Positions 1 through 55,441 of a stretch of DNA of 55,441 nt are shown one piece after another; positions within the stretch are counted from its first letter, which is position 1, and every line of letters starts with the position of its first letter. The stretch is from positions 1 to 55,441 of IMG/VR virus record IMGVR_UViG_3300044898_000092; one strand, written 5' to 3'. A model generated the notes under the pieces. That model did no database searches, was not told the DNA's origin, and saw only the letters and a list, made by a program, of their open reading frames with translations. The translations under genes and the position numbers were made by a program. The stretch comes from a virus (taxonomy: Duplodnaviria; Caudoviricetes).

Positions 1-342
1 CGGGATTCCAGGAGACGGAAAGTGCTGATCGATTGAAAGCTTCACGAGCGCCATCCCGAATTGAACCCATATCACCGCGCCGACAAGTGCGCCGATAGCC
101 CGCACCCGAGGACCGATTACCATTGAACCTCCGTTTGCGATCAGGGCGAGACAACGAAACAGGCCAGCGCAGAACATGATGACGCCGACAAATTCGGAGT
201 TGACCAGCATCGCCATCCATTGAAACGCGCTGGCCTGCAGCGTGAACGGCCAAACAAAAATCTCGATCGCCAGCAGCACCATCGAAATGGACATGACCCA
301 TTCGAAGAGCCTGCCGTCAAGATAGTAGGAGACGCGATTCAT
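1..342 (-). CDS. Multi-TM membrane protein of the lysis module (runs off the window edge)
   Basis: Manual translation MNRVSYYLDGRLFEWVMSISMVLLAIEIFVWPF...; ATGA overlap with upstream stop; hydrophobic segments. Confidence 0.7.
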   Translation of the reverse strand, partial: MNRVSYYLDGRLFEWVMSISMVLLAIEIFVWPFTLQASAFQWMAMLVNSEFVGVIMFCAGLFRCLALIANGGSMVIGPRVRAIGALVGAVIWVQFGMALVKLSIDQHFPSPGIP

Positions 343-731
343 TGCCTAATAGACTTGATGATGGTCGTGACGTTCTCCGCCCCGCGCTTGGCGAAATAGA
401 ACGACATGATGAGGCCGGCCCAGATAGCCGATGCGCCGGTTACTTCATCAGTTGAGCCGAGGCCAAAGCACTTGTCCCAGATCATCACCTTGCCGTAGAA
501 AAACAAGGTGATGTACATCGCGAGTTTTTCCGGCTCCCATGGGTGCCCGATTTGTGCGATGCGCAGATTATAGATGGCATTCGTCTCGGCGGTTTGGGCG
601 GCTATTTCCTTACCCGCAAGATCGGTTGCTGTCTGCTTGTCGGTTGTCGTGGCCTGCAGATGCAGTTGATACGACTGGATCAGCCCCTTGATTACGGGGC
701 CGCCGAGAAAGCCGATGATTGTCATCCACAT
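339..731 (-). CDS. Holin-like membrane protein
   Basis: Start reassigned to MWMTIIGFLGG; C-terminal TMs ending WAGLIMSFYFAKR resemble 3TM phage holins; downstream of endolysin. Confidence 0.55.
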   Translation of the reverse strand: MWMTIIGFLGGPVIKGLIQSYQLHLQATTTDKQTATDLAGKEIAAQTAETNAIYNLRIAQIGHPWEPEKLAMYITLFFYGKVMIWDKCFGLGSTDEVTGASAIWAGLIMSFYFAKRGAENVTTIIKSIRQ

Positions 732-732
732 C

Positions 733-1230
733 TTAGGCCGCCTTCGCTTCGACGACCGCGGCGACCGCTTCAGTCTTGGTCGCATCCGCCATCGCGACGG
801 CTTCTGCAAGCTTTGGACTGTCCGCTACAGCTTGATCGGACAATGCCACTAGCTCGAGCGGCTTCGTGCTCTGCGCCCGCAGCTTGTTGATCACCCATCC
901 TAGCCCCATGACGAACGCGCTGGCGGCAAGTCCGCGCATGTCCTGCGGAATGTGAAGCGTATCGGCTACCCGCGTTGTGATGGGCGACAGATCGAGGTTC
1001 GGGAAAAATTGTGCAGCGCCGTCGTAAATGGTGACGAAACCGCTACCGACCCAGAGCAGCCGACCAACAAGGATCGTCTCCGACTTCTTGAACATCACAC
1101 GTTCGAAGGGCTCGATCCAGGCAAAGAACGGCTGGGCAAACGGTTGCTGCTTGAGCCACGGCCGCGCCCAGAGTGCATAGACGACAAGCGCAATAATGAT
1201 GTCGATAAGGATCATGACGAACAGCCACAT
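733..1230 (-). CDS. Membrane protein of the lysis module
   Basis: Start MWLFVMILIDIIIALVVYALW; several hydrophobic helices. Confidence 0.65.
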   Translation of the reverse strand: MWLFVMILIDIIIALVVYALWARPWLKQQPFAQPFFAWIEPFERVMFKKSETILVGRLLWVGSGFVTIYDGAAQFFPNLDLSPITTRVADTLHIPQDMRGLAASAFVMGLGWVINKLRAQSTKPLELVALSDQAVADSPKLAEAVAMADATKTEAVAAVVEAKAA

Positions 1231-1246
1231 GGGGAAATCTCCGGGT

Positions 1247-2107
1247 TTACCAGATTGCTTTGATTTGGTCGGTCTTGTGCTTGATAAACACGGTCGCGAG
1301 GATGGCGACCACGATCGCAACACCGATCATGTTGTAGGCCACGAAGGACGGCAGCAGCGGCACGCTGGCGGGCTTCTCCGTGGTGGCAGTCGTCTTGGCC
1401 GCTTCATTGCCGCCGGCGCCAGCGCCGCCCGCAATGGCGCCTGTACGGGTTTTGCGCGCGTTTTTGGTGGCGTCGTCGATGATCTCTTTCGGCGGCTCGG
1501 CTGAAGGCCGTGCATCCGCTACGGGCGGCCCGAAGTTCGCGCTCGGGTCGATCTTCTGCAGCGCCAGCAACATGCCGAGACAGCCGAGTTGGGGATCGAC
1601 GAAGTTCACATCGAGCTTGCCGTCGGCGACGTATTTGCCTTTGACATATTGATCGGTGCCGCCGTAGCCGTAAGGGCTCACCATATTGTGGGCGTCATAA
1701 CCGACGCCGTTGTACTTGATCAGGATGGTGATAGTGCCGCCAGGCGACCAGTCTTTCCAGAGCGACGCGTAAGGCGCGCACTTGACCAGCGCATCAATGC
1801 CGGCGAGCAGCCAACTTGTGAACGGCCCCCTTCCGGCCGGAACGTGAACGGACTTCCTGTTCCATGGATCGCCCTGCGCGATGTTGCGAAGGAAACCGGA
1901 ATCGACGCCCGCCTCCCGCTCCTTGATCACGGCACATACCGCCCAGGGCACGCCGGTTTTCGCGCTAAGTTCTTCGAACTTGGCCTTGTCCTTATGCAGC
2001 CGCTCAGCCGTCTTCGTAAATTCGGCTTCGCGCTCCGGCTTGATCTTGGCCACAGCCACGCGCCTACCGTTCGTTGCGATCATCTGCGCATTGGTTACGG
2101 TCATCAC
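1247..2107 (-). CDS. Endolysin, lysozyme-like, with C-terminal hydrophobic helix
   Basis: EREAG...QGDP...SVHVPAGRGPFTSW...YNGVGY...SPY...GKYVADG..D.QLG motif string; position after tail fibre. Confidence 0.8.
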   Translation of the reverse strand: MMTVTNAQMIATNGRRVAVAKIKPEREAEFTKTAERLHKDKAKFEELSAKTGVPWAVCAVIKEREAGVDSGFLRNIAQGDPWNRKSVHVPAGRGPFTSWLLAGIDALVKCAPYASLWKDWSPGGTITILIKYNGVGYDAHNMVSPYGYGGTDQYVKGKYVADGKLDVNFVDPQLGCLGMLLALQKIDPSANFGPPVADARPSAEPPKEIIDDATKNARKTRTGAIAGGAGAGGNEAAKTTATTEKPASVPLLPSFVAYNMIGVAIVVAILATVFIKHKTDQIKAIW

Positions 2108-3519
2108 AGATCCTCGCCTAAAGAGGCACCTGCCTTACGCGCTTCGATTTCCTCAGCAGTCAGATCGCGCGCCGGCGGCACGAGTCCGAGTTCTTTCCAG
2201 TGCCGCGGGAAACCCCGTTTGCCGATCGTTGCGTGATCGACCACCTTCCCGGCCTTGATGATTTTGGCGATCTCCGGATGTTCGGTTTCCGTGATGCCCT
2301 CGCCGTTGGCTGGCTTCATCTGCTCGGGGACCATGCGGCCATGGTCATCGGTGTGGGCGCCCTCGTTGTTGATGATGAAGGGATCATGACGCTCCGCGAT
2401 CACCACCCAATGAATGGTGTCGCTCGACGCGTTATTCTCACTGATGATCTGGAAACTTCCGTCCACGACAGCGGATGATTTCACCCGGTCAAAGCCGGAC
2501 AGATTGTTGAGCGCCACCACTTCGGCATTTTGCGTCAGAGCAGCGAAGGTGCCGGCAGTCATGTTGCTGGCAGCATCTATCTCGACCGTGGCTTTGCCCT
2601 TAACCAGCTTCACCTTGCCGCGATAGATCAGGTCATAGCGCGGAGCTTCGACAAAGCCGTGGTAGAGGTCTTTGTTTTTTGGATCGAGCGGGTGATCGAT
2701 GAGGAAGGTGCCGGAGCCCTTGCTCAACGAGCCTAAGATTTGCACGTTGACCGAAAAAACAGAGGTTCGGCCGACCAGGACATTGCCCGTCGACCCGAAG
2801 GCCAAATTGAACGTGCCGGAGCCCTTGGCGTCCATGTAGAACGGCTCGTTCGTCGCGGATGACATAAGTTCGAACGCAACGCCACCGCCGGAGGCGGTCG
2901 AACGCACCTTTAGTCCGTTGACCGCAGAAGCTGCTGAGGCGTCTACCTTCAAGGTGGGATTGGTCGCGCCGTTTGGCCCGACAACGAGCGCAGATGCGCT
3001 GTTCGATGTGATGGTGGTGGTGCCCGCACCAAATGTTCCGCTGAATACGAGGGCACCGGCCGAATGCGTGACCGTGTAATCGCCATTGTTGAAATTGAGA
3101 ACGCCGCCGGCGGCAAGGAACAGATCGGAAAACGCAAGCGCGCCGGTGCCAAGGGCTGTTCCGTCATTGGTGGGCGGTGTGATGGCGGCGGCGGCCCACA
3201 GCAGCCGTTCTAGAACCTTCGCCTTGCTGGCCGACAGATCGCAGGACACGCTGACTGTGCCGGTGGCGAAGTTAACCGCCGTGTTGCTATTGGTGCTCCG
3301 AAAGATGGTCGTGCGTGCGTAGACCGTCGCCGACGTGCGGGTCAGTAGCCCCGTTTCCCACGCCGTTCCGTTATCGGCCTCATACCATGTCGTGTCGCCA
3401 TTCGACGTGAGCGCCGACGCAAATGTCTGAGCGCCCTGCACCGCACCGTTCATGGTGAACGAGCCGATGCCCGGCGCCGTCGAGGTTTCACGTACGCGAT
3501 CGTCTAGGACGAATGCCAT
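2104..3519 (-). CDS. Tail fibre / receptor-binding protein
   Basis: N-terminal DRVRETST fibre-anchor motif; Gly/Ser/Thr-rich shaft; C-terminal FLIDHPLDP...VEAP...YRG domain. Confidence 0.7.
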   Translation of the reverse strand: MAFVLDDRVRETSTAPGIGSFTMNGAVQGAQTFASALTSNGDTTWYEADNGTAWETGLLTRTSATVYARTTIFRSTNSNTAVNFATGTVSVSCDLSASKAKVLERLLWAAAAITPPTNDGTALGTGALAFSDLFLAAGGVLNFNNGDYTVTHSAGALVFSGTFGAGTTTITSNSASALVVGPNGATNPTLKVDASAASAVNGLKVRSTASGGGVAFELMSSATNEPFYMDAKGSGTFNLAFGSTGNVLVGRTSVFSVNVQILGSLSKGSGTFLIDHPLDPKNKDLYHGFVEAPRYDLIYRGKVKLVKGKATVEIDAASNMTAGTFAALTQNAEVVALNNLSGFDRVKSSAVVDGSFQIISENNASSDTIHWVVIAERHDPFIINNEGAHTDDHGRMVPEQMKPANGEGITETEHPEIAKIIKAGKVVDHATIGKRGFPRHWKELGLVPPARDLTAEEIEARKAGASLGEDL

Positions 3520-3584
3520 GATCCATTGCAGACACGCGCCCTGCGGCGTGGTCTGTCCCTGTTAGAGAAGTTGAAGTGGAGGTT

Positions 3585-4370
3585 TTAAGCCCGGCGTTCG
3601 CGGATGGCGTAAGACCGGCTGTAGAGATCGCTAACCGTGAAAGGTTGAATAGTCTTCGACAATTGCCGCATCAGTCCCCAGACCGAAACCAGCCCGAGGT
3701 TCGCATTCGCGGTATCGCGGATGAACAGGATGTCGGCATGGGTGCCGTTGGCGATGTCCATCGGCTCGACGAGCGAGAGAAATTGCGCCTCAGTCACCCA
3801 ACCGAACGTCACTTCCCAATCGCGATAAGAAGGCCGCGCATCGACCGCGACGCCACCGCCCGCAAGCTCAGTCCACTTGCTGAGGTCGGTCCAGCCAAAG
3901 CCGGCACCAGGTTGATAGTTGTAGGTGAGTTGCGTCCGGTTTCCGGCGAGCACGCGCCCCGCCTGATTGGAACCCGCAGCTTTCGACCATGACCATTTGG
4001 CGGAGCGGACTGTCGTGTAGGTAGCCGGAGTCAGTAAATGGACTGCATAGCCGTAGCTCGGATCGACCACGCCCGCTTGCGCTGTGCTGTCATAGAGCTG
4101 CACTGCGGACGAATTGAATAGTTGCACCCGCACCGTATCGGTCAGCGCGAACTGCGATCCGATGCCCATCACAGCTAATGTGTCGATGGTTTGATCCGAT
4201 GCCCATGTGAAGGTAAAATTATCGGTCGTCCCACCCGTACCAAGCCACTTTGTGGAAACCGGAATCGTTTGCAGATTCGTGACCGGCGTCGAAGCGCCAG
4301 CGCTCGATGCCGTTGGCGTCGCGCTGTCGGCAAGATTGAGATACGCGATAGCGGCATTGCCCACGGTCAT
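3585..4370 (-). CDS. Minor tail / distal tail protein
   Basis: 261-aa ORF in tail-tip cluster; GRVLAG and GFGWTDLS motifs typical of siphophage minor tail proteins. Confidence 0.6.
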   Translation of the reverse strand: MTVGNAAIAYLNLADSATPTASSAGASTPVTNLQTIPVSTKWLGTGGTTDNFTFTWASDQTIDTLAVMGIGSQFALTDTVRVQLFNSSAVQLYDSTAQAGVVDPSYGYAVHLLTPATYTTVRSAKWSWSKAAGSNQAGRVLAGNRTQLTYNYQPGAGFGWTDLSKWTELAGGGVAVDARPSYRDWEVTFGWVTEAQFLSLVEPMDIANGTHADILFIRDTANANLGLVSVWGLMRQLSKTIQPFTVSDLYSRSYAIRERRA

Positions 4371-4373
4371 GAT

Positions 4374-5681
4374 TCAGCCCATGACCTCAGTGACGCGATG
4401 GATCGACGACATTCCACCGCCGAACACGCGTGCAGCGGCAAGGCCGTTTTTGAAAATGGAGCCGGTCGTACTCACAGCGCCAAGGCGAACCTTGTATGCA
4501 GTCGAAGAAACTGTGCCGGGCTGGCGCAAATCATAAAGCTGAAAAGAAGCCATTGCATTGCTGAGATAGGTCGTGGCGACCGCGATGGCGTCGGCACCAC
4601 TATCTTGAAACAGAGTCTGGATCATGATGTTGCCGCCGTTGCAGCCAGCATTCATCTCAACAAAGTTCTCGATCAGATTGCATTTGGACGACGGCGTTAT
4701 GGAGGTCGAGAAGATTTGAAATCCCTCGGAGCTTTGCGGTATCGTGTCGTCAAATGGAATCCCGTAGCCGGACGCTGACTGACCAAACGCTGCATCAATC
4801 GATAGGGATACTTGCACCGTGTCACCGGGCTTTTTGATCCCAGGCCCGAACATTTGAATAATATCCGGCCCGGCACTCCATGCCCCGGCCGTTGCAAGTC
4901 CGGAGTTCCAATCGAAAAATCCAGCGATCCGAAACGGGCGGCCCGTCACCACGGCATCGGCGTACATGACGCCAGCACTGTCCGCCCCGGTATCATTGAG
5001 GACCGTCGTCACCAATCCATATTCCGGCAAACCGAAAATGGCCGATGCGGTCGAGCAGTTTTGCAACCCGATCTTAACGGTGCCATCGCCGACATCGATA
5101 AGCGCGCCCCACAATCTCCCCGGCCTCAGACTGACGAATCCTGCCGTCGCTCCATTGGGCAAGGTAACACTCAACGCGGCGGTGATGCACCGGATGATAT
5201 AACTACCAACTGCAAGCGAAACGTTTCGGAAGGCCACAAAGACCGGATCGGCGGCGCTTGGATCGTTTCCTGCCGCTGTCTTGACTGCTACCGTCGCCGC
5301 GTTGGATGTGACACTGGCAACCAACTTTCCGTTGGCCAGACCGAGTGTCAGCCCCGACATGCCGATCGCCGTCGCTCCTATGCCAGAGGTCGAACCGGAC
5401 GGATACCAGGCACCGAAAGTGCCGAGATAATCGCGGGCCTTGATCCAGTAGTAATAGGTCTGCTCTTCGACCAAGCCATCATGAGGAAAGTCTGTGATAC
5501 CTTCTCCGACCTTCGTCGCTGTCGTTCGGTCGTTTGTGGTTGAAGACCAGACTTCGACCATATCGAGCCCGATGTTCGGAAGTGCATTGGACCGCGGGTC
5601 GCTATAGGTCCATGCACATTTGTTGCCGCGCAGCGTAGGCGTCACGGTCAATGCTGCAACGGTAATATCTGATGATGACAT
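4374..5681 (-). CDS. Tail tip/fibre protein with N-terminal Fn3-like domain
   Basis: Start reassigned to MSSSDITV; VEVWSS...TYYYWIKARD..G..GAW Fn3-like signature. Confidence 0.65.
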   Translation of the reverse strand: MSSSDITVAALTVTPTLRGNKCAWTYSDPRSNALPNIGLDMVEVWSSTTNDRTTATKVGEGITDFPHDGLVEEQTYYYWIKARDYLGTFGAWYPSGSTSGIGATAIGMSGLTLGLANGKLVASVTSNAATVAVKTAAGNDPSAADPVFVAFRNVSLAVGSYIIRCITAALSVTLPNGATAGFVSLRPGRLWGALIDVGDGTVKIGLQNCSTASAIFGLPEYGLVTTVLNDTGADSAGVMYADAVVTGRPFRIAGFFDWNSGLATAGAWSAGPDIIQMFGPGIKKPGDTVQVSLSIDAAFGQSASGYGIPFDDTIPQSSEGFQIFSTSITPSSKCNLIENFVEMNAGCNGGNIMIQTLFQDSGADAIAVATTYLSNAMASFQLYDLRQPGTVSSTAYKVRLGAVSTTGSIFKNGLAAARVFGGGMSSIHRVTEVMG

Positions 5682-5685
5682 TTGA

Positions 5686-7356
5686 TTATCCGAACGCCGT
5701 GATTTCGACCGTGCCGTCCGTCGTATTATCGACGCGACCAACCACGGTCAGAAGCTTTGCCGAGAGATCGAACCACGTGACGCCAGCGGGCGCGAAGGTG
5801 AGGCTCACGACATCGCCGATCTTGCGCGTGAGCCCTTTGGATTTGAGCGTAAAGGAATAGAGCGCGCGGACGGCGCCACCCTTCAGCGTCAACAACCGAT
5901 CGGCTTCCGCCACCGCGTCGGCAGGGGCATTTAAGTATCCGTTGATCGGGTCCGGGTCTTGCGCCAGCAGATGTGCCGCGGCGATTGTCGCCGCCAATGT
6001 CGCGTTGGAGTGCGACGCAACGCTTGAATCTGTTTTGAGAAGCTGCTTGCGGGCATCCGACACGCCCGCCGATACATCGGTCTGCACCGTCCAGTTCCGT
6101 GCATAGGTGACGCGCTGGCGCTTCGGCGGTGGATTATAGGAAGACGGCAACTCCACGCGCTTGAGCGTATCGTCAGCGATATCGTCTGCCGTATAGCTGT
6201 CGACCGCCGTTCCTGTTGGCGCGACGAAGCGGATAACCTCGAACACACCATCGCGGCGGAAGTCGCCACAGGCCCCGATACCACCAAGCAGATCATCCGC
6301 GGCCTGGCGCACCGTCTTGTTTTCGTCGAGGCCGAGATAATAACCGACGACCGCGGGTTGCGCCGCCGTCAATGCAAGAAACGATCCTTCGTCGACCAAA
6401 TCAACCAACGGCGCGGACACCGCGATCATGCGCCGCACGATCGATGCCGTGTCCGTGACGTAGCCGCCCGTGCCGCCGTTATCGCCCTGCACGTCGCAGG
6501 TCAGCGCTCCGAATGGTGGAGAGCCCATTCGGAATAGTCCAAGCGCCTTGCAGGTCGCGTAATGTCCATTCGGGACGGTCGCGGCGATCAGCGCGGCGTA
6601 ACTGGCATAGTCGCCGTCCGGTCCCGCTGCAGCGGGCGTTGGAAGCGAAAAGCCACTGTCATAAACGGAAGAAATTGCATTCACCGAACCGTCATGAGCC
6701 TGAAACACCAGGTTGACGGCGTTGATCTGTACCGGCGTGATGTTGTTGACGGGACCATAGGCAAGCGGCTTGCGCTTGCCGGTCAGGGCCGCGTCGCCGT
6801 CCGTCGTTCCCGTCCCGCCGTAGGCGTTGGCAGAGGCAGGAACGTCGAGCTTGAACGCATTGTCTCGAATCGTGACGCGCAATTCACTCGCATCGAGAAA
6901 CCAATCCTGCGCGACGCCATCGAGCAATGTCGGATAGACATCGAAGGATGACGGCACAAGGCCGGGGATGGTGATCTGCCCATACTTGAGCAGCACGCGG
7001 CGACCATCGATCGTGTTGTTCTGGTAGAGTGTGTCAAAGATACGATCGGAATTATCCAGCTGCAATTCGCCGACACCCGACGACATCTTGCGTCCGATGT
7101 CGTCTCCGTCGACAATCGAGACGTGAAATTCCAAACCCTTCAGGAGCTTTCCCGTGAACTGCTGATTTGAAAGCGTGTCGGACGGCAATGTGATGAACGG
7201 AATGACCGCCGTGTTAACCGTATCGACCGAAGCATAAAGCTGCAGCGTATAGTTCAACGTCACGCCGGAAGCCGGCTGCGCAACTGTCGCCGCCAACGTC
7301 ATATCGACCAGCATTGATAACGGCCGCCAACCCAGCGGCGCCCAACCCATTGGCAT
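5686..7356 (-). CDS. Tail tip / baseplate hub protein
   Basis: GKRKPLAYGPVNNITP motif; first gene after tape measure. Confidence 0.7.
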   Translation of the reverse strand: MPMGWAPLGWRPLSMLVDMTLAATVAQPASGVTLNYTLQLYASVDTVNTAVIPFITLPSDTLSNQQFTGKLLKGLEFHVSIVDGDDIGRKMSSGVGELQLDNSDRIFDTLYQNNTIDGRRVLLKYGQITIPGLVPSSFDVYPTLLDGVAQDWFLDASELRVTIRDNAFKLDVPASANAYGGTGTTDGDAALTGKRKPLAYGPVNNITPVQINAVNLVFQAHDGSVNAISSVYDSGFSLPTPAAAGPDGDYASYAALIAATVPNGHYATCKALGLFRMGSPPFGALTCDVQGDNGGTGGYVTDTASIVRRMIAVSAPLVDLVDEGSFLALTAAQPAVVGYYLGLDENKTVRQAADDLLGGIGACGDFRRDGVFEVIRFVAPTGTAVDSYTADDIADDTLKRVELPSSYNPPPKRQRVTYARNWTVQTDVSAGVSDARKQLLKTDSSVASHSNATLAATIAAAHLLAQDPDPINGYLNAPADAVAEADRLLTLKGGAVRALYSFTLKSKGLTRKIGDVVSLTFAPAGVTWFDLSAKLLTVVGRVDNTTDGTVEITAFG

Positions 7357-7370
7357 GATGATAATTCCTG

Positions 7371-10300
7371 TTAGGAGACTTTGCGCTGACGGTCACTTTG
7401 ACGCTGCGTGGATGCGAGCGTGGATGTCTGCCGGTCGGTTGCCTCGACATTCTTCTCGCCAGTCTCGACTACGGCGCGGGCGACATTCGCGCCACTGCCG
7501 GCGACGATCTTCTGCAGAACCTCAACCTGCTCGGTCAGCTTATCGATGCGCGGCAGCAGCGCGGCATTGTCAGACCCAGAATTGCTATTCCGAAATGGAA
7601 GAACATTAGGAGCCGAGACAATAGGTCTGAAAATGTTGTCGTTACCGATCGACCGCGGCATGATACCTGCGTTCAACTGTTCGAAGAAGCCGACACCGAA
7701 CCGCTCAACCGCGGCGTTCTTGATGACGAACTCCCGGTTCGAGAGCATCGCCGCAATGGAATCCGATGTACCTGTACCGGGTCCGGTGACCAGACCGCCC
7801 GCGCGAAACACGCCATCCAAATGCCCCTGTCCTGACGGCGCAGATGCAGGAACGGAAAGCCCCGTATTATGGGCCGTGGCGGCGGTGTTGTAGACAATCT
7901 TGTCGATGCCGGCGACCAACTGATACGGATACAGGCTTGCGGCTGTATTTGTCGATGGAGCGCCCGTGTTCGTAATTGTCGGACCGGTTACAGCCGAAGA
8001 CGGCGCTAACGAGTTGGCCAACAATACCAGTTGATCCTTGGCCGTTCCCTGCAATCCCTGAATCGCAGTCAGCGTGGCGTTTCCCGAGCCCGTGAGATTG
8101 TTCGAGGTATCGAATTGCCCCGTCTGCGTGTAGACCTGTTGCGACGTGAACGTGGTCTGATCCGCGGTCGCTTTCGTGGCGCCGAAGATGGATGCCAGCC
8201 TTCCGCTTGGATCGATCTGGTTAAAATAGGTCGCCAATGAAGCCGCCACGGCGGCCGCATTGCCAGCGTCGACCGCAGGCTTCAACGTCCCCGAGATGAC
8301 GCCCGTCACCCCTTGAGTGGCTTGTGTACCGATTTGAATGGCGGTGATCGCATCCCGAACGGCCTGCGTAACCGGATCGGTCGTCGTCTGCACTGCCGGC
8401 AGGTTGAGGCCCTGGTTGATGATTTGATTCTTGATATCCTGATAGCCCTGACCGGACGCATAGACGACGCGCGCGGCCTTTTCTAGATTATCGGCAAGCG
8501 AAACAAATTTGTTTTGAGCGTCGACATTGCCGGCCTGCGCGAGAGGCAAGTTCGCCTGGTAGAGCGTCTGCGCGCTGGCGAGCGTGGCAGTCGGAGATTG
8601 AGTTGAGCCCGGTCCGGCGACGAGACCATTTAGATAATCTGTTACGGACTTTGCGGCAGAGTTTTGTGCATCCTGCAATGCCTTCGCATCAGTCACCGCG
8701 GATTGCGTGAAATCGTGCACCACGCCCTGAAGCGCAGGGAATTGCGTGGTGAAATCGGTAAGTGCAGTACCGGCCAGTCCAGCCCCATCGACAATCTTCT
8801 GCGCTTCCGCCTTGAATGTTGCCGCAACCTGGGCAAGCAACGTCGGATCGTTTCCGAAATCTTGACTGACCTGCGTCAGATCCTGTTGATGCTGAACAAG
8901 CAAATTCGCGGCATCGGTCAGGAACGTTTGACCTGTCGCTGTATTGAGGCGCGCCGTGAGACCCGAGATAAACGTCGCGTTGAACTGCTTCGTCAGCGCA
9001 TCGATCTGCGTTTGAACGATGCTGTCGATCGTGGCGGCGCGGCCCTTGAAACCCAGCTCGTCGAGCGTGTCTTTCAAGCCCGCCGCCTCGTCGTTGACGG
9101 CCTTGATTTGTTGTTCCAGCGGCGTCAGCGTCTGCGTGCCGTTCTTGAACTCTGCCCAGATGCGGTCGACGGCATTGTTGAATGCGCTCGCGGCGGATGC
9201 AGCTCCGCCCTGGTCTTTGGCTTTCAGCGCCGCGTCCTGCAATTGCTTCGAGCTATTGTAGAGCGACTGCAGTTCGTTCGTGAGAGGGCCAAGATTGAAG
9301 CCTTTTGCCGCGAGGTTGAAATTCACGACCTGCATGGACATCGCAGCCCATGCCTGCTGCGCTTTCTGAAGTTCCTGCTTCGCCTTCTGGTCTCCCGTGA
9401 ACAACGAGATAACAGCGGACGCCCCTGCCTGCACCGCGCCGATAACCATTTTATCTGGATCAAGGCTTGTAAGATTGTCGAAGGCTTTGTCTGAAAGCTT
9501 TTTCGCGACACTGTCGAGTGTCGAGATGAGGCTATCCATTCCGAGCTTGCCCTGAAGCGCGGCGCTGAATGCTGCTTTGCCAACCTCGGCGAAGCTGTCC
9601 TTCATATCCTTCTGGAGATTTATAACGCGAAGCTGCGCGGCCTCCGTTGAAGCAAGCGCTTTCGGAACATCATTGCCGTAGATTTCACGCAACTGCTGCG
9701 CAATCGCGACTTCATCGGCGGGAAGGAATTTCGTCTGGTTTGCAAAATCGATCTGCGAAGCCACCTTTGCCTTCGCTAATGCGGTGGCAGTATCGTAGGC
9801 TTGGATTTTGAGTTTTTCGAACTCAGCGGTTTGTTTGGCGGTGATCTCACCTCCGTTCGCTTGAATCGCAGACGTTTCTGCAGCTTCCGCGCGAAACCTC
9901 GCCAGCGCCCCAGCCCCCAGCCCTACAGCTTCCGTGTCGGCCTTCTGCTGTTCGACATGGCGACGGAGCGTATTGATTGCTCGATCGACCTGGTCGTTAC
10001 TCTCTTGCTGTGCCTTGGTGCTCGCGTCCTTGTTTAGTTCTAGCGATGTGTCGCGCCGCAGAAAGTTCGATATCCCGGTAGTCTGATCGCGCGCCGCCGC
10101 AACTGAATTTGGATTTAACAATCCGGTGGCCAATCGTCCGGACGCGCCGGTCAGCGGCGTTGGTGTCGCTGACAATGAACTAGCAATACCGCTTACAGCA
10201 CCATAAGCACCGCCAGTCACAACATTCAGCGCCGCTTGCGCCATCGCTTTGATTGCGGTTCCGAGCATCGGTATGCTTGAAATTAACTCGCCAACCTTAA

Positions 10301-11576
10301 TTGCAAAGTTAGTGATCGACGTAACCGCGGAAGCCAGCAGCTCAACAATGCCAACCCAGACCCGTTGCATGCCGACGCCACCATCAGTGATCGTCTGCTG
10401 AAATGGAATCCATCGCTCCGAAAGAATCTTGGCGGCCTCGTCGTACCGATTTTTAAGTTGTACGGCGTCGTCAATGTCTTGCTGGTTTACAAGTTTGGTC
10501 GATGCAATAGCATCGGCACTAGCAAGCATCTGTTTGAAGTAACCATCGTTCGCGCGAAATGCTTCCATCTGCGCTGGCGACGCGAATGTTGACGCGATAT
10601 CCAGCGCCGCAAGCTTTTTACCTTCGTCGGTCATCTGCTTGAGCAAGTCGACTACTGCACGAAGCTTATCTTGTGAACTAATCGCGTCGCTAAACGCGTC
10701 TACGCCAGTGTTAGTATTGAGATTGCCGGCATCGATATGCGCGTCGATTTTCTTTTGAAGGTCGCTTCCACCAAGCTTATCGGCGCTGACTTCCTTGAAC
10801 TTCTTTAGAAGCTCCGTCGCATCCGATATCGTTCCGCCCGCGTCTTCGAAGCTCTTTCCGAGTCTCTGCAGGAAGTCCGGCGTAACGCCGAGCGTTGAAG
10901 CATCCTTTGAAAGCCTGTTGTATTTTTCAATTTGCTCGCTGGCTGAATTCCACGCGTACTGAATCAGCTTGATTTCATCAACCAAGAGCATCAGCGGTCC
11001 CGCAACGCGGAGCATCAATCCGAGCGCCGGTAACAGGCGTGAGGCCACGGCACCCGCTACTGTTGCGGCAGTGGGTCCGATCGCAGCCAGCGCAGATCCC
11101 GTAGCCGAAAGCCCAGCCGCAATAGCTGGGTTGACCAACTCGCGGAACGCTGGAGAGAGCGCGTATGCTGCGATTGCGGCTTGCTTGGCGTGATTGGCCA
11201 CTGACGCGATCTCAACCCCGTTGAGATTCCATCCTTTGGCGTTATCGTTCGCTGCGCTCGTCTGGTCTTTCAGGCGGCTGGTATTAAGAGCACTCAACTC
11301 AGCATAGCGCTGTGCAGTCACAAGGCCTTGCTGCTGTGCCTGGTCGAGATCGCGCTGCGCTTTTTCAAACTGCTGCGTTGACCGATAGGCGATATCGAGC
11401 GAACGCTGCTGCTTTTCCAAGGCTGTGGCAACGCTAAGATGTGCCTTTTGCTGCTTGTCCGAAGCAATAGCGACATTATCCTGCGCGCCGGACAGCTTTT
11501 TCAAGCCGTCCGTCGTTTCCGCAACGCCACTCTGCGTCGCCTGAATCGATATGCGCCGGATCACGTCAGTTTGCAT
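7371..11576 (-). CDS. Tape measure protein
   Basis: 1401 aa, Ala/Gln-rich helical; C-terminal GGLVTGPGTGTSDSIAAMLSNREFV motif; follows tail chaperones. Confidence 0.92.
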   Translation of the reverse strand: MQTDVIRRISIQATQSGVAETTDGLKKLSGAQDNVAIASDKQQKAHLSVATALEKQQRSLDIAYRSTQQFEKAQRDLDQAQQQGLVTAQRYAELSALNTSRLKDQTSAANDNAKGWNLNGVEIASVANHAKQAAIAAYALSPAFRELVNPAIAAGLSATGSALAAIGPTAATVAGAVASRLLPALGLMLRVAGPLMLLVDEIKLIQYAWNSASEQIEKYNRLSKDASTLGVTPDFLQRLGKSFEDAGGTISDATELLKKFKEVSADKLGGSDLQKKIDAHIDAGNLNTNTGVDAFSDAISSQDKLRAVVDLLKQMTDEGKKLAALDIASTFASPAQMEAFRANDGYFKQMLASADAIASTKLVNQQDIDDAVQLKNRYDEAAKILSERWIPFQQTITDGGVGMQRVWVGIVELLASAVTSITNFAIKVGELISSIPMLGTAIKAMAQAALNVVTGGAYGAVSGIASSLSATPTPLTGASGRLATGLLNPNSVAAARDQTTGISNFLRRDTSLELNKDASTKAQQESNDQVDRAINTLRRHVEQQKADTEAVGLGAGALARFRAEAAETSAIQANGGEITAKQTAEFEKLKIQAYDTATALAKAKVASQIDFANQTKFLPADEVAIAQQLREIYGNDVPKALASTEAAQLRVINLQKDMKDSFAEVGKAAFSAALQGKLGMDSLISTLDSVAKKLSDKAFDNLTSLDPDKMVIGAVQAGASAVISLFTGDQKAKQELQKAQQAWAAMSMQVVNFNLAAKGFNLGPLTNELQSLYNSSKQLQDAALKAKDQGGAASAASAFNNAVDRIWAEFKNGTQTLTPLEQQIKAVNDEAAGLKDTLDELGFKGRAATIDSIVQTQIDALTKQFNATFISGLTARLNTATGQTFLTDAANLLVQHQQDLTQVSQDFGNDPTLLAQVAATFKAEAQKIVDGAGLAGTALTDFTTQFPALQGVVHDFTQSAVTDAKALQDAQNSAAKSVTDYLNGLVAGPGSTQSPTATLASAQTLYQANLPLAQAGNVDAQNKFVSLADNLEKAARVVYASGQGYQDIKNQIINQGLNLPAVQTTTDPVTQAVRDAITAIQIGTQATQGVTGVISGTLKPAVDAGNAAAVAASLATYFNQIDPSGRLASIFGATKATADQTTFTSQQVYTQTGQFDTSNNLTGSGNATLTAIQGLQGTAKDQLVLLANSLAPSSAVTGPTITNTGAPSTNTAASLYPYQLVAGIDKIVYNTAATAHNTGLSVPASAPSGQGHLDGVFRAGGLVTGPGTGTSDSIAAMLSNREFVIKNAAVERFGVGFFEQLNAGIMPRSIGNDNIFRPIVSAPNVLPFRNSNSGSDNAALLPRIDKLTEQVEVLQKIVAGSGANVARAVVETGEKNVEATDRQTSTLASTQRQSDRQRKVS

Positions 11577-11922
11577 CGGGGGTTTTCTGCTTTTCGGCTA
11601 ACCATTCGAGGTACACGTCATCCATCGCCCAACACATGCGGGCTAGAGTTTCATCGTCAAAACTGCGGGACTCTGCGTATCGCTCTATCGATGACCATGG
11701 GATGCGTGAAGCGCCGCCCATAGCTCCCATCTGGCGATCATTTGTAAGACGATGCCACGCGTTCCAATAGCCCTGCGCGTTCTCCGAAAGCTCTGCGCCT
11801 TCCGGTATCTCAAGGTCTTCAGCGAACCGCACCGCGTCCGGCTCTTCCTCTGCTAATTCCAAAAGGAAGTCGTCGGTGCCCTTCCGGGTTAAACTGTACC
11901 GGAGGGCTTCGCGGAGTTTTTT
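11566..11922 (-). CDS. Tail assembly chaperone GT extension, reached by -1 frameshift
   Basis: -1 frame open from the slippery site as LREALRYSLTRKGTDDFLLELAEEE...; YWNAW..L..DR..GAMG...IPWS motif. Confidence 0.8.
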   Translation of the reverse strand, partial: KKLREALRYSLTRKGTDDFLLELAEEEPDAVRFAEDLEIPEGAELSENAQGYWNAWHRLTNDRQMGAMGGASRIPWSSIERYAESRSFDDETLARMCWAMDDVYLEWLAEKQKTPDAN

Positions 11923-12332
11923 TCCGTGGCCGCATCATCCTCCGCGACAACTTCGCCAACGCGAGACGACGCAACAAAAACGCCGTCGCGGAATTTTTGA
12001 TAATCCGGATCGGTCATGTAGACCTTCGCCTGGTCTTTGCTGTAGGGAACCGCAACACAGTCGTCGTCCTCTACATTCCGCCAGCCGCGAAGATTGCACT
12101 CTAGCAGGCAGACACCAGTGATGCGATCGCGCTCGATGGGATCAACGGCGCCGTTCTTGCGTTTGTTCGGCGGCAACGCGCGAACCATCGCCTCAAACTT
12201 CAGACGGTATTGCTTGTTGTTGAGACCACGCACCAGAACTTCGATATCGCCAAGCTCAGGAAGGTCGCCTTGCCACACGCCGTCCTCTGCTTGAATGGCG
12301 GAATTATCGACTTTAGCGGATGTGATTTTCAC
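11889..12332 (-). CDS. Tail assembly chaperone G
   Basis: GTG start with AAAGGA RBS; ends ...TEKNSAKPSGTV; lies between tube and tape measure. Confidence 0.8.
   Translation of the reverse strand: MKITSAKVDNSAIQAEDGVWQGDLPELGDIEVLVRGLNNKQYRLKFEAMVRALPPNKRKNGAVDPIERDRITGVCLLECNLRGWRNVEDDDCVAVPYSKDQAKVYMTDPDYQKFRDGVFVASSRVGEVVAEDDAATEKNSAKPSGTV
11916..11922 (-). promoter_or_regulatory. Programmed -1 frameshift slippery heptamer A-AAA-AAC
   Basis: GAA AAA AAC in chaperone frame; a -1 shift joins the downstream ORF with no stop. Confidence 0.85.
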
Positions 12333-12340
12333 GAGGGGAA

Positions 12341-12446
12341 TCCTTTGTTCGGAAAGGAAGCGGGCCGCACCCGAACGTGCGACCCGCCGATGCGCGCAAC
12401 CTCCGCTCTGGCGAGCGAAGACGATGAGCCGCGCGTTCGGGCGCGG
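12341..12446 (-). ncRNA. Candidate cis-regulatory RNA: three hexaloop hairpins with complementary loops
   Basis: Stems at 12429-12446 (loop CCGAAC), 12360-12387 (loop GUUCGG) and 12341-12358 (loop CCGAAC, 3' arm is the RBS). Confidence 0.6.
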
Positions 12447-12453
12447 TAGAAGA

Positions 12454-13932
12454 TCAGGCGTAGAATTCGAAGCGGTCGAACAGCGCCATGGCGTTGGTGA
12501 CGGTCTCTTCTTTCGAGGCCTTCCAGCCGAGCGGAAGCATGATGTCCTGGTCCATGCCGCCAGCATTCGGCGAGCCGTTGGCGTTGTATGTGATCTGAGG
12601 AAGCGTCAGGATCACCGCCCTACTGTTGCCAATGGTGCGGACATTGAGAGATGTGAGTGTCCCGGCGAAGAATTTTGCCAACAGGCTGTTGTCGCCAAAA
12701 TAGGTCTCCAGCGTACCGGAGGCTTTGAACGAATGCGCCGTAAGGCCGGCCGCGCCAACGGTGTGAACCGCCTCAATCGGAGTGATGGTGTTGTCGAGTT
12801 GAAGTGTAAAGGATTTGACGAAATTCGGCGCAGCAAGCGTTGCGCCAGCTTCGCCGACGCGCCCAACGTTCGGACCACAGGCCATAACGGGATACGCAGT
12901 AAGCGACGTGGTCGCATCCGGAGAGGCGTCTTGCGTGACCGTACCTTCGCTGGCGCCGGTCATACCCATGAATGTCACATCGCCGGTAATTTTCGCTTTC
13001 GCGGTCCAATTCATCGTGTACTGCGACACGGCGCAGCCAGGCTGAAGGATGTAGGTCGGAACGGCCTGACCCAAAAATCCCTTCTCGATCGACTGAGCGA
13101 TCAGCGTAGTGCCGTTCTTGATCTGGTCGCCGAAATAAACCTTGATGGTCTTGCTGGTGCCGGCGTCGACGGCCCAACCGGACGGAAGGTTGTCGCAAGT
13201 CAGCGCATGCGCGGAAACGGCAGTGATGCGAATCCAGTCATTGAGCGCCGCTGTCGCGAAGCCCATCGCTGCTGTGGTGGAGTCGATCTTGAGCCACTTG
13301 CCCGCAGCGATGCCGGGAATGGTGGTGAAGTCCAGCGCGGTAGACGCCAGTCCGGACGCCGTGGCCGTAATATCTCCGGACGCGCCTTGGAAGCCAACGC
13401 ATTTGACGCGAGCGGCTGCGGGTGGAACTGCTTCGTCGGTAATTCCGGAGCCCGCGAACACGGGAGCGGTCGCGCCGCCAGTCGTGCATTTGAATACGCC
13501 GTTATTCCCGGCGACTCCGAAGTCGGTCCAGCGATAAAGTTCGCTAGCCACGAACGTCGTTCCGGTCAGCACCGTCAGAACGGTGCCGGATGTAGCCACC
13601 GCCGTAATGACGCTATCCGCGACACCGTCGTTATCGCGCGAGTTCGTGTTGCTCCATGGATTCCGCATCACCGACGAGATATCGACATCGGCCGGCGAAT
13701 TCGGCATCGGATAACTGAATTCGAGCTTGATATCGCCGTTCGAATCTTCGCCCGTCTTGATCGGCGGCGCGTTCATTCCATCCGATCGAAGCTCTCCGGA
13801 ATCGACAAACGTCGGAACCCACTTCAGCCCCTCACCAGAGGTTCGCCGCGCTCGCATGCGAGGCGTGTTCGGCGTAGTGCCGACAGTCGTTTCAATGACC
13901 GACACGACCTGCGTGCGATTTGACGATGACAT
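12454..13932 (-). CDS. Major tail tube protein with internal insertion domain
   Basis: N-terminal ETTVGTTP..P and SGELRSD; C-terminal SGTLETYF; 492 aa. Confidence 0.85.
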   Translation of the reverse strand: MSSSNRTQVVSVIETTVGTTPNTPRMRARRTSGEGLKWVPTFVDSGELRSDGMNAPPIKTGEDSNGDIKLEFSYPMPNSPADVDISSVMRNPWSNTNSRDNDGVADSVITAVATSGTVLTVLTGTTFVASELYRWTDFGVAGNNGVFKCTTGGATAPVFAGSGITDEAVPPAAARVKCVGFQGASGDITATASGLASTALDFTTIPGIAAGKWLKIDSTTAAMGFATAALNDWIRITAVSAHALTCDNLPSGWAVDAGTSKTIKVYFGDQIKNGTTLIAQSIEKGFLGQAVPTYILQPGCAVSQYTMNWTAKAKITGDVTFMGMTGASEGTVTQDASPDATTSLTAYPVMACGPNVGRVGEAGATLAAPNFVKSFTLQLDNTITPIEAVHTVGAAGLTAHSFKASGTLETYFGDNSLLAKFFAGTLTSLNVRTIGNSRAVILTLPQITYNANGSPNAGGMDQDIMLPLGWKASKEETVTNAMALFDRFEFYA

Positions 13933-13982
13933 GGACGTTCTCCTTTAGGGCGAAGTTGGGTGATGCGTGTATTTGAAAACGA

Positions 13983-14183
13983 CTATTCGTCGTCGCCACT
14001 CATGGCGCGGGCGCTGGCGAATCCAGAAGGCGCTGCGGGCTCCGGTTCGCTTGAACCGATGAAGCCGCGCGATTTCAGATCGTCGAAGCTGTGCGGCGAA
14101 AGATCGTCACCTTCACTCACGGGATCGCCGACCTTCAGTCGGCGATTCACTGTGTTGAACGCCTTCAAAACTTTATTGCTCAT
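13983..14183 (-). CDS. Small hypothetical virion-morphogenesis protein
   Basis: 66 aa with GGAGA RBS between tail terminator and tube. Confidence 0.6.
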   Translation of the reverse strand: MSNKVLKAFNTVNRRLKVGDPVSEGDDLSPHSFDDLKSRGFIGSSEPEPAAPSGFASARAMSGDDE

Positions 14184-14196
14184 GATTTCTCTCCGG

Positions 14197-14649
14197 TTAG
14201 GCTTCGACCCGTCGCCAATCGATATCGACGGGAATGGAAAAGTAATTTCCGCTGTACTTGTCGGACTTCACACCCTCGCCGATGGATGCGGCGCGAAATT
14301 CCAACGTGTCGCTCAGCAGCATGAGACCGCGAAACAGATCGCAAAGACTCTTTGCGTATGTCCTGGCGTCCCGCGAACCAGTATTGATCGGGACAAGGAC
14401 ATCGATGAAAATCACGCCCTCTTCGTCCCAACGATTGTCTTTCTGTTGCGAAGCTCCGAGAGACACTTGCTGATAGGTTCTGCCCGTGAAGCTCACTGCG
14501 ACGAACGCAATCGATTCGCTTGCTGAATTAACCGGAGGCAACACGGTGCCGTCCGTCGCCTTATTGTCGTTCTCCAGCGATAGTAGAGTTGCCGTCCAGC
14601 TCGCCTTCAGAAAATCTTCAATCGCTGCGGAGACTGCACCGGAAGCCAT
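14197..14649 (-). CDS. Tail terminator-like protein
   Basis: Size and position; G.IFIDVLVP.NTG motif. Confidence 0.7.
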   Translation of the reverse strand: MASGAVSAAIEDFLKASWTATLLSLENDNKATDGTVLPPVNSASESIAFVAVSFTGRTYQQVSLGASQQKDNRWDEEGVIFIDVLVPINTGSRDARTYAKSLCDLFRGLMLLSDTLEFRAASIGEGVKSDKYSGNYFSIPVDIDWRRVEA

Positions 14650-15279
14650 TTATCGCACCGTCACGATGATTGCGGGCTGGCGCGTAAACCAGTCCTCGAC
14701 CTTGCTGCGCCTGCGATGAATCATGCGAGTGGACCGAGCCCATTTCAGAACATCGCCACCGCGAACCGATTCAAAGCCGAGTTTGATCTTCGCCGTATTT
14801 CCAAATTGTCGAGACGCATCACGCGCGATCCGCCCGTACACCTCGAAAAGTTTTTCCAACTTCCGTGCATATGGAACAGTGCTTGCGAACACGTACCGCT
14901 CCGCGATCGGAATGGGCGCACCATCTGCAACCTCAACCCCATCCGCGAACAGCGTGTGGCTCGCCTGGTATCGACCTGTTAGCCGAGGTGAAATCGCACG
15001 GAGCATGTCGCGGATAGCCGCAAGCGCATCGGGAACGAGTTGATACTCTCTGACAATTAGTCCGGTAGGCTTTACCGATGAAAGCGGAGCACCTTCGCGG
15101 CCATCAACGAACGTTTGACTCGATGGCTTCCTGCCTAGAATACTTTCGTTGGTGGCGTCCGTTTCGTCGAATGTCTCTTGCGCGAATTCAGCAAACTGCC
15201 GGCTCATCGCCTCCGGCGACAAGTCCTGCGCGAAGATTAATACGATGTCCCGATCGATGGACTCGACTTTGTTCGGCAT
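14650..15279 (-). CDS. Neck/tail-completion protein (HK97 gp10-like)
   Basis: SPRLTGRYQAS...VPYARKLE motif. Confidence 0.65.
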   Translation of the reverse strand: MPNKVESIDRDIVLIFAQDLSPEAMSRQFAEFAQETFDETDATNESILGRKPSSQTFVDGREGAPLSSVKPTGLIVREYQLVPDALAAIRDMLRAISPRLTGRYQASHTLFADGVEVADGAPIPIAERYVFASTVPYARKLEKLFEVYGRIARDASRQFGNTAKIKLGFESVRGGDVLKWARSTRMIHRRRSKVEDWFTRQPAIIVTVR

Positions 15280-15283
15280 CGGG

Positions 15284-15661
15284 TCAACCGAGGACCCGCA
15301 TCTCTATCCTGCACAACTCACCACCCGGATAGAAGCCCTGTCCCCATTGAACTGCACGCCACCGACCACGAACATAAGCACCGTCGCCGCGGTTCATGCT
15401 CGGGATGCGGGGATCTTCCGTACCTCCCGGCAACTGGCCTCCTGGCCATTGAGCCCGGTTGATTTCCGATGGCGAGAAGATGCAGAACAACTCGTCCTGC
15501 GTAATGCCTGCCGTGAGTTCCGCGCTTGTCGGAGACCGAACCGCAGCGCGGATATCGACGTCCACATTCGCCTTGTTCGTTGTCCCGACCGATCGGCGAA
15601 GCTTGATGTCTTCGCCTGCCCGCGCCAGGCCAGCGTCAAGCGCCGCAATCTCTCCAGCCAC
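15284..15661 (-). CDS. Head closure/stopper-like protein
   Basis: 125 aa in neck cluster; GEDIKLRR N-terminus. Confidence 0.55.
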   Translation of the reverse strand: MAGEIAALDAGLARAGEDIKLRRSVGTTNKANVDVDIRAAVRSPTSAELTAGITQDELFCIFSPSEINRAQWPGGQLPGGTEDPRIPSMNRGDGAYVRGRWRAVQWGQGFYPGGELCRIEMRVLG

Positions 15662-16041
15662 TACGGCACACTCACGCCGTTAACGGTCAATTTCTCAGGC
15701 TGCGACTGACCTGATGTATCCGATGAGCCGTCCAAAGGGTCGCCACCATTCGACCCTTCAAGCGCCGTGACGAAGCTTTCAATTTCGCCGACGACGCCGG
15801 CGTGTGCGTCGACCTTCTGATGACCCTTGGCGAGTGCCGCGATCCCGCGGGAGCCTACGGCTTCGACCTTCGCCATTAACTTCCCGGCACCGTCTTCAAG
15901 ATCGGACTCGAGCATCTTCATCGCCTTCGCGAGTCCCTGCAATTTCGGCATCGAGGTCATGCGGCAGTCCCGTACAATTTGATAGCGAAGTCGGTTGATG
16001 CGGACGCAGAGACGGAAGACTTCAATTTCAGCATCGAGCAT
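15661..16041 (-). CDS. Hypothetical protein (start may be 15960)
   Basis: ORF packed in late operon. Confidence 0.5.
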   Translation of the reverse strand: MLDAEIEVFRLCVRINRLRYQIVRDCRMTSMPKLQGLAKAMKMLESDLEDGAGKLMAKVEAVGSRGIAALAKGHQKVDAHAGVVGEIESFVTALEGSNGGDPLDGSSDTSGQSQPEKLTVNGVSVP

Positions 16042-16042
16042 T

Positions 16043-16441
16043 TCATCGGCAATGAGCGCGAAGATCGAACGTCGTGTTCACATATGTCCCGGTAGATACG
16101 ATGTAGACCGCCAATTGATCGCCCAGCAGGCCATCGTTCACGCCTGCTGCGGCTAGATCGACATACGCCGTGATGGCCTTGGGTACGCTACTCAGGCTTG
16201 CGTAATCGACTACTGCCGAAGTAGTGAAATCGAACCTGGCGATGTGCAGCCAGGTCGCGCCGTCATCAAAACTTGTGGCGACAATCGCCGAGAACGTCGC
16301 GCCGCCTGAGCCATATTGGAATCGCGCTACCAAATTGCACGACGACATCCCGGCCAGCCCGGTGATCGGCGTGAGCAACGCCAGAGAGCGCGCTACTCCA
16401 ATTTGGAGCGCGGCAAGCGTTTTCAGACCGGGGCTATCCAT
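16043..16441 (-). CDS. Hypothetical beta-rich virion protein
   Basis: TSFDDGATW motif; follows spike-base gene. Confidence 0.55.
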   Translation of the reverse strand: MDSPGLKTLAALQIGVARSLALLTPITGLAGMSSCNLVARFQYGSGGATFSAIVATSFDDGATWLHIARFDFTTSAVVDYASLSSVPKAITAYVDLAAAGVNDGLLGDQLAVYIVSTGTYVNTTFDLRAHCR

Positions 16442-16476
16442 TACCTGCTGTCTCCGGTCATGCGATTAGATCAGTA

Positions 16477-16740
16477 TCAGTAAAGGCCAACGATGTTGGT
16501 TGCGCTCGTCCCGGTGGACAGTACTTTATCAACCCGAACCGGGAGCAGCGCGCCCGCAAGTACGCCAACAAATATCGGCAGCGTTCCATCAAGCATTCGA
16601 ACGGCGACATCGCCCGCGCCGCCAACCCAAAGCGAGCGCGTGGGCTGCGCGAATACGGTGGCGTCGCTCTTTGTGACGGAAAAGCCTCCCGTAACGGGAG
16701 AGCCTGAGCCGGCTGAATAGGTTGCGAACTTGTCGGCCAT
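16477..16740 (-). CDS. Head spike base protein, RcGTA Rcc01079-like
   Basis: TRSLWVGGAGDVAVRM..G...AG.LLPVRV.KV..TGT.AT.IVGL pattern. Confidence 0.75.
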   Translation of the reverse strand: MADKFATYSAGSGSPVTGGFSVTKSDATVFAQPTRSLWVGGAGDVAVRMLDGTLPIFVGVLAGALLPVRVDKVLSTGTSATNIVGLY

Positions 16741-16763
16741 CTCGATTTACTTCCCCTCAGCGA

Positions 16764-17390
16764 TCACAGCGCCATCCAGCAACGATAGTTCTCAAGCAGA
16801 TCGGCGACGGCTTGGCGGAACACCGTGTCCATCGCGCCGGTATTGTCCCAGTCCCTACGGATGACGCCTTCAAGGCTTTCAAGCCGCAGCGTCGGGTCGC
16901 GCTTGCTAAGGTGAAAGCCGTTCCCGATCCTGAGCAGGATGGCCGAAACAAGATCGGGCTCCGTCGATATATCAGGAAAACCCGCTACCAACGGAACGGC
17001 GATGCGCGACCCTTTTTGAATAGCGGGCCATGATTGTCCGAAGTTCAAAACGATCGCCGCATCCATCCCATCGGTTCGGACTTCATAAACCGAAGAGTCC
17101 AAGGTCTGCGCCGCGCCGTACACATCGACATAGGCAATTGACGTAATGGACTGGACCGGAGCGGCCGGTACCCGTTCAAAGTTGCTGAAGCTGTCGCATT
17201 TCAGCGACAGCGTTTGCGTCATGATCTTTATGCCGCAGTATTTTTCGACGAAACTTCGCTCCGAAGAAATCAACCGCAACAGCAACGCTTTATCGGAAAC
17301 CAAATCCGACCCGACGCATTGCTTGCTAGCCTGCGCAAGTGTGACCGGCTCGCTTGTAGGAGCCACCATCACAGTCGGAGGATACCACAT
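16764..17390 (-). CDS. Head-tail connector/adaptor (gp6-like)
   Basis: PTSEPVTLAQA...VEKYCG..IMTQT...APVQSITSIAYVD motif. Confidence 0.85.
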   Translation of the reverse strand: MWYPPTVMVAPTSEPVTLAQASKQCVGSDLVSDKALLLRLISSERSFVEKYCGIKIMTQTLSLKCDSFSNFERVPAAPVQSITSIAYVDVYGAAQTLDSSVYEVRTDGMDAAIVLNFGQSWPAIQKGSRIAVPLVAGFPDISTEPDLVSAILLRIGNGFHLSKRDPTLRLESLEGVIRRDWDNTGAMDTVFRQAVADLLENYRCWMAL

Positions 17391-17624
17391 TCAGCGCCGC
17401 CGTCTTTTGTGCCGATGTTGATTCACAATCTCAGACGGAACGATCGCTTCGCGAGTTTCGGCTGGCGGCTCCTTCACCGCCAACTCAATTTCGGGTTTCG
17501 CGACCGGCACAGCGAACCCCTCTTTGATGAGGCGGATCGCCTCGTCTTGGGGAAACTCGTGCTCGTCGCCAGCTTCAAGCGATATGGTCGGCCCGCGAAG
17601 ATCGACCATCATCCGGACCAGCAT
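17391..17624 (-). CDS. Small head-associated hypothetical protein
   Basis: GDEHEF...EAIRLIKEGFA motif common between capsid and adaptor. Confidence 0.6.
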   Translation of the reverse strand: MLVRMMVDLRGPTISLEAGDEHEFPQDEAIRLIKEGFAVPVAKPEIELAVKEPPAETREAIVPSEIVNQHRHKRRRR

Positions 17625-17628
17625 GAAC

Positions 17629-18237
17629 TTACGCTACCGTATCACTGAAAGGAGATGCCTCAGTGCCGCTCTGCGTGAGGACACCCGTGACTGCCCAGAC
17701 GTGCAGCTTGATGTCGGCAACCTCGACCCAATCGCCGATGCTCACGCCACCCGTGGTTGTCCCGTCGAGTGTGATGGTGTCGTCGGTGGCGCCAGCGGTC
17801 CAACTGTTGACCGCATCGGTCGCGGAGTCGGTCGAAGATTCGCTCAGCACCGTGCCACACACATGATCAGCGCCGGAAACGGACTTGATCAGATACCCGG
17901 ATGTGTTGACTGCGCCGACCAAGAATTTGAACTTACAGCCGCTTCCTGTCGCGGCCGGCAACGTGAACGTGCGGGCACCGCCAGCGCCGTCCATCACCAG
18001 CAGCTTGCCGTCGTGCAGCAGTTCAGTAATCACCGTTGTGACGGCGAGGCTGACTACGCGCGTTGAGACATCCGCGGCACGGTTGAGTTCGGCCGCCGTA
18101 GCGAGAAGCCCGGTGACGGTATCGGCGCCGACGATTGATCCGCCGGTTTCGACCGTGATCTTTCCACCGGAAGCCACAACAAGTTCGTCGCCGCCGACCT
18201 TATGATAGACTTTTGGACCATATGTTGCGTCGACCAT
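17629..18237 (-). CDS. Head decoration/fibre protein
   Basis: KVY...GGDELVVASGG N-terminus; TFTLPAATGSG; directly after capsid. Confidence 0.6.
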   Translation of the reverse strand: MVDATYGPKVYHKVGGDELVVASGGKITVETGGSIVGADTVTGLLATAAELNRAADVSTRVVSLAVTTVITELLHDGKLLVMDGAGGARTFTLPAATGSGCKFKFLVGAVNTSGYLIKSVSGADHVCGTVLSESSTDSATDAVNSWTAGATDDTITLDGTTTGGVSIGDWVEVADIKLHVWAVTGVLTQSGTEASPFSDTVA

Positions 18238-18267
18238 TGGCGCGCACTCCGGATATGAGGAAGGGGT

Positions 18268-18289
18268 GAGCGGGGCTTCCGCCCCGCTC
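18268..18289 (-). terminator. GC-rich hairpin after the capsid gene (stabiliser or weak terminator)
   Basis: Perfect 9-bp stem GAGCGGGGC/GCCCCGCTC with GGAA tetraloop; no clear U-tract. Confidence 0.5.
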
Positions 18290-18297
18290 GATTGGCG

Positions 18298-19560
18298 TTA
18301 CGCCTGAACCAGGTATTTGACAGCGGCGGCGTCACCGAGTTCGCCGTCGAAGCGGATCAGGCCGGCAATGCCGATGTCGGGCCAGAACCGTTCGCGAAGA
18401 ACGCCGATCGCGGGCGGGCCGACCTTGCGCACGTAGTACTTGCCGAAGTCGCCGAACAGCATCGTCTTCTGGCCCGTGGTCATGTTGGCCATGGCCTGGT
18501 TGATGCTGTAGCGGTAGCCGAGAATGTTGCCCGGCGCGCCGGCCGTGATATCGCCCATGCTCCAAATATAGCGGCCTTCGCCATCCTTCAGCTTGCGGAT
18601 GGCAGACAACACAAGATCGTTGAACATGAAGCGCACCTTCGGTGATTGCCGATAGGCAGGATCGACCGAATGGACGAGATCGATGATCTCGTCGCACACG
18701 ACGGCACCAGTAGCAGCCGCCGTCTTGCCGGCGCCCGCGGCGCCGACGACACCCTGGGGCGCGCCAGAGCCGGTTCCCGTGGTCAGTTGCAGATTGGCGA
18801 TCCGCCCAAGGCGCTCACCCAGCAAGCCGCCGAGCAGCGTCTCCATGTTGAAGATTGAATCCTGCGCCAGCTCCATTGAGAAGCGAACGAACTCGGTATC
18901 AAAGACATAAGAGTCCAACGACTTCTGGCCGAAGGTTACGTCCTTCGATCCGTCATCGGTGAGCGCTACGCCTTCGGTATGGGCAACGGCCGTGACGGCG
19001 GTGTCATCGACGGTCGGAATCTTCATCGGATTGCCGCTCGACGTATTGAAGACCGAGGCGATGTCCTCGTCGTACATCGGTCCCCACATCTTCATCGTCT
19101 TGATGATGATGCCAGCGAGTTCGGTCGGGACGGTGTAGCCACCAGCCGTGGTGGTGCCGGCGGTCTGCGCGCGGAATTCGGCCTTCTGCACGACGCCGGC
19201 CTTGAGAATGGTCCGCTCTTCGCCGGTCAGCTCATCGAGGGAGCCGCCAGCCTGCAGCAGCTTGTAGAACACCTCGCGATATTCCAACTTCTTCTCGCCG
19301 GTATCTTCGGCGCGGGTCTCGCCATCCTTCGGCAAAGGCCGCTGCTTCTTGCGCTGCTCTTCCGCGCGAGCTTCAAGCACGGCCTGGCGCTCTTCGCGCT
19401 CGATCTGCTTTTCGATGCGGTCGTATTCCGCCATTGCCGTGTCGTGCTGGGCTTCGAGTTCTTTCGTGCGCGCTTCGTCCGCCTTGTCGATCTGGTCGAG
19501 ACGTTCACGGGCCTCAGCAACAATCGTCGCCTGACGCTCCCGCAGTTCCTTGATGGTCAT
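18298..19560 (-). CDS. Major capsid protein, HK97 fold with N-terminal delta domain
   Basis: Coiled-coil N-terminus; GGYTVP, LKDGEGRYIW, FGDF motifs. Confidence 0.95.
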   Translation of the reverse strand: MTIKELRERQATIVAEARERLDQIDKADEARTKELEAQHDTAMAEYDRIEKQIEREERQAVLEARAEEQRKKQRPLPKDGETRAEDTGEKKLEYREVFYKLLQAGGSLDELTGEERTILKAGVVQKAEFRAQTAGTTTAGGYTVPTELAGIIIKTMKMWGPMYDEDIASVFNTSSGNPMKIPTVDDTAVTAVAHTEGVALTDDGSKDVTFGQKSLDSYVFDTEFVRFSMELAQDSIFNMETLLGGLLGERLGRIANLQLTTGTGSGAPQGVVGAAGAGKTAAATGAVVCDEIIDLVHSVDPAYRQSPKVRFMFNDLVLSAIRKLKDGEGRYIWSMGDITAGAPGNILGYRYSINQAMANMTTGQKTMLFGDFGKYYVRKVGPPAIGVLRERFWPDIGIAGLIRFDGELGDAAAVKYLVQA

Positions 19561-19620
19561 TGGGTAGTTCTCCAAAAAAATGGCTCAGCGAGCCGTTTCA
19601 TTGGGCTTCAGCGGGATCGC

Positions 19621-20208
19621 TTAGGCTTTACTCCGGAGCCTTAACTCCAGGTTCGTTTTCATGCGGAGGCGCTGGCCAGCCGCACTGAAATTCCTGCGCT
19701 TCTGTTCTTTGCGCGCGTCGTCGAGAGACCGCAGCGCGATCGTGGTGTCGTTGTAGGCAGGAAACGCCACGGCGCTGACTTCATACAGATCGACCTTGTG
19801 AATCATTCTCGCTGGAATGGCTCCGCTCTCGTCCCACTCGTCATGAGTGACCTTGAATCCGAATGACATACCTGAGATGTCACCCCGATCAAGCAAGGTC
19901 GCGAGGTCGCGTCCGTCCGTCGTGTCAGGAAGATCGATTTCGACAGATAGCCCAACATTATCTTCGGCGAGCCGCAATGTTTTCGCGCTCGACCGACCGA
20001 TGACGCGTCCAGTGTCATGGTCGATCAGGGCGCGAACGTCGGATGACCGTATCGTTTCGGTGAAAGCGCCCGGCGCGATGGTCTCCGTGAAGTACCCGCC
20101 AATGTCGGTCTTCGCATTGAAGAGGGCGGCGTATCCCACGGCAACCTTGCCGGAGTCGTCGGCGCGCAGCTTAGGCGGACTGGTTATCGCCCGTCGTTCC
20201 AGGGTCAT
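19621..20208 (-). CDS. Prohead protease, HK97 family
   Basis: GYAALFN, ALIDHD, GMSFGF, EVSAVAFPAY motifs. Confidence 0.95.
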   Translation of the reverse strand: MTLERRAITSPPKLRADDSGKVAVGYAALFNAKTDIGGYFTETIAPGAFTETIRSSDVRALIDHDTGRVIGRSSAKTLRLAEDNVGLSVEIDLPDTTDGRDLATLLDRGDISGMSFGFKVTHDEWDESGAIPARMIHKVDLYEVSAVAFPAYNDTTIALRSLDDARKEQKRRNFSAAGQRLRMKTNLELRLRSKA

Positions 20209-21415
20209 TAACCCCTCCATTTGGATTCACGGGAGTTGTGCCGAGTGGCACAGTTGCTCCCTGGATATACGCAACGTCGCCAGCCTTGACCTTCGGTCGC
20301 CCCTCAAGGCCACGAGCCTCGTCCGGGGTGTAAAGAGTGGTTTGAACGCCAAGCGCGAGGGCTTCGATGCGGCTCTTGAAGTCGCCGCGCATCAGCGCAT
20401 CAAGATTGTGTTCGGCGTAACGCGTGCTATTGCGGAAAACTTTAAGATTTATCTCTTCCTCAAACGCTTTTGCCCATTGCGAGACAGTGTGTTTGACGAG
20501 ATGAAGGTCTTGCTGCTCGGTGTTCGAATACGTTCCGTTCGTCAGATCCTGTAGAAACACCGGAGGCAAATTGAAAATGCGCGCGATCTCGATGATCTGA
20601 AACTGTCGCGCCTCTTTCATCTGCCCCTTAGCGGGGTCGAAGCCGACCGGTTTCAGGTCATAACCGCTAGGGATCGGGAAGATTGCTTCGTTTGCCGCCT
20701 TGGCAGCGCCTATGGCTCGCTTGATATCCCCTTGCGCGCGCTTCACGGCTTCATTGCCGGCAGGCATTGGTCCAACAAGCGCCAGCGGTGGAACGCCGCC
20801 GCCAGCAAAAAACCCACCCGCGTAGTCGCCCATCGCAATCGCAAGGGCGATCGCCTTGGCGCCATTCATGACCGGACTGTAAACCCCGAGCTGGTCACGC
20901 CGCAGCATGAATGGGATATCGAGAACATCGGACGCGGGGTAATCACGCCCGTCGTAAGAATAGATTTTCCGGCCTGCTTGATACCTGACAACGGTGAAGC
21001 CGGGGTCGATCGGCCAGATGCCGACGATGTTCGTCCCGCTTCGTTCGATCCAAGAAAGCCCGCGCCCGCCCGTGAAGACTTGCTGCCAGAAATACTTGCG
21101 CCATCCGAAACTGGTCCACTCTTCATTCGGCGCTTCGTTTAGAAGCTTTTGGACACCACCCTTAATCCGTTCCGTTCCGGCATCCGCCATGTGCTTCATA
21201 GCGTACAGGGGAAGATTCGCCATGCAGCCGGAGAGGAAGAGGACCGCGGAACTAAACGCAGGAACCGTCATCGCAGAATCGACGGTTACGCTCGGAAGAT
21301 TCGCCGATTGAATACCGAAGAACGCGAGGAAATCCCCATCACTCACCGGCACAGTCGGAAGGCCCGAGGGCTGCGACCTTTCCTCGCGCGTGATGTTGTA
21401 ACCAAATAGTTTCAC
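20171..21415 (-). CDS. Portal protein, HK97 family
   Basis: LNEAPN, EIARIFNLPP, TYSNTEQQ, LMRGD, TPDEAR motifs. Confidence 0.95.
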   Translation of the reverse strand: MKLFGYNITREERSQPSGLPTVPVSDGDFLAFFGIQSANLPSVTVDSAMTVPAFSSAVLFLSGCMANLPLYAMKHMADAGTERIKGGVQKLLNEAPNEEWTSFGWRKYFWQQVFTGGRGLSWIERSGTNIVGIWPIDPGFTVVRYQAGRKIYSYDGRDYPASDVLDIPFMLRRDQLGVYSPVMNGAKAIALAIAMGDYAGGFFAGGGVPPLALVGPMPAGNEAVKRAQGDIKRAIGAAKAANEAIFPIPSGYDLKPVGFDPAKGQMKEARQFQIIEIARIFNLPPVFLQDLTNGTYSNTEQQDLHLVKHTVSQWAKAFEEEINLKVFRNSTRYAEHNLDALMRGDFKSRIEALALGVQTTLYTPDEARGLEGRPKVKAGDVAYIQGATVPLGTTPVNPNGGVNDPGTTGDNQSA

Positions 21416-23319
21416 GATGCCACCAGTGAGAAGTTAGGGTCATCCCAAGGTGACGATGGAGCAGACTCCAACCCGTCATACGAAAGCGCCGCGCCCACGG
21501 CTTGGGCTAAGGCAATCGCGCAATCTATCTTCTGCGTCGATCTCTCTTTGGCCAGCCAGTAGTTTCCCCAGCGGTCCTTGTCTGTAACCGCTGACATCAT
21601 CGCCGAAATCAAAACCGGATTGATCCGAATGCGTATCCGCTTCTCTAGGATCAACTCTTCGAGTTGCCGGATGCTGCCCGGCATCCAGAGACCTTCAGGG
21701 TCGCGGTTCGCTGCTTTCGCAGCCTCCTTCATTGCCTCGTTGGGCTGCCCCTTTTTGGTGCCGCCCTGAGGATGTTCGACGAATTCGATTTTAATTCCGA
21801 GATTGTCGCACTCCGGCTCAAAGCCGCGCTTGAAGGCGTACCGATCGTAAGCGAGACACTTGATCGTAAACTCATGAGCAGCTTCCGCCACCGCCTGCGC
21901 GACGTGCTGGTAGCTGATGCTCGCACCCTTCGGGGCGTTTAAGAAATTGTCCCGTATCCAGATATCGTAAGGCGCCTTGTCGTGGTCTTGCCGCGCCTTC
22001 ACCGTGTCACCCGGAGTCCAGGCTTCGATCCACGCGTCAAAGGTAGGTTTGACAGAGATTGATTTCTTTCCGTCCCTCTCCGTCTCTACCTGAACAGTCC
22101 CGGTCTTCACGCAGTAGCCGAGCGCCGTGATGTCCTTGTTCTGAGAAAGATCGCAGCCCATCCAAGCTGCGGCGCCATGATGGATGGCGGGATCGAATTC
22201 TGCGAGGCACGGCTCCAATACCGCCCGCGTCATCCACGCTGTCTCGGCTTCAGTCCAAACGCAGAAGTGAAGCCGCAGAATATTATTGAGCTTCGCAGGG
22301 ATGTCCTTACCCTGCTTGACGTTGATCGCCAGATATTCCTCAGTAATCGTCACACCGAGGAGAGGGTTTGCCTTTATCCAGCACGACCGATCTTCTAGCG
22401 GGTCGTCGCCCTTATCGAGACCGCACACATACGAAAATGTTGTGTCGTCGATTATCTCGCCTAAATAAAACGCGTCGTCATCCTTGGCTTCGCGGTTACC
22501 GGCCGCGACCCTGATTGCGTGTTGGTGTTCGGTGTAGCAGACCGAATTTCGGTCACTGCCACTGTTCGTAATCATCAGCAAGAGTGGCTGGCGACGAAAT
22601 TTGAAGCCCCGCTCTAGAATTTCCAAAACACCAGCGTCGGGATGCTCGTGCAGCTCGTCAACTAGCGCGAAGTGTGGGCGCGGACCGGAGCCTGTCTTTT
22701 TTGTTTCGCGGGAGACCGGCCGGAAGAACGATGAGGTTTTCAGGTATGCGATATTGTGCTCGCGACCCTCACCGCCACTCATTCTCAGCCGACTGTTCAA
22801 TGCCGGCGACTTCTTCACCATCTTCACGGCGTCGTCGAACAGAACGCTCGCCTGCTCTTTCGTCGCGCCAGCGGAATATATTTGAGCGCCTGGCTCGCCG
22901 TCCGATGTGAGACCGATCAATCCAATCCCGCCCGCCAGTGGCGATTTTCCGTTACCCTTCCCTTGCTCGATATAGGCGCGGCGAAAGCGCCTGGCGCCGT
23001 CTAGCTTCTTCCATCCGAAGATGGAGCCGATGATGAAATCTTGCGGAGGCGCCGCCCTGAACGGTTCGCCGTCAAACTGACCTTCACTCAGCTTCAGCTT
23101 CTCTTCAAAGAACCGCAGCGCCTTTGCCGCAGCCTCCTTGTCGAAGATGATATCCTTGCGTTTCAGATCCCCGAGATGGCGTCGGCAGGCGTTGCGGACG
23201 TGCGGCCCGGCGATAATCTTTCCGGAAACAACCGCCTTCGCGTAAGTAGTGGCACGATCCGGCGGAGCCTTCTCAGTCGCCGAAGTGCTCGTCTTTGTCT
23301 TTGTTCTTGCTTTCATCAA
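21412..23319 (-). CDS. terL: Terminase large subunit
   Basis: Walker A GKGNGKS, Walker B ALVDELHE, ITNSG, KANP, C-terminal KIDCAIA. Confidence 0.96.
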   Translation of the reverse strand: MMKARTKTKTSTSATEKAPPDRATTYAKAVVSGKIIAGPHVRNACRRHLGDLKRKDIIFDKEAAAKALRFFEEKLKLSEGQFDGEPFRAAPPQDFIIGSIFGWKKLDGARRFRRAYIEQGKGNGKSPLAGGIGLIGLTSDGEPGAQIYSAGATKEQASVLFDDAVKMVKKSPALNSRLRMSGGEGREHNIAYLKTSSFFRPVSRETKKTGSGPRPHFALVDELHEHPDAGVLEILERGFKFRRQPLLLMITNSGSDRNSVCYTEHQHAIRVAAGNREAKDDDAFYLGEIIDDTTFSYVCGLDKGDDPLEDRSCWIKANPLLGVTITEEYLAINVKQGKDIPAKLNNILRLHFCVWTEAETAWMTRAVLEPCLAEFDPAIHHGAAAWMGCDLSQNKDITALGYCVKTGTVQVETERDGKKSISVKPTFDAWIEAWTPGDTVKARQDHDKAPYDIWIRDNFLNAPKGASISYQHVAQAVAEAAHEFTIKCLAYDRYAFKRGFEPECDNLGIKIEFVEHPQGGTKKGQPNEAMKEAAKAANRDPEGLWMPGSIRQLEELILEKRIRIRINPVLISAMMSAVTDKDRWGNYWLAKERSTQKIDCAIALAQAVGAALSYDGLESAPSSPWDDPNFSLVAS

Positions 23320-23674
23320 TCACGCGGTTGCGCTCATCGGTCAGGCCCAGTTCGCTCATGTACGCGCGCAACTGCCCGTGCTTCGCGGCGGGAAAACTGA
23401 TCGGAGCAAAACGAAATTCCTGCCAGAGTTCGCAGAACGCGATCGCGGCCGGCTCGCGTGACGCGTCGAGCCATGACGCCGGCTCAATATATTTTTTCCA
23501 AGCCGCTAGCCCGAAGCTCTTCAGGAACTTAGGGCGCGTGAGTTTGCCAAAACTCGCCGCGGACTTCTCGACTGCTTCGCGAGCCGCATCTTCTTCGCCG
23601 TGGCGATTCTTCCGATGCGTTCCTTCTACAAGCCGGAGATGAGCCGCCTTAGGCTTTGCTCCCCTGGCTGCCAT
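23273..23674 (-). CDS. terS: Terminase small subunit (P27-like)
   Basis: RGAKPK..HLRLVEGT N-terminus, ELGLT C-terminus; upstream of terL. Confidence 0.85.
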   Translation of the reverse strand: MAARGAKPKAAHLRLVEGTHRKNRHGEEDAAREAVEKSAASFGKLTRPKFLKSFGLAAWKKYIEPASWLDASREPAAIAFCELWQEFRFAPISFPAAKHGQLRAYMSELGLTDERNRVIDESKNKDKDEHFGD

Positions 23675-23775
23675 ATTGGATACCTCAGGACATTAATCTG
23701 GCTTTTTGCGCGCTTTTGACCTGCGGTCTAGAGTGCCCTACTATTTAGAAACTGACCTACCCCTCCCCGGGGGTG
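23675..23775. other. Probable cos/packaging region
   Basis: Non-coding gap between HNH and terS, the usual cos position in HK97-like phages; exact cut site not determined. Confidence 0.45.
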
Positions 23776-24110
23776 ACCGGCCATCCATCCGCACCTATCA
23801 TCTGCCGCACTCGACCGCCGCGCTCAACGCGCTGTTGGTCGCCATCGTGACAGGGCTTGCACATAGAATTGAACGGACCGTTCCAGAACTTCTCAGGGTC
23901 GCCGTTGTGTCGCTCTGCATGGTTGCAGACCGTGGCTATCGTTCGACTGCCACGATTAAGACAGAGCCAACAAAGGGGATGGGACGCTAGTTGTACGGAT
24001 CGAATAGCCCGCCATCGTGCGGTCTTATACCAAGCGCGCCATGGGTTCCGCTGCTGGCGCCTAGTGTCACGCTCACGGTTGCGTTGCCGTACATCTAACG
24101 GCTTCGGCAC
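23757..24110 (-). CDS. Packaging-associated HNH endonuclease (HK97 gp74-like)
   Basis: PLCWLC...ATVCNH...H.GD...CKPCHD; adjacent to terS. Confidence 0.85.
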   Translation of the reverse strand: MPKPLDVRQRNRERDTRRQQRNPWRAWYKTARWRAIRSVQLASHPLCWLCLNRGSRTIATVCNHAERHNGDPEKFWNGPFNSMCKPCHDGDQQRVERGGRVRQMIGADGWPVTPGEG

Positions 24111-24290
24111 CTACTCCCTGCCCGCCCGTATCGTCCGCACCGCAGCCCAGAACGCCCACACGAAGCACGCCACCATGATTAACGCCCACATCCAGAACAG
24201 CCACCACCGGCCTTCGAGTATCGAAACAACCGCTTGCACCGCACATACCACCGCACACAGAACAGCCGCAACGAACTGCGCGCGTTTCAT
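24111..24290 (-). CDS. 59-aa two-TM protein (not in ORF track)
   Basis: MKRAQFVAAVLCAVVCAVQAVVSILEGRWWLFWMWALIMVACFVWAFWAAVRTIRAGRE; GAGG RBS. Confidence 0.6.
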   Translation of the reverse strand: MKRAQFVAAVLCAVVCAVQAVVSILEGRWWLFWMWALIMVACFVWAFWAAVRTIRAGRE

Positions 24291-24380
24291 GGTTGCCTCG
24301 ATTTGGAATCAGGCGGTTGAAGCTAAGTTGCGATGCATCCGGGCCTTAGCTGCCCTTCAATCGCTCGCCGCCTGAATTGG

Positions 24381-24566
24381 TTATGAGCCGTCGTGTGCTG
24401 GCGCGCTGTATTCCGCTGGCGCCGTATCTTCCGGGTCCGCGTGACGCATCGTGAGGTCGGATTGCGTTGGTGCCGCCAGACCGAATCTCTCGCGGCGAAA
24501 CTTGATCCGCGCCTTCCCGCCGTCCTTTGGTGCTGGTGTTGGGAATGCGAGAACGGTTGCGGTCAT
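24381..24566 (-). CDS. Hypothetical protein
   Basis: 61-aa ORF, MTATVLAFP N-terminus typical of alphaproteobacterial phage small proteins. Confidence 0.5.
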   Translation of the reverse strand: MTATVLAFPTPAPKDGGKARIKFRRERFGLAAPTQSDLTMRHADPEDTAPAEYSAPAHDGS

Positions 24567-24569
24567 GCA

Positions 24570-24917
24570 CTATCTGCTGGTTTGTGCGAGCGCACGATCT
24601 TGGCTGCGACCTTCCATGCCGCGACGTAAAGCGGGTTGCCGGCGCGGGTTTCTAGTTCGCGCGCTATCGCTTCAAGTTTCTCGCGCAACGATGCGTTGGC
24701 GTCCGGCAGAGCAATATTCATTGGGTGAACCATGCGCCGCGCCCACCACTGGCAAGGCCAGTCTGGCGGGCTGTCCCGAAACCGGGGATACGCAACCGAC
24801 AGGAATTCAACCTGCTGAGCGATTGCGCGGTCTCGTCTGGCGATTCGGAGTCGTGAAGCCAGCCGAACACATAAGGCGGTAAATGATTTGTGTTCATCGC
24901 GATATTAAAACTTTCGG
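24570..24917 (-). promoter_or_regulatory. Late-operon promoter/leader with several hairpins
   Basis: About 350 nt without a convincing minus-strand gene just downstream of the NusG-like gene; hairpins at 24791-24827 and 24837-24862; inverted repeat at 24865-24895. Confidence 0.55.
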
Positions 24918-25565
24918 TTATTCACAAACAGCCGTTTCAAGGCTGTGGATTTTCGAATGAGGAAGGATAATCTTCATGTTGTCGCGCAAGATCTGAACTC
25001 GACCTGAGCCACGCTGCTGAAGCATCACGCCGATCCACTCTTCACCTGTCGGGCCTTCGACGCGGACGCGTTTACCTTCCTCAAATTCAACCTCCGGCTT
25101 GCCCGATAGACGCGCCGCCTCGTCTGCGGCGCGCTTTGCCATCAAACGCTGGTAACTCTCGAATGCCGAAGCATCCTCCCATTTGAGCCGATCGACCTCG
25201 GACGCCGACAGTCCGGCCGGGACCATTTCCCCGTGGCTATCGGCGACCTTCATGAACCCGCGAACACCGCGCACGGCCTTGACACCCTCGAAGTCCCATT
25301 GACCGTGCTCGAAGCGGACAAAGTCGTAACCTGGTATCATTGCCTTGGCGCGGTTCTCATAGACCCGACGCCCGTTTTCCGTGCGGTTCGTGCGCTGCGG
25401 TCGATACTCTGCAGGACAGAACGACTCGTAGCCGCGGACATTGAGCGCGATGGAAACGCAAATTTCTTGGTTCGGCTCGCACAGCACGATATGCCAACCC
25501 GAATTGATGACCGGCCGCTGCTGCGTCGTTATCTTCGGCTCGATCAGCGCTTGCAGTTCCTGCAC
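24918..25565 (-). CDS. NusG/RfaH-family transcription antiterminator
   Basis: NGN domain WHIVLCEPNQE...MIPGYDFVRF...VRGVRGFM; KOW-like FEEGKRVRVEGP; occupies the lambda-Q position. Confidence 0.85.
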   Translation of the reverse strand: MQELQALIEPKITTQQRPVINSGWHIVLCEPNQEICVSIALNVRGYESFCPAEYRPQRTNRTENGRRVYENRAKAMIPGYDFVRFEHGQWDFEGVKAVRGVRGFMKVADSHGEMVPAGLSASEVDRLKWEDASAFESYQRLMAKRAADEAARLSGKPEVEFEEGKRVRVEGPTGEEWIGVMLQQRGSGRVQILRDNMKIILPHSKIHSLETAVCE

Positions 25566-25636
25566 TTCCGTATCCCCTACATTGTCCCTGTGATGCGATA
25601 TTATTGGCCCGGATACGCTGGCCGTGAACTTTTCGT

Positions 25637-25822
25637 TTAACTCAAACCGAAGTTTATCGCCTCTGCAAACGACTCGAGAAGCGACGCACGAGTCCGCATC
25701 TCTTGCTGCGTTTGAAGATCACTCGAAAATGCAGATTGCGCGCGCTGCCGAATTCCTTCGGCGTCATGCTTTAGATATTTTGCCACACTCTCCCAATTGA
25801 TATTCTTCTCTGCCATCTCCAT
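25637..25822 (-). CDS. Hypothetical protein
   Basis: Short ORF with GGAGAG RBS, bracketed by repeated spacers. Confidence 0.55.
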   Translation of the reverse strand: MEMAEKNINWESVAKYLKHDAEGIRQRAQSAFSSDLQTQQEMRTRASLLESFAEAINFGLS

Positions 25823-25860
25823 CTCTCCCCTGTGATGCACTATGGGCGGGTGCGCCGCGT

Positions 25861-26142
25861 TTAAAATTCGATGCCAGCCTTGGTTAGCTCATCCTCAATT
25901 TCTTTGATGCGCTTAGGCGCGGCGCTGCGCGCATGCTGCAGAATTTCCGCCATGATCGTTTTATCGTCGATCATTACGGTCGACGACATGACCTCGGAAT
26001 TGTAACGACCTGTTTCTAGGTCATACCAGCTTGGTATAAAAATTCCGATGTGCGTAGCGTTTCCCGTCTTGCTCATGAACGAAAGAAGCTCATTGCGCTC
26101 AGACAACATCCGCTCATAGTTCTTCAGATCATCAAGTTTCAT
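25861..26142 (-). CDS. Hypothetical protein
   Basis: 93 aa, GAGGGAGAG RBS. Confidence 0.65.
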   Translation of the reverse strand: MKLDDLKNYERMLSERNELLSFMSKTGNATHIGIFIPSWYDLETGRYNSEVMSSTVMIDDKTIMAEILQHARSAAPKRIKEIEDELTKAGIEF

Positions 26143-26191
26143 TTTCTCTCTCCCTCTAATGCGAACTAGGCCCGGCTAGGATGGGCGACAC

Positions 26192-26413
26192 TTACGCCGT
26201 TCGGTTTTTCCACTCGCCGATAGTAATCTCAACCAACCCGCCGGCATCGCGGCGCCAAGCCGTACCAAGAGATTCGTCTGCGACATGATCTTGGCCACAC
26301 GCAGAGCAGCGGATTTTAGAACCATATTTCGGAAGAGGCTCAACATCGAAATCAATACCCTGAATTGGGCAGTCGTATTCGAGGAATTCCATCCTCTCAG
26401 CTCCGATGGTCAT
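26192..26413 (-). CDS. Small Cys/His protein
   Basis: Start MTIGAERM coupled to upstream stop; CP...CSACGQDH. Confidence 0.55.
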   Translation of the reverse strand: MTIGAERMEFLEYDCPIQGIDFDVEPLPKYGSKIRCSACGQDHVADESLGTAWRRDAGGLVEITIGEWKNRTA

Positions 26414-26595
26414 CAACGCTCGTCCTTTGGTTCCGGGAGATAAAACGTTCCGTTGAATCTTCGCCACTCTGCGGCTCCGGTTTCGTGCTCCCAAAACTCT
26501 TCAACGCGAGTCCGAAACCAGCCGCACACGATGCGCCTACGACCCGTCGCACACCATCCGCAGGCTTCATAATCAGTCGGTTCATCGGGCATCAC
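26413..26595 (-). CDS. Hypothetical protein
   Basis: Coupled at both ends; CGWC motif. Confidence 0.5.
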   Translation of the reverse strand: MMPDEPTDYEACGWCATGRRRIVCGWFRTRVEEFWEHETGAAEWRRFNGTFYLPEPKDER

Positions 26596-26759
26596 GCCAC
26601 AGCCTCATCCGATGCTGGAGGGGATTCTGTTTCGGCAGATCGACGACCTGAAAACGCCTCGCATATTTTCCGCAAGATGTGCGCCTGAAATTCGACGAAC
26701 AGCGCATCGTTTTGATTTGTTGCCAACGGTCGAAATTCAATAACATGATCTGCGCTCAT
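26592..26759 (-). CDS. 55-aa hypothetical protein (not in ORF track)
   Basis: MSADHVIEFRPL...SPPASDEAVA; ATGA/GTGA coupled. Confidence 0.5.
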   Translation of the reverse strand: MSADHVIEFRPLATNQNDALFVEFQAHILRKICEAFSGRRSAETESPPASDEAVA

Positions 26760-27256
26760 GCGACCCTTTCCTCCCCCTCAGATGCAGGAGGGAGTTCGCC
26801 GGCTGATAAATCTGCCGATAATTTTCTCAGACCACTGAGTACGTAATCGTCTTGTTCTGGCGTGTTTCGATTCTGGTCACGCTCCGCGATTTCAGCGCGC
26901 CGTTGCGCGTCCTGACGTTCGCGCGCCTCACGCTGGCGCCGCGGCATGTCTTCCGCTTCGCATGCACGATACACTTCCGCCACGGTCGGCAGAAAATCTT
27001 TCTGAATCGGTAGCCCCGACGCTGGATGCGTCACAGCCCGAATCACATCCTCCGGGTATCGCGCCAGCGTCGCCGTGACTGCGGCAACATAAACATCCGG
27101 ATCGTTCGCGTCACCCTTGCGATAGCAACCGAACAGGAGCCGCGCCCGTTCCGCTGCGTATCTCGTCAGGATTGTCGGGTCCGGCGTCGAAAGACCTGAC
27201 CGTGTCAACGAGACGGTCAGCGGCTTGAATGATGTTGCCTCGTTCGGATTTTCCAT
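26756..27256 (-). CDS. Replication-associated protein (helicase-loader position)
   Basis: ANDPDVYVAAV...YPEDVI...FLPTVAEV motif typical of the gene after the initiator. Confidence 0.6.
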   Translation of the reverse strand: MENPNEATSFKPLTVSLTRSGLSTPDPTILTRYAAERARLLFGCYRKGDANDPDVYVAAVTATLARYPEDVIRAVTHPASGLPIQKDFLPTVAEVYRACEAEDMPRRQREARERQDAQRRAEIAERDQNRNTPEQDDYVLSGLRKLSADLSAGELPPASEGEERVA

Positions 27257-27995
27257 TTGCGATCACCGTGAGTTTTTCGGGTTGACGAACTTCGACTTGG
27301 GGGAGCGGCGCGGCCTGGCGCGCGATTTCTTCCGCGATGGCGTTTTCATAGAATTGAACGGTGTTGATTGCGCCGCCGCGGTGTTTTGCTGTCGCTTTGC
27401 GCGCGCCAACCAAAATTAAATCGCGCGGCCAGCCGCTTGCGAGCCAAGTATGAACCCGGTTTGCAGCTCCACACCAACCAGGTGGAACAAAACGAATCTC
27501 ATGCCCAGCGATGATTAACAGCTCGTCTGCCAAATCCCGCGCAGCGTCGCTAATGAGCGGCTCGCGCGCTTCTCCATCAACATCAATCTGTTCTGTATTC
27601 TGCTTCTGTATCTGCTCTGTCTCTGGTGCCGTTTCAGTAGCGGTTTCTGGAACGGTTGAAACGCTTGATGAAACGTTTCGTTTCTTATCCCTGTAACGTT
27701 TCACACGTTCGGTTGATGTGTCAGATTTGAACTGGCGTTTGGTCCAATTATGAGGAACGAAATTTTCCCCTACGCGGTCGATCAAGTTGGCCTTGACGAG
27801 CTTCGTAATATACTCGGCGGCCTTGGCCTCTGTGACGCGAAGGCCAAGCGCTACGTCGTCGATCGCCGGCAGCACGCCATCATTCTTGGACGCGACGCAA
27901 AGCAGCGCCAACCATTGCCAGCGCAGCGCCTCCGGTAGCTTCAACAGCTTCGGATGGTCTATGCAGTCCTCGTTTATTCGGAGCCAGCGGCTCAT
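27111..27995 (-). CDS. Replication initiator / replisome organiser
   Basis: WLR...DHPKL N-terminal wHTH, HNW.KRQFKSD.STERVKRYR, TETE-like linker. Confidence 0.8.
   Translation of the reverse strand: MSRWLRINEDCIDHPKLLKLPEALRWQWLALLCVASKNDGVLPAIDDVALGLRVTEAKAAEYITKLVKANLIDRVGENFVPHNWTKRQFKSDTSTERVKRYRDKKRNVSSSVSTVPETATETAPETEQIQKQNTEQIDVDGEAREPLISDAARDLADELLIIAGHEIRFVPPGWCGAANRVHTWLASGWPRDLILVGARKATAKHRGGAINTVQFYENAIAEEIARQAAPLPQVEVRQPEKLTVIANGKSERGNIIQAADRLVDTVRSFDAGPDNPDEIRSGTGAAPVRLLSQG
27585..27712. repeat. Putative origin iterons within the initiator gene
   Basis: Clustered TGAAACG/CGTTTC copies in both orientations plus TCTG repeats in a locally AT-richer stretch. Confidence 0.55.
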
Positions 27996-28366
27996 CGTGG
28001 CTCTTGGAGCATTTGAGCGGCGGCGACGCCTAATTGGCTCGATCGCTTGGCGTAGGTTTCGTTATCAACTCTTCCTATGCACACGAGAGAGACAGCATCG
28101 GCAACGAGGCGGATGGCGTGTATCGGGTCGATATCGAACCACTCGCCGTGTCGATGCACGCGCCGCAGCTCCTTATGAGACAAGGATTCTGCCCGCGCCG
28201 CCTCGGCTCGATCCATAGGGCCAAACACGATAGAAACCTGGATCCGATTAGGGCTCGCCGTTCGGAGCGTCGCTATCCTAGCCGCAGGATCGTTCGCGAT
28301 TCCAATTTTCACGGGACCGCACGGCCCAGCAGCGCTTACCGTCGAGATGATGTAGACGAACGTCAT
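27992..28366 (-). CDS. GIY-YIG (T5orf172/MUG113-like) nuclease-domain protein
   Basis: FVYII...VKIGIA.DP..RI.TL.TASP...E...H...HGEWF. Confidence 0.8.
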   Translation of the reverse strand: MTFVYIISTVSAAGPCGPVKIGIANDPAARIATLRTASPNRIQVSIVFGPMDRAEAARAESLSHKELRRVHRHGEWFDIDPIHAIRLVADAVSLVCIGRVDNETYAKRSSQLGVAAAQMLQEPR

Positions 28367-28424
28367 GCTATGCCCACCTTCCCGGCCCTTAGCGCGTCTC
28401 TGAGGGGTTGGATTGAGTTGGGTG

Positions 28425-28811
28425 TCATGGTTGCGCCCGATACCCGTAAACGAACATTGGCTTATCGTTAGCGCGATCTTCCATCGCTCGACTGAAGGTG
28501 ATGCGCCAAAGCCTTTCAAAGGGCAGGCCGTTTTGCACAGGCCAAACAATCGCTATGGCATCGACCGGAAGTCCATAGGACTGAAGCGCCGCGAGCGCGC
28601 CAAAGCCCTCAGAGTCGTTGCCGGTCGAAATCATCTCGACTGTGGCCTGAGCGTAGGGGTGACCTCTGCCACCCCGACACGACTGGCAGGTTTCGAATCC
28701 GTTCGCGTGCAACACACGAACGGCGAACCTGATGCCTTTATCGAGGTTCTGATACCAAGCCTCCGGTGCCATCATATCGCGCAACGGAATTTGCTTTCGC
28801 GGTTTCTTCAT
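28425..28811 (-). CDS. Hypothetical protein
   Basis: LDKGI..AV..L...GFETCQSC.GG.GH motif. Confidence 0.65.
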   Translation of the reverse strand: MKKPRKQIPLRDMMAPEAWYQNLDKGIRFAVRVLHANGFETCQSCRGGRGHPYAQATVEMISTGNDSEGFGALAALQSYGLPVDAIAIVWPVQNGLPFERLWRITFSRAMEDRANDKPMFVYGYRAQP

Positions 28812-28982
28812 CTACCCCACCCTCTCAGTCTCTATGGCTTGGGTTGCTGCGGTCGACACTTTCAATGGACATTCGGATGGACGCCAATCGGTTTTTGCCA
28901 ACTCTCCGAACCATAGGCTCACGCAACGGTCACAAATCCACTCGCCGGATTGTTCGCATCGGCGCTCGCATTTATCAATCAT
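28812..28982 (-). CDS. 56-aa Cys-containing protein (not in ORF track)
   Basis: MIDKCERRCEQSGEWICDRC...; ATGA-coupled and abuts the next start. Confidence 0.5.
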   Translation of the reverse strand: MIDKCERRCEQSGEWICDRCVSLWFGELAKTDWRPSECPLKVSTAATQAIETERVG

Positions 28983-29989
28983 TCTGCTGCCTCGCGAATT
29001 TCTGAATCCGTCATGACCATTCCGCGAACAAGTCGCTTTGCGGCAATGGAGCCGGAGGCGGCAAGCCGAGTTGCAAGAGTGCGAAACGCATACGCGCCTT
29101 CCAAGCTGACAACTCCGTTGCCGAGCAGGCGAAGTCTGTCCACGCGAGCAATGTCCAGCCGGGAGGCCAGCCCATCAGCCACTCGACGAAAAGCGGGTTC
29201 AAGCTCCGGCGCTCTTTCGAGGATATGCCGCCAACTGTGTAGGTCGGATCGACCTGGTGGAAAGAGGTCGCCGCAGTCGGCCATTCCATCGCCACGCGGG
29301 GGAGCGGCCAGCCTCTCGTGCCGTAAAGTTCCTCGTTGGATTGTTGGCCGCTGTCCGATCGCCAATCGCGCGCTGTCGGCGTCGGCCAATTCGATACCGC
29401 TGTCTGTAAATTCTCGCCGCCATCCCGGCCGGAAGTTCCCGGACCCGTGACCATATTCGTTGTCGCAGTCGGCCACGGCGAGAATGAAGATTCGCTCACG
29501 TTCATGCGGCGCGCCGACCTCTGACGCCGTAAACAATCCACCCTCAAGCTCAAACCCCAGCCTGCGAAAGTCACGCCAAACCCGCTCGGCGCCTCCCGAC
29601 GAAAGCATGGCGCCGACGTTTTCAATAAGGACGAACCAGCATCCGGATTGGACGATGATGCGCCGTGCGGTACTCCAAAGGTCGCGCTCGTCGTCTTCGC
29701 CTTGTCGCAAGCCGGCGAGACTATGCGGCTGGCACGGGATGCCGCCAATGAGGCCATCCACGAGTCCACGCCACGGGCGGCCGTTGAAGGTTCTGGCATT
29801 GCTCCATACAGGAGCCTCATCCAATAAACCTTGTTGCATCGCGCAGACCAAGTGACTGGCGGCGAAGGCTTCCCTCTCCACCATACAGACTGTGCGAGCG
29901 CCTGGCATTGCCAACTCGACGCCGAGATCGAGCCCGCCGCCTCCGGTGCACAGGCTGATGATGTTGAAAGTTTCGGGATGTACAGCCAC
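28979..29989 (-). CDS. DNA cytosine-C5 methyltransferase, catalytic polypeptide
   Basis: Motifs I (SLCTGGGG), IV (GIPCQPHS), VI (IENV), VIII (PHERERIF), X (LGNGVV). Confidence 0.9.
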   Translation of the reverse strand: MAVHPETFNIISLCTGGGGLDLGVELAMPGARTVCMVEREAFAASHLVCAMQQGLLDEAPVWSNARTFNGRPWRGLVDGLIGGIPCQPHSLAGLRQGEDDERDLWSTARRIIVQSGCWFVLIENVGAMLSSGGAERVWRDFRRLGFELEGGLFTASEVGAPHERERIFILAVADCDNEYGHGSGNFRPGWRREFTDSGIELADADSARLAIGQRPTIQRGTLRHERLAAPPRGDGMADCGDLFPPGRSDLHSWRHILERAPELEPAFRRVADGLASRLDIARVDRLRLLGNGVVSLEGAYAFRTLATRLAASGSIAAKRLVRGMVMTDSEIREAAE

Positions 29990-29994
29990 GTCAA
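29011..29994 (-). CDS. Overlapping alternative-frame methyltransferase subunit (WPT repeats and motif IX-like segment)
   Basis: 327-codon open frame; TTGA-coupled to upstream gene; three WPT repeats and LNPLFVEWLMGWPPGWT. Confidence 0.65.
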   Translation of the reverse strand: MTWLYIPKLSTSSACAPEAAGSISASSWQCQALAQSVWWRGKPSPPVTWSARCNKVYWMRLLYGAMPEPSTAARGVDSWMASLAASRASRIVSPACDKAKTTSATFGVPHGASSSNPDAGSSLLKTSAPCFRREAPSGFGVTFAGWGLSLRVDCLRRQRSARRMNVSESSFSPWPTATTNMVTGPGTSGRDGGENLQTAVSNWPTPTARDWRSDSGQQSNEELYGTRGWPLPRVAMEWPTAATSFHQVDPTYTVGGISSKERRSLNPLFVEWLMGWPPGWTLLAWTDFACSATELSAWKARMRFALLQLGLPPPAPLPQSDLFAEWS

Positions 29995-30452
29995 GCCGCC
30001 CTCCCCACTTCAAGGGAGAGCAAAGTGTCGCGACGAGAAGCCCAATATTTTAGCGGGTTTTCTCCATAACGCTTCTCTCGAATGTACGCGTGAACGTTCG
30101 GATATCGATCGAAGTTTTTCGGGTCATGCCAGATGTTGGCGGGATACTCATCACGCATAATCGAAAGATCGGAATCGTAAAACTGATGTGGCATGGGCGG
30201 GCGAGGAAGCGGCCAATAGCCGCCATCTTCAAGCGTGACCGGATAGCCGATGCCGTCCCACGCGTGAATTGCCAAGACGCGAGCCGAGCCAATGAATCCA
30301 GGCAGCGGATGCAAATTCAGCCCTATGTAATCGACGTAAGTGTTGACCTTGACGTAAGGCTCGCGCGGCGGCGTGAAGGCCGGCACGACCAAACCAACCG
30401 CTGCAGCGGAGGCCGCGAGAAACAAGAAACGGCGGCGCGTAATATCGATCAT
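29991..30452 (-). CDS. Hypothetical protein with twin-arginine-like signal
   Basis: ITRRRFL followed by a hydrophobic stretch. Confidence 0.6.
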   Translation of the reverse strand: MIDITRRRFLFLAASAAAVGLVVPAFTPPREPYVKVNTYVDYIGLNLHPLPGFIGSARVLAIHAWDGIGYPVTLEDGGYWPLPRPPMPHQFYDSDLSIMRDEYPANIWHDPKNFDRYPNVHAYIREKRYGENPLKYWASRRDTLLSLEVGRAA

Positions 30453-30661
30453 GCAGCGACTCCCACTTCAAGGGAGACAGAAATACATGCAGGCGTGTTT
30501 CTGGATTCGATCTTGTCGAGTCCGCGCCAGAACTCAGTCCGCGTTTTGATTCCGTGTCGCGTGACCTTGACGAGGTCGCAGTTTTTACAAGCCCGCTCCG
30601 TCTTGCCAGCGCGAGGGAATCGTACCGGGTCGCCCCAGCTATGGCGGGGTGAGGTGGTCAT
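30449..30661 (-). CDS. Hypothetical protein
   Basis: ATGA coupled; H.WG...CKNC...C. Confidence 0.6.
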   Translation of the reverse strand: MTTSPRHSWGDPVRFPRAGKTERACKNCDLVKVTRHGIKTRTEFWRGLDKIESRNTPACISVSLEVGVAA

Positions 30662-30924
30662 GCCGCGCTCCGCTTTGGAGAAGCGGCCCGCGCTTGACCT
30701 GTAGCCTTGATGACCTCTACCGTCTGACTGATGGGAGCGTAGCTTACGAGCCCAGCTTTTTTTAGGGCGTCGACTGTAGGGTTGTTGCTTCGCAGCACTT
30801 CATAACCGCCGATTTCTCGCGACCTTGCCAGCGCATGAGCAGCGCCGCACTCGCCGAGGGTCGTGCAGGCCGAAACCTTTTTATCGGACGCGGGGTGCGG
30901 GCATTTTTTAAAGATGCAATTCAC
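30658..30924 (-). CDS. Hypothetical protein
   Basis: Coupled ORF. Confidence 0.5.
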   Translation of the reverse strand: MNCIFKKCPHPASDKKVSACTTLGECGAAHALARSREIGGYEVLRSNNPTVDALKKAGLVSYAPISQTVEVIKATGQARAASPKRSAA

Positions 30925-31124
30925 GACCCCACACCCTCCCGCTTCAACCGCAACAGCCGCCGTCCCTGTGCGATCAGGTTGCGTGCTGCATCCTCATCAA
31001 CTTCAAGCATTTCACATATGCAGCTAAGCTCGGCATCTCGACCGGCGGCGTCCGCAAATTTCGCCGCAAGTGCAGCCCTGATGTCGCGCATGTTGGATTC
31101 GGTGGCGGGCGCATTGGGTTTCAT
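30921..31124 (-). CDS. Hypothetical protein
   Basis: Coupled ORF. Confidence 0.55.
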   Translation of the reverse strand: MKPNAPATESNMRDIRAALAAKFADAAGRDAELSCICEMLEVDEDAARNLIAQGRRLLRLKREGVGS

Positions 31125-31357
31125 GCGCCACCCGATCGCGCCTTAGACATGCGCTTACGCATTCTCGCGGCTTTTTGCGCACCGTGCTTCCAGATCAAAC
31201 CCCGGCAGACTTGGCAGGTAGTGAAGGGCGGGAGCCTCGGATTTTCGCATCCGCGATTCACGCATCGCAGGATGTTGACCCCGCGGCGCAATGTTTCACG
31301 TTCTATTCTGTAAGTTCTTGATTTAACTAGATGTCGGGTCTGGATGTGCGCCATCAT
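31121..31357 (-). CDS. Small Cys-rich protein
   Basis: CVNRGC...CQVC; coupled. Confidence 0.55.
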   Translation of the reverse strand: MMAHIQTRHLVKSRTYRIERETLRRGVNILRCVNRGCENPRLPPFTTCQVCRGLIWKHGAQKAARMRKRMSKARSGGA

Positions 31358-31869
31358 GACCGCTCCTCGCCCAAAGCAGCCGCAGCGCGCGCGATCTCAA
31401 GTATTTCAGAATCGGGAACTGCGGGGGTGAAGGATTCGGGACCAAGGCGCACGGAGTCGGTACTGCTCCTGAATTGCGCGCGTTCATCATCGGTCACGAT
31501 TTCGACGCCAAGGTCTGCAGGATCAAGGAAATAGACTGGCTTGCTGGCCTCAATAAATACCCGGATTTCGTAGTGGATGCCGAACGACGCTTCCCAACCT
31601 GCCATCATCGCTACAAGGATGGCGTCAGACTTCGCCATCATAGCCTCGTCGAACGGTAGCCATACCTCATGGTCGATTGGGTTTAACCCGCCATGGATCG
31701 CCAGCGGATGCGTGTGAGCGATCGGGCTATAGACCTTCAGCCCTTCGCTCATCAGCCGCGCGGTAAGCTTGCAGGCGTCGACAAACGCGACTTCAATACC
31801 GCCCTTATATTTCGTGTACGGCGTACCGACGTAGATCAGGTCAAAACGTTTGAGGTCGGAGAGTTTCAT
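31354..31869 (-). CDS. DUF1937 / nucleoside deoxyribosyltransferase-like protein
   Basis: IYVGTPYT...VYSPIAHTHP...GWEASFGI.YEI. Confidence 0.75.
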   Translation of the reverse strand: MKLSDLKRFDLIYVGTPYTKYKGGIEVAFVDACKLTARLMSEGLKVYSPIAHTHPLAIHGGLNPIDHEVWLPFDEAMMAKSDAILVAMMAGWEASFGIHYEIRVFIEASKPVYFLDPADLGVEIVTDDERAQFRSSTDSVRLGPESFTPAVPDSEILEIARAAAALGEERS

Positions 31870-32709
31870 CTATTCCGCCGCCACCCTGTGACCGGCCGCC
31901 GCGCCGTTGGTCTTTTTCAGAACCCCGATTTTCTCCAATGTGTCGCGCGCCATTTCCGCTGCGTCATCATCGCCATCGGCGGCGATCTTCTGGAGCGTCG
32001 CAAGCATCAGCTTGACGTGCGGGACCGTCGCCTGGAATTCACCCGTCGATGCTTTTACGTGTGCCGTGGTGACGCGGGATTTGCCTTCGGACGCCGCTTG
32101 GCGTTTTGCGTTTGCGAGTGTTTCGCCGGCCTTGTCGCCGTGCTTGCGGACGACATGCATCGCAACCGATGGCGAGACTTCATTATCACGCACCATCTGT
32201 TGAACATCTTGAGGTGCGGCGAGCAAGTCGAGATGGTTATCGACCGTCTGTTTTGTTTCCCACCCGAGCCGCTTCGCGATCTGCACCTTCTCCCATCCGA
32301 ACCCGATGAGACGCTTGACCACTGCGGCGATTTCCAGAGCAGTTAACGGCTCGCCCGAATTCGAAACCACGAGATCAGCGCAACGATCCGCGTCCGAAGT
32401 ACCCTTGGCCTCGGCAATGCATGGGATCGACTGAATTTCCGCGCCAAACTTCTCAATCGCCATCATCGTTGCGGCACGGCGCCGATGGCCTGCGACAACG
32501 AAAATCTCCTCGCCCTTCAAGCGAACCGTGATGGGGTGCTCGATGCTGAAACCGTTATCGGCAATCGCTTGGGCGAGCTGATGCAGACTGGCGTGTGCCG
32601 CCGACGTCGTCAGGTCGCGCACATTGTAGCCTTCCTCGACCTGAATTTTCCTCGGGTCGATCATCAGCAAGTCGCGCTTGCTTTCCGCTAGGTCACGAAG
32701 CTGCGTCAC
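31870..32709 (-). CDS. ParB/Srx-like nuclease-domain protein
   Basis: GYNVRD...PITVR...VVAGHRR; GTG start with GGGAG RBS. Confidence 0.8.
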   Translation of the reverse strand: MTQLRDLAESKRDLLMIDPRKIQVEEGYNVRDLTTSAAHASLHQLAQAIADNGFSIEHPITVRLKGEEIFVVAGHRRRAATMMAIEKFGAEIQSIPCIAEAKGTSDADRCADLVVSNSGEPLTALEIAAVVKRLIGFGWEKVQIAKRLGWETKQTVDNHLDLLAAPQDVQQMVRDNEVSPSVAMHVVRKHGDKAGETLANAKRQAASEGKSRVTTAHVKASTGEFQATVPHVKLMLATLQKIAADGDDDAAEMARDTLEKIGVLKKTNGAAAGHRVAAE

Positions 32710-32740
32710 GATCGACTCCCGAAATTGCTTTGATGAATTT

Positions 32741-33502
32741 TCATGCGGCCACCCATTGATCGCGACCGATACTTTTGCCGGCTCCGAGCTGCAAGACCTT
32801 GCGGATTTGCTCACGCCAGTAGGGCGAACATTTCGCTTTAGGATGCCGCTGAAACACTCTGTAAAGATCGGAAACGCGAACTGGCCCGCTCTGCCGCTGC
32901 AGCCATTCGTTGATCGTCACGCGCCAGCTTCTATCATCCGGCAACGGCAAAACGAGAACGCCGCGTTGAAAGATCAGCGGAACGAACGCTCCGAAATCAC
33001 GAGACTGCGCTGCGAGAACGTCGGCATCAAATTCACCGAAGGCGCACAGGACGACAGGCGCGCCGCTGTTGGCGATTTTGCCGTAGTATTTTGATTCCGG
33101 ATTCTCAATCGTGCATGGCGCCCCATCTTCATTGCAGAAGATGACGCGACCCGCGAGGAAGAAGAGCGCCGATGCGCAATCCCAGATCGGCTTGAACCAT
33201 TCGGTTTCGGTGCGGACGTGTAGCAACAACGTACCGTTGTTGTGCTGGCACATTTTGCGAACGAACAACCCGACGCCGTAGCGATTGAACGGAGGGTTCA
33301 ACCAGGTGCGTCCGAACTCGCGCCAATCCATCGCAAGAGTGTCTTGCTCCACCGTTATATTGCGCTCGGTCCCGATATTCCACGGCCTGATCTTGCCCGT
33401 AGCGGCATCAGTCGGGAACGGCCCAAGCGGTTCGAACACGTAACGCGGCGTGAACCTCGAGTCGTTCTTCCCGATCGGCGTTTGATGCGATCCCATCGTC
33501 AT
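32741..33502 (-). CDS. Phage N6-adenine methyltransferase (Dam-like)
   Basis: FTP...LGPF.TDAA...WLNPPF...RTETEWF. Confidence 0.8.
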   Translation of the reverse strand: MTMGSHQTPIGKNDSRFTPRYVFEPLGPFPTDAATGKIRPWNIGTERNITVEQDTLAMDWREFGRTWLNPPFNRYGVGLFVRKMCQHNNGTLLLHVRTETEWFKPIWDCASALFFLAGRVIFCNEDGAPCTIENPESKYYGKIANSGAPVVLCAFGEFDADVLAAQSRDFGAFVPLIFQRGVLVLPLPDDRSWRVTINEWLQRQSGPVRVSDLYRVFQRHPKAKCSPYWREQIRKVLQLGAGKSIGRDQWVAA

Positions 33503-34518
33503 GCCGCGACCTCGCCCGCTGGCGCTTCGTATCCCCATGCATCCCATCCGGGACGCGCGGTGCGCGCATTCAATTCGATCTTGGGTAGCGTCGGGAAATA
33601 CGCTTCGATCAGCTCATAAAATTGAACTGGCTTTGCTGAATGTTTTCCGACTGGCGCATCAACAAGGCTCGCGACTTGCGTCCCCATCGCTGGCGCGGGG
33701 ATCTTGCCGCGCGTCCCGACAAGCAAAAGCTCGTGTTGATTTCGAAACCAGTAGCCGGTCCCAATGCGATCCTTTGCCCAAATGCAATGTGATTTGTAGT
33801 CGAAGCCCCAAGCGACCATGACGCGCAGCGCATCGGACAGCATCGGCACCGTTGCCCAAAGGAACAGTGCGCAATCGTCTGCGGCGATATCCACGACCGG
33901 GCGCGCGCAAATCTCATCGGTTCCCGACGTCGGGTAGTGGTTATCCGCAGCACGGTCCATGCCAGTGTCGCGGCTGTAAACTTCGAAACGCCATTCCGGG
34001 TCGGCGTAAATCACGCCGTATTTTTTGTCAGGCAAGGCGCGCTGTTCTGCCGCAAGCGTCGTCTCGCGTTCGGCGCGGCGCGCTTTCTTGTCGACGGCGG
34101 TAACGTCCAGAGAAACGCGGCCGCTCTGATCGGCGATGCGCTGGCGCACATTGGCAACAACAGCCTCGAATGCCTGCTCGCCGATGCCAGCCACCCTTTG
34201 CGAGCGGGACGAAAGGTTGCGGTCTACTCCTACGTCGTCCAACTTCACTCGAAAGTATTGTCCGTCGTCCTGACAATTCTTTTTTGGCTGACCGCGCGAA
34301 ATTTCACCCGCCTGTTTCGCGGCCGTGATCATGATCCCTAGCCGCCGCTCCGCACGCAGCCGCAGTTCCGAGGCGTCCGCTTCGAGCTGCGTATCGTTCG
34401 CCATCCGCGCATAGGCGGTCATGGCAGCGGCCTTGTCGTGGATATCCTTCACCTCGTCGACGCTACGGGCGTCGGCAAGAGCGGCGCGCGCGGCCTCGTA
34501 TCGGATAAGCGCCGTCAC
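33499..34518 (-). CDS. MT-A70 family methyltransferase with N-terminal helical domain
   Basis: YGVIYADPEW, HYPT, LFLWAT, GTGYWFRNQHE, HSAKP, ELNAR..RPGWDAWG. Confidence 0.9.
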   Translation of the reverse strand: MTALIRYEAARAALADARSVDEVKDIHDKAAAMTAYARMANDTQLEADASELRLRAERRLGIMITAAKQAGEISRGQPKKNCQDDGQYFRVKLDDVGVDRNLSSRSQRVAGIGEQAFEAVVANVRQRIADQSGRVSLDVTAVDKKARRAERETTLAAEQRALPDKKYGVIYADPEWRFEVYSRDTGMDRAADNHYPTSGTDEICARPVVDIAADDCALFLWATVPMLSDALRVMVAWGFDYKSHCIWAKDRIGTGYWFRNQHELLLVGTRGKIPAPAMGTQVASLVDAPVGKHSAKPVQFYELIEAYFPTLPKIELNARTARPGWDAWGYEAPAGEVAA

Positions 34519-35291
34519 AGCATCGCCTCCTGCTTCGCAAGCTTGGGCGGCTCTATGAAAAGATCAGGACGTGCGAGCGCGTTCGAAATTCGACGGCAGG
34601 AAATGTCAAAATATTTTTCAACCTTTTCGATCCCTGTGAAACGCTTCCCGCGCCGAACGGCCGCGACCCCGGTTGAACCGGCTCCCATGTAGGGATCAAT
34701 GACAGACTTCCCCTTGATGAATCCCATACACCACAGCATCAACGCTTCAGGCTTTTGCGACGGATGAAATCTTTTCTGGCCCGCTGTGACCTCGTGGCGC
34801 GCGCCCTCACCTACGCAGAGACCGTCCCATAGCAGCCGAAAAATACGCATCGGCTGGTCACGATTGATCCAGGCAGCTTCGCCGTCACCTTGATCGCGAA
34901 CTTTTCCGGTCGGCACCTTGTCCCATACCAGCCACCCGCCGGCAGGAAGCCGGTCAGCGAACTTGTGCGCGCCGAAGATCAGAAGTTCCGGCGCAAGCCC
35001 GAGCAGATGCGAGGGATCGAACGGCTTATCGTCGCCGATGATAGGTTCATAAATCGTGGGAGAAACGACTAGCGTCTTACCGTTGCGCTGGACGACTGCG
35101 TTCTCTCGCGTGCCGCCCGCATAGAACGTGTTGACCTTGTAATCCTGCCCATAAGGAGGATCGGTCACCACCGCATCATGCTTGACCAACGTCGGTAATA
35201 TCTCGTGGCTGTCGCCGAGATAACATGAGACGCCATCCGCAAGATGTTCGACGCGTACTGATGACGTGCTGCGATGGTTGGGGGTGCTCAT
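34515..35291 (-). CDS. N4-C/N6-A DNA methyltransferase (beta class)
   Basis: TDPPYG precedes HPSQKP and DPYMGAGSTG. Confidence 0.9.
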   Translation of the reverse strand: MSTPNHRSTSSVRVEHLADGVSCYLGDSHEILPTLVKHDAVVTDPPYGQDYKVNTFYAGGTRENAVVQRNGKTLVVSPTIYEPIIGDDKPFDPSHLLGLAPELLIFGAHKFADRLPAGGWLVWDKVPTGKVRDQGDGEAAWINRDQPMRIFRLLWDGLCVGEGARHEVTAGQKRFHPSQKPEALMLWCMGFIKGKSVIDPYMGAGSTGVAAVRRGKRFTGIEKVEKYFDISCRRISNALARPDLFIEPPKLAKQEAML

Positions 35292-35731
35292 GTGGGCACT
35301 CCGAACATACCGAGATAGAGCGCGAGTTCACCTATAGGTGCAGCCTCATCGATCGCGTCCGATAATCTGCATGCGTTATTGCCGCTCGCGCCCGATACCG
35401 TGAATTTCCGGCTGCGTAGCGCGAGATTCAAAAGCAGCGCGGCGTCATTGAGCGAGACTTCGTATTCGTTCCAGCACCAGTTGCCGACATGCGAGGCTGC
35501 ATTGATGACTTTGAACTCCCGCCGAAAAATCCGGATCGTCTCTTCGCATTCCGTGAAGCGCGGAGCGGCGCCGCCGGACAGGTCCAAGTCAAGCGTCTCG
35601 CCCTTGCGGCTAAACGACAAGCCATCAGCCAGCCCAACGAAATATCCGCCATCGCCATTGCAAGCCACAGCGACTCGGATCGTCGGGGCCGGGTCGCGCC
35701 GCGAGCGCTTGCGTTGCTTGAGGCTACTCAT
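35288..35731 (-). CDS. Hypothetical protein
   Basis: Coupled ORF; VGNWCWN motif. Confidence 0.6.
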   Translation of the reverse strand: MSSLKQRKRSRRDPAPTIRVAVACNGDGGYFVGLADGLSFSRKGETLDLDLSGGAAPRFTECEETIRIFRREFKVINAASHVGNWCWNEYEVSLNDAALLLNLALRSRKFTVSGASGNNACRLSDAIDEAAPIGELALYLGMFGVPT

Positions 35732-36798
35732 GCCCGCACCAATTCAGGAAAGCCGTTGTGCTCGATGCCGTCGAGAAGGCGGCCGGCGTTCGCTTTGCCG
35801 ATCGGATACATTGACGTCAGGTGTGCTTTGTCGTGGCCGGCGCGCACCGCTTCGCCATAACGAGGGCCATCCGGATAAGCGAGGTCAGGCGAGAAATAGA
35901 CCGTGCCGTCGTTCGCAACCGCGTGCGGAGTGACATTCGGAAAATCAGGATGCGTCGGAGACCATCGACCCCATTGTTTGAAGAAATGCTTCACACCGGC
36001 TGCGTCGCACTGATCGCGCAGAGACCGCGCCCAATCCGGATGCATAGGTCGCGCGTCGGGTCCGCTTTCGCCGCCAACAATTACCCAATCCATAACCCCG
36101 CGCAGAATGCGATTGTACTCCGAAAGCGCGTCAATGCCGTGTGCCTTGCCGCCGTAGCCGTTATCCGGCGGCGCGATGTTTGTTAAATTGATTGGCCCCA
36201 GCAGCGGCTCAGCGCTGATAAATCTGACGGCCGCTGGCGTGAGCAATAAATCAGGAATGCGTTCATCGGCTTCCTGCTGACGTTCGGTCGAGACTCCAAG
36301 CCAGACGTTGGGGAAAGGCCACGGAACGCATTTGAAGCCGCTCGGAACATTGACGATGCGCAGCATTTCGTCGCCGATGATGTGACAACGGTTTTCGGTC
36401 GCGAAATAATCCCGCATCCGCGCGGCACGCTTCGTCAACGGCTGATAAGTGTGATGCTGCGTCAGACCCATCACGGCCAGAATCTTGTCAATCCATTCAT
36501 CGGATACAAAGTCCGCAAACAGATCGGTCATTGAATTTGGAAAGATCATCCGCGGCTTTTTCCACCGCAGCGGCAGCGTCAGCATTTCCTCGTCAAGGAA
36601 AATCTCGATATCTTTGCGATGCCCAGGTTTGAACGGCAGGCCGGTGCCGAGTCGCTTGTTGAAACCTTCCGCATAACAAAACTCACAACCTGTCGTCGCA
36701 TGTTCACAATGCCAGCCAACCTTGCCGGTTTTCAGATTGCGGGCGCGGATAGGATTCCACGTCGCGTCCGTCCACTCGATTTTGGAGCTCGCGCCCAT
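35728..36798 (-). CDS. Gp37/Gp68 (DUF5131) radical-SAM-like protein
   Basis: IEWTDATWNP, CxxxxxGCxxCYA, NSMTDLF, LTKR, SAEPLLG, WVIVGGESG, FFKQWG. Confidence 0.92.
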   Translation of the reverse strand: MGASSKIEWTDATWNPIRARNLKTGKVGWHCEHATTGCEFCYAEGFNKRLGTGLPFKPGHRKDIEIFLDEEMLTLPLRWKKPRMIFPNSMTDLFADFVSDEWIDKILAVMGLTQHHTYQPLTKRAARMRDYFATENRCHIIGDEMLRIVNVPSGFKCVPWPFPNVWLGVSTERQQEADERIPDLLLTPAAVRFISAEPLLGPINLTNIAPPDNGYGGKAHGIDALSEYNRILRGVMDWVIVGGESGPDARPMHPDWARSLRDQCDAAGVKHFFKQWGRWSPTHPDFPNVTPHAVANDGTVYFSPDLAYPDGPRYGEAVRAGHDKAHLTSMYPIGKANAGRLLDGIEHNGFPELVRA

Positions 36799-36836
36799 CA
36801 ACTAAATCCAGTCCAAGAGTGAGGTAGTCGAGTGCA

Positions 36837-37445
36837 TCAGGCGGCCTCGTCCTCAAGGATATCGGGCGAAAGACGGGTGCTCTGCGATCCGGGACGCAAG
36901 AACTTTTTGGCGTTAACGGAACGTCGATCACGTTCCGCGTCCGAAATTTCCTGCCCGCGACCGAACACGATATCCCGGCAGTGCCCGCACCAACTCTCGC
37001 CCGGCAGAGTCTCGTTCCCGCACGCGAGATAGTCGGGACATGGAGTTTCTGCGGCGATGAAGCGACATTGGTTCGCGGCGCCATTCTGAAACACGCGCAG
37101 ATCGGCGAATGGAATTTCGAGCGAGCCGATGAACGGTGGCCGTGGTGCGACTGGCGAGTCTTGCATCTTTGTCCCCTTCTTGCCTTGTCGTTCTGTTCTT
37201 TGGCGGACCACACGGGACGCGTTACGCAACTGCTCGCGTTTTTGCTTGATGCGCTGCTGTTCCTCGGGGTCGATCTGTGGTTTGCGAGAAACGAGCCCGA
37301 GCCGATGCGCCTTGCCTATAATCGAGTTGCGAGTCGCCGGAGCCATGCGCTTCGCGATAGCACCAGCCGAAAGACCGACAACCCAAAGGCGCTTCAGCTC
37401 TTCGACTCTTGCTTCTGTCCACTCGACGAGGGGGGGGTACATCAA
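36837..37445 (-). CDS. gcrA: GcrA-family cell-cycle regulator homologue
   Basis: WTEARVEELKRLW..GLSA..IA...TRNSIIGKAHRLGL; C-terminal CRF...CG...WC..H. Confidence 0.85.
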   Translation of the reverse strand: MMYPPLVEWTEARVEELKRLWVVGLSAGAIAKRMAPATRNSIIGKAHRLGLVSRKPQIDPEEQQRIKQKREQLRNASRVVRQRTERQGKKGTKMQDSPVAPRPPFIGSLEIPFADLRVFQNGAANQCRFIAAETPCPDYLACGNETLPGESWCGHCRDIVFGRGQEISDAERDRRSVNAKKFLRPGSQSTRLSPDILEDEAA

Positions 37446-37960
37446 GCAGCCCTCGCAAATTCGCCGAAGTATTCAAAAGCAGCCTGAGCATAGGCATCGT
37501 GAGCTTCTAGTGCTGTCGCGAAATAGCCGAGGCTGATTACCTTGCCCTCAACCTTTATGCGCGATGTCCATCGTTTCCCGCGCCGTTTTTCATGCGTGTA
37601 GAATGCACCCTTGAGGCCCGATCGATTGTTCGACTGCACCTTTTTGTTTTGCTTTTGCTGACTCGATGTCGCGAGCCGCAGGTTGCCAATTGCGTTGTTT
37701 GACGGGTCGGTATCTTCGTGATCGACTTCGGCACCGCCAATAGTCAGGCCGTGAACGTAAATCCACGCGAGTCGGTGCGCGCCGAGTTGCCCAAACTGCG
37801 GCACACCAATAAAAATGTATCCGCTCTTTCGCCTAGTCCCGGCCGGTCGTCCGAGCAACTTCGCATTGCTGTAGTGGACCTTCTTCCATACAAAGACACC
37901 CGTCGCCGGATCGTAATCGAACCATTCGTGGAGATGGGATTGAGTTGGTAGCTTACGCAA
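37442..37960 (-). CDS. HNH-AP2 homing endonuclease
   Basis: YDPATG.F.W, AHRLAW, DH.D..PSNN.I.NLR, AP2-like LGYFAT..EA..AY. Confidence 0.9.
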   Translation of the reverse strand: MRKLPTQSHLHEWFDYDPATGVFVWKKVHYSNAKLLGRPAGTRRKSGYIFIGVPQFGQLGAHRLAWIYVHGLTIGGAEVDHEDTDPSNNAIGNLRLATSSQQKQNKKVQSNNRSGLKGAFYTHEKRRGKRWTSRIKVEGKVISLGYFATALEAHDAYAQAAFEYFGEFARAA

Positions 37961-38501
37961 CCGAGCCTCCCAGCGAGACCGCTATTGCATGGAGGTCAGC
38001 CTCAAGTTGGGGATCAGTCTTGCGAAGGCGCTCTATCTTACGAATACCCGATAGCGCAGACGTATGGTCGCGGCCGCCAAACATGCGTCCGATTTCCGGA
38101 AGCGATCTGAGGGTCAGAACCTGAGAAAGGTAGTAGCCAACCTGGCGCGGCCTCACGACAACCACCGTCCGGCGCGCGCATAGAATGTCAGCGCGCGTTA
38201 CCTTGAAGTGCTTAGCAACCGCTATCTGGATTTCCTTGATGGTTGGACGACGAGGTTCCGATGGCTCGATCTCTGCAACGATGCAAAACCACGGCTCTTT
38301 CGGAAGGGGGATGTTCTTCTGCCTCTCAATCCATTCTTGAGCAGCATCCGCTTGCGGTTCCGGAGCCACAACAGCGGGCGGCTCAGCAGGCTGCACTCCG
38401 GCGAAAAGCCTAGATCGCCGCTCGCGTCGCGCAGCGATCCGCACGGAAGCCGGGAGCGTCAGGTAAGGATCGTTCCGAGTAAGCGCCGCTATTGCTTCCA
38501 C
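37953..38501 (-). CDS. Protein with DnaA C-terminal (domain IV) DNA-binding domain
   Basis: IQ..VA.HF.V...DI...RR...VV.PRQ...YL...SLPEIGRMFGGRDHTS; no AAA+ domain. Confidence 0.85.
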   Translation of the reverse strand: MEAIAALTRNDPYLTLPASVRIAARRERRSRLFAGVQPAEPPAVVAPEPQADAAQEWIERQKNIPLPKEPWFCIVAEIEPSEPRRPTIKEIQIAVAKHFKVTRADILCARRTVVVVRPRQVGYYLSQVLTLRSLPEIGRMFGGRDHTSALSGIRKIERLRKTDPQLEADLHAIAVSLGGSVA

Positions 38502-38598
38502 AGCATTACCCCTGCCCTTGTGGTTTGAACTCCCCCAACGCAACGATGGGATATCGTGCGTGTGATGCCGGGGGTTGGATTTACGAAACGAGACGCGG

Positions 38599-38814
38599 TT
38601 ACGCGATGCGACGTCTGAAGCTATCGGCGTCAAGTCGGATGCCGAGTTCATTTTTTTTGATCGTGAAACATCCGTTGCGGCCAAGCACAACGAACAGCGC
38701 GTGAACGGGCGCTAGCGTGAATACGAGGAAGATCAGCCAGACGAATACGGCAAACGGTCCGATGTAACTGACGACCGGATGCCCGTTGAAGCTAGCTGTG
38801 AGGCCCTTGCTCAT
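38599..38814 (-). CDS. Small membrane protein
   Basis: Hydrophobic core; ATGA coupled. Confidence 0.55.
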   Translation of the reverse strand: MSKGLTASFNGHPVVSYIGPFAVFVWLIFLVFTLAPVHALFVVLGRNGCFTIKKNELGIRLDADSFRRRIA

Positions 38815-39314
38815 CGGCGCCGTCCTTTGGACGGAGCCAGCGAACGAGCCGGCGAAGCTTGGCCTTCATAGAAAGGATCATCTTGGTAGCGCGGGGTAAC
38901 CGGACGCGCTCGCGTGGCTTCAGCTTCTTCATCCAACAGCGCCTTGTATTCGCGGGCCTGGGCGGCTTGCGCAGCGTCGAAGCTTATTCTCTTCAAAAGA
39001 GCCTTGACCCGCAACCACCACTTCGGCGTCGTCTCCGCCATTACCGCGGAGAGGTAATCCCGGCCCCATTCCGATTGGATCAGCGCGGCGAGTGCATCGG
39101 CCGGCAGAACGGCCTTTTCGCTCAACCAGTATTCAACCGTGCGTAGCGAATACCCTGTGATATCCGCAAGATGGTGCGCTGTCTTAAGAGGAAAAACGTC
39201 ACGCGATTTTTGCATGACTGCGGAATTCAACCGCAGGGCTCTGCGGCGATTACCGCAATGATCTGCGGTGACGTAATTTGCGCGGTTCGGCGTTTGAGCA
39301 GATGGTTGCATCAT
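38811..39314 (-). CDS. CII-like HTH regulator
   Basis: LADITGYSLRTVEYWL HTH; downstream of cro. Confidence 0.55.
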   Translation of the reverse strand: MMQPSAQTPNRANYVTADHCGNRRRALRLNSAVMQKSRDVFPLKTAHHLADITGYSLRTVEYWLSEKAVLPADALAALIQSEWGRDYLSAVMAETTPKWWLRVKALLKRISFDAAQAAQAREYKALLDEEAEATRARPVTPRYQDDPFYEGQASPARSLAPSKGRRR

Positions 39315-39317
39315 GGC

Positions 39318-40400
39318 TCAGATACTCGCTACTGAATTGGATTTAGAATTTTCGGCGCTGTCGCTCGCCGCGACGACACGCAATGTGCTGGAATTCCTGC
39401 GCTCAAGAGCCCAGCCAACTTCAAGTCCCGACACCAAGGCGTCAGTTTCCAGATCGAAACCGCACATGCCAGGATCAGTGGAAGAAAAAACGGCGTCCTG
39501 CCTTAAGGTCGCCAGTTTGCTCGATGCGTCAGCGGTAGAGGGGGGAGATGCTGACGCAGAGTCGGAATTGGTTTCGTCCGGCGAGCGAGTCGACGTCACC
39601 GATACTCCCCCGTCTCGACAGGGCAGCGCGTCACAAGGGGCGCCTGACGAACTGTTCCAGGAAACGGTGGGGCATATAGCGCGATTACGCGCCCTTCCCG
39701 ATGGAGCAGGCGTAGCATCGCTACCGCTCCATGTAATTGACCCGGGCTGTTGGGTGCCAAGACCGTCTCCGGAACTCGAAATTTGGTCCGCGGTATCCGA
39801 CGCCGCGGCTCGTCCCCTTTCGGGCGAAGATAAACGGGGGCCTTTTCCCGCTGCGCCTATTCGGACTTCCACGTCATGGGTCGATTCCTTCGCGTTGTCG
39901 AAACAGAAATTCATTTCTGGTTCAGGGCGCCGACGATCAATGTTTACGAAGTGGCGTTGGTGGGCTTCATGCTCATCTCCTTTTGTGATGTCGGAAGATC
40001 CACGGAACGGCGCGCAAAACAGCAGCGCAAGCACGTCCGGTTCTTTTGAAGGAGGCGTGACGGCCGCAGACGGGCCGGGGGTTGGCTTTACCGCAGCCGT
40101 CACGTTATCGCCGAGGGGAGTCGTCGCGGCGAAACTGGAATCATTTTCGAGATGGGCTTCAATCTTCAGCCAGCATTCCGCGCAGAATGCATTGGTTTCA
40201 TCGACGCGAAGAAAGGCTGGTTCGGAGCACCGTGAGCAGAGCGGGCGAGCGCAGAATGAGCCTTGCGCGTCGTCATTGGCGGGCTTCACGGCACCGCATC
40301 CATCACACAAAACGGTTCCGCCAGGACCTTCGCGCGTAGCGGGCATCTCACCGCAATTGTCGCAAGCGGCGCGGGTGTGGAGTGAGGTTGCGCCGATCAT
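39318..40400 (-). CDS. ORF with N-terminal Zn-ribbon motifs; C-terminal part doubtful
   Basis: ATGA coupled; four CxxC pairs in the first 80 aa; remainder low-complexity and overlaps hairpins. Confidence 0.4.
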   Translation of the reverse strand: MIGATSLHTRAACDNCGEMPATREGPGGTVLCDGCGAVKPANDDAQGSFCARPLCSRCSEPAFLRVDETNAFCAECWLKIEAHLENDSSFAATTPLGDNVTAAVKPTPGPSAAVTPPSKEPDVLALLFCAPFRGSSDITKGDEHEAHQRHFVNIDRRRPEPEMNFCFDNAKESTHDVEVRIGAAGKGPRLSSPERGRAAASDTADQISSSGDGLGTQQPGSITWSGSDATPAPSGRARNRAICPTVSWNSSSGAPCDALPCRDGGVSVTSTRSPDETNSDSASASPPSTADASSKLATLRQDAVFSSTDPGMCGFDLETDALVSGLEVGWALERRNSSTLRVVAASDSAENSKSNSVASI

Positions 40401-40792
40401 GCGATCCCCAGCTGATTTTCGCAGGCAACGCCGGAAGCCGCTTTCGCAGCAACCGGTCGCCCGCTACGTTGGGAGTGTTCGACGCAACCAACGGAGGTGG
40501 AGTTATGGCTGGACTTTCCGATCAGATCGGATGGGATTTCGAATGCCCGAAGTGCGGACAGAAGTTCGAGGCCACCGCGAGAAAGCTCAAGGATGAGCCG
40601 ATATTCACCTGCCCGAATTGCGGGCAACGAACGAGCCTGGACAGCGGCGGTAGCGCCGCCAAGGTCGCGGACGATCTTGACGATCTCGACCGGGCGCTGG
40701 ACGAGTTCGGTAAGGGCTGACAGTCGGGCTGTCATCTCCCGGACATCAGGCGACACCTCAGAGGAAAGCTTGAGCGTCAGGGCCTGCGTCAT
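40397..40792 (-). CDS. Hypothetical protein antisense to the Zn-ribbon gene
   Basis: ATGA coupled at both ends. Confidence 0.4.
   Translation of the reverse strand: MTQALTLKLSSEVSPDVREMTARLSALTELVQRPVEIVKIVRDLGGATAAVQARSLPAIRAGEYRLILELSRGGLELLSALRAFEIPSDLIGKSSHNSTSVGCVEHSQRSGRPVAAKAASGVACENQLGIA
40505..40720 (+). CDS. 71-aa Zn-ribbon protein
   Basis: GGAGGTGGAG RBS; CPKCG...CPNCG; acidic C-terminal helix. Confidence 0.65.
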   Translation: MAGLSDQIGWDFECPKCGQKFEATARKLKDEPIFTCPNCGQRTSLDSGGSAAKVADDLDDLDRALDEFGKG

Positions 40793-40890
40793 GACGCTGC
40801 CCTTACCCAAGGCAATACTACAAACCAGTACATGCACGCAGGCCCAATGATGGAGCCAGCAATCATCGCGATAAGGATCGCAGCCCTCAT
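40789..40890 (-). CDS. 33-aa single-TM peptide (not in ORF track)
   Basis: MRAAILIAMIAGSIIGPACMYWFVVLPWVRAAS; ATGA at both ends. Confidence 0.5.
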   Translation of the reverse strand: MRAAILIAMIAGSIIGPACMYWFVVLPWVRAAS

Positions 40891-41891
40891 GACGCTGCCC
40901 GATCTAGTGCTGGTTCGGGGATGGGCTGAGGCCGGCACGCAAGGGTGACGCCTGTTTTTTCCGAGATGGATGTTAAATGTTTACGGTTAGGAACATGGTG
41001 GCCGCACTCCCAGCCAGAAAGAGTATTCAGCGAAACTCCGAGGTGTCGCGCTGCGCTGGGTTGCGTCAAATTGAGCGAATTACGCCAAACCTCCAGCGGA
41101 TGCAGCGGTCTTCGTTGCCGTACAGGAACATTTTGCATGGACGCGACGAATTGTTCGACTCGCGCAATTGTTTGGGGGCTAGGTATGCTACCGGCGCGAA
41201 GTTTTTCAACGAAATGAGGATCATTCAAAGCGGCGCGGCCCAAGCCGCTGGCAGTCATTCCCCTATCTCTCAGACAACTTTCAACGAGATCGATAAATCC
41301 GTCAGCCAAACCTTGCGAGGCACCCTGCCGGTTAACCCAATAGTCCCTCATATTTTCGACGCCGGTCGCGATGTAGACGTTATCGACCGAATAGGGACCG
41401 GTATCGTTCAAGCGACACATGCAATAGCCGTCCCCTCTCCCCCGCTCGTTCCAATGCCCGGACTGCTCCCAGGCCTTCCACCATTGCCAGAGATTGAAGT
41501 CCCAACCGATGCCGCGTTCTTTTGCGTTCCGTCGCTGGTTCCAGTAGGCCCGCGTTGGCTTGCCTGGATGCTTCAAAATTCGCTTGTATTCAGCGTAGCT
41601 GCATCCCCACAGTTTGAGCGATCGTGCGTTGTGTTGTGCGTCGAGCAAGTCGCGCCAGCGCCTGACGGACAGGCTCATGCCTCCATCGGAGGCGTGAATC
41701 CCATAATGCTTTGTGAGAATTTGGCGGACGCGCTCGCGGGATACCTTGTACTTCCGGCCGATTACCGTGAGCGTTTTCCCGTCGAGATACATCGCACGCA
41801 TCGCATGGCTACGAGCGTCCGGACCCTTAAACAATCCGGGCGGGCGGCCGCGGCGGCGGGGCATTGTGCTAGTGGAGGATGCCAGATTCAT
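40887..41891 (-). CDS. Multidomain protein: sigma-r4-like HTH, His-Me/HNH-like domain, two HTHs
   Basis: TL..IG.KY.VSRERVRQI; YCMCR.NDTGPYSVDNV; GMTASGLGRAALNDP.FV; LTQ..AA..LGVS.NTLS.WE.G. Confidence 0.7.
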   Translation of the reverse strand: MNLASSTSTMPRRRGRPPGLFKGPDARSHAMRAMYLDGKTLTVIGRKYKVSRERVRQILTKHYGIHASDGGMSLSVRRWRDLLDAQHNARSLKLWGCSYAEYKRILKHPGKPTRAYWNQRRNAKERGIGWDFNLWQWWKAWEQSGHWNERGRGDGYCMCRLNDTGPYSVDNVYIATGVENMRDYWVNRQGASQGLADGFIDLVESCLRDRGMTASGLGRAALNDPHFVEKLRAGSIPSPQTIARVEQFVASMQNVPVRQRRPLHPLEVWRNSLNLTQPSAARHLGVSLNTLSGWECGHHVPNRKHLTSISEKTGVTLACRPQPIPEPALDRAAS

Positions 41892-42142
41892 GCGACCCCC
41901 TGCTCCGCATGCGCCGGAAGCGCGCCTGCCAAGTCCGGACAGGCATCTAAAGCGGAGACGGCGCCGGGTGCCGCGCGGGAAAGACGGATGGCCCACGTCG
42001 GGTCAATCTCTATTTCCCCGAGAAGCAACTTGCTTACGGTCTGCTGAGCGCAGCCGAGCTTTTCCGCAAGGAGCGCCTGCTTCCCGCCACAGGCGTCGAT
42101 CGCTGCTTTGACGTGCGGATTGAGTTTGGCGGGAGCGTCCAT
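41888..42142 (-). CDS. cro: Cro-like repressor
   Basis: GGKQALLAEKLGCAQQTVSK HTH; divergent from cI. Confidence 0.8.
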   Translation of the reverse strand: MDAPAKLNPHVKAAIDACGGKQALLAEKLGCAQQTVSKLLLGEIEIDPTWAIRLSRAAPGAVSALDACPDLAGALPAHAEQGVA

Positions 42143-42230
42143 GGAAATAGCAAATAACCCAATTTCGGGTACCCGTCAATACCCGCAAAGGGATAACCCT
42201 TTTGTACCCGTAATCGGGTATAGAATGGGG
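42143..42230. promoter_or_regulatory. OR-like switch: three operators (TACCCG-N4-CGGGTA) and divergent promoters
   Basis: Sites at 42156-42171, 42180-42195 and 42205-42220 (perfect); minus-strand TTGACG-17-TATTTG; plus-strand TATAGA just before cI. Confidence 0.8.
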
Positions 42231-42893
42231 ATGGACGCGAAAGAAGTTGGCCTCAGGATACGGAATGCGCGGGAACTCAAGGGGCTTTCCCAAGAGGAAG
42301 TCGCTGAAACCGTTGGCGGCGGCCAATCCACCATCGGTCGGATTGAAAACGGCGACTTTAAGCGTATGCCGTCGGTGTTGCCAGCCATCGCCCGTCTGCT
42401 CGATCTGCCGATGGATGAGCTAGACCCGGACTTGGCAGGGATCGCCCCGCCCGCCCCTGGTTCACTCATTCCCGGCACCAAACTGCTCGGCCGAAACGAT
42501 TGGCCGGTGCACGCGTCTGCCGAAGGCGGCCCGGGCCAAATCATCATCACCACAGATCCAATCGAATTCGCGCCGCGGCCGGGCATCGTCGAGACGGTCC
42601 GCGAATCCTACGGCCTGATCATCACCGGGACATCAATGTTTCCGGAGTTTAGGCACGGCGAGACGGCGATCGTGAACCCCCTACTCCCGCCTCAGCCCGG
42701 CGAAGTGCACGTTTTCTATGCCGAGCGCGAAGGCTCTGCGCGCGCCCAGATCAAAGAATTGCGCCGGCAGACAGCCGAGCAGTGGCTCGTTTCTCAGCAC
42801 AACCCGCCCGATGGGGCAAAGAAAGATTTCGCTTTGCTGCGCAGGGAATGGCAATGGGCGCATCGGGTTTTGGGTAAGTATTCGAGGAGGTAA
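42231..42893 (+). CDS. cI: CI repressor (XRE HTH plus S24 autopeptidase)
   Basis: LSQEEVA...QSTIGRIENG; AEGG cleavage region; GTSMFP serine; IK lysine. Confidence 0.92.
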   Translation: MDAKEVGLRIRNARELKGLSQEEVAETVGGGQSTIGRIENGDFKRMPSVLPAIARLLDLPMDELDPDLAGIAPPAPGSLIPGTKLLGRNDWPVHASAEGGPGQIIITTDPIEFAPRPGIVETVRESYGLIITGTSMFPEFRHGETAIVNPLLPPQPGEVHVFYAEREGSARAQIKELRRQTAEQWLVSQHNPPDGAKKDFALLRREWQWAHRVLGKYSRR

Positions 42894-42897
42894 GGCG

Positions 42898-43389
42898 ATG
42901 AAAGTTGTTATTGCTATTGTTGGCCTATTCGCATTTTCTACCGCCGCTTGCGCGCAAGACTGTAGGACCATTCAGGATGCTGCGGCGAGGCTCGCGTGTT
43001 TTGATAAGCCGCCTAAACCAGCCACGCCAAAGGCCGTTGCCGTGAAGAAGCCTGTCGTCGCTGGCGATGCTTTTGCAGTCGCTAAGGCGGCGATGACGCG
43101 AAAGCTTACAGACCCGATGTCCGCTCAATGGCTGGACCTTTACAAAGTTGCAACGCCGGCTGGGGAAATGGTCTGCGGGTTGGTCAACTCGAAGAACAGA
43201 ATGGGCGGATACGCAGGCGCAACGGGTTTCATCTATATCCCATCAATTTCTCAGGCTGTCCTGATGTTTAACGGCGTTGCGGACCCCGAGCCCGCAGAAA
43301 CCGGTCTGCGAAACTACTGCATCTATTGTGCTGATGATCCGCGCTCAGATGCAAAGGTAAGGCCGCATTGCGTCAATTACCCTCATTAG
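42898..43389 (+). CDS. Secreted/periplasmic protein of the immunity region
   Basis: Signal peptide MKVVIAIVGLFAFSTAACA; VCG.VN.KN..GGY.G motif. Confidence 0.7.
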   Translation: MKVVIAIVGLFAFSTAACAQDCRTIQDAAARLACFDKPPKPATPKAVAVKKPVVAGDAFAVAKAAMTRKLTDPMSAQWLDLYKVATPAGEMVCGLVNSKNRMGGYAGATGFIYIPSISQAVLMFNGVADPEPAETGLRNYCIYCADDPRSDAKVRPHCVNYPH

Positions 43390-43426
43390 GGCTTGTCCTC
43401 GCCCTCCGGTTGCGGAATGATCCGCT

Positions 43427-44353
43427 ATGGTTGGGGGCAGCCAAGTGGTGGGGATCACAGACTTTATCGCGCTGGATGTGGAAACGGCAAATGCTGACTT
43501 CGGCAGCATCTGCGCGATCGGCCTTGTGCATTTCAGGGCCGGAGAAGTGTTCAAGTCCCTAACGATTCTGGTTGACCCAGAAGACGAGTTTGACCCAATA
43601 AACATTGGGATTCACGGCATTGGACCGGAGCACGTCATCGGCAAGCCGACGATGGCAAGGGTCTTTCCTGTTATAGCGGCGGCGCTACAAGACGCAGCGA
43701 TCGTCCACCACAGTCCATTTGACAGGACGGCATTAGCGCGGGCTGCAGGCCGGTACGGCACGGGAGGCCTTCCCTGTACCTGGCTGGACTCCTGTCAAGT
43801 CGCCAAACTGACGTGGGGTCAGTTCCGCGAGAGCGGCGGGTACGGGCTGGCAAATCTGGCCAGGGCCTTCGAAATCGAATTCAGGCATCACGAGGCGGCA
43901 GAGGATGCGCGTGCGGCCGGTCTTCTATTGCTTCACGCCATCGGAGACGGCGGGACAACGCTGCAGGGGCTGGTCGATGACCTTGGCTACGAATCGACAA
44001 TAGACACATCCCCGCGGCGAATTAACAAGCGGACGGTCTATGCTGGCAAAGTAGCGCAGCGCGGCCTTTCGACGGGACCGCTAGCCGGCGAGACAATCGT
44101 ATTTACCGGAGCCCTTCAGATCACTCGGGCGGAAGCTGCAAGCGAGGCCGCTATCGCCGGCTGCAACGTGGACGACGGCATCACCAAGAGAACAACGCTG
44201 CTTGTCGTAGGCGATCAGGATTTAAAGCTTACTAGAGGTCAGGAAAAGAGTTCCAAGCATCGGAAAGCCGAGGCTATGATCGCGAACGGGGCGCTGATCA
44301 GGATCGTTGGCGAAAGCGATTTTATGCTCATGGTTCGCGAGACCGAACCCTAG
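43427..44353 (+). CDS. DEDDh 3'-5' exonuclease (DnaQ-like) fused to BRCT
   Basis: FIALDVETAN, HH..FD, HHEAAEDA; BRCT LAGETIVFTGAL...TTLLVVG. Confidence 0.9.
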   Translation: MVGGSQVVGITDFIALDVETANADFGSICAIGLVHFRAGEVFKSLTILVDPEDEFDPINIGIHGIGPEHVIGKPTMARVFPVIAAALQDAAIVHHSPFDRTALARAAGRYGTGGLPCTWLDSCQVAKLTWGQFRESGGYGLANLARAFEIEFRHHEAAEDARAAGLLLLHAIGDGGTTLQGLVDDLGYESTIDTSPRRINKRTVYAGKVAQRGLSTGPLAGETIVFTGALQITRAEAASEAAIAGCNVDDGITKRTTLLVVGDQDLKLTRGQEKSSKHRKAEAMIANGALIRIVGESDFMLMVRETEP

Positions 44354-44386
44354 CCTCCCCAGCCCATCCGACCACCCGGCATTTTT

Positions 44387-44429
44387 TACCCGAATTCGAT
44401 TGACACGGGTACCCGCATTCGGGTATAGC
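44387..44429 (+). promoter_or_regulatory. PL/OL-like promoter-operator
   Basis: TTGACA (44400-44405) and TATAGC (44424-44429) with a perfect operator TACCCGcattCGGGTA at 44410-44425; partial site at 44387. Confidence 0.8.
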
Positions 44430-44446
44430 TCTCTCCCACACACCAT

Positions 44447-44489
44447 CCCAATCCCCCAACTGAGAAATATTTCGGGGATTTGGGTTTTT
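44447..44489 (+). terminator. Terminator/attenuator-like hairpin in the early leader
   Basis: CCCAATCCCC...GGGGATTTGGG followed by TTTTT. Confidence 0.5.
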
Positions 44490-44505
44490 GGCGGGGAGAG
44501 CGGAA

Positions 44506-44748
44506 ATGATGGTTCGTAAGTTTACCAAAGAGGACAAACTCCTCCTCGCCGTCGCCCTCCTCAACGCCGGCATCAAGGCCCGCATCCGCAAGCTTCACCT
44601 CGGCGCGCGCGTCGTGTTCGACGGCTCGCAGGATGCCGTTGCCGAAGTCCTCAATTCGGAGGGTTTCCTTCACGCCAATGGCGGGTCGTTTGGTGCCAAC
44701 TCTTTCCATGGCAACCAAGCCTTCGTTCGGTACGTGGGCCTGCGATGA
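44506..44748 (+). CDS. Hypothetical early protein
   Basis: GGAGAG RBS; first gene after PL. Confidence 0.6.
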   Translation: MMVRKFTKEDKLLLAVALLNAGIKARIRKLHLGARVVFDGSQDAVAEVLNSEGFLHANGGSFGANSFHGNQAFVRYVGLR

Positions 44749-44909
44749 CTGAAAAATCTATTTCCGAAATCCTCGCCGATCTCGGGGTCACCCGTGAGCG
44801 CGACCCTAAATCAAAGTTCGAGGATCGGCTGTACTTCGCAGGTCGCTTCATCGGCTACTACGGCGCGCATGCAGTTGGCGCCCTGATCCGCGAACACCTC
44901 GCAGCCTAA
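44745..44909 (+). CDS. 54-aa hypothetical protein (not in ORF track)
   Basis: MTEKSISEILADLGV...; ATGA coupled. Confidence 0.55.
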   Translation: MTEKSISEILADLGVTRERDPKSKFEDRLYFAGRFIGYYGAHAVGALIREHLAA

Positions 44910-44930
44910 CCCGATCACCCAAGGGACGAC

Positions 44931-45158
44931 ATGATGGCAGACCCGCAGCGTCAAATCGACATTCTCTTGGTCCATCGCGAGAACCTGCTCGGGACCAAAA
45001 CATTCGAAGAGTACAGGGACGCGCACGTTGCCTACATCGACATGCTCATTGAGCAGATTGAAGGCGACATGAAAAAGGACGGTGCGGTCCAGCGTTGGGT
45101 AGCGACGACCGAAAAGCCCCTCGTTTCACCCCACCCTGAAACGGCGGTGTCGCCATGA
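44931..45158 (+). CDS. Hypothetical protein
   Basis: AAGGGA RBS; ends ETAVSP. Confidence 0.6.
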   Translation: MMADPQRQIDILLVHRENLLGTKTFEEYRDAHVAYIDMLIEQIEGDMKKDGAVQRWVATTEKPLVSPHPETAVSP

Positions 45159-45370
45159 GCGATTGCACGCAGATGCGGCGTAAACTTGTGACGCACAGTT
45201 CGCTTAACATGGCGACGGGCGAGACTACGCCGGGCCGGCAAGAATGGGTGACCGAACCATGCGGCACGCCTCTGTTCGGCGCCAAGGGCCAAACGCTCTG
45301 CCGATCCTGCCTGTCCGGCTGGACGCACCCAAACAATTATCCGGTTTCAGACGAGACGGTGTCGCCATGA
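45155..45370 (+). CDS. Small Cys/His protein
   Basis: ATGA coupled; PCGTPLF...CRSC..GWTHP; ends ETVSP. Confidence 0.65.
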   Translation: MSDCTQMRRKLVTHSSLNMATGETTPGRQEWVTEPCGTPLFGAKGQTLCRSCLSGWTHPNNYPVSDETVSP

Positions 45371-45556
45371 GCGGACATACAGCAACGCCGATCTGCGACG
45401 CGAAAGCTTATGTCGAGAAGGCTATTGCCTCTTATCATGCGTATCGGGTTTAGACATACAGCCCCCAAAGGTTGACAGATGAAACCGTGGCTAGAAGGCG
45501 AACCAGAGGAATGCGACGGCTCCGCATGGGACCGTCTGCCGCCGCTTGTGCGCGCC

Positions 45557-46606
45557 TCAGTCATGATGGCTCGCCATCGTCGGATGCTTCCATTCTCCGC
45601 TGTAAAGCCCGTCATAGGTCGGTCCTTCGCCGTTGGTCCCGATTCCGAGCAACGAACGGAACGCGTTGAACGGGTAGAAACGCCGGTTAAATCGGAACGT
45701 GAACTCGTTCAGGTAGGTTTGCAGGTGCTTGGCGCTAATTGCGCCGTGATGCGTTCCGGCCAGCCAAGCCTTCAAGTTGCTGAAAACAAGGTGGACGATG
45801 GGCAGGTATTCTTCCGCGATTTCCGGGTTGCCAGCTTCGACCACGGGCAGGTGTGCATAGCCGCTCTTGCCGAGCTTGGTATAGGCCGGGGCCGCGTCAG
45901 TGATGACCATCGCGCCCGGCTCTACAGCCGCTTCGACAAAGCCAACCAAAGACTTAGCCGTCCGGTCTGGAACGATTTCCAGCCGCAAGCGGCCCGCGTA
46001 GCGTCCGCCGCGCCGCATGGGCTTGTCGCCCTTCTTGGCCGGGCGGGTGCGGACTTCTACAGCGGCGCAAACGATTGTCTTTTCATCAACATGAACGCCC
46101 CTGCCTTCACCGCGAAGCACGCCGCCGATGTAGGTTTCGTCAACCTCGACGTGATCGCCGCGCCCAAGGTTGCCGCCGATGCGGTCCCGGCCTTGGCGGA
46201 CCATCCCGGCGCGCAGCTTGTGCAGGATTTGGAACGCGGTTTCGTAACCCGTCAGGCCAAGTTGGCGCTGGAACTGCACTGCGGAAATTCCGGGCGTCAT
46301 GGTCGAGACAAGGTAGGCACCCCAAAACCACACGGTCAGCGGCGTATGCGTGCGCTGCATCACGGTATCGACCGTCAGGGACGTTTGCTTGCGGCATTTC
46401 CGGCACGTCAGAACGCTGGTCCGCGTCGTCATGCGGAACGGCTCGCCCTTTTCCTCGCAATGCGGGCACACGAAACCCTTGGGCCATTTCGCGCCCTCCA
46501 GGTATCGCGCGCACGCGGCGTCGTCCTTGAAAAGCTTCTGGAAGTCCCTGAGGGACTTGGGGAACGGCAGGTGCTCCCATTGCAGCACGTCGGCATGGGG
46601 AGGCAT
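45557..46606 (-). CDS. IS1595-family transposase
   Basis: Zn ribbon CPHC...CRKC, HTH, VEVDETYIGG, ITD, H...NLK, YLNEFTFRFNRR. Confidence 0.95.
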   Translation of the reverse strand: MPPHADVLQWEHLPFPKSLRDFQKLFKDDAACARYLEGAKWPKGFVCPHCEEKGEPFRMTTRTSVLTCRKCRKQTSLTVDTVMQRTHTPLTVWFWGAYLVSTMTPGISAVQFQRQLGLTGYETAFQILHKLRAGMVRQGRDRIGGNLGRGDHVEVDETYIGGVLRGEGRGVHVDEKTIVCAAVEVRTRPAKKGDKPMRRGGRYAGRLRLEIVPDRTAKSLVGFVEAAVEPGAMVITDAAPAYTKLGKSGYAHLPVVEAGNPEIAEEYLPIVHLVFSNLKAWLAGTHHGAISAKHLQTYLNEFTFRFNRRFYPFNAFRSLLGIGTNGEGPTYDGLYSGEWKHPTMASHHD

Positions 46607-46609
46607 GGA

Positions 46610-46882
46610 TCAGCCCTCCCTCAGATCGGTCGAGCGGCAATACGGGCAAAAGTTCGGTTTTCCCGCGTGCAAAACCGTTCCGCGGCACTTGCCACAGTTC
46701 CAAACCCCGGTCGGTGGGGACTCGATTTCGCCGTGACCCGCGCAGTGCTCGCAATCTTCCTGCTCGGGGCTGTCCGGATGGCTGATGAGTCCGCGCCCCT
46801 TGCACGTCGGGCACACCTCGTAGCGAGGGATATCGGCCTCGGTGTAGTTGGTGTTGCAATAGTCCTGATATACCCGGGACAT
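46610..46882 (-). CDS. IS passenger: Zn-finger protein
   Basis: CPTCKGRG...CEHCAGHG (DnaJ-like repeats) plus CGKC...CPYC. Confidence 0.75.
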   Translation of the reverse strand: MSRVYQDYCNTNYTEADIPRYEVCPTCKGRGLISHPDSPEQEDCEHCAGHGEIESPPTGVWNCGKCRGTVLHAGKPNFCPYCRSTDLREG

Positions 46883-46885
46883 GGC

Positions 46886-47236
46886 TCAGCGCTCCATAAT
46901 TGCGCGGAACTTCCGTCGCAAAGTTTGCCGAGTGTATTCTGTTGCCTTTTCATCGGCGTTTTCCGGCTCACAGAGGCCAATCGCGTCATTAATCAGATCT
47001 TCAATAGTGTCGTCGGACGGCTTCCGACGAACCTGCGACTTCCGCTCAGCCTCCATGCCGGACTGAAAGCCATAAGTGTACCAATCCTCGGCAACCTTCA
47101 TCGTCTCGGACGACGGGGCAGGCGGGCGCACGCCAAGCAATTGCAACAAAACCTTGGCCGCCAACTTGATGGCGTCGTGCTGGCCCGGCTCTCCCGTATA
47201 GAGGTGGTCGTTCAAAATTCTCTCAATGGCATTCAT
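46886..47236 (-). CDS. IS passenger: hypothetical protein
   Basis: 116 aa, same frame as neighbours. Confidence 0.7.
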   Translation of the reverse strand: MNAIERILNDHLYTGEPGQHDAIKLAAKVLLQLLGVRPPAPSSETMKVAEDWYTYGFQSGMEAERKSQVRRKPSDDTIEDLINDAIGLCEPENADEKATEYTRQTLRRKFRAIMER

Positions 47237-47239
47237 GAC

Positions 47240-47536
47240 TCACCCCCGCCAGACTGTCTTGCCGTTGGTAAGATCGACAATGATCCCGCCGTCGAAGCGC
47301 ATGCCGAGCGCAACATCGCTCAGTCGGTAGTTATTGTTGTTCCCGCGCAGGTGATAATGGGTGTCAGCCACGACGCGCACGTCAAACCAAACGTCGCGCT
47401 GAGTCTGCCCATAATACTTGCTGCTGCGCTTGATGCGGGCCACAAGCTGTTGCGCCTTTCCGGCATCCGCCCGCTCCAAACGGTCGAGATATTCAGAGCG
47501 CATTTCGCCCGGCAGCAATGGTTCCAGCGGTTTCAT
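47240..47536 (-). CDS. IS passenger: hypothetical protein
   Basis: GGAGAG RBS; SSKYYGQ...F.V...GNNNNYRLSDV. Confidence 0.7.
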   Translation of the reverse strand: MKPLEPLLPGEMRSEYLDRLERADAGKAQQLVARIKRSSKYYGQTQRDVWFDVRVVADTHYHLRGNNNNYRLSDVALGMRFDGGIIVDLTNGKTVWRG

Positions 47537-47575
47537 CTGTCTCTCCATCAAAGGGCGGAAGCGCCCAATGACAAA

Positions 47576-47604
47576 ACTCTACAGGAAGGTACTGTATGTG
47601 TCAA
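47576..47604 (-). promoter_or_regulatory. Sigma70-type promoter with its -35 inside the IS inverted repeat
   Basis: TTGACA-17nt-TAGAGT on the minus strand; the other IR has TTTAGA at the equivalent position. Confidence 0.75.
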
Positions 47605-47863
47605 CCCGATAGGCATGCCTCTTATGACGGCGACCCTGCAGACAACCAATATCAAAAAGGCTTCTTGGCCGCGCTCGTAGTCGTCCGCGATGAAGCTTTC
47701 ACCGGTTGCAACTCCCACGCCGATCTCGTGAAGGCGCTGGAGGAAATCGCGACGGGTTGCGATGACGAACATCTGCATCCGTTCAACAGCGTTTGGGCAG
47801 AACTGATCAAGTCTCGCGCCCGCGCAGCCCTCGCCACGCTGACCGCGCGAAAGGTGGGGTGAG

Positions 47864-48040
47864 ATGGCGAATGAACAGAAGCCCTACGCCTACGTCGCAT
47901 TCAAAGGCGACACATGGCACGGCAGTTGCGATCCCGCCACCGCGGACGATTGGACCAATAAACTTCTCGCTGCTGGATGCTCGGTAAAGCCAGTTTTCAG
48001 CAAGGCTGAATACGACGCTGAAATGGAAAAACTGAAATGA
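47864..48040 (+). CDS. 58-aa hypothetical protein (not in ORF track)
   Basis: MANEQKPYAYVAFKG...; coupled to next gene. Confidence 0.55.
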   Translation: MANEQKPYAYVAFKGDTWHGSCDPATADDWTNKLLAAGCSVKPVFSKAEYDAEMEKLK

Positions 48041-48240
48041 CCGTCTCCCATCCCAACCACCTGCAAGACAGCGGGGCCGAGCAGATCGATCTCGCCTGGG
48101 AAAACTGGATCGCCCGCGTCGAATCCGAATCCGGCCGCGATATTCCCAACCTCGACTCCGCATACATCGCACATCGCAATGGAGTTACTGCTTCTGACTA
48201 TGCGCTTGAAGTGGTGGCGCGGGCTGGGGAGTTTTCGTGA
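48037..48240 (+). CDS. Hypothetical protein
   Basis: Coupled ORF. Confidence 0.6.
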   Translation: MTVSHPNHLQDSGAEQIDLAWENWIARVESESGRDIPNLDSAYIAHRNGVTASDYALEVVARAGEFS

Positions 48241-48638
48241 TGGCGCGCAAACCCGAGCGATACGAGCCGCCGAAAGCTGGGGACTACATTGCCCGTAGCG
48301 AGCCGCTGTACGGATGCGGGGATTTTTCAGCGGCTCACAGCCCCGGATATGTTGCGCTCAAAACCGACACGCTAAGCGAAAAGCGAATCTCCGCGTGCGC
48401 AACTCTTGAAGGCGCACGAAAGCTTGCGAAGCTGTTGAACGACGTTCGCGACATCGCGCAGGATTGGCGATCGATCACCACAGAGCCGCTTAACAAGGGC
48501 GGCAACGCGGAAGAATGGGCGCGCATAAAGATCGCGTCCAGCGTTTGCAAAGTGCTCGGCATCAATCACGCTCATGATTTTGGCGCGAGCGCCATGGGAA
48601 TTTCGGTCTTTGGTTCCTCAGAACCGGAGTCCGCATGA
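48237..48638 (+). CDS. Hypothetical protein
   Basis: Coupled ORF. Confidence 0.6.
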   Translation: MMARKPERYEPPKAGDYIARSEPLYGCGDFSAAHSPGYVALKTDTLSEKRISACATLEGARKLAKLLNDVRDIAQDWRSITTEPLNKGGNAEEWARIKIASSVCKVLGINHAHDFGASAMGISVFGSSEPESA

Positions 48639-49660
48639 TGTCCGAACGCGCACCTCTCGAAATCCGCATCCACGATTCCAGCATCAGTATTTGGCAGGAC
48701 GATGCGCGCGACGCTTCATTCCGGACTGAAGTTTATGCGGCGCTGATTCGCAGCATGCGGGCGCGAGACTGGTCCGTAAGGCGAGATGATCGCATTCACG
48801 CGCACTACCGCAGCATCAGCCCATGTCATCGCTTGGGCGCGCGCGGCACGCTTCGCTGCGCAATCGAAATTAGTGGTCGTATGGTGAAGATCGAATTTTG
48901 GTCGACCACTGCTGCGCAGAGCAACCGCAACGGCAGGCGCTATGACTTCGACAAGATGGACCGCATGTCCCATCTTGATAGTCTGCGTGTCGAGTTGGAG
49001 TTCCGGCGCCTTACCGGATGGCTGCAAACGTTAGCGCCGGTCAAGGTCTCGCGGTCTGATGATCGCAACTTGCCGCCGATGCAGTTCATTGAGAAGTGCT
49101 ACGCGGAAAGCTGGCACACAGACAAGGCTCTTGGCCGACCCCGTTGTGACTACGACTATAACCGGAAGGCAAAGAACGGAGCTCTCCTGGAACACGGCCA
49201 GACTGTCTGGCTCCCTGATCGTAAGGGGCGGATGATCCGCGGCGCGACGTTCTACAACATCAACAACATGTGGTGGGTTATCGCTGGGGGAAAGCTGCTC
49301 AACGAGGGCAGTCACTCGCTCTATGTCAAGCCGCCAGCCGATCTCCGCACCAAACAGAACGAGCGAGCGCGGCGCGGTCGCCTTGAAGCGGAATTGTCTA
49401 TCGCCGTGGCGCGCATGGATTTTCAGCGCGCCGGGATACTCAAGCACATCTTGTTCGGCAACGAACAGACGTTCCTGATCTGGGCGCGCGACCACAGCGC
49501 TTATTACCGCTCGAACTACTCGGGCTACACAACTGATCGCATCAACGCCGGGAAATATACCCGCGCGGAAGCTGAAGCAGAATGCCGCCGCGTCCCGCAT
49601 GAACTTGAGATGGTCTGCCCCGATGGCAGCCGCATCTCGTTTGATCGGAAGGCGGCGTAA
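48635..49660 (+). CDS. Conserved phage hypothetical protein
   Basis: 341 aa; NRNG.RYDFDK, YNINNMWWV, C-terminal AYYR.N.SGYT....AGKY..AEA. Confidence 0.75.
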   Translation: MMSERAPLEIRIHDSSISIWQDDARDASFRTEVYAALIRSMRARDWSVRRDDRIHAHYRSISPCHRLGARGTLRCAIEISGRMVKIEFWSTTAAQSNRNGRRYDFDKMDRMSHLDSLRVELEFRRLTGWLQTLAPVKVSRSDDRNLPPMQFIEKCYAESWHTDKALGRPRCDYDYNRKAKNGALLEHGQTVWLPDRKGRMIRGATFYNINNMWWVIAGGKLLNEGSHSLYVKPPADLRTKQNERARRGRLEAELSIAVARMDFQRAGILKHILFGNEQTFLIWARDHSAYYRSNYSGYTTDRINAGKYTRAEAEAECRRVPHELEMVCPDGSRISFDRKAA

Positions 49661-49662
49661 CC

Positions 49663-49875
49663 ATGCCCCGCTTCCATCTCACCTTCAACTACCCCGGACG
49701 CAACGGCGAAACAATCGTCGGATCGCAAACCGTTACGCGCGGTTCGTTAGAGGATGCAGCCGAGTACGTCGCAACGCAGCGCGGACTCTCGTTCATTCAT
49801 GTGCGGACGTGCGACGGGGAAGCGGTTGAGCGGGGGTTTACGTTCGCGCCGAGCGAAACTTCGGAGGCGGTGTGA
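49663..49875 (+). CDS. Hypothetical protein
   Basis: Packed ORF. Confidence 0.55.
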   Translation: MPRFHLTFNYPGRNGETIVGSQTVTRGSLEDAAEYVATQRGLSFIHVRTCDGEAVERGFTFAPSETSEAV

Positions 49876-50066
49876 TGTGCATCATTGGACTGAGGAGTGG
49901 GAAAATTCGGGCCGGCCTTTATCGCTGCGGCGATTACAGGATTGAACGCCAGCCCAGGGATTATTGGCACGTCACCATGAATGGAGAATTCCGCGCGCAG
50001 TTTCCAACGATGACCGAAGCCTATGAATGGTGCCGTTATCCGCGCCTGCGAAGTGACGCAGCATGA
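49875..50066 (+). CDS. Hypothetical protein
   Basis: Coupled ORF with GGAGG RBS. Confidence 0.55.
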   Translation: MCIIGLRSGKIRAGLYRCGDYRIERQPRDYWHVTMNGEFRAQFPTMTEAYEWCRYPRLRSDAA

Positions 50067-50797
50067 TCGCAGCCCTTGCCCACGCGCGCGATACCGAACT
50101 CTCGCCCGAGTTGGTCGAGTTGCTGTGGGTTGGCGCCGATCACAAACTTGGATTCTGTTGCATGCCGGGCCAGGTGCGGAAGAATTGGAAACTTCTTCAT
50201 GAAGGCGAACGTCTCGGCCTTATCCGATTCGTTGGCGGTATAACCGGCCCATGGATTACCGAAGCTGGGCGAGCCGCGATCGGGGCACCAACTGAGGCCG
50301 AGCAGAGCCGTGCTCAGTTGCGCCAAATCTGCGCTGACTACGCGAAGCACAAAAAGTTGCACCCGGTAAAGCGCGACGATCCTCGAACAGACTTCGACTA
50401 TCGATCCTGGAAAACGATGGGCTGGCGCTGCACGCTGGTCTTTCGTCAACAGGACGACCGCGCCGTAAAGAAAACCGTGCGCGTCGGACAAATGCCCAAC
50501 AGCGATCCGCAATTTCTAGGACCGCGGAATTCCAACATCCAACCCGAGAGCACGGAGCGTTTCGTTTTGGCGGTCGTCCCGGACTGGATGACGCTACCGA
50601 TCAGGAAGTTTGGAGACTTCAAGCCCGCACCGTTCACGACATATCCGCTGCCTCTCGATGAAACCGATCCGGCATTTACCGCAGAAGATCGCGAGACATG
50701 GGATCGCCTACGCAGTGTTTGTTTCAGCATCAATTCTCGGATTCGCAGGGCGGGCCAGAACCAGCGCGAGCGTGGGGCTTTTGGAGAATACGCATGA
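50063..50797 (+). CDS. Hypothetical protein with N-terminal wHTH-like segment
   Basis: ITEAGRAAI motif; coupled. Confidence 0.65.
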   Translation: MIAALAHARDTELSPELVELLWVGADHKLGFCCMPGQVRKNWKLLHEGERLGLIRFVGGITGPWITEAGRAAIGAPTEAEQSRAQLRQICADYAKHKKLHPVKRDDPRTDFDYRSWKTMGWRCTLVFRQQDDRAVKKTVRVGQMPNSDPQFLGPRNSNIQPESTERFVLAVVPDWMTLPIRKFGDFKPAPFTTYPLPLDETDPAFTAEDRETWDRLRSVCFSINSRIRRAGQNQRERGAFGEYA

Positions 50798-51018
50798 ACA
50801 ACATCGTTCGCTTGCCAGAAAAGTCAGACGCCGCCGCCGAGGAATTCGGCCGAGAGATTTACGGCGCGCGCCTTGATCCCTCCGACTCTGAGGCGTGTTT
50901 CAATTTCCTCTACCAACAATTCGGCGACCGCTGGCGCGAAGTCATGGCAAATTTAGACGGCGCGATATACGCAGCCGGCCAGCTTTACATTGCCGCAGAG
51001 ATGGCGAGGGCGAATTGA
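50794..51018 (+). CDS. Hypothetical protein
   Basis: Start MNNIVRLP; GGAG RBS. Confidence 0.6.
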   Translation: MNNIVRLPEKSDAAAEEFGREIYGARLDPSDSEACFNFLYQQFGDRWREVMANLDGAIYAAGQLYIAAEMARAN

Positions 51019-51176
51019 TGGCCGAACTGGTCGGCGTTGCGGTTCTGTTTTACGTGCTCGGCCTTTTGACAAAGGTCGCATGGATTAGTGACCGCATCGC
51101 GCCAGCGCGCGATTGGGATGGCTTGGAGCTTGAGAAGCCCTCCGATATTGAGAAACGCGCGCGGGGCCTTCTATGA
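51018..51176 (+). CDS. Small single-TM protein
   Basis: MAELVGVAVLFYVLGLL; coupled. Confidence 0.5.
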   Translation: MAELVGVAVLFYVLGLLTKVAWISDRIAPARDWDGLELEKPSDIEKRARGLL

Positions 51177-51535
51177 GCCGCGCGGTCGACGAGTGGATTG
51201 GTAAAACCGACGATGCGAAGATCCCCCGCGCCGTGCGCCAGCGCGTATTCGATCGCTACAACGAAACTTGCTACCTCTCGGGTCGGAAGATAGCGCCTGC
51301 AGATGATTGGGATATAGAGCACAAACTCGCGCTCTGCTTGGGTGGAGAACATCGTGAGTCAAACATGGCCCCGGCCCTCAAGGCCCCTCATCGCGAAAAG
51401 ACGGCCATTGACCGCGGACTGAAAGCCAAAAACGACCGTATCCGGAAACGTCACTTGGGCATCAAGAAGCCGCGAACCATTACGCGCTGGCGGAAAATGA
51501 ATGGCGAGATCGTTTTCGCAGCGAGGGAACGATGA
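51173..51535 (+). CDS. HNH endonuclease (Zn-binding cysteines partly lost)
   Basis: CYLSG...WDIEH..AL..GGEHRESN......H..KT. Confidence 0.8.
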   Translation: MSRAVDEWIGKTDDAKIPRAVRQRVFDRYNETCYLSGRKIAPADDWDIEHKLALCLGGEHRESNMAPALKAPHREKTAIDRGLKAKNDRIRKRHLGIKKPRTITRWRKMNGEIVFAARER

Positions 51536-51825
51536 CCCCTCCCAACCCACTCATAGAGTTAGCGGGGCGCGAATGGCCTCTTGATCTTATGCCGCGCAAC
51601 GAGCGTGGGCAGGCCGTTAGCCGCAAGTGCCCTGATCCGAACTGCGGCGGGATGCTCGTGTACGAACCGCGCGCGGCGACATGGAGCGGTCCCGCTCAAC
51701 ACTATTGGCGCTGCGATGGCCTCACACACGAGCGTCCCGACGACGATCTTGTTGCGTGCCCGTATGACGTTTGGGGGCCGATAATTCCCCGCGCCCGCGC
51801 CTCCATGGAGGCCCATCGTGGGTAA
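51532..51825 (+). CDS. Zn-ribbon hypothetical protein
   Basis: CPDPNCGG...WRCDGL...AC. Confidence 0.6.
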   Translation: MTPPNPLIELAGREWPLDLMPRNERGQAVSRKCPDPNCGGMLVYEPRAATWSGPAQHYWRCDGLTHERPDDDLVACPYDVWGPIIPRARASMEAHRG

Positions 51826-52078
51826 GGTAAAACTGAGCGATGCTTTGTTGAGGCGAGCGCACCGGGCTGCGGTTCGGCATAGCGCGCTAAATCAGCAACT
51901 CACGAAAGCATTCCAAGAGCGATACGGCTGCACCTATTCCGATGTGGATTGCGACAACCTAATCGACGCATTGGATTACGGAGCTGGTAGCGAACCAACC
52001 GTTGAATCCTGCGATGCGGCCATGTCCGAATCCGGTTGTGAAGTTATCAGCGCGAAGGCCTCCCCTCATGGCCGATAA
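51818..52078 (+). CDS. Hypothetical protein
   Basis: GGAGG RBS; ERYG.TYSDVD.D.LID.LDYG. Confidence 0.65.
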   Translation: MGKVKLSDALLRRAHRAAVRHSALNQQLTKAFQERYGCTYSDVDCDNLIDALDYGAGSEPTVESCDAAMSESGCEVISAKASPHGR

Positions 52079-52298
52079 GGTGAAGCTGACGGAGGCGCAG
52101 AGGCGCATTTTGATCGATGCGCGCGATAAGGGCGATGTGTTGGCGAACGGGCCGCGCAAACGACCGTGCGCGATGCTTGTTCATATAGGCCTGCTCGAAA
52201 AACGAAAGGGCCGCGCAAGAGTTCTGACTGACGCTGGCGAAATGGCTTTGGCCGAACTCGAAGGTGAAAGCCACGGAGGAGATCGGCGCGATGACTGA
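52068..52298 (+). CDS. Small wHTH-like protein
   Basis: KLTEAQRRIL...L...GLL...LTDAG. Confidence 0.6.
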   Translation: MADKVKLTEAQRRILIDARDKGDVLANGPRKRPCAMLVHIGLLEKRKGRARVLTDAGEMALAELEGESHGGDRRDD

Positions 52299-52851
52299 GG
52301 TGAAGCTGACCGCAGAACAGGAGCGTTTGTTTGCGAACGCGACGCTGCAGCCCAACGGTTGTCGGCTGTGGAAGGGTGGCAAGAATCAAAAGGGCTACGG
52401 CACCGCTTTATTTCGCGCCAAGGCGTGGCGAGCTCACCGCGCCAGCTACACTGCGTTCAGGGGCGATATCCCTGACGACAAACTCGTCTGCCACACCTGC
52501 GACACCCCGTGCTGTATCGAGCCGGCGCATCTCTTTGTTGGCACGAATAGCGATAACATGCAGGACATGGTCAGGAAGGGCCGCGGACGGTGTTTGATCG
52601 GCTCGGATCAATCTCACTTCAAATCGGGCCATGCGCCTCGGGGCGCGGACGGGTCCGGCGCAAAAGTGTCCGAACAGGACGCCATAAATATCATTTGCCG
52701 CGCTGGTGAGGGCGGTCCCGCAAGAGCCATTGCCGCCGAGTTCGGTATCCACAGAACGACCGTTGGAAAAATTCTCAACGGCGTAACCTGGAAACATTTA
52801 CCCCGAACAGCCGGCCGCGCTCACCTGGCATCCAGTGGAAAGGGAGAATGA
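52291..52851 (+). CDS. HNH homing endonuclease with C-terminal HTH
   Basis: CRLWKG...GYG...AHR.SY...VCHTCDTP.C..P.HLF.GT..DN..D. Confidence 0.9.
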   Translation: MTEVKLTAEQERLFANATLQPNGCRLWKGGKNQKGYGTALFRAKAWRAHRASYTAFRGDIPDDKLVCHTCDTPCCIEPAHLFVGTNSDNMQDMVRKGRGRCLIGSDQSHFKSGHAPRGADGSGAKVSEQDAINIICRAGEGGPARAIAAEFGIHRTTVGKILNGVTWKHLPRTAGRAHLASSGKGE

Positions 52852-52852
52852 G

Positions 52853-53113
52853 ATGGCAAAGAAAGCAACGATCAAGGATATCCAGAAAACAGCTATCAAG
52901 AATATCCAGCGGCTAAACCAACGGCCAGTAATCCGTCATGACCTAACGCAATGTCCATTTTGCGGCGCTTCTCCGCAGATCGAGTTCTGGCATGGAGGTG
53001 GTCCGCAAAAGCGGATGATTTCTTGCGGTGGCGACGATTGCGAAGTCAACCCGATGGTGACAGGCGAGACTAAACGCTCTGCCATTGCAAAATGGGAGCG
53101 TCGCGCGCCATGA
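52853..53113 (+). CDS. Lar-like restriction alleviation Zn-ribbon protein
   Basis: CPFCG...C....C...AIAKW.RRA. Confidence 0.65.
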   Translation: MAKKATIKDIQKTAIKNIQRLNQRPVIRHDLTQCPFCGASPQIEFWHGGGPQKRMISCGGDDCEVNPMVTGETKRSAIAKWERRAP

Positions 53114-53640
53114 CCGCCACACCGGGGAGCGCAGCACTGCTGGCGGGTCTTCTGCCGTTCATCCGCGCTGGTGATGTCAGCAAGGGCGAGCCGTCATTCT
53201 GGTTTACCGATGGCGCTCAAGAAGTTCTCGCCCGTCTCGCTGCCAAGCCAGACGAGGATGGGGTGCGGCGACCTCGTGCGTTTCTGGATTGGGCCGCCGA
53301 TATCTTCGGTCCCGTTGCTCTTGAGCGACGCGAGCGGTTAACCCGTTTCGTGGAGGAGGCTTTAGAGCTTGCCGCCGCCGAGCGAATGCCGATCAGCTTA
53401 CTAGAAAAGCTGATTGACCGGGTTTGGGCGTCACCGCAAGGCGAGACCCCGAAAGAGCTTGGTCAGGCGCAAGCCTGCCTTGAAACCTTTGCATATAGCA
53501 TCGGCCTTTCGGCAGACAAGGAAGCGGCCCGCGAGTTCGCGCGAGTGCAGAGCATCCCGAGAGAAGAATGGACGCGCAGGCATGACGTTAAAGTCGCGCT
53601 CGGAATCGCCCTCTCTACCACGGGAGAGCCAAAGCGATGA
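53110..53640 (+). CDS. MazG-like / dATP-dGTP pyrophosphohydrolase-like hypothetical protein
   Basis: WA...FG...ER..RF.EEALEL...ELGQ pattern. Confidence 0.5.
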   Translation: MTATPGSAALLAGLLPFIRAGDVSKGEPSFWFTDGAQEVLARLAAKPDEDGVRRPRAFLDWAADIFGPVALERRERLTRFVEEALELAAAERMPISLLEKLIDRVWASPQGETPKELGQAQACLETFAYSIGLSADKEAAREFARVQSIPREEWTRRHDVKVALGIALSTTGEPKR

Positions 53641-53936
53641 GACTAATCCGCAGCAAGTTCGAATCGTGGCTAAGGGCCAAGCCGCCAACTGAGATTGTGG
53701 GCGATAACCGCGACTGTCACGCCTGTCCGCTCGCGTTGTTCTATGAGCAGGCCAGCGGTGGCTGCGAGGTCGTGATTTCCAGCGACCGCAATGGATTCGG
53801 CTACGTCATTGATCGCGGATTCGGCGATCGGAAGATGCCGGCATGGGCTGATGCTTTTGCATTTTTGGTGGATGGTGATGTCAACGACAAAATATCAGCG
53901 GGCCGCTCGCTGGAAATCATGGGGCAAATTTCATGA
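53637..53936 (+). CDS. Hypothetical protein
   Basis: Coupled; CPLA.F motif. Confidence 0.6.
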   Translation: MRLIRSKFESWLRAKPPTEIVGDNRDCHACPLALFYEQASGGCEVVISSDRNGFGYVIDRGFGDRKMPAWADAFAFLVDGDVNDKISAGRSLEIMGQIS

Positions 53937-54273
53937 CCGACCACAAACCAGACCGACAGGACGATGGGCTGCTGCCGTGCCCGTTTTGCGTGACTTTCAC
54001 GATCAAAAGGATATCTTCAAAACCGTCCACGACATCGTCGATGTCAAAAATCACGAGTATGCGAAAGACGTTTCTTGGATCGTCGGGCAATGCTATGTGA
54101 TCGACATCTTTCTGTGGTTCATGGCGAAACGCGGCTACACGCTGCAGCGGTCACGAACGAAACTCGAATTCCGCGATCTGGAAGCCGATGTGGCGGCTTG
54201 CCGAAATAGATCGTCTCAGGTTTTCGCCTCAATAATTCAATCAGTCCACCCCTCCCCCAAGGGGGAAGCATGA
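53933..54273 (+). pseudogene. Chimeric/frameshifted gene: Lar-like start joined out of frame to a DFHDQKD-type protein
   Basis: The coupled ATG frame reads LLPCPFC then drifts to a stop; the other frame carries RDFHDQKDIFK...YVIDIFLWFMAKRGYTLQRSR. Confidence 0.5.
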
Positions 54274-54626
54274 GCAGGGCGCTTATCCTCCCCGAAACCA
54301 CGACGCCGGAAGCCCTTGCCGAGCACATGGGCTGGTCTGAAAGACATGTGCGCGAGGTCGCAAGGCGGCTTGGCGCGTGTCGGATTTTGGGTAATCGTAT
54401 GACGTTGCTTGCCGAAGATGTGCAGGCTATTTTGGAGGATGCCAAGTGCCCCTCAAACTCTACCTCCGCAACAACGTCTGGCACTACCGCGGCACGGTCG
54501 CCAAAAAGCGACTTCGCGGCTCTACAGGCATTTCGAAAGAGCACAAAGCCATTGCGGCGCGCGAAATTGCCGAGATCGAAGTCCGGCAGTGGAAACGTCA
54601 TCACGATGGCCCGCAAGCAGTCCTGA
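54270..54626 (+). CDS. Excisionase-like HTH protein
   Basis: TPEALAEHMGWSERHVR HTH; overlaps the integrase 5' end. Confidence 0.6.
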   Translation: MSRALILPETTTPEALAEHMGWSERHVREVARRLGACRILGNRMTLLAEDVQAILEDAKCPSNSTSATTSGTTAARSPKSDFAALQAFRKSTKPLRRAKLPRSKSGSGNVITMARKQS

Positions 54627-55441
54627 CATTCGCCAAGGCCGCCTTGATGTATCGATCGGCCGGCAAGTCAGGCAGGTTCCTGGAACCGATAGAGGATTAT
54701 TTCAAAACCATGCTCGTGAAGGATATCACGCCCGATACGATTCAGGCCATGGCCATGACGCTGTACGGGCACTGCAGCGGGGCTTCCCGCAACCGGCTGG
54801 GGATTATCCCCACTCAGGCGATCATCAACCACGCCGCCGAATCCGGGCAGTGTCAGCGCATCCGCGTGAAGCGGTTCAAGGAAGAGACCAAGGAAAAGAC
54901 GCCCGCAACCCTAGCATGGATACAGGCATTTCGTAAGGAGGCATCGCCACAGCTCGGGGGATACGCGCTATTGATGTTCCTGACCGGGGCGCGGCCGACA
55001 GAAGCGCTGGAATGCGATTTGGACCTCAAGGGAGGAACGGCCCTGCTTCACGAAAGCAAGATCGGCCATGAACGCAGGGCACACTTGCAGCCCATGCTCG
55101 TTGCCGCCCTTGCGAATATCCCCGAAGTCCCGGGGCGCCCGCTGTTCTTCTATCGCAACGTGGAAGATCTAAGACAGGCATGGGACGCCACAATCCGAAG
55201 GGCTGGAATCGAGCGGCTGACCCCTCACTGTTGCCGCCATGGCTTCATAACCGGACTTCTGCGGCGCGGCATCGACGTCAAGACCGCAGCCTGGTTAGCC
55301 GATATGACACCGGAAGTTCTGCTGAATACCTACGCGCACGCCATCAAGGACCGTAAGCTGACCGACGTGCTTATTGACACCGGGCTGACACAGGGCTTCG
55401 AGGAGCATCCTTTAAGCACAAGGAAAATCGGAGTAAATTGA
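54446..55441 (+). CDS. int: Tyrosine integrase
   Basis: Arm-binding N-terminus WHYRGTV...RGSTG; TGARPTE, K, HCCRH, TYAH. Confidence 0.93.
   Translation: MPLKLYLRNNVWHYRGTVAKKRLRGSTGISKEHKAIAAREIAEIEVRQWKRHHDGPQAVLTFAKAALMYRSAGKSGRFLEPIEDYFKTMLVKDITPDTIQAMAMTLYGHCSGASRNRLGIIPTQAIINHAAESGQCQRIRVKRFKEETKEKTPATLAWIQAFRKEASPQLGGYALLMFLTGARPTEALECDLDLKGGTALLHESKIGHERRAHLQPMLVAALANIPEVPGRPLFFYRNVEDLRQAWDATIRRAGIERLTPHCCRHGFITGLLRRGIDVKTAAWLADMTPEVLLNTYAHAIKDRKLTDVLIDTGLTQGFEEHPLSTRKIGVN

Follow-up and report, generated by a model that had tools for sequence, protein, structure and literature searches.

Insertion sequences (IS) are polar in operons and hence normally harmful there; phage genomes, which consist almost entirely of operons, seldom contain IS elements. 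Polar IS insertions are relieved when Rho function is lost. Within the IS1595 family, members of the ISSod11 subgroup have terminal repeats beginning nnnGCnTATC, a D-D-H-K signature with E, R(+4) and R(+7), and one ORF in a length of about 1.0-1.1 kb. De Palmenaer et al. (2004) reportedly described the mobile insertion cassette MIC231 of IS231, and Siguier, Gagnevin and Chandler (2009) are said to have described transporter IS (tIS) of the IS1595 family; both works are cited in PMC3129680. According to the TnCentral preprint (10.1101/2021.05.26.445724), tIS have so far come from the IS1595 and IS66 families alone.

The window analysed here is a stretch of 55,441 nucleotides from a virus (Duplodnaviria; Caudoviricetes; IMG/VR record IMGVR_UViG_3300044898_000092). 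It contains an IS1595-family mobile element of 2182 bp on the minus strand (45436-47617), in which three small passenger genes and a transposase gene lie on the minus strand in a single shared frame. The right inverted repeat (IRR, 45436-45461, minus strand) has 26 nt and is 88% complementary to the left inverted repeat (IRL, 47592-47617, minus strand); these are the sole two copies of that repeat in the window. The 8-bp target-site duplication, which the minus strand reads as ATAAGAGG, is present in identical right (45428-45435) and left (47618-47625) copies, a pair scoring 8/8. When the element and one duplicate were excised, an uninterrupted 101-codon plus-strand ORF was restored. The 5' part of this phage gene (45367-45435, plus strand) now continues to a stop at 45453 inside the IRR, and its 3' part (47626-47862) is in frame with an ORF that starts at an ATG within the IRL (47596-47862, plus strand); the next phage gene begins at 47864. 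The cargo thus lies within the repeats and moved together with the element. Because the duplication encloses the entire unit, whose removal restores the target ORF, the element is a tIS, with passengers unrelated to transposition inside its repeats; profile searches of the window cargo returned no transposition-related families.

The transposase (349 aa, 45557-46606, minus strand) has an N-terminal zinc ribbon and a DDE domain. It matched PF12762 (DDE_Tnp_IS1595, ISXO2-like) with E = 7.6e-33 and 114 bits against a cut-off of 27, PF12760 (the zinc ribbon) over residues 27-74 with E = 1e-12, and NCBIfam NF033547 with 183.6 bits against a cut-off of 75. Catalytic domain, zinc ribbon, 26-nt inverted repeats and 8-bp duplication are all those of the IS1595 family. 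The motifs VDETY, ITDAAP, THHGAISAK and NEFTFRFNRR read as the ISSod11 signature by eye, against the definition given above rather than a reference alignment, and the IRL begins CATGCCTATC, which fits the ISSod11 repeat start. In length and gene content the element departs from that subgroup, having 2182 bp and four ORFs. A preliminary description of this DNA had proposed an IS1595/ISSod11-like element with three passengers and a transposase in one frame, and the PF12762 match, the repeats and the duplication agree with it.

None of the three passengers reached a Pfam cut-off. P1 (98 aa, 47240-47536, minus strand; ATG at 47536, alternative TTG at 47551) matched phrog_21559 (E = 3.8e-11); it belongs to a widespread family of small phage proteins and has 308 relatives. 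Its predicted fold is a helix with a small beta barrel (model pLDDT 86), and a comparison of the model with the PDB gave no fold match at E <= 0.001. P2 (116 aa, 46886-47236, minus strand) had no family match and is a near-orphan, with only three relatives, all partial, at E <= 0.001. P3 (90 aa, 46610-46882, minus strand) carries two CxxCxGxG motifs and a zinc ribbon; its match to PF00684 (E = 4.2e-5) was below the Pfam cut-off, as were all its zinc-finger matches, and the Atlas clusters nearest to it are viral and functionally uncharacterised. Scans of viral sequences returned one weak locus for P2 and five for P3.

Upstream of P1, an inward promoter-like site (TTGACA-17-TAGAGT, 47576-47604, minus strand) has its -35 hexamer within the IRL and agrees at 10 of 12 positions; it was the only such site in a scan of 45380-47700, and the same scan found no terminator-like site. 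The TTGAC and the TA of the -10 were conserved across 26 leaders. A hairpin found by eye in the leader, GGGCG-cttc-CGCCC (47553-47566, minus strand), precedes the ribosome-binding site. Other stems occupy its place in some relatives, and RNAalifold on the 26 leaders gave no consensus pairs. At the opposite end, the segment between the transposase stop and the IRR (45462-45556, minus strand) is specific to the window: relatives have nothing homologous to element positions 2060-2142. Within it, 14 nt (45474-45487) repeat the P1 start region in inverted orientation (100%). A likeness of the transposase start (CATGCC) to the tip of the IRL was inconsistent among relatives and was dropped.

About 40 related elements, from viral contigs and alphaproteobacterial MAGs, have the leader and transposase in common and carry unrelated cargo. 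Relatives of the transposase have 56-94% identity, and in 36 of 50 tabulated rows the same IRL stood upstream of the transposase gene at a distance of 73-2940 nt. DNA homology runs from element position 1 to about 77-90 and resumes only from the transposase ATG to the IRR. When ORFs were clustered, 62 were singletons and two cargo families were shared across elements. Two elements (L007 and L009) are free of cargo, with 90 nt from the IRL to the transposase ATG. The interval from the transposase ATG to the leader or first-cassette ATG is missing from contigs of three runs, one of which has 607 other letters instead. The family also includes 20 transposase-less units of 259-849 bp, each bounded by inverted repeats and holding one ORF; a search with nothing but the IRL pattern found at least 142 matching stretches in viral contigs. 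Among 95 cargo proteins of relatives that were scanned, six reached a Pfam cut-off: two were Lar-like and three were DNA methyltransferases (one borderline). The pool of cargo is a large one, nearly all of it uncharacterised. Members of the clade were found only in uncultivated viral contigs and MAGs, and GenBank phages yielded no close relative, only two matches at 25% identity.

Perfect 8-bp duplications surrounded 25 of 33 relative rows and 15 of the 20 transposase-less units; in all, 47 unique insertion sites with perfect duplications were counted. In a comparison of four sequencing runs with the element, all of them DNA contigs, contigs from other runs terminated exactly at 45436 and 47617; no RNA run was listed for the element. 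Joints in runs X2 and X4 that leave out some 2.3 kb around the element have short sides of 27-34 nt, possibly belong to other organisms, and were not taken as evidence of an empty site. Relative to flanking genes with PHROG hits, six elements were in sense and nine in antisense orientation, in addition to the antisense element of the window; orientation was called from these hits only, and 6 of 22 loci gave none. Strand calling by base composition, which had left 24 of 58 flank sides and 23 of 38 sites undecided, was replaced by the PHROG hits. One of the sense insertions (L008) has tail genes on one side and the tape-measure gene on the other.

As read from the ORF list and the sequence, the three minus-strand junctions of the window all have the form TGA-NNC-ATG and sit exactly where they had been placed beforehand: GGG TGA GTC ATG between P1 and P2 (47234-47245), CGC TGA GCC ATG between P2 and P3 (46880-46891) and GGC TGA TCC ATG between P3 and the transposase (46604-46615). 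The last codons of each upstream gene hold G-rich Shine-Dalgarno-like runs, where ribosome-binding sequence had been suspected. Across 42 elements we counted 64 junctions, of which 49 were in frame, 34 had a 3-nt spacer and 10 had no spacer (the automated junction walk omitted L002, L020 and L025, whose junctions were tabulated separately, and mis-called parts of L008 and L047). A naive junction scan found the +3 spacer at 22 of 61 junctions in cargo regions and at 23 of 1165 in 227 kb of phage flanks (Fisher p = 7e-19), where -4 overlaps were present at 322 of the 1165. Outside the element in the window, -4 overlaps likewise dominated (44) and the +3 spacer occurred three times. The junction geometry is therefore a family-wide rule beyond chance, as the preliminary description had supposed for the window; tabulation of the relatives, with different cargo but the same spacing and frame, gave the opposite of fixed cargo with random spacing.

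On the plus strand, an antisense open frame of 733 codons (45479-47680) is codon-aligned with all four genes, starting 43 nt inside the IRR, at an ATG that comes from the window-specific segment, and ending 63 nt past the IRL. It is open over 714 of 727 element codons, with other non-genic frames reaching at most 269. The codons TTA, CTA and TCA read as stops in this aligned frame. In unrelated cargo they made up 5 of 4207 codons, compared with 204 of 22673 in flanking control genes, which were called by composition and not by a gene finder; this is a depletion of about 8-fold (Poisson p = 2.7e-11). Tests on serine and leucine codons gave binomial p = 2.7e-6 and 1.9e-5, respectively, and in an independent set they made up 0 of 774 codons (p = 9e-4). 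The transposases had 6 of 8634, which is not independent evidence because they are related to each other. No depletion was observed in the transposase-less mini-elements (27 of 2337 codons). Avoidance of antisense stops tied to the common frame was absent from the preliminary description. As a result of the depletion, one antisense frame runs unbroken from the right repeat through the left. In all of the main-clade elements (17 of 17), the aligned antisense frame and no other was open along almost the full length. In 18 of 31 elements it reached a point 30 nt or less from the end of the IRL, or passed that end; in the other 13, most of which are composite, interrupted or divergent, it stopped short of the IRL. 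Only 7 of 24 elements had stops in all three frames ahead of the antisense ATG, and a stop-and-restart module at the antisense entry was set aside on that count.

The preliminary description had offered two explanations of the linker. One was UGA read-through, in which recoding of the stop codon would fuse cargo to transposase and tie transposase output to cargo translation. In the window the stops are all TGA and the frame is continuous, as this would have it. However, the junctions of relatives use TGA 36 times, TAA 19 times and TAG 9 times, including TAA followed directly by ATG. Since all three stops occur, UGA read-through lacks support; with a Shine-Dalgarno-like run and ATG for every cassette, and cassettes that are unrelated proteins, it is hardly credible. 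The other explanation was a standardised junction for capture, which would make the linker a recombination site at which cassettes are gained, lost and shuffled at stop-GCC-ATG, as in integron-like arrays. GCC fills 19 of the 34 3-nt spacers, compared with 6 of 114 control gene starts that have it before the ATG, and 6- and 9-nt spacers likewise end in GCC ATG. Homologous cassettes start exactly at the ATG, finish at the stop, and occur in different neighbourhoods or positions (L004 and L010; L016 and L045; P1 of the window and a mini-element in L054; cassette 5 of L008 and L091/L092). By contrast, the DDE transposase is the sole recombinase of the element, the few cassettes found in more than one element are old (49-73% identity), no recent linker swap was caught among the relatives, and capture at the linker leaves the codon depletion unexplained. 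Of 125 places where viral contigs carry the exact 16-mer linker GGAGGGCTGAGCCATG, 110 are true in-frame gene junctions, many of them in element-free phages: an IRL lay upstream of two of the 110, and none had the transposase motif downstream, showing that the linker arises without this element. The standard geometry thus held up, while a dedicated capture site is quite unlikely given how common GGAGGGCTGAGCCATG is where the element is absent.

That abundance of GGAGGGCTGAGCCATG away from the element also fits a third account, in which there are compact translational-coupling junctions only, and the common frame and long antisense ORF are a by-product of GC-rich sequence (a shadow ORF). GC-rich DNA often carries long antisense ORFs, and antisense stops are scarce even in plasmid relatives (1 of 339 and 2 of 341). 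Composition alone points the other way in the cargo, where GC3 is lower than in control genes (0.656 compared with 0.73) and A-ending codons are commoner (144 compared with 112 per 1000), yet precisely the three codons that create antisense stops are missing. A shared frame is not required for translational coupling, but spacers were 0, 3, 6, 9 or 12 nt, multiples of three, in 49 of 53 non-overlapping junctions; the neighbouring phage genes instead couple through ATGA (-4) and -1 overlaps. We regard a by-product as unlikely, and the frame rule is probably explained by antisense-stop avoidance. That the antisense frame codes for a real protein is very improbable. The frame is open for 457-714 codons in 17 elements, most of which have an ATG 43-52 nt from the IRR end; against this, the antisense sequence over the cargo varies as much as the cargo does, the codon-position GC (GC3 > GC1 > GC2) marks the sense ORFs as coding, and it is sense ORFs that have family matches (the P1 family, Lar, methyltransferases).

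The account we favour, at a probability of roughly 55%, is that of a transporter IS of the IS1595 family, ISSod11-like, kept translatable both ways and thereby avoiding polarity in phage operons. Anatomy, mobility, cargo turnover, junction rule, codon depletion and the open antisense frame are direct observations on which it builds; translation of the antisense frame, and a benefit from avoided polarity, are inferred. The 2182-bp unit transposed whole, and the gene that it entered is a small early one of a temperate alphaproteobacterial phage. The promoter with its -35 hexamer in the left repeat would drive the leader, three passengers and then the transposase as one operon. With each gene ending in a Shine-Dalgarno-like run, a stop and three bases before the next ATG, translation could proceed from gene to gene without a gap. 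The common frame accompanies avoidance of TTA, CTA and TCA in all genes, cargo included, and ribosomes on a phage transcript reading through the element would cover the RNA in either orientation. RNA covered in this way would escape Rho termination and downstream phage genes would still be expressed, the predicted outcome being a non-polar insertion suited to phage operons.

More tentatively, a clade of phage-resident DDE transposons may have evolved translational transparency, with every gene, new cargo included, purged of antisense stops and frame-locked, and with insertions that are non-polar. Such a clade might also be a transposase-driven counterpart of the integron, shuttling a very large pool of tiny accessory genes between phages, anti-restriction genes where they can be named (Lar-like proteins and DNA methyltransferases). 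Non-polarity may let the elements sit in viral operons with downstream genes left on, and translatability of both strands, if true, would explain how transposons colonise phage genomes. It would also mean a selective force on the synonymous codons of unrelated genes that is set purely by residence. An in-frame gene chain together with an absence of TTA, CTA and TCA is a signature that can be searched for in other mobile elements. With Lar-like and DNA methyltransferase cargo in a mostly uncharacterised pool, the family is a promising place to look for anti-defence genes.

Search listings of the literature showed neither phage-borne trains of IS1595 cassettes nor an IS whose two strands both stay open. 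The family is of a known kind (tIS); its bidirectional openness and cassette trains seem undescribed. ISAcr1 and related IS1595 elements on alphaproteobacterial plasmids have a transposase gene with about 66-68% DNA identity to that of the window and a similar IRL-like end with TTGAC, but the match covers the transposase only, they carry no cargo, and one or two stops break their antisense frame. The 20 transposase-less one-ORF units resemble MIC231, although they belong to another IS family, lie in phage genomes and coexist with autonomous gene-train elements. Like integron arrays, the window element holds small, diverse, promoterless genes with one promoter at the end of the array. Unlike them it has neither a tyrosine integrase nor attC: its ORFs are all accounted for and none besides the transposase is a recombinase, spacers of 3 nt leave no room for attC, a DDE transposase mobilises the array, and cassette boundaries are ORF boundaries. 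With tIS it shares the IS1595-type transposase, terminal inverted repeats, 8-bp duplication and passengers inside the repeats. It differs from them in that very small genes of phage type, mostly orphans, form a cargo train upstream of the transposase, in one frame with a standard linker, that cargo in its clade turns over far faster than the transposase, and that the antisense frame is kept open end to end. A classical polar IS within an operon exposes untranslated RNA, and the same problem arises here; the window element, by contrast, appears built to avoid polarity in both orientations.

The element's four open reading frames, the passengers P1 (47536..47240), P2 (47236..46886) and P3 (46882..46610) and a 349-aa transposase (46606..45557), all lay in one minus-strand frame according to both the ORF listing and the sequence. 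The junctions of the preliminary description, GGG TGA GTC ATG (P1-P2), CGC TGA GCC ATG (P2-P3) and GGC TGA TCC ATG (P3-transposase), were confirmed in sequence and position. Inverted repeats of 26 nt (45436-45461 and 47592-47617) bounded the 2182-bp unit, with the 8-bp duplication ATAAGAGG directly outside both. When the element and one duplication copy were removed in silico, an uninterrupted 101-codon plus-strand ORF was restored, which together with the duplication showed that the unit inserted in one piece, cargo included. Contigs from other sequencing runs stopped exactly at 45436 and at 47617. The transposase carried an IS1595 DDE domain and a zinc ribbon (Pfam) and passed the NCBIfam IS1595 model. 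The window is a provirus record with recognisable head, tail, replication, repressor and integrase genes, and the element was oriented antisense to the early plus-strand genes; four DNA methyltransferase genes (PHROGs 363, 111, 359 and 67) clustered within 6.3 kb of the prophage on the minus strand (28982-35291). The left repeat (the promoter/leader end) contained TTGACA-17-TAGAGT, the sole promoter-like site within the element, and the same scan detected no terminator-like site there. Downstream of this promoter and ahead of the first ribosome-binding site was a short GC hairpin (47553-47566). In some of the relatives L002-L045 other stems occupied this position (GGCCG/CGGCC, GGTGGCG/CGCCACC, TTGGA/TCCAA), and RNAalifold gave no consensus structure for the relatives' leaders.

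With the transposase as query, viral contigs gave 35 loci and genomes 14, the latter almost all alphaproteobacterial MAGs, and the left-repeat pattern was found in at least 142 further stretches. In 36 of 50 rows a conserved left repeat was present 73 to 2940 nt upstream of the transposase start codon, and perfect 8-bp duplications surrounded 25 of 33. When transposase-less derivatives were counted in, 47 unique insertion sites had perfect duplications, and the target 8-mers were AT-rich. DNA homology between elements was limited to the first 77-90 nt (repeat and leader, as far as the first ATG) and to the stretch from the transposase ATG through the right repeat; the cargo in between was unrelated. 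Clustering of ORFs gave 62 singletons and only two cross-element families, with few additional links in a larger element set. In one contig of another run, 607 different letters replaced window positions 46607-47533, and contigs of further runs omitted 46608-47543 or 46606-47591, supporting cargo that differs between elements. The unit at L008:2820-5084, flanked by a single duplication, held, in this order, four TGA GCC-joined cassettes, a second, internal left repeat (3761), a 68-aa fragment related to the methyltransferase of a mini-element, and the transposase, a layout suggestive of a nested or fused element that has not yet been cleaned up. At L047:2247-5091 the transposase was disrupted, a second mobile element had inserted in the leader region and the antisense frame was broken. 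The transposase at L009:3911-6473 had no upstream cargo, and a 468-aa N6/N4 methyltransferase lay downstream on the opposite strand, within the repeats and duplication.

P1 fell in a small-protein family with 308 members, also present in phage backbones with ordinary junctions; the predicted structure of P1 combined a helix with a small beta barrel, and the model had no match in the PDB. P2 was a near-orphan, and P3 had zinc-finger motifs scoring below the Pfam cut-off. Of 95 cargo proteins of the relatives, 6 reached a Pfam cut-off: two Lar-like restriction-alleviation proteins, two N6/N4 DNA methyltransferases, one borderline C-5 methyltransferase and one DUF551 protein. In addition, 20 non-redundant elements of 259-849 bp consisted of repeats and one ORF without transposase, one of them with a P1 homologue. 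Perfect duplications flanked 15 of the 20 (L068, L116, L134, L102, L115, L098, L077, L106, L097, L081, L133, L100, L073, L095 and L092); in each of the 15 a single ORF of 62-252 aa, preceded by a Shine-Dalgarno motif of its own, took up the interior, in one case encoding an N6/N4 DNA methyltransferase. A further mini-element in L133 (at 2741) encoded a Lar-like protein and had a duplication offset by one base. A 581-bp element at L056:872-1452, bounded by the repeats and by the duplication AAACAAAC, preceded a backbone P1 homologue by about 1 kb.

An automated walk was run through 42 non-redundant elements with a transposase, and 34 of these yielded a total of 64 junctions; the walk missed L002 (3,3,3), L020 (3,3,0) and L025 (0,0), whose spacers were read separately. 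Of the 64 junctions, 49 were in frame, with spacers of 3 nt in 34 (GCC in 19 of these), of zero length in 10, and of 6, 9 or 12 nt in 5. The 15 out-of-frame junctions belonged mostly to a divergent clade, with two composites that were mis-called in addition. Stops were TGA (36), TAA (19) and TAG (9), and the linker consensus was GGAGGGC TGA GCC ATG. In flanking phage DNA, 322 of 1165 naive junctions were -4 overlaps and 23 were +3; of 114 control starts, 6 had GCC directly before the ATG and none had TGAGCC. The linker also occurs outside these elements. Viral contigs contained at least 125 occurrences of the exact 16-mer GGAGGGCTGAGCCATG; 110 were true in-frame junctions, of which only 2 had a left repeat upstream and none a transposase motif downstream. 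Neighbouring junctions were ordinary (+3 in 24 of 921), indicating that the linker is a good junction that turns up sporadically in GC-rich phages; the distinctive trait of these elements is its dominance, not its presence. In unrelated viral contigs (L219:2001-2181, L242:2001-2184 and L268:2001-2917), 2-3 exact copies within 170-900 nt joined ORFs of about 50-100 codons, and no left repeat or transposase motif was detected at these loci.

The in-frame train had been proposed to be either a standardised capture junction or a read-through device. Its geometry was real and general among relatives, but the train is best interpreted as the outward sign of selection that keeps the antisense frame open. 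An ATGA overlap shifts the frame and breaks the antisense frame, whereas a stop followed by 0, 3, 6, 9 or 12 nt and ATG keeps it. TTA, CTA and TCA are the sole codons giving stops in the aligned antisense frame, and together they made up 5 of 4207 cargo codons (Poisson p = 2.7e-11) and 6 of 8634 transposase codons, against 204 of 22673 in flanking genes. This depletion was not a GC effect, since cargo had a lower GC3 than the control (0.656 vs 0.73) and more A-ending codons (144 vs 112 per 1000), with ATA, GTA, ACA and AGA each at or above control levels. Eight cassettes from five later-found elements, an independent set, had 0 such codons in 774 (p = 9e-4). In the window the aligned antisense frame comprised 733 open codons (45479..47680). 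It alone was open across nearly the whole element in 17 of 17 main-clade elements, at every codon in four of these, and it came within 30 nt of the outer left-repeat end, or beyond, in 18 of 31 elements. However, this reading is limited by the remaining 13 of 31, mostly composite or damaged, in which the frame was broken, by plasmid relatives with merely 1-2 antisense stops, and by the mini-elements, which showed no such depletion (27 of 2337 codons).

In 20 of 24 elements, each of the three sense-strand frames carried a stop ahead of the first ATG, and past this ATG the genes succeeded one another without gaps. On the antisense strand, most elements had an ATG situated 43-52 nt from their right-hand end, and in one subclade the frame was opened by the repeat's own terminal ATG. 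In the window the antisense ATG came from an inverted copy of GACAGATGAAACCG in a window-specific segment adjoining the right repeat, the other copy being in the P1 start region; this perfect 14-nt inverted repeat (45474-45487/47528-47541) had a chance expectation of about 0.01 by our own estimate. Judged from the sequence, translation of the interrupted gene would end at 45453, the antisense frame would run from 45479 to 47680, and an ATG at 47596, within the left repeat, would open a frame into the remainder of the interrupted gene, to 47862, before the next phage gene at 47864. We infer that the element is kept translatable both ways, which may let ribosomes cover read-through phage transcripts so that these escape Rho. 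Scored against flanking genes with PHROG hits, 22 loci comprised 6 sense, 9 antisense and 1 mixed orientation and 6 without hits, and the element of the window was antisense as well; one sense-oriented element had tail genes on one side and the tape-measure gene on the other.

An integron was rejected, as the element has no integrase and the spacing between cassettes leaves no room for attC. All IS1595-family features tested were present, and the element fits the definition of a transporter IS (tIS), which the sources consulted (10.1101/2021.05.26.445724, PMC3129680) place in the IS1595 and IS66 families. None of the literature searched described IS1595 trains resident in phages, although the supplements of the 2009 IS1595 paper or ISfinder may list ISSod11-type tIS, nor did it describe the standard linker or an IS open on both strands. 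The element is thus a variant, itself new, of the known tIS class, and the principle behind it, openness of an IS on both strands, is possibly new.
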